A model generated the notes under the pieces. The model ran no database searches, was not told the origin of the DNA, and saw nothing but the letters and a program-made list of their open reading frames with translations. DNA of 46,643 bases, the filler included, from Jimgerdemannia flammicorona (taxonomy: Eukaryota), in assembly GCA_003990765.1 (NCBI GenBank). It is 2 parts of 2 records of this genome, joined end to end, with 100 filler letters (N's around TTAATTAATTAA, not from the genome) between each part and the next. Parts side by side here need not be neighbours in the genome. Positions count along the whole stretch, not along the records: positions 1 to 23,275 come from RBNJ01001126.1; 1 more part is not named here. One strand, 5' to 3'. Below, piece by piece: positions 1-46,643 of the stretch (the first letter of the stretch is position 1; each line of letters starts with the position of its first letter). The position numbers and the translations under genes are program-made.

Positions 1-577
1 AAAAAAAAAAGGATTCCAAACGTTTCCGTCGACCAACGTGAATTGAAATTCTCGCCATCTTCATCGAGTGAACTTTACTCTCATGAATCGCTGATTTCAG
101 CCGGGACATCATTCTCTCTCCTTATTTCAGACACACCATCACCCCGGAAGCCATACAATGGGGTGTTCAGTCGCTAACAATTGAGGAGCCCATGCCCTTG
201 AATAAGGGGAAAGCACGAAAAAGGCCAGCATGTGCATGTGGGCGTCCGTTCGATCCAGCGTCCGCGCACGACACACAAAAATATCGTCCGCCGCGTGGAT
301 CTCCGTGTACCAGGAATATCTGGTTTTCCAAAGATATGCCAACGACCAGAATTTGAGGCATAAGCAAAAATAAAATAAAATAAAATAAATAAAAACGCTA
401 AAGTGATCCGGAGAGTCGAGGACAATCATGCAATTTATTTGTTTGACACTAAACATAGTTGTGACTATGACTGATACAGATTCGTATACAAATGTTGACG
501 TAAGGAACTAATTCTCAAGATACACCTAATTATCGGCCTTCAGGAAAAGAAGACGGAACTCAATTGTCCAGAACCAA

Positions 578-2050
578 TTACGCCGTATGAGGTCTAATTT
601 TATATTTTGTATCGTACCCAACACTAACAGCTGGGTAAATCGTATCGGGAAGATTGGTCCACGCGACGCCGTATTTCTGTCTATTGATCGAGAGGGAGCA
701 ACTACGATCAATCATATTCAGATGGAAGGTGACTACATCTCCGCTTCGAAGATTTCTTCCGTATGACGAATTGATGCAGGTTCTGCCGACGTGAAGGCTG
801 CCATAGCTACAACCATTTACTTTCGCTTGGAAAGACCACGATGTGCCCGAAGCGGAAAGCACTCCTTTAAAACCACTAAAGGCTGTCCCAATAATTCCCA
901 TCTCAAGAGTTTGGGAGCCAGTCGATACAATAACAACATCCCACTCGCATAATTCCATATTCGCCGCCGTGATAGGGGTGGAGATTCTGACCGTGCGAAA
1001 AGCATGAAACAAGGGTGCAACAACCGTATCGCCCTCAGTAATTTCCAGACCAGTCCCAATTTCCGACTGATCCCACTGGAAACAAAACAGTCTTGGCTTC
1101 CCACGGAATCCGGACCGATGGTTGCTGGAACATCTGGTACCGGCGCAGGCGTGGTGCCATAGAGCCCTTTGATGAGGCAAGTCATCCGTGAGCGCGTCAA
1201 TGGTCCCTATGAGGAGCCTCAAACGGTGCGGACACACGAGCACCAAGTCGATGTGTTGCACCATCCTCAGTAGCGGGGCGCGTGATACTGAGTGCGGCTC
1301 GTCGGGGAAGTATATTTTGGCTTTTTGGCGGGGCTCTTCGTACGGCTCCCGTATATATTCAAGACGTCGTAGATGCATGTGCCGCTCAGAGTGGCCTGGT
1401 GCGTACTGGCTGCGGGACCAGGCCCAGTCGACGACGCACACTAAAAGGGTGTGCTCCGGGGTTTCGAAATATTTGGTCAAATTGGAGCGAGTACGCGTGA
1501 GCAGCAGTTCGAGTGCGTTTTCGCAAAGGTCGTTTAAGTCCCCCAAGCCAAGGTTGCGTTCGTAAAATGGGGCGAGGAGAACGTCGAACACCTCCATATT
1601 TTGTTCGTCAGGTTCCATATCGACAATGCAATTGTTAAGCAGCGACGAAGCAACACGCACGTCATGGATGTCCTTGACATGCTCCAAAACCATCCCCATG
1701 AGCCTCGGAAGGCAGAAAAATCTGGCAGCGTCGTATACCTTCATGATCAAATCAGGTGGAAGTTGAGCTTCGATGGCTTCGGTGTGCATGTAATGGATGA
1801 CGACCTTGAGCGCGTTCGACCTGATATTTTTGAGAATGATTTCTTCGTATGGGCCTTTCGAGGATGGGCAAGTGCCAAAGAGCATCTTCATAAAAACTGT
1901 GGACCTCGCGGCAAGGAAGGTACTGCAAGCCCTGATCTTGACGCTGTCGGCGCAAATAATAGTAACATCGTGGAGAGTGGTGTTGTTAAGAAGTAGTATG
2001 AGATCGGTTTTTAGGTCATGTCCACTCGTAGGTTTAGAGGGATTCGACAT
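578..2050 (-). CDS. BTB/POZ (+BACK-like) - SPRY/B30.2 domain protein, 490 aa, intronless
   Basis: N-terminal BTB signature (LHDVTIICADSVKIRACSTFLAARSTVFMKMLFG...LKVVIHYMHT...VYDAARFFCLPRL). C-terminal SPRY-type motifs (FQWD...CEWDVVI...MGII...GDVVTFHLNMIDRSCSLSIN...LPDTIYPAVSV). Long uninterrupted ORF in CpG-rich DNA. Confidence 0.85.
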   Translation of the reverse strand: MSNPSKPTSGHDLKTDLILLLNNTTLHDVTIICADSVKIRACSTFLAARSTVFMKMLFGTCPSSKGPYEEIILKNIRSNALKVVIHYMHTEAIEAQLPPDLIMKVYDAARFFCLPRLMGMVLEHVKDIHDVRVASSLLNNCIVDMEPDEQNMEVFDVLLAPFYERNLGLGDLNDLCENALELLLTRTRSNLTKYFETPEHTLLVCVVDWAWSRSQYAPGHSERHMHLRRLEYIREPYEEPRQKAKIYFPDEPHSVSRAPLLRMVQHIDLVLVCPHRLRLLIGTIDALTDDLPHQRALWHHACAGTRCSSNHRSGFRGKPRLFCFQWDQSEIGTGLEITEGDTVVAPLFHAFRTVRISTPITAANMELCEWDVVIVSTGSQTLEMGIIGTAFSGFKGVLSASGTSWSFQAKVNGCSYGSLHVGRTCINSSYGRNLRSGDVVTFHLNMIDRSCSLSINRQKYGVAWTNLPDTIYPAVSVGYDTKYKIRPHTA

Positions 2051-2270
2051 AGTGTCTGCAGGGGAGGCGGAAGGTGAAAGAAGAGTCTCGATGTGTGGCT
2101 GTATATTGGGCTCGTCAATTAAATATTTGCATGGGGCCTAGAATCCGTTCGTGATGTTGTTTTCATAAATGCGCCCATATCATATGTCCTTGAGATAAAC
2201 CACTGATAAATTGAGCCGAGGTGCATCACTCGGGCAGTGACCCGTACGCTTCTCGTTATGGATAGCCGAA

Positions 2271-2326
2271 GCTCTCCACAGGGCAAACAAGTTCAAGTGC
2301 TCTCCACAGGGCGAACAAGTTCAAGT
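2271..2326. repeat. 28-bp tandem duplication upstream of the BTB-SPRY gene
   Basis: gctctccacagggcaaacaagttcaagt followed directly by gctctccacagggcgaacaagttcaagt (1 mismatch). Confidence 0.9.
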
Positions 2327-4358
2327 TCACTTTTGACGGAATGGGAGTGAGTCGGTACACAAGCAACCGTTTGCCTATTGATGAGCATCTCATCCATGCC
2401 CATCATTTTTGTCATCAAGCTCGATAGGTTTATCTGTGATGGTTGATTGTGTGTGCAGATCCTCTCGGTTAGTGGCGCGAAAGTTCAGATGACCTCGCAA
2501 GTTCTCCGTCATTACGTGTACAAAAATGTTCGAAATCGCGACCGGCATTGATATTAGCTTAGCTGGTAAGATTATCTATCGGATATTGTCTTCTACCATT
2601 TTTTAATTCAGCCCCACAGTGGCCCGGAAATCGAGAGAATTTTTAGACGTCATCTTATGTTCTACCCATGGGATCAGGCCGAACGTGCGCCATGGTAGAG
2701 GCCAAACTTGATACAGCAGTAACTGCTAAAATTCAGGTGGTAAAGAAATGTCAACATATGTAGAATGGGGAAAGGAGATCGAGTAGGTTGTTGCGATGAC
2801 CTAACCTTTTTATTATATTCTCAAGAAAGAAGTACACCTATCTTCGCTAAAACCCATTCCGACTTCCATCAATCTCTATCCCTATTCGCACCCGCATTCC
2901 CCACCCTCTGTCTCAATGACCACCCTTTCCTGAACTTCATCCCTTCCCTGTCTCCGTTTCTTTTCCGTTATCAGCCCTGCATGCCCCTTGCGGACATCTA
3001 ATTTGTATAATCACGCACTTGAGCCGGTGTGTCATTATACTATTAATGTGGATCTCGGTGTGATGAGTGTGACGCGTACTTCCGCATGTGTGGTTATGGC
3101 CTTCTGTTAGTCGCAGAAGGTGCACTATGATTCGAGCTTAAGGGTTGCTAGGTCCGGTGAGTGGGAGAAAAAACGATTACGACTGGGGATGCAAAAATTT
3201 ACCGTGTTTTATCAGCGTCAATAAACTACCTTTGTTTTTGACCGCAAAGAATAAATATATTTATATATTTAGAGTTACGAACATAGTTCAAACTTCGGCA
3301 AAGTGGCCGGAGCCCCTACAAACCTCCGTCATGCAATCATGCAGTGTTGGAACTTAGTCAGTTTGAGCTTAGTCCGCCGCACTATCTCTTTTATGCAATC
3401 TTAGCTTAGTGTCAGTTCTCCTGCGTTAGGTTCAGAAAGACGCCAGCTCTAAGCGGCAAGCAGTTAGCAACGTCACAGTACGCATTATACGTAGTATCTC
3501 CACTCCCATCTTAACAACCAAGCGCGTAGACTACGAGTAACTTAGTTCCTGCAATCAGTTTGCGCAACCCCTCCCGCCCTTCCCTCAGGGTTAGGAACAA
3601 CAAAAGAAAGGGCCGCTTCGTTTTACGTGAATGGCGGGCCTGGGAAGCACATGCTTCCATATTCACCAAACCCATCGACCCAGCTTACATCAGAACACCG
3701 ATTTAGCATAACTCACCCTACGTACATTTTTCCCTTTCCCACCCACGCGAAGGACGCTTTGATATATTTAACATGAATTTCTTGGTTGTGCATTGTATTT
3801 ATCAATACCAAACTTCACGGGAATTGACATTAGTTTTGATGAATTTTATTCCTGGATGAAGGATCTACAATTCCGGGACTACATTCTAAGAGCGGAATGT
3901 CTTCACTGAACATTTGGCGAGCACAATGATCGACTTATTTTAAAGAGATTTATTCCGATCACATGTCAATTGGAAAAGACAGCAAGAATTTGTCGCGCAA
4001 GTTTAGTTTCCGCATCCACGCCCATGGCTCAGCTTATATATAGCTCATCGCTTACGCGTTCCGCTCATCCCCACCATCCTCCCATGTTTAACTGTATGTG
4101 GGATATGCCTCTCTCGTCTTCAAGGATTGGCCTTCGCGCTTTCGCGAGCGCGAAAACATCCAATGCATACCCTTTTGGAAAAATACAAGATATAGACACG
4201 CGTCGAGAAGAGGCGCCGGGCTGCGTTCATATATTGATAGGAAGATAATTACATATGATAAAAAAAATTGTAGTCATTTTTATATAGGCTTTACAACTGC
4301 CACGACGTACATGAATACTCGAGCGGGATATTTAACGACAAAACAATGCCGAATGAAA

Positions 4359-6236
4359 TCAAGACGTATCGCACAGAGTCAATGTCCCGTAGTCATGTTT
4401 TGAAGTCGTCGTGCAACCGGGATATTGCGAGGTTCCACAAGGCGATTTGCAGACCTTACATATTTCCATACACCCAAGCGACCCTACCGAACATCCGCAG
4501 GCATGGAGTGCGACACAACCTTCGACACCGCGGTCACCATCACAGCAATTGTAGACCTCCCTACATCCGTTGCTATCACCCACGTCCTTTCCACAGCAAC
4601 CATATTTGCGCTGGCAGGGCTCGGTCGCCCTGCAGCAATTATAACGAAGCTTGCAGCCGGTTCCATTCCCATTGCAACAGGAGTAGACGCAGCCAATGGA
4701 CCCGAGGTCCAAATCGCAACAGTTGTACTTATGACGGCAAGGCGTTTTGTAACTACAGCACGAGTAGCGGTACTCGCATCCGTCGTCATTTGACTTACAG
4801 CAGGCGTGAACACATCCAGGCGAATTGGGATCCGTGTTGCCACAGCAGGCCCAGATGCCTGCACATGGTCGATTTTGGAAGCAACAATCGTAATAGTCAT
4901 CACAGCCGGTGTTAGAGGAGGAGTGACAGCAGGCATATACACAGCCATCCGAAATGATGGAGCGGCCGCAGCAGGACCACTCGTAGTTCGGGTCCACTTC
5001 GTCAGCGATGACGTTGACTACATTGGGTACGACTAGCATATCAAGCCAGCTTGATGACCGTGGGATGCGCTTCCGGTAGCCGGTATGGCAGAGACCCTGA
5101 AGATGGCGGTTTCTCTTGGTGCCTTCGTGATGAGTCCGTTGGTACATCCCACTGTGCCCGCTGTTACTGGCATCGGCATGGAACCATTTCAGGTCACCAG
5201 GGTGATACGGGCTGGTGACTTGGGTGTGGACACGGGTGGGCGACGGATGGTGATAACTCCCACTCTGTGGATGGTAGCTCGAAATAACGGTGTTTTTTGC
5301 GTGGGTTCTAACCAGAGCATGCGGGTGGATAAACTTGTACTCTGAAAGGTGCATCTTTGCGACGTCGGCGTGACATTTGGAGCTTGCTAGCCGAGGGTCG
5401 GTAACCTCACCACACTTGAGGCATGTGGCATTGTGGAAGAGAATTGTGATTGGGTGTTGGTCGTGTGCTTGCATCAGTTTCTCATACGTAGGGAGTAGCT
5501 GGTGCTCCTTGTAAATTCCGGTCTCGTTAAGTACATAGCCGGGTAGCTGTCGAAGCGGCGAGCTTTCACCAAGTCGATCAAAAAGCCATAACTTTACCAC
5601 GTCTGTCTGAGGTAAGACAGTATTCGTTGAGGTCGTCCGAGGTATGACATTGTCCCGTGAGGTTGTTTCAGGTGAGCCACCTGCAGCTTCCTTAATGACC
5701 GTTACTATCTGGTCGTCCACCTCCATCCCTTTTATGACAATGATAACATTCCTCCATACATCACCTTCATTGTATCGGGCGAGGTCGCGGATGCACTCTG
5801 CCTGTCGCCCAAGCGCAGCCGTCGTGCGATCTTTGGCATTGACAAACCAGAGAATGGTGTGAATCTTTGTTATTGGCGGTATGTGCTCTCGCATGGACAC
5901 AAGGATGTCGCGTGCAATATTCTGGTCGGTGCTGGTAGGGTCAGAGTCATCGAATCCCGCAGTATCGATGTAGATGTACCGGCGATTAACACACTTGTGA
6001 GATTCCACCTCCTGAGTCGCTGAGGTGGGGCTATGACCGACGGCCGCTTCCTCCGCTCCAAAGATTCTGGCCGTGGAGGATTTGCCACCCCCGATTGCTA
6101 GCACGTATCGTACCTCGTCCACGTCTAGGAAAATATTGCCGCCGTCAGCATTGGAAAAACAATAATTTATATTTTTTAAAAAAATAAAACCGAGTTACTC
6201 ACTGGCAGTTGTATCGTTCGAACTCAAGGTGGTCAT
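4359..6236 (-). CDS. AIG1/GIMAP-like P-loop GTPase with His-repeat and Cys-repeat (putative multi-zinc) C-terminus; exons 6236-6203 and 6124-4359, 599 aa
   Basis: ATG at 6236. A phase-1 intron at 6202-6125 (GTGAGT...GCTGAC...TTTTCCTAG) joins exon 1 in frame to the 587-aa ORF. GTPase motifs: VLAIGGGKSS (shortened G1), SATQEV (G2), YIDTAGF (G3), IHTILWFV, NVIIVIKG (G4-like). These are followed by CLKC, the His repeats and the [YWH]xCC..[GP]C repeats. Confidence 0.85.
6125..6202 (-). other. 78-nt spliceosomal intron of the intact GTPase gene
   Basis: GTGAGT donor, GCTGAC branch-like site and TTTTCCTAG acceptor. Removing it restores the reading frame. Same phase as the intron in the paralog. Confidence 0.8.
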
Positions 6237-6915
6237 TTTCCTAGGAGCGCTAGGACAACTGGGGTTTCCCCGAGTTATAGATATTTCATTGTACTACAAA
6301 TTTTTGGCTCCTTAGAAACCGGTTTCAAAATACGACACACAAACAGGGGGAAAACGGCTTCATCAAACAAAGGGTCGGCAGCACAAACCGTTTGGATTCA
6401 CAAACATGGCGCGGCGATCTACAGATAATCTCATGCCGTTACGTGCCGTTTGTTCAACAACTTAATTTGGGGATGCGCCGACAACGATGAGAGTGAAGAT
6501 GTAATAGAAATACAGATAGACCAGCGTCGATGCAGAGCAAATAACAATGGGAAATGCAAGATTTAATCGCCACATAATACGCAGTCGGCAGCTGGTCCCG
6601 TCCACGAATTTTCAGGGTAGAATCTGGAACCCCCATCTATTCCTGAGCTCTGTATGCGACACATTTCTTTGTTCGTAATTGTCTTACGAAAAGTTCCCTC
6701 ATTACGGAATAATCGGGGTGGAGATTTTTCGCTAGGAGGGCCATATGTCCGTCGATCGGTCGTGGTACGTATATCCTGGCACACAACCTTTTTCCATATT
6801 ATTTCAAGAGAAAATTTGTTGTGAGAAAGAAAACCTCGCCCACTCATATATATATATATACATATAAAACCTCCAAATATAACGTCTATTTTGATGACAC
6901 ACAAAGATTAGAAAC

Positions 6916-6918
<3 letters not shown>

Positions 6919-6961
<43 letters not shown>
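6919..6961. repeat. poly(T) tract of about 43 nt between the divergent GTPase paralogs
   Basis: Homopolymer seen directly. Confidence 0.95.
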
Positions 6962-6963
<2 letters not shown>

Positions 6964-7437
6964 ATGCTGATGAATAAGATAAAAGTTTCCCACCCGACTT
7001 CTTGCTCTTGGAGTGGACAAAGCATCGGTGACGGTAATTTCCATATTGTGAATTCTTGATTCACACAATCTGTTGTTCACGTCGGGCGGGAAAATGAAAC
7101 CGTTCTTCTGATTGAATTAAGCGTCGCGTGGGCTGCCAGACGGCTCCTCTTTGTGTGTTTGTCAGGCAACATGTAGTCTTAATCAAAATTTCGGGAGTTT
7201 CTTTTTGAGCTAGGTCCCGGGCTTCGGTCCCTTGCATCGCAATTAAGGGATTTGTTTCAGACTACACGTTAATTTGCATCATTCATTTTTTGGGGCCAAA
7301 AACGAGAAAATACAAGTTGTATTTCTTTCTCTAAGCAAGCGATAAAACTACGAAGATGAAGTGAATTTACTTTAAAACTGGCCTTCCGAGTTTTTTTCAC
7401 CCTTCGACGTTGACCAACCATCTCAATTTAACTTGTA

Positions 7438-8737
7438 ATGACTGCATCGGGCGACGATGGTGAGTTCGCCCAAAATTCTAGGGTGTTGTATTTCCAATGT
7501 TACCTTCACCTAATATTTCCAAAACCGCAGAAGGAACCGATTGGAAATGTGTGATCGCCGTCGGCGACAGTGGCAACGGCAAGAACTTCACAGCAACAGC
7601 CTTCGGAGCCGCTGCCGAAGTAGGCCATGGACCGGGTTAAATGACCGAGACGGTGAAGATCTACCGATGTGCTTGCAACCACTTCATCTTCCTCGATACC
7701 CCTGGCTTCAACGATTCCAACCCAGACAAGGTGGACCAGGATACGGCGCGGAACATTCTGGCCACGATGCGAGACGCCGAACCACGCATCGAGTGGGTGC
7801 ACACTATCCTTGGGTTCGTCGATGGCGCGGATCGTGCCAAGGCTACATTGCAGCGGCAGGCCGCTTTCATCAGCGACCTTGCCTTGTTACCTTGTATTAT
7901 GGAGGGAACAACGTCACCATCGTCACCAAGGGCCTGGAGATCGACGAACAAAGCGTCAACGCAATCGAAGCCGCCTGCTTTCTTGGCGACAAAATTACTT
8001 GCTCACTATCTTCTCGCCAACGTGGGAATTTTCAAAGTTCATTTGTACGATCGCTTCCCAGAGACGTCGGTGTACCACGACCTCAATCCCGACGGTCGGG
8101 TCAAATATGGGACTTACACAAAAGAGGAGCTGCTCCCCAAGTACATCGAGTTGATGCAAGGACATGAATAGCACCAGATCAAGGTCATTTTCCATGACGC
8201 GAAGTGCCTCAAGTGCGGCGAAGAGACAGACCCAGGATCGCGAGTTCCAGCTGTCACGTCAAAAGTGTCATGGCGCACGAACCAGGCTTCATTCAGGTCC
8301 ACTCGAAAGACACACAATAAAAACGACTCCATCGTGCCTTATCACCCGAAATCAACAAGGAAAGCTACCACCTCTCGATGCGATGGTCCATCGAGTTCCG
8401 AATCCTCGTAAGGGGCATGATCCGAATGGGGTAATTACGCAACGCCATACGTCCAACCAACGCGTTCACAGCAGCGGGTTCGTCAAGGAGCACAGCAACG
8501 CATTCCAAAAGTTCTGCCAACACGCAGACGTTGAGATTCACCCAGGACATTTGGCAATGGTTCCGCATTATGGCCTCTGGAATATTGCATTAGTACCTGC
8601 ATTTGGTGTCCACCATAGCAGACGCGATTGATACTCGTTATAAGTGGAGTTGCTGTGGCAAATCTAGTGGCACCGGAGGGTGCGTCTATGGGTGCTGCAT
8701 GCGCCAAGGTCTTGGATGCCAGGAGCTTTACTCATGT
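7438..8737 (+). pseudogene. Pseudogenised paralog of the His/Cys-ladder GTPase, truncated by transposon insertion
   Basis: ATG at 7438 and a phase-1 intron at 7460-7530 (GTGAGT...CCTAAT...CAG). Motifs VIAVGDSGNGKN, FLDTPGF, VHTILGFV, CLKCGEETDP, His repeats and KWSCCGKSSGTGGC-VYGCCMRQGLGC-QELYSC are collinear with the intact gene. In-frame stops at 7638 (TAA) and 8169 (TAG) plus several frameshifts. Homology ends abruptly at about 8737. Confidence 0.88.
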
Positions 8738-8761
8738 AAAGGCGGTCCGTACTCCGGATAG

Positions 8762-11700
8762 TGGGACCCCCTCCCACTCCCTCATGTTTGAAGGCCACTT
8801 TACTATCTACTACCAGAACCCCCACCCACCCCACAAATTTTCTCTACTAAATATCACTGATGACCTCCCTGCAGACCTCATCCCAGCCACTAACCCATCA
8901 AAACATCCACCATCAACCCTTCTCACCTTGTCAGCTGCTCCCCTAAACTCAAATGTCTCTCTTTCTCAAAAACAAAGTCCAGCCAACCTCACTTATATAG
9001 CTAAAACCCATCTAATAATGAGTCACTCATTTCCATCCCCCCCCCACCAATCTATCTCTCAAATCCTCCCATTTACCCCTCTCACCATCCCCCCTCCTCA
9101 CAACACCCAATCTATTTCCAACTACTAACCAAAAGTCTCCAAGTATCTCACACTCTCCCAGCCAATGTTCTGATATCTACACAAACCCCCCTTCCTGTTC
9201 TACATTATAACACTCCTCACAATCAAACTGTCTGCCCTCTATAAGATGGCCTGAATGAAAGTTGAGCATGACATTTCTCCTCAGCAAGCACTACTATACT
9301 GCCCAGAACTTAGATAGCAGCTATCACCATATCTCAGCACTCTAGGTCCAGACTTTATTCCAGTCCCACTCTTCTCCAATACCCACCAACTGCCAGCCTC
9401 TAGACCAGACATCTTGTCTGAACCCTCTCTGGCACTCTATTTCATCACTAATATCAAAATCAATTAGTAGAATACCCCCTAATAATACTTGATCCCATCT
9501 TCACATCACTGGACCCCATGATATCTCTCCTTTAGCCCTCTGCCAGCAAAGATCAATATAGTGTACCCCATCAACTACTCTATACCAGAAGCTCTTATAC
9601 TTCATACACTCACTATTACAAAGCCCAATCAAAGACAGTAGATCTCCTGTGGAGCTCCTCAGTGCAAACCTTATCTCCCAGTCCTTTTTCATCAGAGAAA
9701 CTCAGCTACCACCTCTCAGTTCTACAGCTCTCTTCAGCCACTAAGCTCTCAGATAATATAACCTCTTTGGAAAGTCAACCAGCCCAAGGTCTCCTCTATC
9801 TACTGGTAATGATAGAATTTCCCAGTTAATCTGACTTCACCTCTCAGCCTATATCCAATATTTAGCTAGCTTCAATAGCCTCTTCACTACCCAGGTCAGA
9901 ATGTCTAGATGATAAGCTAAATACTACAGCTTTGGCAGCCAGTAGATATTCAGGATTGAAACATAACCTATCAAGGAGATGTAGTGGCCTCTCCATCTCT
10001 ACAGAGTCTCCCCCCAGATAGCCACCCACTGCTCCCACCAAGTTCTAGATAGGACTAATCCATAGACTAAAAGGTAGGTGCCCAAGTACTATACAATATT
10101 TCCAGTAGGAACAATTGTTCCAATGACATCTCTTCCCACCAGATCATTGTCCAACATTATCATTTTATACTTGTACTAGTTGAGTTTTGCCCCAGAGTGC
10201 ACCTCATACCACTATACCATTTCCTGAAGTACCCTGACATCTGCAATTGATCTTAGGTCAACCACTATATCATCTACAAAGACCCCAACCTTCCAGACAA
10301 TTTCAAATACTGAGAGCCCCACTATCTTATATTGAATCCTATCCATCAACAGCTTCAAGGATAGAGTATACAAAATAGGAGACAAAGGGTCCTCCTGGAA
10401 AACATCTCTATCCAGAGAGAAAGCCACTCCTTGATGACTATTATATATGAGTGCTGTTCTACTCCCTTCTAGTAAGCTGATTATTAACACTCAAAACTGC
10501 TGAGAAACTCTAATCTTATCCAGTATATTCACCAATCAGATCTGCCTGACCTGGTCATAGGCCTTCTCCTGATCCAGAAAGACCAATCTTCCATTCAGTC
10601 CATATGTTTGAGCCCCTTCAATGATGCTATATACTCAAGCTATATCATCTCTAATGAGTCAGCCCCCAATAAAACCTCATTGCTCCTCATCCAAGACTTA
10701 CTGGGCCACCTTCTGCAGCCTTGCAACAACCACCTTAGTGACCAACTTTTTATCTATATCCAGGAGTATGATTGGTTATCAGTTTTCCAATTCTCTCTCC
10801 TGCCCTTATCCTTATACAACAGTACTACCAGCCTTAGATCCTGCTCTCCCACCCATCTTCCTAACTATATTACCAAGTCACAAAGTACCATCATCTCTCT
10901 CAATACCCCAGAGACTCCCACCATCTTCTTCCAGAAGTCCTAGAGCAGACCATCCTCTCCTGGTATAGTGTTCAGTAAAGTTGCAGCAAGAACCTGGTGA
11001 ATCTCCTCCTCCTGAACTGATATCACCAAACTGCCAAGTCTATCTACTTATGGTAGATGCCAATCCTTCAAAGTATGTTCAATAGTAGCAGTATCTGCCC
11101 CACTCTCCTTCTCACTCTACAAACTACTCCATCTCTCTTTCAGCAAGCCCAAAATGTCTTGTGAACTATATACCAGCAGACCATCAGAATTCAGTACCCC
11201 TCCCACCTCTGCCTCACCCAAAGAATCCTTGAGAGATACTTAGAGGGCCTCTCTCTCTCCTCCAGCCATAGTTATATAACTATACCTCCTCTCTTAATAC
11301 CTGTTGTAACTTAGTGATCTTTAGCTTTGCTTGTATCAACTATCAGTTCTCAACCTACTCCAAGTCCAAAAGACCTGTCCAATTCTCCTGAAGCCAGGTA
11401 AAACTAGCAGAGACCCAGGTTGTCCTCCTTCTCCTCTATCTTCCTGCTACCCTACTAGCCTCACTCCAGTAAACCCTAGCAGCCTCCTTCAAACTCATCT
11501 ATTGAATACCCACTGGGGTGCTCTCTAGGACCCAACTCTCTAATTTCTGCCTAATGTCCTTGACCCAAGTATTCTACAGCCCCTTCTCAGCTAATAAAGA
11601 GGAATTGAGACACCAATGTCAAGACTCATCCCCAATTCCCCCAAACTGGCCATATCCTAATAAGTCCCAATGGTCTGATTATAGACACCATACAGCCTCC

Positions 11701-14177
11701 AGAGACTTCCAGATATCCAGTCCCCAGCAATCAGCTATTAGTATCCAGTCAATTCTAGTCTCCAGGCCATCCATCTAATGGGTATAGATCCTCCTATCTC
11801 CCCACATCACTCAACCAGTATCCACTAAGGAACTAAGTTGCTCTATCTCCTCCTAACTCTCTAGACCACTACTTCTGCCCTCTGCATTTCTCTCCCCATC
11901 TGTTCTATCTAACTGTACTGAGTGAACCATATTGAAGTCTCTCCCAAGCACCTCTACCCCAGCCTCTGCAAGTACTCTACTATCCAAAAGACTCTCAACT
12001 CACTCTATATACTTACTTCTAACTGTAGGGCAGTAGTAAGATTTAACTATAATTAACTTTCATCCAGGCTAATACCACTTTCCTCAAACTATATAATCTC
12101 TCCAGTTCCTGCTCTCACATATTTCCTCTTTTACTTTCCACACCAGTAGTCCAATCTTATCATTCCAGACTGCAGCTCCACCCCATTCTCTCATCCACTC
12201 CTATTGATCAAGATCTTTCTCATATTGCACATCCTGTAGAAGAAAAAGATCAATCTCTAATTCCCTTAACTAAGTAAAAATATTATGTCACCTCCCAGAA
12301 CCCCACAGACCATTCATATTTAATGAAAAAATATTAGTTATATTATTCATAGATAATAATGTTGAAATAGATATATTCTCTTCACAACTCCATATTTACT
12401 TCCTCTCTAGTCAAGTCTAATTCATGCTCAGCAGCAGCCTCTGCTCTCTCAATCTGCTTAGCTTCTAGTTTAACCAAAAGCTCATCTATCATCTCATCAT
12501 CCTTCAACTCCATCTTCTCTCAGTACTCTAAACAAGCTTCTTGCCAAATTTCCAATCATGCCTCTGTTCTCACCAGAAGGCTGTATGCTCTCTAGCAGCC
12601 ACTACTATCTCAGCCTCTCTCACAACATCTACCTCATAATCCTCCTTATCTAAATATACTATCAGCATCTCTTTCATCAGGGCCTCTACAATACTATCTC
12701 TCTGCAGAATTATCATCAAGAACTCCTTACTGATAACTTGCAAGTTCACATCTCCCAACTTCTCAGCCACCAAGTTGTTCATTACCTGGTATATCCACTG
12801 TAAGTCCCCAATCTTCTTGCCCCCAGGGGTCACTAGTCAGCCAGCACCAAGTATTAGTATCTGCTCTAGCACTTGTAGACTCATCCCACTTCTCCTCAGA
12901 GATATCCACTAGCTTCTAATTCTTGACCTCAACTACTTGCCCTCCACTTGTCATCTCAGATACTTCAAATCAAACATGGCAAGTCCCCAATATCTCTACA
13001 TTCTCTTCAGACATTGGCCAGATGATCCAAGCCTTCCTTTCTCTATCCTCACTCTTCTCCCATACCTCCAGCATATCATTATCATAAAGAGCCTGATCTC
13101 ACACCTCCTGACTCCAACTCCCAGTCTTCACACTCCTTCTCTTCTTCTCATCTGCCCAGACACTCTCCTGAGTACCCCCAGTAGCCTTATCTAAACTGAG
13201 TGATGCCTTCTCCTTCTTCTTCAAACTAGCCAGCAACTCTTTCTATCTCTTATGCCTCTGAGCTCTCTCCCACTATCTCTTATCTACCCAAATATACTTC
13301 CCATCCACCACCTCCAAGTGAGTCAAGTCTATATAAACCTTCCATGTCTTGGTCTACTGCACCACTACCCTACTGAGCTCCTCCAGCACCTCCACCAAGT
13401 TCTTCTCCTCCTCTATACTCTTCTTCACTCTCATCATCTTATAGATAAATATCCCCCACATCAGTACTGAGGACCAGTTTCTCAATTTCCCTATAGTCTC
13501 CTTTCTAGCCAGCTGGTGTCTGATATCTACATCTCCTATTCTGAAAGAAGTCTCCTTCCAGACCTGGAAACCAATATCAACTATCTTATCATACTCAGCC
13601 ATAGTCCCTCCTACTCTTCTCCTCATCTCAACCATCATCACCATAGGCACTCCCTTCACCAGTAGCTAGACTACTCTGGGGTCTCACCTCAGATAGCAAG
13701 CCATTAGAACTACTATCTTACCTATAGTCAACTCTGCCTTCAATGCCTCCTCTAGAAGAATAGCTTTCTCAAAGCCCATCTCTACTCTCTCAAGCCCCTT
13801 TAAGAACTTTACTGAGGCAGCTTTAGTCATCTGCTTCAAGATCAGCCCTAGAACTATTTTCACTATTACTGCTAAGCCTTAGAAGCATAATGTGACTGCA
13901 AACTCTGAGATTGATTTCTTGAGTAATAAAGCCACCACTAGGCCCATTATACTATTGACCAGATCTCTCTGCCTCTACTGATCCCCTTGTATAATATCAC
14001 TATCAGCTATTATCTCTCTTTTTTTTTTTTCTGATTCTCTATAATATCTCTATCAGCAGTCACTCCACAGTCTCCAGCCACAGCCCTTCCTACTCCTATG
14101 CTTACTGTCCTAGACAGAGAGCCTCCTGCCCTCCTCAGGATAACCTTGTCTTTCTCCACAGCTCTACCTACCTGAGT
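8762..14177 (-). mobile_element. Degenerate L1/Tx1-like non-LTR retrotransposon (ORF1 fragment + APE-RT ORF2)
   Basis: RT remnants (RDVFQEDPLSPILY, VFVDDIVV). ORF2 starts at about 12350 with an FSLNMNG endonuclease start. ORF1 remnant YDKIVDIGFQVWKET. Collinear with the 23376-29064 copy, with many stops and almost no CpG. Boundaries approximate. Confidence 0.85.
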
Positions 14178-16245
14178 TGTAAGCGCACAACCTCCAAGCC
14201 ACTGAAATTATATGTCACCCTCCGAACAAGCCACTGAAATCACACGCGACCTCTGAACAAATCCGGAAACCACCTGCTTGATCACGAAGCTGAGTCAAAC
14301 CAAAGTCACAGCACACAAAGCTGAGTCAATATGAAGTCACGGAACACAAGATCTACACAAACAGAACCTTACCAATCAGGACCAAATGCATATATACCGA
14401 GCACCGAGACACGTCGAATCAGAGAACCAAAACAAACAATAACCACAACTTCCAAATACACAAACATGACCACTGAGATCTACAACCATATCCGCACTGA
14501 CATTTGGAATGCTATTGTCAACCGAGCCACACCCCCTCTGCCCCTCATGAATATTTATAGCCTAGCACCCCTCTACTTCATGGAAGCCCGATGGAATGCT
14601 CTGAACATGCTTAGTGAGACCCACCGAATTGGACAAATCTCAAGCTACTATCAGATTGGCTGCCTCCTGGAAGACATGATTGAATACCACCATGACACAG
14701 ATATTACTCAGATGTCTCAACACCAGAAGCTCATCGCCCACAAATATCAAGAACTCTTCTATGAGTACAACACCTTTATTCCCCGCCTCTGAGTCACTAC
14801 TAGTGAAATGGTTGCTACCCTATCCTATGGCCAAATCGATAACATGATACAAGAACTCAACCACAAGTACCTCGAGTATGTCAAAACCACAGACAGAACC
14901 TTCCCACACCCCAATGACCATATCCTGCAAATACCCCAAGTTGGATACGCCATGAAAGACGTCTATGATACATATAATCCACTTCGATAAAGATGAAGCA
15001 GAAGACAATGATCCCTCTGATGCCGACATGACCTCTAGCCAAGGATCTCTGCCAACCCTGATCACTCTGCCAACCTTGCCAATGAACTTGCAACAGTTCA
15101 TAACTGTATACGAGACTTATTGGGACAATGACCACTGGCACGAATACTAACCAGCATTCACTCCAGACTACTTAAACTACAATGAAGAGACCAGAGAATA
15201 CAACCTGTACCTCCAGACAACCCTTGAGATCGAACCAACCACTCTACCACCTGAGTACGAGTGACATGAACCACAACCACCAGCTTACTACAATCCTGCA
15301 ACTCATAGTACGGTAACCTATAGAAGGTATGCAGATAGCGAATCCAATGAAAGCGAAGATGATACATCCATTCTTCATCCACCAATACCTTATCCAGCCT
15401 ACGAGACAGACGATGCTATCTTGTGGGATGGAGACAAAGTCCCTATGTATCACTACCTCAGTGAACAAGGAGAAGTAATCCGCAAACCACTTTTCCTAGA
15501 CGACTACTTCATTAGAGATGATGCAATCGATGGTGATATCATTGAGGACTACCCAGACAGTGCCTAAACCCATAAATAGCCTAGCAGTCATAGTATAGTT
15601 AGATTAGCCTTGTACGACGTGACTGTAAACTGACTCAGCAGTCAGACGATCTCTTGACATATCAGATCACTCTTGTACTATGTGACTGTATTCCAACTCA
15701 GCAAAGTACTTAGTGCTACATCCATATTTAGTATAGTCCAGATAGCCCCTCACTAGTATAAATACCCCCTCCCCCAGACCTTAGAATCTCAGACCTGAAC
15801 AATCCAAACACAACTCCTGAGCACTTCCCCACAATACTCCTTCACACAACTACTCCTAGTATAGCAATATCATGAATAGCGAATAAACCTATTTAATAAC
15901 CCACAAATCACTCTTAAGTAAATCCACTCTCCATTAGGTCCTACTCCTAACCCCATCACGAGATTTCCTAATTGGGTATTGTCTGCAGCGATACACCAAT
16001 TCAACTAAGCTGGTCTTAGTTTCTTGAACTTCCTGAAATATGGAAAATCCTGAACATCCAGAACTAGTCCAAAAAAGGACTTTGGTTGAGATGTCAATCC
16101 AATCTTGAAATCAATAAGCATAGAGGACGTACTCCATACGAAATTGATCTTGACCATAAAGAAAATGGTCTTCCAGAATATCCAGAACTCCCAGAAAACC
16201 CTTCTAGAACTACGTAACAGTTACCCTAAAAAGCAACCCTCTACA
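14178..16245 (+). repeat. 5' LTR of gypsy A copy 1 (about 2.07 kb)
   Basis: TG...CA termini (TGTAAG...CTACA), TATAAATA at 15757, AATAAA at 15882, followed by the PBS. From about 14922 onward it is homologous to 30131-31403. The 5' boundary rests on the TGTAAG motif at the LINE junction. Confidence 0.7.
14331..15567 (+). pseudogene. Decayed ORF of about 410 codons inside the U3 part of the gypsy A LTR; function unknown
   Basis: ORFs 14331-14792 and 14808-14990 are in one frame across a single TGA. A 4-bp insertion near 14970, absent from copy 2, shifts into the 14965 frame, which runs to TAA at 15567 with only two single stops (TAA 15148, TGA near 15262). Confidence 0.6.
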
Positions 16246-16248
16246 ACT

Positions 16249-16260
16249 TGGTAGCAGTAG
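16249..16260 (+). promoter_or_regulatory. Primer-binding site, initiator tRNA-Met-like (TGGTAGCAG)
   Basis: TGGTAGCAGTAG lies 3 nt after the LTR-terminal CA and resembles the complement of eukaryotic tRNA-iMet 3' ends. Confidence 0.7.
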
Positions 16261-18277
16261 TTTACAATCCAACTCCACTTCAAGACACTTCCTCACCCCA
16301 CTACAAACCCTTCTGAGAATTCCTACAAGTTGGTATAAAGCCCAACCTCTGAACTGGAATTTATCCTGAACCATCTGACAATCTGGAGAGAATTGAACCT
16401 GACGTACAAGGACAATTTGACCTCCACACCTACAATAAGTGGGATAAACTTCATTCAAAGAAAGAAGTACTCCGATTAAACCAGCAAATAGGCGAAATCC
16501 TATTCACTGAACTCCTTGCACTCCACCCAGTAAGTCAAGATGAAGAAGGTCTTATTGAAGCCTTCTTTACTCTTCTCAACAAGAGTTTTGTCAGCTCCAC
16601 AAATCCAAGTGACCTAGGACAACTAGCAGCAGTCTTTCTAGCCTTAGTTCCTCATGAAGTCCAAGCCTCTGTAGCCAAGTGGCTCAACTCTACTGACTTT
16701 CACCATACCAGGACCAAGACCACATTATACTACCAATTCCAGAACAGCAAGGCCTGCCATATTCTTAAAGAAGAAGTAAGAGAAATTCTTCATCAACTAT
16801 CTGACCCCGAACCTGAAGCAGGCCCTACTACAGCTCTACCTGAATCTGAAACCAATACCAAATCTGAACTTGACTTTGAATTAAGTCCATCTGAAATCAG
16901 ATATACAACTGATTCCGTCTACTTTGATGCCGAGCAAACCCAATTACATGGGGACCAAACTGAAGAGGAGGAGGAGTATCTCACTGAATTTGATCCCGGA
17001 TACACCACCGAAGGAGATGTACCTCCATTAGGACAGAATACACCTATACAGCAACAAACAGTTATCTATCAAGCCCTTACTCCAGATCCACAACTACTAC
17101 TCCAGCAACTTACACAGATCCAAAGAACCCAATCACACTCTGTACCAGTACCTCAAGTAGTATCAGTAATACCATTACCAGCAGTCCAACCACCTCCAGT
17201 AAACAACATGGCAAACCAACAGATTCTTGATCTCACAGCCCAAGTAGCAATAATGGCAGCAACCATTACTGCCTTAGCTGAACAGACCTGACCTACAAAA
17301 AATCTGAGCCTACCTACCTTCAATGGTACTGCACAAGAAGTCCAAAGCTTTATTAGTATAGTTGACACCAACTTTGAAGCCAATCAATGGACCAATGAGC
17401 AAGTGGCTGACTGCATTCTGACAAACAATCAAGACCACACCCTAGAACAACTCTTTGCTACCACTACAGCCTATATCTGCCGAGTTGTTACATTCTTCCG
17501 AGGACCTGCTGAAGAATGGTGGTGAACCCTTCCTGAAAAACCCCTTACATGGAATACCTGACCTACAGTAGTTGCTCAGAATGCAGCAAACAATGCCCCA
17601 GGATATAGAGCCCATCCTGCAGCCCCTGGACTCAAACAACTCATGATTGCTCAATATCGCAGCGAAACCATGATTGCTGAATCTCGAGTAAAACTCCGCA
17701 ACCTCAAATTTGATATACATGGCAAAGAAGAATTCGAAACCTTCTGTACAAAACTCGAGTCACTCCTGAACACTGTTGGCCTAGGATATATTACCAACGA
17801 TGAAGCACAAAATGGTACAAGAGCAGACCATTTATTTGATGCTCTGCCTGAATGGCTTACTAGAAAAATCTGAGAACAAGGCCACCCAGTTGGTTGTGAT
17901 CACCAATAATGGTGCCTGGCAAGAATCAAGACCATGGTCAAGTGAATCCTAACAGCTGGACCAATTCTGCCCCAAAGACAATTTAACAACAAGGAAAGGA
18001 CTTGGACCAAGAAAGAAGAACCCAAGCATGAAGCATCCCGAGCTCCCTCCACATCCACCTCTTGGACACCCAGAAATCATAAACCCACCCAGCCAAGTAC
18101 CTTCAAGAAACTTACTGAAGGTGAAAGAAATGAACTTCGAAGAAGCAGAGCATGCTTCTATTGCCGAAAGACAGGACACATGGCCAGTGCCTGCCCCAAC
18201 CGAAAACCCTGAACAGCAACATGAGCAACTGTGACCACTCTGCACCACCTCAACAACCTGACCACCAGAACACTAGA

Positions 18278-18682
18278 CTTTATCAAGTTAAGACAAACTG
18301 CTAAGGCCCCAACCAAAGGAAGTCAAAAAGCAGCCAGATATGACCTATATGCAGCCGAAGAAGCTACAGTTTCCAACTGAGAAGTTAAACAAGTCTATAC
18401 AGGAATCAGTATCCAAATCCCTGAAGGACATGTTGGAAGAATATGCTGTCGCAGCAGCCTAGCATTGAAAGGACTCTCAGTAGAAAGAGAAGTCATTGAC
18501 GAGGATTACACAGGCGAAATTATTGTCCTCATTCAAAACCACAGTTGGACACCCTTCAAGATCTCTATTGGCTTCTGCATCACTCAGATCCTATTCGAAA
18601 AAATCGAGTCAACCCTGACAGTCAAGGAAGTCCCTGAACTACTGCCCACTATCCGAGGATCCAAAGGATTTGGCTCATCAAA
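18278..18682 (+). pseudogene. dUTPase domain of gypsy A, between the gag zinc knuckle and the protease
   Basis: All five trimeric dUTPase motifs are recognisable: AARYDL, RSSLA, VIDEDYTGEI, ITQILF, RGSKGFGSS. Confidence 0.9.
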
Positions 18683-19877
18683 CAAAGCCCCAGCCCAGCC
18701 TACCATAAGCAAAGATGAACAATTCTACAAGAAGATCGAAGATGGATATGTACCAAATGGCCGATGCCCTCATGGCATTGGAATGTACTCTTCCCGAATG
18801 ATTGATGATTGCTTCTCTTGCGTCAATGAACTGGCTCAAAGAAGAACCAACAGAAGAAAGACCCCTACAACTGAAATCACCACAATTGGATCAGACAAAC
18901 TGCTCACCCTTAAGGCTTTTGTCAATGGAACACCTGTCAAGATTATGATAGACAGTGGTGCCTCAGACAACTTCATCAATAAAGAAACAGCCAACAGACT
19001 CAAGGTCTTTACCTCTCCAGTACAGCAAACTCAAGCAGTTGCTACAGCTGATGGAATCTCACATGTTATTAGCAAAGAAGTCTGCAATCTACCCTTCCGA
19101 ATTGGTGACTACTGAGTACATGTTACCCTCCAAATTGTACCACTTCCTGACAATGAAATCATCCTTGGGACTCCATGATTAAAACAAGAGAACCCCATGA
19201 TTGATTGGGTAAACCATTCCCTGACCATCAAGAAAGGACGCCACAACTTCAAACTATAAGGCGAAAAGGACTCACTCAACTCTAGTGACTCTGGACCAAA
19301 GATCACCCACATTAACAAGCTACAACTCAAGAAATTGGCCAAGAAATGCTCTCTCTTCGCCATCTCCATCCGACCATCAAAAGGAGAACCTGAGAACTCT
19401 GAAGAAGATTTTTCCAAAGTTGACAGCCATGTCAGACCACTACTCCAGAAATTCCGAGACATATTCCCAAAGAAGCTCCCAAAAGGCCTACCTCCCAAAC
19501 GAGCAGTAGACCATACAATCAAGACTATCCCAGATGCCAAACCAGCCTTCAAGTCAATCTACCACATGTCTCCGAGAGAAATTGATGCACTCAAGAAGGA
19601 AATTGACGAACTCCTAGAACAAGGATTCATCAGACCTAGCGTATCACCCTATGGTGCACCAGTCCTCTTTGTTGTCAAGAAAGGAGGAGACCTACGAATG
19701 TGCATTGACTACCGTAATCTCAATGAACAGACCATCAAGAACTGTTGCCCACTACCAAGGATTGATGAAATATTTGATAGACTTACCAACCCACAATTCA
19801 TGAGCTCTTTTGACCTGTGAAATGGTTACTGGCAAATTGCCATAAAAGAAGAAGACATCTACAAGACAGCTTTCTGA

Positions 19878-22160
<2,283 letters not shown>

Positions 22161-22475
22161 ATTATGTAAATTGACATATGTATGCGCGTGGTTGTAAAAT
22201 TCGCCCAATTTAGATGTCCAAAAAAAAAAAAGGACTGGTTTTTTATTACTTTATTATAAATTAGGTTAAATGAAGATTTAATTATTTAGCGTCCTTTGAC
22301 AAGTTTTGTTGATTTCTAATTATTTTAATATGACATTTTTCTTAAAAAATGGATTTTCTGATTCCTCAAGTTAATTATTTATCAGATTTAATAATATCTC
22401 ATTTTTTTAAAAAATCACCTTAAGGCACCTTTTGAAAAACCGCGCCCCATATTAGCACAGCCTCTGAGTTTAGAA

Positions 22476-22521
22476 GGCCTCGAGTTTGGTACGACGTGGG
22501 CCTCAAGTTTGGTACGACGTG
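22476..22521. repeat. 23-bp tandem duplication
   Basis: ggcctcgagtttggtacgacgtg followed by ggcctcaagtttggtacgacgtg. Confidence 0.9.
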
Positions 22522-22774
22522 GGTCCTGTGGCTTTTTGCCCCGCTCTAATGGACCTCCAATTTGGACGTCTGTCATAATGTTCGCTGACATCTTAGATTG
22601 CCCTGATAAGGGGGATTGCAATAAGCTGTAAAACCCAATCGCTGTAATATTACTAAAATTTGTATTACTGCCGAATCATCAAAAATGGAAATCAGGTAAC
22701 CAGTCACACAAAGACCGCAGTTCTACTTAAATAAAAGGATCAGTTTGAAAGTGAACGTCCACCAAGAAAACATC

Positions 22775-23275
22775 ATGGACATAACTATCGTTTTCGAAAC
22801 GCCAGATCAACCCATAGCGGCTTCCGCAAAAATCAGCCAGGGGAAACAACGCTGCGACAACTGCGACAAGAGTAGAAAACATTGCGACAAGGACGAGCCC
22901 TGTGGAAGATGCCAACACTTGGGGAAAAAATGCACATATTCCCCGTTGAAGGCTTTGCAATCGTCAGTGGCAACGGAAAAGAGGCCGGCGAAAAGGCAAA
23001 AGACATCCCAGGAAAATCAAGGCATGTTTGAATATTTTTAAGATGGGCTGGGGAACAACCGATACACCGAATCACAACAATCAAAATCGTTCATTGAAAC
23101 AGTTGCCATCATTTGGTTTTTTGAAACAAACAATTTTGGAACTAGCAGCTAGTGGTACAGATAAAGAATGCCATATCACCTGCGGTTGGACACTGTCATT
23201 GCTAGGGAATATCGAAGTAAAGAGGGCACTCACGGGCATCGCTAAAGACAAGGAATACTACAACGACATCGAGGA
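22775..23275 (+). CDS. Zn(II)2Cys6 binuclear-cluster protein, 5' part only (runs into the contig end; exon structure after about 23021 uncertain)
   Basis: RCDNCDKSRKHCDKDEPCGRCQHLGKKCTY matches the C-x2-C-x6-C-x5-C-x2-C-x6-C pattern and is followed by NLS-like KRPAKRQK. The first frame stops at 23041 and a second open frame continues to the Ns. Confidence 0.7.
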
Positions 23276-23375
23276 NNNNNNNNNNNNNNNNNNNNNNNNN
23301 NNNNNNNNNNNNNNNNNNNTTAATTAATTAANNNNNNNNNNNNNNNNNNNNNNNNNNNNNNNNNNNNNNNNNNNN
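23276..23375. other. Artificial 100-bp contig linker (N44-TTAATTAATTAA-N44)
   Basis: Symmetric N runs flank a palindromic 12-mer that has stop codons in all six frames; total length exactly 100 bp. Confidence 0.92.
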
Positions 23376-26300
23376 TCCCCCCCCCAACTCCTTCTTGATG
23401 AAAGACTACTTTATCAATCACCATCTCCACCTGCCCACCACTCTGTTCACATATCACTTCCACCAGATGGCAATGTTGCCCACCTTGGGGTCCCCATCCA
23501 ACCAACCACCCAGTCATCAGATCCACCACCAACTCCTCCCATCTCAACAACTTCTCCTATATCTCTATCTGTTGCCCCTTCTCAAAAACAAAGAGCCAAT
23601 GCCCAGCCAACCCCACCCACACTACCACAACCCATCCTACAGTAAGCCACCCATTGCTGACACCTCCCACAAGTCTAGATTCCAAATCTTCCCAGCGACC
23701 TCTCTCACCATCTGGTCTCCTTTCAACCCCTAGCCGGTTCCCTATAGCTATCCAAAAGTCCCCCAGCACCTCACATTCACCCAGCCAATGTTTCAGTGTT
23801 TGTACAAATCCCCCAGCTTGCCCAACATTATAACACTCCTCACAATCCAGCTGACCACCATCCACCAGATACCTAGTACAGAAATTCAACATGATATTCC
23901 TCTGCAACATTCACCACTACACTACCCAGAACTTGGGGGGTAGCCACCGCCACACCTCTATACTCCAAGACCAGATCCCTGCCCAGTCCCACTCTTCACC
24001 AATCCTCACCGCCTGTCAACTACTCAGCCAAAGATCCTGACAAATTCGCCACTGACACTCCACTCCATCCCCAATATCAAACTCAGCAAGTGGAACTCCC
24101 CCTAGAAGTAGACAGTCTCATCTCTACATAGCTGGGCCCCATACCACCTCCCCCTCATTGTCATGCCAGTGCAGGCCTATCTGGTGCACTCCATTGACCA
24201 CTCCCCACCAGAAGCCCTTATACCATAGCCATTGGCTTCCATTCAGACCCACCAAAGAGAGTAGATTCCCTGAGGACCCCTGGGGGGAGACTCTCAACTC
24301 CCATACCTTCTGCATCAGCAGTACCCAACCTCCACCCTGTAGCTCAACAGCCCTTCTCAAGCTTATAGGCAGTATAATTGCTTAGGGAAATCGACAAGTC
24401 CCAGGCCTCCCCTAAGCACTGGCTCAACAAGGGTTTCCCAACTGATCTGGGCCCTTTTACCTGTCCAAATTCAATCCCTAGCCAGTTTCATCAGCCTCTT
24501 CACCACTGAAGCTGGAAAGTCTAAGTGATATGCCACATACCACAGCTTGGAGAACCAGTCTACATTCAGAATCACCACCCACCCCACCAGGGAGATGTAA
24601 CAACCCCCCCAACCTTTTAGAGCCTCCCCCCAAATGTCCACCCTCCTCTCCCACCACACCTGTGGCAGGACTGATCCATATATAGAGAGGAAGATACCGA
24701 GATGCCGCACCACCTCTCCTGTGTAGACAATTGTTCCAATGATATCCCCTCCCACCAGCCCATTCCCCAACACCATTGTCTCATACTTATGCCAGTTGAG
24801 CCTTGCTCCAGAGTGTGCCTCATACCACTCCACTGCTCCCCGAAGAGCCTCTACATCTGCTACTGATCCAAGTCCAACTACCATATCATCTGCAAAGGCC
24901 CCCACCTTCCACTCCACACCATACACAGAGAGCCCAGCCACCCTCCTATGGATCCTATCCATCAAAGGTTCCAAGAAGAGTGCATAAAGGATAGGGAACA
25001 GCAGGTCCCCTTGAGTGACTCCCCTCTTCAAGGGGAAAGCCAAACCCCTGTGACCATTACACAACAGCACTGCTCTACTCCCTTCCAACAAACTTAACAT
25101 AGAGGGCTGAAACTGTGGCAGAACACCAATTCTGTCCAGCACCTTGCCCAGCCAAACCCACCAAACATGGTTGTAGGCCTTCTCCTGGTCCAAAAAAACC
25201 AGTCTACCATCCAGTCCGCAGGCCCAGACTCCTTCAATAATGCCATGCACTCAGGCCATTCCATCTCTGATAAGTCTACCACCTACAAAGCCCCGCTACT
25301 CCTCCCCCAGCACCTGTTGAGCAACCTTCTGTAGCCTTGCAACAATCACCTTAGTCACCAACTTCCAATCCATATCCAGAAGCATGATTGATCTCCAATT
25401 CTTCCAATCCTCATACCTGCCCTTGTCTTTGTACAATAGTGCCACTGGCCCTAAGTCCTGCTCTCCAACCCACATGCCATTTAGAATAACATAGTCGCAG
25501 AGGGCAGCCATCTCTTCCAGCATTCCAGGGACTTTTGCCATCTTCTTCCAGAAGTCCCATGGTAACCCATCCTCCCCAGGTGCTGTCCCAAGCTTAGTCA
25601 CTGTCAGGACACCTTGAATCTCCTCCTGCCAGACTGGTAGGATCAGATCATCCAGTCTCTCTACCTGCAGTGGCTCCCACTCCTCCAGTGCATCACCAAT
25701 CACCTCTGCATCAGTACCCCCTTCTTCCTCACTCTACAGACCCCGCCAATTCTCCTTCAATACTCCCAGGATCTGCTGTGTACTATGCACCAACTCTCCC
25801 TCAGCATCAAAGACCCCATCCTACCGATGTCTCACCTGCCTGGCTTTGAGGAGCCTAGACAAGTACCTAGTAGGCCACTCCCCCTCCTCAAGCCCCTGCC
25901 ACCTTAGCCTGGCAGCCATTCCTTACATATGGGTCTCCTCCTCCTCTCTCAACATCTGTTGCAGTTCCACCACTTCCAATTTTGCCCTCTATAACCTCCA
26001 ATCCTCCACCTCATCAGATGTAAGCAAATCTGCCCACTCCAACTGCAATCCCCTCAGCCTATTTAAAGCACACTATACTTGCCTCCTCCTCTGTCTCCCG
26101 GCCTCTCTACCAGCTCTACCCCAATAGACCCTCGCAGCCTCCTTCAACCTCATCCAATGGATACCCACAGACAAACCCTCCCGCCTCTAGAGCATAACCT
26201 TTTCCTGGATGTCCTCCACCAATGAGTCCCACAACCCCTTCTCAGCCAGCAGGGAGGAGTTAAGGTGCCAATGTCCAGATCCATCTCCACTCCCCCCAAA

Positions 26301-29064
26301 CTGCCCCTGCCCAAGCAGTCCCCAGTGATCTGACCATGGGCACCACACCACCTCCAAAGTCTTCCAGACATCAGTACCCCAACATTCGGCTATCAAAATC
26401 CAGTCAATCCTCATCCCTAAGCTATTCACCCAGTGTGTGTAGACCCTGGAGTTGGCCCACCATGTTCTGCCCATATCCCCTAAGGAGCTAAGGCTTTCCA
26501 CCTCCTCACACACATCTAGACCACCACTCCTCCCACCAGCATTCCTCCCTCCATCAGTTCTATCCAGCTGCAAATCTCAAACCATGTTAAAATCACCACC
26601 AAGAACATCGACCCCTTCCTCTAAGAGAATGCCCTCCTCCAGTAGCTCCTTAATCCATGCAATCCTCTCTCCTCTAGCTGCTGGACAGTAACAAGAGCCC
26701 ACCCTCACCAGTTCCCACCCTGGCCAGTGCCATTCACCCCAGACCAAATGATCTCCCCAGCTCTTGATTCCCTCCAAATCTCCTCTACCCTTCTTTACCA
26801 GAATCACTACCTTTCTAAACTAAGCAGTAGCCCCACCCCATTCCTTAGTCCACTCTACCCGATCATCCTCATCCTCACACCATACATCCTGCAGTAAAAA
26901 GAGATCAGCCTCCAATCTCTTTAGCTATTTAAAAATGTTCTTATGCCACACAGATCTCCGAAGGCCATTCACATTGAGAGAGAAAATGCTAGTTATACTG
27001 TTCATAAGGAATATTGTTAAAGATCAAACTTCTCCTCTACAAATCTATACTCAAGTCCTTCTGTGCCAAATCCAAGATGTATTCCACAGCCAGTTTCTTC
27101 TTCTCAGCTTCCTGTGCCTCCAACCCCCCCAGGAGTTCAACTGTAGCCCCATCCTCTTTCTCCTCAAAGTCCTCCTGATACTCCACACATGCCTCCTGCC
27201 AGAACTGCAAACCATGTCATTCTGCCCAACAGTAGGCAGCCCACTCACCAGCAATAACCACCAGCTCTGCCTTCCTCACCTCATCCACCTCATATCCTTC
27301 TTCTACTAGTAAGATTGCAAGAATCTCCACCTTCAGCACCTCCATCACTCCATCACCTCGCAGAATCCATGCCCAGTGCTCCTCCAGCATGACCCCTAGA
27401 TCCACTTCTCCCAACACTTCAGCCACAAGGTTATTCATCACTTTGCTCATTCACAGCAGATTCCCAATCTCCTTCCCTCCAGGGGTCCCCGGCTGCCCTG
27501 CATCCAGCATCATAGTATCAGCACCTACACTGGCATCCTCATTCCACTCCTCCTCTGGAACTTCCACCAGCTTGTCCTCACTAACCGCCACCACCTGGCC
27601 CCCTTTTGCCACATCTGGGACCCCAAAGGTAACTTGCTGGGCCCCCTGCATTGGTATATCCTCTGCTGCCCCTCTCTGCCCCACCGGGCCCCTCCTGACA
27701 AGTGGGGGGGGGGTGCTATCCAATTCCTCCTCCCAAACTTCAAAAGTACCATCTGTATAGGGATCCTGGCCCAGCACCTTCACAGCCTATTCTTCTGTCA
27801 CCACTGCCTCCTTCCCTCCTTCGCTAGCCCATATACTGGCTTTGATGCCTCCAGACTCCTCAGCCCCATCTACCTTCCTCTTCTCCCCTCCTGTCATACT
27901 TACCAAGAGCTCTCTCTGCCTCAAGCACCCCTGGGCCCACTCCCACTGTCTCTTGTCAGTGCAGATACACTTCCCCTCTACAATCTCCAGGTGCATCGAC
28001 TCCTCATAGAGTTTCCAGACTTTTGCCCTCCTCTCTACAGCATCACCCAAATCCTCCAGTGCCTCCAACAAGTTCTCCTCCTCCTCTTCACTCCCTTTCA
28101 CCCTCGATACCCTACAGACAAAGGCCCTCCACATCAACACCAAGGACCATTCACTCATCTTCCCAGTGGCCTCCTTCTCCGCCAGCCAAATCCTGACATT
28201 GACATTGTCTGTCCTGATCATTGTCCCCTCCCACACCTGAAAGCTGATATCCACTACATCCCCATACTCTGCCATCACCTCCTCCACTCTCCTCCTAGTC
28301 TCCTCCTTAGTTACCATATCAGCACCCCCCTCACCAGAAGCTGCACTACCCTGGGGTCCCACCTCAAGCACCTCACCAAGGGGACCACCACCTCTCCAAC
28401 CACCACTCCAGTCTTCAGGGCCTCATCCAGTAGGCCTGCCTCCTCAAAGCCCACCTCAACCCCCTCCAGGCCCTTCAAGAATTTCACCGAGGCTGCCCCA
28501 GCCACCTGCTTCGAGATAAGTCCCAGGACCATCCTCGCCATCACTGCCAAGCCCTAGAAGCACAAGGTAGCCACGAACTCCAAAATCGACTTCTTGAGCA
28601 ATGGGCCACCACCAGTCTCATTACACCATCTGCCAGGTCTCCTTTCTGCATTGGGAACCCCTGCCCCCCCTGACCATCAGCTGTCACATCTCTTTTTTTT
28701 TCCTGATTCACCATCATGCCACTATCAGCAGTCCCGCCACTACTCCCAGCAGTCCCTCCACTTCTCCCACCTCCCACCAGTGAAGGCCCAGCTCTCCCAG
28801 CATCCCCAGCTTTCTGCTTCTCCTTCCTTCCTGCCTGATCACTGCGGGCTCCCATCAGCCAACCCCCAGTCCTCAGCATATCTGCAAAGCTCCTCCCCTG
28901 CCACCCTCCAGCCCCCCCACTGGCACTGCCTCCACTACCCAAGCTGCCCAGTCCACTCGAGCCACCGAAAGACCCCATCCCCAGCCCATGCCCCTCTCAA
29001 TATGCTGCCAGTCAAAAGCCCCAGGTCCACCCAACCTAGTACGCACATCAGCTTGCTTGCTGCT
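23376..29064 (-). mobile_element. Near full-length degenerate L1/Tx1-like LINE (ORF1 about 28978-27050; ORF2 from 27005: APE, RT, C-terminal Zn finger)
   Basis: APE motifs FSLNVNG, LGGDFN, RIDWILI and WSDH. RT motifs APGEDG, NWRSIMLL, LDQEKAY, RGVTQGD and FADD. C-terminal CEEC...HWLGEC. Broken by stops and frameshifts. Confidence 0.92.
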
Positions 29065-29147
29065 TGATATCTTCTTAATATCTTTCTCCAATAAACAATT
29101 TGAAAGAGTGTTGTAAAACATGTGTAACGTGAAATATAGCAGAGAGA

Positions 29148-30040
29148 GATGCTGCCCTTCACTTCCTTCTCTGCTAGCCAAATCTGTATGTCAATATCTC
29201 CAGCTCTGAGCAAGGTCTCTTCCCAGACCCTGAATCTGATATCCACTATCTCACTATACTCCACTATGATCTCCTCGACTCTCCTTCTCATCTCCACCAC
29301 CATCACTATAGATACTCTTTTTACCAGCAGTTGTACTACTCTGAGATCTCACCTCAGATAATATATCATAGAGACACACACCTCCCCAACAGTCAAATCA
29401 ATCTTCAGCACCTCCTCCAAAGGCTCAGCCTCCTCAAAGCTCACCTCTACTTCCTCTAATCCCTTCAGAAACTTTAGTGATGCTGCTCCAGCCACCTGCT
29501 TAGTGATAGGCCCCAGTACCATTTTCACTATCACTGCTAGGCCTTGGAAGTACAGTGTAACTGCAAATACCAAGATCATCTTTTTGAGTAATGGGGCCAC
29601 CACTAGGCCTGTCACACTATCTGCCAAATCCCCCTGCCCTCTAAGCCCCTGCCACTCAGCTGTACTATCAGTAGTCACATCTGGATTTTTTTCCAGATTG
29701 ACAGTCCTGTTACCATTAGCCATCAGGCTCACCCCAGCCACTACTCCTCCAGGTCTACTGATCTCACTGCCAAGGGCTACTCCTCTATGAACTATTGCCT
29801 TCTCCATCTCCTTGCCTTTCCTCAGCCATCCCTCCAGCCCAGATGCCTACCATCTCCCCTTCACCATCTCCACAAAGCTTGCCCTTCCAGACCCCTGTCC
29901 TCTACCACTGCCTCTCTCCTACTGCATCCTCCTGCCAGCAGCCCCCTCATACCCCCCCTCCCAGGCCAGGACCTCTTCCCACCTGCTGCCAGTTGAATGT
30001 GCTAGAGCCACCCTGCCCAGTATACATCTGAGATTGCCTG
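29148..30040 (-). mobile_element. 5' fragment (UTR + start of ORF1) of another copy of the same LINE family
   Basis: LGPITKQVAGAASLKFLKGLEEVEV and MRRRVEEIIVEYSEIVDIRFRVWEET match ORF1 of the neighbouring copy. Boundaries approximate. Confidence 0.8.
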
Positions 30041-31832
30041 TCAGTTACTATGTTGTTAGTCTCTTTTCTCCAAAAATGATGTTGTAAGTGCTTTCTAAAG
30101 ATTGTATAACCTGAATAGTACCAGAGAAAGATACTGCAAATACTCTAAGTTAGATATACCATAAAAGACATCTATGATATAATCTAGTTCAATAATGACA
30201 AAGCAGAAGACAAAGATCTCTCTGATACCAACATAACCTCTAGCTAAATATTTCTACCAACTCTAATCATACTGCTAATCTTGCTAATGAACTTACAATA
30301 GTTTAGAACTATATACAAGTCTTATTGAGATAATTACCACTAGTACAAATACTAATCTACATTTATACCTAACTACTTCAACTATAATGAAGAGACTAGA
30401 GAATACAAGCTGTCCTTCAGACAACTCTTGAAATGAAACTAACAACTCCACCTCCTGAGTATAAATGACATAAAGAATAGCTACTAGCTTTCTATAACTC
30501 TGCAATACATAGAGCCATAACCTACTAAAGGTATACTAAGAGCAAATCCAATAAAAGTAAAGATAATACACCCCTTCTCTATATACTAATACTATATCTA
30601 GCATATGAGACAGATGATACCATTCTGTAAGATAGTAATATATTACTATATAAATAAATAGAGAGATATAATCCAAGAAATACTCTTTCTAGATAACTAC
30701 TTCATCAGAGATGATATTATTGATAGTGACTCATTGAGAGTATACAAACAGTATCTAACCTATAAATAGATTAGCAGTCATAGTATAGTTAGATTAGTCT
30801 TATATAATATAACTATCTACTAAATTGGCAATCAGTTAATCTCTTGATATGACAGTTCATACTTATACTATATATTTGTATTCTGACTCATCAAAGTACT
30901 AAAGTATTATACCCATGTTTAGTATAGTCCAGAGAGCCCCCCATTAGTATAAATATCCCCTCTCTCAAACCTCAGAAACTCAGACTTAAATAGATACAAA
31001 TAACCAAGAATACTTTTCCACACAATATCCCTTTATACACTACTCCTAGTACTAGCTATTAGTAATAGCATAAATAGTAAATAAACTTATTTAATGAAAT
31101 TCCCAAACTACTCTTAAGTAAATCTATACTTTATTAGATCTTATTCTTAACCAGATTCTTAAATTTTCTAATTGGGTATTATCTATAGTGATATGTTAAT
31201 TCAACTAAGCAGGTCTTAGTTTCTTAAACTTTCTGAAATATAGAAAATCCTAAACATTCAGAATAAGTCTGAAAAAGAACTTTGGGTTGAGACATCAACC
31301 TAATCTTAAAATCAATAAGCATAGAGAATATACTCTATATGAAATTTAAGAAAAGAGTCTTCCAGAACTAAGTAATGGGACTCTAACAAAGTATTCTCTT
31401 ATAACTTAATAGTAGTGGTTTATTATCCAATTCTGCTTCAAGAAGCCTTCTCACTCAGCTATAACTCTTTATAAAAATTCCTATAAGTTGGTATAAAACT
31501 CAAGCCACTGAACTGGAATTTATTCTGAATCATCTGACAACTTGGAGCAAATTAAACCTGATGTACAAAGACAATTAGACCTCTATGTCTGCAACAAGTA
31601 GTACAAGTTTTATACATATAAAGAAGTACTCTAATTAAATTAACAGATTAGAGAAACTCTATTCAAGAAAATCCTTACTCTATACTCTCTAAGTTAAGAT
31701 AAGAAGGTTTTATAGAAGCCTTCTTCACTCTTCTCAATAAGAGTTTTATAAGCTCTATAAACCCAAGTAATCTAGGACAACCAGCAGCTATCTTTCTAGC
31801 CTTAGTTCCTCATGAAGTATAAGTCTCTGTAG

Positions 31833-32954
31833 TATGATAAACCAAAAAACATATTATCTAAATTATACCTTAGCCAGATGACATAGCATAGTAACTGGAC
31901 ACAGCAACCATTACTGCAGAAAACTGTATAAATAGTCAGACTACCAGATAAGGTATATCTATGCAAGACCTGCACACCTGTATAAGACCTGCCTACCTGT
32001 ACAAGATCTACACATCTGTGTAAGATCTGCACACCTATGCAAGACCTGCATACTTGCCATAGATAGCAATCTATAATTAGCAACATAGTAACCAGGTAGC
32101 AACTACAACTATATAAAATACCCTAGAGATAAGAGTGAATAAACCTCAGTCTGAAATTGAATCTAAAGCAAAAGACCAGTCTGCCTACTATACTTCAAGG
32201 AATATGTCTGCCAAAAGCCACTTAATCCTAAAGAAATTGGATTGCAAAACTTAGGAGAAAGCCCACTCTAAAGTCACTACTAGGAGATTGTGAGTTTTGC
32301 CATTTCCACTCTGGTCTGCTTTCTGATACAAAGAAGAGTCCGAAATTGAATCCAAAGCAAAAGACAAGTCTGCCTACTATACTTCAAGAGATATGCCTGC
32401 CAAAAGCCACTTAATTCTAAAGGAATGAGATTGCAACATTTAGGAGAAACATCTGCTCTAAAGCCACTACTAGAAGATTGTAAGCTTTGCCATTTCCACT
32501 CTGGTCCACTTTCTGATACAAAGAAGAGTCTGAAATACAAATACCAAAGAAGCCTCTAAAGATTGAGCATTGGTCTCCTTCCCACTCTGGTCCACTTTCC
32601 AATACAAAGCTAAAGATTTGCTGTCAAGTTCAAGAAAGAACTTCACTGCCTTTTGAAGAGAAATCAGCTGCTTAAGGAATAAGCTGTACTATTGGTTCAC
32701 TTGCCAGATAAGCCTGAAGAATTCAAGTTTACTGACAAGTTCAAGTGAAGGACTTCACCACCATTTCCAAGTTATCTGTATTCCCAGAAAGCCTAAGAGA
32801 AAGCCACCTTGCTCAAGCTAGTTTCTGATATAACTTTGCAGTGATCTATTATACAAATAAAGCCAGTCTTTAAAACAACTTTGCCAAGAGACCCTTTTCT
32901 AGTTGAAGCTACCAATTCAGGAAGAATCTGTATCATCTGTCATTTTCAAGTTAT
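31833..32954 (+). repeat. 5' LTR of gypsy B (3' part deleted, fused directly to internal gag)
   Basis: Homologous to 41156-42013. Similarity stops after TTTTCAAGTTATC and gag-like ESLRAFFTRIQK follows. No PBS is visible. Confidence 0.8.
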
Positions 32955-35769
32955 CCTTAGAGAATCACTAAGAGCTTTCTTCACAAGAATACAGAAGAGA
33001 ATGCATGCTCCCAGATTCAATACCACCAATCAGGACATTATAGGTCTGATGACCTTCATGAATGGGATTCCCCCAAATATTGCTCAGCTTATCTGCATCC
33101 TAGGTATCAGAAGGTCTGAAGAGCAAGTAGATATAGCCCAAGGATTCTTTGATTTCAGACAAGAAACTATCTGGAGTGACTATGACAAGAAGAATGATAA
33201 GAAAGACATCCTGGTCAAAGCCTTAAAATGACTCCTTCAAGGACAAGAGAGATCCAAAGAAAGAAGACCAGCCAAAGAAGAAATGAAGGACAGGAGTGAA
33301 ATCCAAGACCTCAGCTCCAAGTTGGACTAACTGGTTAGACAGATTGAAAAACTTACTATATGTGAAAATTGGAGCTACCAAGACAACAGAGGATACCCAC
33401 CACAGAGAAGCCAAGGTTATCCACTAAGAGATAATAGGAGCTATCAGTAAGAAGAAAGAAGATACTCTGTTCAAGACAGAGCCCAAGTCCAATGCTTCTA
33501 CTGTGAACAATTTGGACACTATGCCACTGAATGTGACAATAAAAGAAGTGACTGAAGGGACTCAGAACCACCAAACCAAAGGAATAACACTTAGTACAAA
33601 AAGACTAAAGCCCATCCTGTTGAAGATTTGAGGAAATAAGCAATAGCAAAGACTACAGTGATCTAGACTTGTACTCTATCAAGGCTACCACCCGAAAAAC
33701 AGTCTACCCAGCAGAAAAAAGGAAGAGACTTATAGGAAGGTCATCCAGGAATATCAGCAGAAGAATCATCCAAGAAGAAGATGAGGAACATAAAGAGAAG
33801 CAGGTGGAAATACCTTTCTGAACCCACTCACCTTTTGTCCCCAAGACAAATGAGCTGCCACTAGAAGATAAAGAATTGAAATAAGAAGAATGAGAACCTA
33901 CTACCCCAAAGCTCAAGAAGAAGTATACTCCAAGAACCATGCCCAGAGATATCTACAATGAAGCCTGGCAGAAGATTCAAGAGGCCAAGATGAAAGTCCC
34001 ACTCCTGCAGTTCCTGCAACTGATATCAGCTGGAGTCCAAAACAAACTACTGAGAACCACCAGGTCCAGCACTGGCCAAGTTCCCATCCCGCAGCAAGAG
34101 CCAGCCCCTACACCAATCCAGGCTGCAGAGAGACATATCAGCACCTACTTACATGGAGACATTGGAGGACAAAAGATGAAAATCCCCATAGAGACCAGAG
34201 CAGCTATCTGTATCATTGCTAAACAATTCCTAGACATGCTCCAATAGCCCATTGATGGACCATCCAACCTCAACCCCTGGGAGAAGTACAAATCATCACC
34301 ATCTCCCTTAGATATATTCAGTTCTCTATCTCAAAAGCTGTTGTCACTGAAGCTGTTACCTATGATATGATCCTTGGCACTAACTGGATGAAGGAAATGA
34401 ACACAGTTATTGATATCAGTCAATAAGTACTCAAGTTTGATTACCAAGACAAGAAGTACAGAGTTAAGGTGACCAGCTATGAACAATCAAAGAAGAAGAA
34501 GAAAGTCACCATCTAGGAGAAATATGCCAGCAGTGAGGAATCTACCACAGAAGAGGAAGAAGAATCTGAAGACAGAAATGATCCCAGACTCAATCTCCAA
34601 ATCAATCTGGTGGATGACAGATCAGAAGATAATATATGGATCAAGAACACTGTCCCCATTACCATTGGAGCCATTGCAGGAGAAATCAAAGGATGCCCCA
34701 TCTGCTTCAAGAGATACAATTGCCCCAAATACTCCTCCAAGATCATTGGGACAAGGAATTCGCCCGGCACAGCCTGCCCAGAGTGCAGAAAGAAGAAGAA
34801 GTAATGCAGACATGTTCCAGAAATACCTGCAACTGAAGCTGCAGAAGTACAAGCAATTCAGGGCCAAGAATCATCTGAGGAAGAAGAAGTTCCTGACCAA
34901 GAAGTTCCTGAACAAGAAGTACCTGAAGAAGGAGAGGTCACTGAACTCATTCTCTGGGATGACTCTCACTGGACACCACCTGAAGACAATGACCCTTGGA
35001 ATATTAAAGAAGAACCCAGCATAATCTTCATTATTTCTAAGAGAGAAACTCACTAAGAAAGAGCTTTTCAGTTATACATCAAATAGTCTTCCACTCTCCC
35101 TGAGACTACTGCTATCAGTGCCATCTACTAGATCAGCAAGAAAGACAGAGACCCCAAAGACCAGAACCCCAAACTACAGCTGCATAGTCAACTACCTTTC
35201 AAGAAGTTACCATAAGGTTATAAGCTAATGTAGAGGATAAGGCTTCTTTACCTAAACAGAAATATACCCCTTATCTATCCTTTCCCCAACTTATAACCAA
35301 GATGAGTACCAATTCCTGAGACAATAAGAAATCAACAACCAAGTACATCATTTCAGAACAATGGGATATTGTAAGCATGAGAGACATCCAGACTGCCAAG
35401 ACTATAGACATCAGAAGATTTACCTCAGTCATGATGTTGCAATTCACACCTTGAAGAGAGGAGATAACAGAAGCCAGATTTGAATAAGCCAGAACAAGAA
35501 GCTAGGAAAAAGGTCCCTCAAGATCTACAATTTAAGAGAAGACATCCTAGCTCTTATCAGACATATAACTCACTAAGGATGGGTAGAAGATGCCACCAAC
35601 TTCATGGAAGCCCTAGACCCTACAGGAAGAAGAGAAATCAACTATCTCCAAGACCCCTCCACTGGAGCCAGATGGCCACACCTCAACCTCAGAGCTTGGA
35701 GGCTCTCTACTAGTGAAGCTTCAGCTCAAAGATAGCCCAAACTTAGTAAGGATATTGCCCAGGATGCTC

Positions 35770-36170
35770 TGCTACATTCCAAGGCCAAACCTCTGATCAA
35801 AGCCCACCCAGAAGATGTAGGATATGATCTTCACAGTCTGGAGGATGAATCCATCAAGCCTGGAAAAACATTCATGATCAGAACTGGACTAGCCATGCAG
35901 CCACCTCAAGGAACCTACATACAGTTGACCTCCAGGTCTGGACTTGCCAGACAAGGGATACCTATAGAAGGAGGAACCATTGACCCAGGATATACAGGCG
36001 AAATCAAGGTCATCCTACACAACAGCAGTACAGAATGGTACCAAATCATTAGAGGACAGAAGATTGCCCAAGCAATCTTCATAAAGGTAAAGACTCCACA
36101 ATTACAAGAAGTCTCCAAACTGACTGAAGGAACAAGACAAGCCAAAGGATTTGGAAGTTCAGATAAGAAG
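35770..36170 (+). pseudogene. dUTPase domain of gypsy B, between protease and RT
   Basis: Motifs DVGYDL, SRSGLA, GTIDPGYTGEIKV, GQKIAQAIF and RQAKGFGSS. Confidence 0.92.
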
Positions 36171-36628
36171 GAAGTATAACTCCTTCAAGTCAACTATCTC
36201 AAGAAGAATGTTCCCCAGCAAGTATACCACCAACCAGTCAGACTGCACAAGAATCTGATCCTGGAGTCTGGAGAACAAACCACCTTCAAAATCTTTACAC
36301 CACCTGACCTCAGAAATCTCTTCTTTGAACCCAATAAAGATATTCCACACCTGGACATAGACAGACACACCTTCCCTGACAAGATGAATCCAGTACACTC
36401 CTGAGCAACCAACCAAAGTTGAGAGACCATCATCTTGTCAAAAGGAACCATCATAGGACACCTGGTGCCTTTTCTCAACTGAACTCATAGAGAAGTTTAG
36501 GAACTAAACCTATCAGGAAATGGCAAAAGGTCTCAGAAGAAAGGAAGGCCCCTCTGTGATCCAGGAGACAGTGAAGCCCTCCACCAACATTGGAGAAGAA
36601 TTGATACCTCAGCAACAGCAATAACTAG

Positions 36629-37659
36629 CATAATCTCTCTGGTACAATTCGCATTACACAAACTTCAAGCAATGGTTTTACATACAACTCAGAGAAACAA
36701 ACATGGGTAACACGGGCAACATGGGTAAGATAGCAAGACAACAAGACGGGCGACATGGGCAAGATGGGCAAGACAGGCAAGACAGGCAAGACAGGCAAGA
36801 CAGGCAAGATGGGCAAGATAGCAAGATGGCAAGATGAGCGATATGGGCAAGATGGGCAGACAGCAAGACAGGAGACATGGGCAAGATGAGCAAAATGGGC
36901 AAAACAGGCAAAATGGGCAAAACAGGCAAAACAGGCAAAACAGGCAACACGGGCAACACCGGCAATACAGGTGGGCAACACGGGCAACATGGGTAACACA
37001 GGTGGGCAACACGGGCAACACAGGTAACACAGGTGGGTAACATGGGCAACATGGGCAACACAGACAACACAGGCAACATGGGCAACATGGGTGGGCAAGA
37101 TGGGCAAGAAGGACAAGATGGCAAGATGGGCGACATGGGCAAGATGGGCAGATGGCAAGACAGGTGACATGGGCAAGATGGACAAAACAGGCAAAACAGG
37201 CAAAACGAGCAACATGGGCAATATGGGCAATATGGGCGGGCAAGATGGGCAAGACAGGCAAGATGGGCAAGATGGGTAACATGGGCAATACAGGCAAGAT
37301 GGGCAATATGGGCAACATAGACAACATGGGCAGGCAAGATGGGCAAGATGGGCAAGATGGGCAAGATGGCAAGATAGCAATATGGCGGGCAAGATGGGCT
37401 AGATGGGCAAGACAGGAGGCACTAATAGGGGTAGGTCAGGTGCACTAGATGCCAAGTACTTGAGGTGGTTGGGGCTCACAACCCATACCCACTGAGTGGG
37501 GCAGGCCAGGTAGGAGGATCTAGTTACTCGGGCAGTGAGGTCGCAACTCACACCCTAAAGATACAAGGCTGGGAGTGGGTTGAGATTAGGGTAGAATGGG
37601 ACTACTGATATTGTATGAGGATATGTAGCATGTTATAGATAGTTAATAAATGATTCACA

Positions 37660-37700
<41 letters not shown>
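36629..37700 (+). mobile_element. Poly(A)-tailed retroposed insert (SINE-like or 5'-truncated LINE) with 14-15 bp TSD
   Basis: ACAGCAATAACTAG at 36615-36628 and 37701-37714. AATAAA near 37645 and about 40 A at 37661-37700. Removing the insert restores the pol frame (EELIPQQQQ*LVELLNKY). Confidence 0.9.
36700..37416. repeat. 9-bp minisatellite (GGCAAGATG / GGCAACATG / GGCAAAACA variants)
   Basis: About 700 bp of tandem 9-mers with occasional 8- and 13-nt variants. Confidence 0.95.
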
Positions 37701-37702
<2 letters not shown>

Positions 37703-40340
37703 AGCAATAACTAGTAGAACTCCTCAACAAATATTAAGCTATCTTCACCACCAATTATGGCAACCTACCATACAACCCATTATATCACTACAGTATAAAT
37801 ACAGGAAATGCAACACCCATTAGGTAGAAACCCTATAGAATACTCCATTACTTAAAAATATTAAAATATTCAAAAAGGAGCACATTCAAGAACTCTTAGA
37901 CAATGGAGTCATCTGATCCTCTATCAGCCCCTGGGCCAGTCTTATACTTATTGTACCAAAGAAAGGAGGATGGAGACTCTGCATAGACTACAGAAAACTC
38001 AATTCAGTTATCAAAAAGAATATCTATTCTTTGCCCAGAATTGATGACCTTTTGAATCAGTTATAAGATATCAGATACTTCAGCAGTATAGACCTTTTTG
38101 CAGGATTCCATGAGATCCCCATGGACCCCAAAGACATTCAAAAGACAGCCTTCCTTGCTTTAGGAAAACTATTCAAATACCTCTGGATGCCCTTTGGACT
38201 TTACAATGTATCTCCCACCTTTCAGAGGATGATAAATTCAGTCTATGCTCTCTTAATCCACCACTGTCTAATTGTATATATGAATGATTCCAACATCTAT
38301 TCAGCAAACTTTGAAGAACACCTGCACTACCTAGAAGAATTCTTCAAGCTCACCTACAAGAATCACCTAAGACTCAATACAAAGAAATACTACTTTGGGA
38401 AACAGAAACTTGAATTCCTTGAATTCATAGTTTTGAAAGAAGAAACTCATACAGATTCAAAGAAATCCAAGAAGATCAACAATTGGCCAGTATTCAAGAC
38501 CCCAAAGGAAACACTATCATTTCTGATACTAGTATCCTACTATAGAAGATTTATCAAAAACTTCACCCAAATTGCTACACCAATCAGAATCCTTCTCAAG
38601 AAAGGAGTGCCATTCAAATGAACAGAATTATAAGAAAGAGCCTTCAAAGAACTCAAGAACCACATGACTATAGCACTGATCCTTATGCACCCCAATCTAT
38701 AGAAGCCATTCATCTTATATACAGATGCTTCCAAAGATGACTTAGGAGTAGTTCTAACTCAAGAAGGACCTGACCAACAACACCATATGATAGCTTATGT
38801 AAGTCAAGCTACCAATCAGCAGCAGATGAACTATAGTAGCACTAAACTGGAATATCTTGCAGTCATATAGGCAGTTACCTTGTTCAAGCATTACCTCATT
38901 GGAAAAAGGTTCACTCTGATCACAGACCATAGAGCCCTCAAATGACTATTCAACTACAAGAAACTCATTAGAATCTTAGCCCACTAGATCCTTATCCTTC
39001 AGGATTACAAAATTACCATTATCTACAAAGCAGGAAAAGCTCACAATAATGTTGATGTACTTTTCTGCCAGTCCTAATGAACCAGAAGAAGGGTGTCCTG
39101 AGAAACTATACCCTAAAGGAAGCTCCTCAGACTATCAAGGCACAAGATCTCATTTGAAAGAAACATCAAAAAGCCCACCAAGGACAAGTAAACATAGAAT
39201 AAAAGTTGTGAACAGTATATCAGCATTGGCCCAATCTCAGAACATAAGTCTAGGATATACTCAAGAAATGTGATATCTGTCAGAAGTATTAAGGAAGGAA
39301 GAATTATCAAGCACCACTGCAACTAATTGTACCACCAGACAACATCTTTCAGAGATGGAGAGTAGATGTAATTAGACCCCTACCAGTTATACCAAGAAGA
39401 AACAAATACATCCTTGTATTTGTAGAACATCTGACCAAGTGGCCCAAGACTATCCCAATGGAGATTACAGATGCCTTAATCATTGTAGGCCTTCTCCATA
39501 GACTCACACTTAGATATGGACCCCCAGAAGAACTCATCCCTGACTGAGGCACAGAATTCATCAACAACATAATTATAAGTTATGCCTGAATTCACAAGAT
39601 TCACCTCAAATGAACCACATCATACTACTCCCAGACCAATGGCATGACAGAAAGAATACACCAGACCTTCAAGAAAGAACTTGCCTGAGTCAATCCTACC
39701 AACTGGGACCTCTGCTTATTTGAGATCCTATGGGAAATTTGGAACACCCCTGCTACCTCCATCAAGCAAAAGCCATTCGAAATAATATTTGTCAAGAAAA
39801 CCAGAACTGCTGACTATGAGAATCTTGGAGATCTCCTCAAGAAGGCAGAACAGTTACATAATCAGGCCTGAGTTCAGATTACCAAAGCCCAAGAAAGACA
39901 AAAGAAGTACTATGACCAGAAACAGAAATATCAGAAGATCAAGATTGGAGATCAAGTATTAGTTTGGAGAAACATGATTGAAACAAACTTTGCTACCAAA
40001 TTGGAGCCCATATAGGAAGGACCTTATCTTGTACACAATATCAGAGGAACTAGCATATATTTAAGTAGCATGGATGGATAAACCCGCAGGACACCAGTAC
40101 ATATCAATCACCTCAAGATATACCTTTCCTAATATCATGAATCAAAGAGTTGATAACTGCCTTCAGACTCTTGTCCTCAGCTCCTTTTAATCACTGCTAG
40201 TTCCCCTACCTCAATTCCAAGAAGTCAATGGGAGTACTCTCTAGAAAATTCAGATTTATCAAGAGAATCTTGTTCTAGCCAGATGATTGTTACAGATTCA
40301 TCAACTTCAGACCCACTATGCGATTTGAGAATTGCAGAAC

Positions 40341-40798
40341 TAGTGCTCCCAAATGAATCAAATCAATTCAAATTGAATTGAATTGAGAGTCATTTGAATT
40401 GAATTGAATTGGGGATTTTTCAATTCGAATTGAGTTCGAATTGAATTGAATTCAAATCGAATTGAGTGTCTGATTTGAAACCTATTTTTAGAAATGTAAT
40501 AACTCGACGAATATATGTCCAATTTCAATGATCATTGGCTTGTTAGATTCCCCTATATAATAGGAATCTAACAAGCTAAAGATTATTGAATTTGGATGTG
40601 TATTCATTGAGTTATTTAATTTCTAAAAATAGAGGTTGAATTGGACCTCAAATCGAATTGGACCTCAATTTGAATTGGACCTCAATTTGAATTGATTCGA
40701 ATCGAATTGGGCCTCAATTCAATTCGAAGTTTTGGAAGTTTTCAAATCGAATTGAATTTGGGTCCAATTCAATTCAATTCAATTCATTGGGAGCACTA
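40341..40798. mobile_element. hAT-type MITE, 458 bp, fold-back structure
   Basis: Terminal inverted repeats TAGTGCTCCCAA...TTGGGAGCACTA. 8-bp TSD TGCAGAAC at 40333-40340 and 40799-40806. Subterminal GAATT/AATTC arrays. Confidence 0.92.
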
Positions 40799-41155
40799 TG
40801 CAGAACCTCTCAGCCCCAGAACAAACATATATCTGAAGCACCACAAGACTATCAAGAAGAGATACCACTGCTATAGACAGACTCTATACTCTTTACAAAT
40901 GTATCCCTGCAGTCTTGCTATAAGTACAATTTTTCTGGTAAGATATATGAAGGATGAACCTAGCCACCTACCTGAGCATTATTAATGCTGTCAAAATCTT
41001 GTTCCCAGAGAAAGAAGAAGAATACTTGGAATGGAGCAACCATGGTACAGATGATGAAGATGATGGAATGGATATTGATGTAGAAGATGCTTATCCCCAC
41101 TGGAATTATGACTAAAGAACAGTCTGAGGACAGACCATTCTTTAGTGGGGGCTGA

Positions 41156-42631
41156 TATGACAAACCCAAAAACATACCATCTGAATTATACCTTAGCCAG
41201 ATGATGTAGTATAGTAATCAGACACAGTAACCATTGCTGTGGAAAACTGTATAAATAGCCAGACTATCAGATAAGATATACCTGTACAAGACCTGCATAC
41301 TTGCCATAGATAGTAACTACAATTAGCAACATAGTAACCAGATAGCAACCACAACTATATAGAATATTCTAAAGACAAGAGTAAATAAACCTCAGTCTGA
41401 AATTGAATCCAAAGCAAAAGACAAGTCTGCCTACTACAATTCAAGGGATATGCCTGCCAAAAGCCACTTGATCCTAAAGGAATTGGATTGCAATACTTAG
41501 GAGAAATGTCTGCTCTAAAGCTACTACTAGGAGATTGTGAGCTTTGCCATTTCCACTCTGGTCCACTTTCCAATACAAAGAAGAGTCTGAAATACAAACA
41601 CCAAAGAAGCTTCTAAAGATTGAGCATTGGTCCTCTTTCCACTCTAGTCTACTTTCTGATACAAAGCTGAAAATTTACCACCAAGTTCAAGGAAGAACTT
41701 TACTGCCTTTTGAAGAGAAACCCACTTCTTAAGGAATAAGCCATACTATTGGTTTGCTTGCCAGATAAGTCTGAAGAATCTGAGTTCACTGACAAGTTCA
41801 AGTAAAGGACTTTGCTACTGTTTCCAAGTTATCTGCATTCTCAGAAAGCCTAAGAGAAAGCCACCTTGCTTAAGCCAGTTTCTGATATAACTTTACAGTA
41901 ATCCATCATGCAAACAAAACCAGTTTTTATTGCAACTTTGCCAAGAGACCCTCTCCCAGTTAAAGCCACCAATTCAGAAAGAATCCACATTATCTGTCAT
42001 TTTCAAGTTATCTACTGTATTCCCAGAAGAACTCTGCCAATTTAAAAAAAATCTGTATCATCTGAGTTATCTGAGTTATTGAATTATCCACCTTCTGCAT
42101 CATCCAAGTTATCCAAGTTATCTGAGTTATTGAATTATCTGCCTTCTGTGACATCTAAGTTATCTAAGTTATTTGAGTTATCTGAGTTATCCACCACCAA
42201 GTTGTTCATCTGTTCTCAGTGAGCCCGATTCAGAGAACCCACCACCAGTGTGATTCTCAGTAAGCCACTGTTTTAGGAAACCACTGTGCTATATAGAGAT
42301 TGCCCATTACTTAAGAAGGAACACCATCAAATTGCCAGACCATCATGTATAAGGAACCCATACTATACAAGATCATTATGCTGAGATTATTGTACTATAT
42401 ACAAAATTCTACCAATTCCCAGATTGACTCAAGAAGGAAAGACATACAAATTGCTGTTATACCTAGAGAACCATTCCAATAAGGAAATCACTCACAGATA
42501 TCCAGTTTTGACTATTACACTACTAAATACCAAGAACATTTTGTTACTTTTAACAAGTAACTGTGGGCTCAAGCCAAACTACATCAACCCTCAACCTTGT
42601 AATTTGCCTCTATTGAGCCAGGCACATTACA
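41156..42631 (+). repeat. 3' LTR of gypsy B (about 1.48 kb)
   Basis: Follows TTCTTTAGTGGGGGCTGA (polypurine-tract-like). Termini TATGAC...ATTACA look like decayed TGTGAC...GTCACA. Ends at the TSD. Confidence 0.85.
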
Positions 42632-45600
42632 GTAGCCAAGTGGCTTAACTCTTCTGACTACCACTATATTAGGACCAAAACTGCTCTATGCTATTATTTC
42701 CAGAATTGTAAGATTTACTATATTCTTAAAAAAGAAGCCAGAGAAACTCTTTATAAACAATTAGACTCTGAGTCAGAAGCAGGCCTAGCTATAATCTTGT
42801 CTGAACCTGAAGTAGAACCAGAACTAGCTTTTGATTTAAGTCTATCTGAAATCTGGTATATAACAGATACCATTTACTTTGATACTGAATAAACCTAACT
42901 ATATAAAGATCTAAACAAAGAAGAGAAGAAGTATCTCACTAAATTTGATCTCAGATATACTGCGGAAGAAGATATATATACTAACTTCAGAATAAAACAT
43001 ATCTACAAAACAACAGATAGTTATCTATTATGCCCTTCCATCAAATCTATAACAGTTACTCTAGCAACTCATATAGCCTTAAACAATATCATCACACTCT
43101 ACACCAGTATCCCAAGTTATACCAGTAATCCTATTAACAGTAGTTCAACTATCTTTAGTAAATAATATTAAAAACCATCAAATTTTAGAACTCATAGCCC
43201 AGATAGCTATAATGGTAACAACTATTACTACCCTAACTGAACAGATCTTATCAATAAAGAATCTGAGTCTACCTTCTTTAATAGTACTGTACAAGAGATC
43301 CAAAGCTTCATTAGTATAGTAGATATCAACTTTGAAATCAATCAATAGATAAATGAGTATATTACTGATCACTTCTTAACAAATAACCAAGACCACACTA
43401 TTGAACAACTCTTTGCTAATACTATATCTTGTATATTAAGTTATTATATTCTTCAAAAGATCTGTCAAAGAATAGTGACAAATTATTTCAGAAAAACCCT
43501 TTATATAGGATACTTGATCTGTAGTTATTATTCAAAATACAGCAAAAAATACTCCTAAATAAACTCTGATTACTGAATCTTGAGTCAAAATCCACAATCT
43601 CAAATTTGATATATATAGAAAGGAGGAATTTGAAACCTGCTATATAAAACTCAAGTTACTTCTGAATATGGTTGACCTAGAATATATTTCTAATGATGAA
43701 GTATAAAATAGTATAAGAGCAGACAATTTATTCAATATGCTACCTAAATGGCTCATAAGAAAGATTCATGAATAAGAATGCTCAATTGGTTATGATTACC
43801 AATAATAGTACCTGGTTATAATCAAGACTTTGGTCAAGTAAATTCTAACAGCTGGACCAATTCTGCCTGAAAAATAATTCAATAATAAGGAAAAATCTTG
43901 GATCAAAAAAGAAGTATCTAAGTATGAAGTTGTCTGAGCTCCCTCTATATCTACCTCTTAGATATCTCAGAATTCTGAATCCATCCAGCCAAGTATTTTT
44001 AAGAAACTCACTGAAGGAGAAAGAAATGAACTCTAAAGAAGCAGAGTATACTTCTATTGCCAAAAGACAGGACATATGGCCAGTGTCTGCTCTAACTAAA
44101 AAACCCATACTACAATATGAGCTACTGTTACTACTCTGTATTATCTCAACAATCTGACTACCAAGATACTAGTCTTTATCAAATTAAGGACAACAACTAT
44201 GGCCCCAACTAAAGGAAGCCAAAAAGCAGTAGATATGACCTATATATAGCCAAAGAAGCTACTATTTCTAACTGAGAAGGCAAGTAAGTCTTCACAGAAA
44301 TCAGTATTTAAATTTCTAAAGAATATATGAGAAAGATATACTATTACAGCAGCCTAGTATTAAAAGAACTCTCAGTAAAAAGAAGAGTCATTGACAAAGA
44401 TTACATAGGTGAAATCATTATTCTCATTAAAAACCATAGTTGAACATCATTCAAAATCTCTATTAGTTATTATATTGTCCAGATCCTATTTGAGAAAATT
44501 GAATCAACTCTGACATTCAAGAAAGTTCCCAAACTACTATCTATCATTTGAGTATCTAAAGGATTTCACTCATCAAACAAGGCCCCAGCTTAGCCTACTG
44601 TACATAAAGAGGAACAATTTTACAGAAAAATCAAAGATAGATTTGTACCAAGTAGCTGATATCTCTACAGTATTAAAATATACTCCTTCTGATTGATTGA
44701 TGATTGCTTCGCTTATATTAATTAGTTAGTCTAATGAAGAGTCAACAGAAAGAAACCTCCCATAACCAAAATTATCACTATTGGATTAGACAAACTGCTA
44801 ACCCTTCAATCTTTTATTAATTAGGTCCTATCAAAATTATGATAGATAGTAGTATCTCAGACAATTTTATTAATGAAGAAACAGTCAATAAACTTAAAGT
44901 TCTGATCTCTCCAGTACAACAAACCCAAGTAGTTATCATAGCTGATGGAATCTCACATGTCATTAGCAAGAAAGTTCACAATCTATTCTTTAGAATTAGT
45001 AACTACTAAGTATATATTACTCTCCAAATAGTACCACTCCCTGATAATGAGATAGTCCTTAGAACTCTATGGTTAAAACAAAAGAGCTCTATAATTGATC
45101 AGATTAAATATTTCTGATCATTAAGAAAGAACAATATAATTTCAAACTGTAAAAAGAAAAGGACCAACTCAGCTCTAGTGATCTAGGCCCAAAGATCACC
45201 TATATTAATAAACTATAACTCAAGAAATTAGCAAAGAAGTGGCCTCTCTTTGCTATCTCTAAAAGGTCATCCAAAGGGAAACCTGAGAACCTCAAAGAAG
45301 ACTTTTCTAAAGTTGACAGTCATATTAGGTCCTTACTCTAGAAATTTTGAGATATATTTCTAAGGAAACTTCCAAAAGGTCTACTATCTAAACAAGCAGT
45401 TGAGTATGCAATCAAAATCATCTCAAATGACAAGCTAGTCTTCAAGTCAATCTACCACATATTTTTTAGAGAAATTAATATACTTAAAAAAAAAATCAAT
45501 AAACTACTAGAATAAGAATTTATTAGATCTAATATATAACCATATAGTATACCAGTTCTCTTTATTATTAAGAAGAAGAAGATCTATAATGTATATTGAT

Positions 45601-46249
45601 TACCAAGACTTCAATGAATAGACTATCAAGAATTATTATCTAATACTCTAAATTAATAAAATATTCAATAGGCTTACCAATCTACAATTTATAAGCTCTT
45701 TTGATCTATAAAATAGCTATTGACAAATTACTATGAAAGAAGAAGATATCTACAAAACTTCCTTCTATACTTGCTATGGACATTTTGAGTTCCTGGTTAT
45801 ACCCTTTGACTTAGCTAATGCTCTTACAACCTTCCAGACTCTGATAAATACTATTCTATACTCATATCTAGATAAATTTGTTATTGTCTACATTGATAAC
45901 ATCCTGGTCTTCAGCAAACCTCTGTAGAAATATCTTGAATATCTTGAACTTATACTATTGAAGCTTTAAGAAAACCAATTTTCCAAAACTTAGTATCTCT
46001 GCAATCAGAGAATAGCCCAGACTCAAGAAGCTAAAAGACCTCTAGTCTTTTCTAGAATTAGTAAACTATTATAGGTGATTTCTCACAAATTTTGCCAAGA
46101 TTGCTACTGCTCTTATCCAACTGACTAAGTATAGTGAAAAGAAAGAACAACCTTAGATAACAAAATAAGAAAAATACTTCAACAACCTTATCAAATGGGG
46201 ACCTGAACAAGATACAGGCTTCTAAGTCTTAAAAGATGCTCTGATAATC

Positions 46250-46643
46250 ACTCTAGTACTTTGGGGGGGGTGGGTGATAGTTGGCTCACTGTTGGGTGGG
46301 TGTTAGCAGTTTGGGTGGGTCTGGCAGGACATTGGCTATTTGTGTTTGAGGAGGGGTAGCAGATGAGCCTACAGGAGAAGGTTGTAAGGTGGGAGGAGCT
46401 GTTGAGGGATCTGTTGACTGGATGGTGGATAGGTTGGGGTCCTTCATGGGGGCGGCAGCATGATTTAGTGGCAAGGATATATGAACAGAGTAGTGGGAGG
46501 GTGGGAATTATATTCAATAGAGTGGTGTTTCATCAAGAAGGGATAGGGGGGAGGGGTCCCCCTAGGGGGATTGGATAGGGGGTGGGTTCATTGTATTTAT
46601 AAAGGATAGATGGGTGTAATAAAGGATGAGTCTGAGTGACAAT
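46250..46643 (+). mobile_element. 5'-truncated 3' end of the L1/Tx1-like LINE inserted in gypsy A copy 2 pol
   Basis: Reverse-complement similarity to 23376-23680. Encodes the ORF2 tail ...RVVFHQEGIGGRGPP, then a GT-rich UTR with AATAAA near 46618. Confidence 0.8.

Follow-up and report, generated by a model that had tools for sequence, protein, structure and literature searches.

Do a run of histidines and an equal number of three-cysteine units, separated by a loop in the tail of one protein, form two independent modules or the two sides of a single structure? The question arises from a gene of Jimgerdemannia flammicorona (assembly GCA_003990765.1) within the window, the whole 46,643-nt stretch of DNA that was analysed, for which a first-pass annotation had proposed a nested zinc-ladder stalk on an AIG1/GIMAP-like GTPase. 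Analysis of the locus and its relatives indicates that the product probably consists of a cytosolic G domain of AIG1/GIMAP/Toc type and, behind it, a hairpin stalk stabilised by zinc, and the stalk appears, from its ligand pattern, to be a stretched and apparently undescribed CHORD-type zinc domain.

Translation of positions 4359-6122 on the minus strand gives an open reading frame of 587 aa, here P0001. The gene is predicted to span 4359-6236 of the minus strand and to contain a single 78-nt intron. Exon 1 (6203..6236, minus strand) would supply the ATG (6236-6234), 11 codons and 1 base ahead of a GTGAGT donor at 6202, and the predicted intron (6125..6202, minus strand) is of the GT..AG type, with donor CCA/GTGAGT and acceptor TTTCCTAG/AC. 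Because joining of the exons, the second of which starts at 6124, puts the long ORF back in frame, the spliced product would be 599 aa; a protein of this length, as first suggested, fits the DNA, from which alone the model is read. No signal peptide was found at the predicted N-terminus.

Residues 1-228 of P0001 (5439..6124, minus strand) comprise an AIG1/GIMAP/Toc-like G domain and a helical linker, as identified by profile and by AF2 fold. Compared with PDB sequences, the family profile recovered GIMAP4 (E 9e-11), then Der, GIMAP7, septins and Toc; a Foldseek search with the AF2 model, in which the G domain has a pLDDT of ~90, placed GIMAP7 (E 2e-7), Toc34, GIMAP1, GIMAP2 and GIMAP5 at the top. 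A Pfam scan of P0001 at E≤1 matched 0 families, AIG1 (PF04548) and MMR_HSR1 included. AIG1 matched 22/50 aligned relatives at E≤1, and among the relatives scanned it exceeded the 27-bit cut-off in P0081 (37.7), P0003 (27.1), P0009 (27.1), P0037 (30.1) and P0069 (51.2). By alignment columns, the P-loop (GGGKSS; 6075..6092, minus strand) is shortened by an in-frame deletion, leaving it three residues short of the G-x-T-G-x-G-K-S of relatives; the canonical Walker A/G1 pattern GxxxxGK[ST] is absent (AIGGGKSS in P0001 against IGxTGxGKS in the relatives aligned), and the loss is unique to P0001 among 26 rows of the 50-sequence alignment. The ‘AIG1/GIMAP-like GTPase’ of the original description thus stands as GIMAP/Toc-like by profile and fold, but lacks both a Pfam AIG1 match and a canonical P-loop, and given the shortened motif the label ‘GTPase’ may be nominal for P0001. 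The G-domain profile and fold are common to the P0001 family and to GIMAP/AIG1/Toc34 proteins (PF04548); where the latter end in helices, a coiled coil or a transmembrane anchor, the P0001 family has a Cys/His ladder.

The tail opens with an anchor, CLKCGEVTDPRLASSKCH (5370..5423, minus strand; pLDDT 87-91), in which C234, C237, C250 and H251 occupy invariant columns and which follows the ligand logic of the CHORD N-lobe. The His half (residues 251-346; 5085..5372, minus strand) contains 13 His steps, mostly x-Y/F-H-P-G-like and spaced by 6-10 residues, at positions 251, 258, 266(268), 274, 284, 291/292, 299, 307, 315, 323, 331/332, 340 and 346. Next comes a tip loop (residues 347-381; 4980..5084, minus strand) with a hydrophobic stretch, WLDMLVVPNVVNVIA, identified by Kyte-Doolittle analysis; His and Cys are both absent from 347-383, giving a partly hydrophobic loop of about 37 aa (about 35 had been claimed). 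Eleven [YWH]xCC-x5-9-[GP]C units follow (residues 382-536; 4515..4979, minus strand), ordered long-long-short three times and then long-long. By eye, no three-step period mirroring this order was apparent in the His half. Two closing units (residues 540-570; 4413..4505, minus strand; pLDDT 79-87) read HACGC..GC (C542, C544, C551) and CKVC..GC (C555, C558, C570, with an extra Cys at 562). Terminal His576 (4395..4397, minus strand) is proposed as the fourth ligand of the base site, on grounds of conservation and analogy with His218 of CHORD II, and one more Cys, at 584, lies beyond it. An objective parser applied to P0001 returned 13 His steps and 13 units, so that the elements initially described (13 histidines at 5372-5085, eleven plus two three-Cys units, an intervening loop and a closing His) are borne out by sequence and residue positions and, for the two counts, by parser.

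This pattern is strongly conserved. In a 50-sequence alignment (A1), C234, C237, C250, H251 and H266 were invariant, and H258, several unit Cys, C551, C555, C558, C570 and H576 were at least 90% conserved; the anchor residues and the counterpart of H576 were invariant in a 17-sequence alignment (A2). Conservation thus falls on the proposed ligands, and the tail pattern is not attributable to chance. The set originally nominated for the base (CLKC, a further Cys and the terminal His) falls entirely within these invariant or nearly invariant columns, and C234, C237, C250 and H576 are accordingly the residues proposed, by analogy with CHORD, to make the outer site. Among Glomeromycota relatives, a swap of CC to CxH within units is recurrent, as would be expected if these residues are metal ligands. 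The loop between the halves is variable, being reduced to 1-13 residues in some relatives and extended to 50-80 flexible or hydrophobic residues in many; the best 15-aa Kyte-Doolittle window of the P0001 tip loop scores 1.59, and windows of at least 1.6 occur in 19/52 relatives, with 1.0-1.6 in 8 more, P0001 included.

The state of the locus raises the issue of whether P0001 itself is still functional. A divergently oriented paralog lies nearby (about 7530..8761, plus strand) in several frames and with stops; its G domain, its anchor and, as had been claimed, ~13 His steps can be followed by reading through those frames, but the similarity ends after no more than two intact CC units and part of a third. 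With a pseudogene for a neighbour and retroelement remnants for surroundings, P0001 might be a recently inactivated or decaying member of a real family, its tail having no present function. Its solitary P-loop loss and its failure to match AIG1 and MMR_HSR1 in Pfam would fit such a history, as would the fact that its closest database relatives, P0002 and P0004, enter a wrong frame in the Cys half. Persistence of a 587-codon ORF with 13 His steps, 39 unit Cys, anchor and terminal His all in register would, however, be unexpected without selection, and a pseudo-GTPase could still act as a scaffold; decay is therefore considered rather unlikely.

What, then, does the tail resemble? The CHORD motif contains the elements Y-H-P-G and W-x-CC...GC...H, which resemble the steps and units of this family. 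In the CHORD II structure described in PMC2935968, the N-lobe zinc is held by three cysteines and a returning C-terminal histidine (His218), the C-lobe zinc is held by His181, Cys196, Cys197 and Cys213, and the domain forms an elongated cylinder of ~54 x 13 Å; the C-lobe site agrees with the earlier statement that CHORD uses one His plus CC...C. The two-site ligand logic and topology of CHORD (Rar1, Chp-1, melusin) are matched by the pattern of the P0001 tail, metal sites being read here from sequence, and both the putative base (C234, C237, C250 ... H576) and each putative rung fit the CHORD ligand pattern. The scale is different. A CHORD domain holds exactly two sites within ~60 residues, occurs in tandem pairs and binds Hsp90/Sgt1, whereas the P0001 tail has 350 residues and 14 presumed sites. 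Across the ladder family as a whole, N+1 sites (3 to 29) would be nested in a single hairpin, which can reach several hundred residues and is joined to a G or a PH domain.

The BTK/Tec-homology zinc finger binds a single zinc through one His, a CC pair and a further Cys and likewise resembles a ladder rung; P0023 moreover follows the Btk order, with the ladder immediately behind a PH domain. BTK is nevertheless a single local site. In P0001 the innermost rung alone could be of this local kind, its His and its CC being separated by the loop of 37 residues. Metallothioneins, which form polynuclear thiolate clusters and contain few histidines, are, like the P0001 tail, very Cys-rich and without a hydrophobic core, and bind metal, as the tail is presumed to do; the tail differs in its fixed ratio of 1 His to 3 Cys and in possessing a His half equal in number.

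Searches of domain collections gave no Pfam assignment for the tail, the matches to the BTK motif (PF00779) all being below the 24-bit cut-off (window tail 15.8, E 0.014; P0003 19.5; P0021 20.2; P0139 13.0) and confined to a CC...GC unit; a known-domain assignment of different topology, which would have spoken against the ladder, was thus sought and only these sub-threshold hits were found. The CHORD model (PF04968) matched none of P0001, 53 relatives and 12 tails, and did not occur among the 25 families listed of 58. DUF8206 (PF26633) was likewise absent from P0001 (E≤1), 53 relatives (E≤0.002), 12 tails (E≤10) and 77 relatives (E≤1e-6), and the Pfam metallothionein models gave no match in P0001 or the tails scanned. 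In PDB sequence searches the window tail recovered nothing and the P0102 tail four chance-level rows. Full-text literature searches found no description of the tail. One article treats nematode and Rhizophagus AIG1-like genes, and its main text does not contain the word ‘zinc’ (PMC6872716); another reports that sea anemones, an oomycete and a cryptomonad have proteins combining TIR with a BTK motif (PMC5094078).

The five-rung tail of P0102 was modelled by AF2 with a mean pLDDT of 88.9, showing four 4-residue strands between the His steps, four between the Cys units, and N- and C-terminal strands in addition. Searches with this model gave no match at E≤0.001 in Foldseek and 0/48,161 chains at Z≥2 in VIA-align, although failure of fold searches to recover the CHORD link may reflect a thin, elongated shape rather than a differing fold. 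In P0001, AF2 was confident in His steps 1 to 3 and in the final three units of the stalk, with pLDDT below 50 over most of the middle.

The tail family is widespread, being present in fungi, a copepod, foraminifera and protists, and is uncharacterised. Its extent became visible in an exhaustive search of representative proteins (137 matches at E≤0.001); a word-index protein search recovered only 2 proteins with the protein as query and 3 with the alignment, a metagenome scan with a single protein recovered zero, and the ESM Atlas yielded no usable match. From 139 proteins, counting was restricted to the 50 possessing the anchor, at least one unit and a His at most 10 residues past the last unit, together with P0001.

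Were the two halves coupled, His-step number should equal Cys-unit number across length variants, a check proposed at the outset. Counts were equal in 28/51 proteins and differed by at most one in 45/51, over a range of 2-16 rungs (r 0.93, slope 1.03, n=51); 20,000 shuffles gave a mean of 7.8 equal counts and a maximum of 17. The result was insensitive to parsing, six parser settings returning 26-32 equal counts out of 51-52 and 42-46 within one, and it persisted in phylogenetically independent contrasts on a 48-row G-domain tree (slope 1.02, r 0.90, n=47). Beyond this range the counts are again equal in the foraminiferal protein P0023, which carries a PH domain and lacks a G domain: 28 His steps against 28 ladder units. 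The 23/51 unequal counts include 14 with one surplus His; some are parser misses that disappear once longer inserts are permitted, while P0005, P0009, P0036 and P0072 are unexplained. Six proteins (P0014, P0016, P0026, P0082, P0086 and P0118) differ by two or more, with reasons that were given post hoc.

These counts bear directly on whether the halves are independent, the Cys half being a metallothionein-like store or cluster, or knotted by disulfides, and the His steps a separate metal-binding element or a low-complexity repeat. Such a reading would accommodate a Cys content of ~20% in the C-terminal 200 residues of P0001, the lack of any fold or sequence match between tail and solved structures, and the poorly modelled middle of the P0001 stalk. 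A His:unit slope of 1 over N = 2-28 and 47 contrasts is, on the other hand, not to be expected of independent modules; the ratio of 3 Cys to 1 His, the conserved terminal His and the CxxC anchor match mononuclear CHORD/BTK sites; and disulfides are argued against by the absence of a signal peptide from the predicted N-terminus together with a G domain of cytosolic type. Independence of the halves is thus very improbable. Co-variation of the counts could also stem from selection on total tail length, without direct pairing.

When His spacing was compared with unit spacing in antiparallel register, a weak correlation was obtained (rho 0.25, p 0.001, n=169, kinship ignored), similar at shifts of 0 to +2, compared with rho -0.09 in parallel register. 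Equality of counts would be predicted equally well if His1Cys3 sites formed between chains, by domain swap, antiparallel dimer or filament, making the tail an oligomerisation device. GIMAP, Toc and septin families do work as dimers or oligomers, and the 50-80-residue loops between the halves in many relatives would also fit such pairing. The loops of only 1-13 residues in some relatives instead favour a local turn, and leave a hairpin as the only option for intramolecular pairing; the P0102 tail is modelled confidently as a monomer; and the CHORD precedent is intramolecular (PMC2935968). Pairing between chains is on these grounds judged quite unlikely, and the intramolecular hairpin is the reading followed here.

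Under the hairpin model the stalk would be an iterated CHORD/BTK-type module. The chain would run outward from the G domain through 13 ‘x-Y-H-P-G’-like His steps, turn over about 37 residues and return through 13 ‘aromatic-x-CC...GC’ units. With His steps numbered from the base and Cys units from the loop, step i would share one His1Cys3 zinc site with unit N+1-i. With the base closed by C234, C237, C250 and the returning H576, N+1 = 14 mononuclear zinc sites would be stacked in a thin rod, whose length might be 15-30 nm by rough extrapolation from the ~54 Å by 13 Å of CHORD. Such a rod could serve as a rigid stalk of set length that holds the tip loop at a distance from the G domain. In many relatives this loop is hydrophobic or aromatic/basic, and it would probably contact membrane; the rod would thereby do the work that falls to a C-terminal membrane anchor or coiled coil in other GIMAP/Toc-like GTPases. 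The number of rungs would then be a parameter open to evolution.

On balance, the tails seem to constitute a new class of repeat protein, in which nested mirror-image repeats, a His array and a three-Cys array, are paired as zinc rungs and change in step, giving a metal-dependent rod of 3 to ~29 sites that would act as a stalk or ruler for a membrane-active tip on a G or PH domain, from fungi to crustaceans and foraminifera, with CHORD and BTK as its minimal two-site and one-site relatives. If the nested model is true, two distant arrays are coupled one-to-one via metal sites, a principle not known from catalogued repeat proteins, and the CHORD and BTK motifs join a larger family that suggests an origin for both. 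The ladder would also define the tail in a branch of the GIMAP/AIG1/Toc-like GTPases that is widespread and uncharacterised; the clade has links to immunity and to membrane processes in both plants and animals. A natural, genetically tunable rod on the nanometre scale, almost without a hydrophobic core, would be of interest for protein design, and with 14-29 zinc ions per chain its folding could depend steeply on zinc supply.

Nested pairing, if true, poses an evolutionary puzzle, because one tandem duplication cannot add a rung. The DNA of the P0001 tail gives no hint of how rungs are added: its repeats are short only, 70-87% alike and spaced by 126-129 nt, and no recent duplication is apparent. 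Among the proteins, P0025 differs from five-rung relatives by three additional His steps and three additional CC units.

In this eukaryotic window, the ORF encoding P0001 (4359–6122, minus strand, 587 codons) could be extended to a predicted 599 aa by joining it in frame to an upstream exon read from the sequence (minus strand; ATG at 6236, GTGAGT donor at 6202, TAG acceptor at 6125). In translation of the minus strand, the tail of this protein opens with an anchor (CLKC at residues 234/237, then C250-H251) and continues through an outgoing array of His (251, 258, 266(268), 274, 284, 291/292, 299, 307, 315, 323, 331/332, 340 and 346), 37 residues free of Cys and His, and a returning array of three-Cys units, namely eleven [YWH]xCC-x5-9-C units (DNA 4515–4979, minus strand) followed by HACGC..GC, CKVC..GC and a final H576. 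A rule-based parser, in which a His step was the first His ≥6 and ≤16 residues beyond the preceding one, and a unit was CC, CxC, CxxC or CxH together with the Cys that comes next, returned 13 His steps and 13 units, the same numbers as the first-pass annotation, whose DNA coordinates for the ladder were also correct on re-reading of the window. The Cys units at 4515–4979 followed a three-unit super-repeat, two long (CC-x7-10-GC) then one short (CC-x5-PC), common to the Glomeromycota relatives P0005, P0006 and P0007; the DNA repeats beneath them, spaced at 126–129 nt, were only 75–87% alike, and no matching period was seen in the His half.

Searched exhaustively with HMMER, 1.84 billion representatives yielded 137 proteins at E≤0.001, and 101/139 proteins collected carried the CxxC...C[HN] anchor. 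The best match, 70–75% identical over the first half, came from Jimgerdemannia flammicorona (Endogonales) and is annotated as a hypothetical ‘G domain-containing’ protein. Besides Endogonales, named members came from Glomeromycota (Entrophospora, Ambispora, Funneliformis), Blastocladiomycota (Allomyces, Blastocladiella), the salmon louse Lepeophtheirus salmonis, the Foraminifera Bolivina and Nonionella, and one MMETSP protist transcriptome, all annotated as hypothetical or merely ‘AIG1-type G domain-containing’. The annotated relatives P0002 and P0004 leave the ladder frame, their C-terminal parts matching the Cys half read in its alternative frame, like the window ORF 4484–4948; either the genes are frame-shifted or the gene models in the source genome are wrong.

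The first-pass annotation had proposed that His steps and units pair antiparallel in a nested hairpin, and that their numbers should be equal across length variants. Counting was confined to proteins that had the anchor and one or more units, with a His ≤10 residues past the last of these (50 proteins plus P0001); other anchor-bearing proteins, being fragments or frame-shifted models, were left out beforehand. Over a range of 2–16 rungs (His–unit pairs), the two numbers were equal in 28/51 proteins and within one of each other in 45/51 (r 0.93, slope 1.03), much as the proposal had anticipated, compared with a mean of 7.8 and a maximum of 17 equal counts in 20,000 runs of shuffled pairing. Six parser settings gave equality in 26–32 of 51–52 proteins and agreement within one in 42–46. 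Fourteen proteins had a surplus of one His, four of which (P0054, P0055, P0076 and P0081) contained units with inserts >16 residues and became equal once longer inserts were allowed, while P0005, P0009, P0036 and P0072 were still one off; the difference was ≥2 in six (P0014, P0016, P0026, P0082, P0086 and P0118). Post hoc, Cys-rich inserts at the tip, loop His, His steps >16 apart or doubtful gene models suggest themselves as reasons for the mismatches.

Because the relatives are not independent, a tree was built from the G domain alone (48 rows; P0023, for lack of a G domain, and three rows truncated at the N-terminus were excluded). Rung number differed among paralogs and lineages on this tree, and independent contrasts, regressed through the origin, had a slope of 1.02 (r 0.90, n=47); among 41 contrasts in which His number changed, unit number changed in the same direction in 29, in the opposite direction in eight and not at all in six. 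P0025 exceeded its 5-rung relatives by three in both His steps and CC units. It is against this covariation that a rival reading, in which the His and Cys halves fold independently, has to be weighed.

Within the tail, C234, C237, D242, R244, C250, H251 and H266 were invariant in the 50-sequence alignment, and H258, several unit Cys, C551, C555, C558, C570 and H576 were ≥90% conserved. Among 5-rung relatives (17-sequence alignment), four His steps, the terminal His and all three Cys of four CC units were invariant, with the fifth His step and the three Cys of the closing CxxC unit ≥90% conserved. At the third unit from the C-terminus, P0003, P0012, P0016, P0017, P0018 and P0021 had Y-x-x-C-x-H-x5-6-C in place of CC...C, a Cys-to-His ligand swap that would turn that rung into a C2H2 site. 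In P0023 (Bolivina argentea, 1814 aa), 28 His steps and exactly 28 units, the last a canonical CxxC...GC, directly follow a PH domain (185–284) that stands in place of the G domain; beyond them lie four WxCxxC fingers, which we take to be RanBP2-like, and then a domain resembling SecA DEAD. This shows the ladder to be a mobile module, and the order of PH domain and zinc motif recalls Btk.

His steps in the family read x-Y-H-P-G and units W/Y-x-CC...GC, presumably CHORD/BTK elements. The first-pass annotation had allowed that the tail might already belong to a known domain and knew of no described GTPase family of this architecture; Pfam scans of the tails gave nothing except BTK-motif matches on CC units, all under the 24-bit cut-off, and the literature search likewise found no such description. 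DUF8206 matched none of the proteins scanned, and the tail looks distinct from it. According to PMC2935968, the solved structure of Rar1 CHORD II binds two zinc ions, one of them held by His181, Cys196, Cys197 and Cys213, an arrangement that resembles the family architecture at one rung, with a base of CxxC, C and terminal His enclosing a His + CC + C site. Pairing between molecules, rather than within one, would be the rival arrangement of such His1Cys3 sites; in some relatives the loop between the halves is as short as 1, 4 or 13 residues, so that a single chain could pair all its steps with all its units only as a hairpin. His-step and unit spacing correlated weakly in the antiparallel register (rho 0.25, p 0.001, n=169, relatedness ignored), with shifts of +1 and +2 equally strong, and not in the parallel register (rho −0.09); little weight is given to this as support for the nested register. 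The ladder itself is confirmed, and the nested-pairing interpretation is supported by the count test and the solved two-site precedent. Judged from its sequence, the tail iterates the CHORD/BTK zinc module in a new form, carried by a branch of GIMAP-like GTPases that is uncharacterised. Proteins combining TIR_2 with a BTK motif occur in sea anemones, Phytophthora ramorum and Guillardia theta according to PMC5094078, raising the possible question of whether that motif is one ladder unit.

AF2 modelling of whole P0001 from the 50-row alignment gave a mean pLDDT of 69. Confidence (79–97) was confined to the G domain, linker, anchor and first three His steps (231–270), and the greater part of the stretch holding the final three units and the terminal His (521–580; block 531–540, 54), and pLDDT was mostly <50 in the middle of the stalk; the symmetry of these confident parts fits a base formed by both tail ends. 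For the 5-rung relative P0102, the 172-residue tail was modelled at a mean pLDDT of 88.9, with four 4-residue strands between successive His, four between successive Cys units, single-residue bridges three residues past each CC, and one N-terminal and one C-terminal strand. This predicted pattern is that expected of stacked small CHORD-like sheets, which is consistency rather than proof. Against the PDB, the model had no Foldseek match at E≤0.001 and no VIA-align match at Z≥2 among 48,161 chains.

For the G domain, the family profile matched GIMAP4 first among PDB sequences (E 9e-11), then Der/EngA, GIMAP7, septins and Toc proteins, and Foldseek ranked GIMAP7, Toc34, GIMAP1, GIMAP2 and GIMAP5 highest for the P0001 model. 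Pfam, GTPase models included, matched no family on P0001; Pfam AIG1 was present in a Funneliformis geosporum relative. The P0001 P-loop, AIGGGKSS (6075–6092, minus strand), lacks three residues against the IGxTGxGKS of the relatives compared; by this motif, canonical nucleotide binding is doubtful and P0001 is possibly a pseudo-GTPase.

Zinc loading would zip the halves together as a thin rod with N+1 mononuclear His1Cys3 sites, where N is the rung number, and the rod would keep the tip loop at a distance from the G domain; scaled from the 54 Å two-site CHORD cylinder (PMC2935968), 14 sites would span very roughly 15–30 nm. A 15-residue window of the tip loop reached a Kyte-Doolittle value ≥1.6 in 19/52 relatives and 1.0–1.6 in eight more (P0001, 1.59), and in most of the short-loop 5-rung group the loop was aromatic/basic rather than hydrophobic. 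Loops of 50–80 residues, Gly/Ala-rich and strongly hydrophobic (P0030, P0031, P0033, P0036, P0067, P0072, P0074, P0088, P0094 and others), look in sequence like a membrane hairpin or glycine zipper. Given this hydrophobic or aromatic/basic character, we favour a tip that would act as a membrane-contacting element on a stalk of set length, in the role that C-terminal anchors and coiled coils have in other GIMAP/Toc-like proteins.

A pseudogene paralog (7530–8761, plus strand), with several frame changes and stops, lies head-to-head with the P0001 gene about 1.3 kb away. It keeps the G domain, anchor and, as noted in the first-pass annotation, about 13 His steps across its frameshifts, with only two intact CC units, and its similarity ends in C/T-rich sequence. 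Whether the window's own gene copy is decaying, a further rival reading, is to be judged beside this paralog and the surroundings, since the P0001 gene adjoins retroelement remnants with strong strand skew. These remnants, comprising dUTPase with aspartyl protease, and reverse transcriptase fragments, lie at 8000–30000 and at 18381–19115 (plus strand), 24471–25250 (minus) and 38067–38621 (plus), in sequence whose GC skew was −0.2 to −0.5 over roughly 22 kb. The gene also adjoins a BTB/POZ and SPRY ORF (578–2137, minus strand, 519 codons; BTB/POZ E 5e-16, SPRY weak). Between the divergent paralogs, at about 6900–6960, some 50 A follow one another (T on the plus strand), and in 36703–37412 a 9-nt unit (ATGGGCAAG-like) recurs about 80 times, with a higher-order period of 94 nt.
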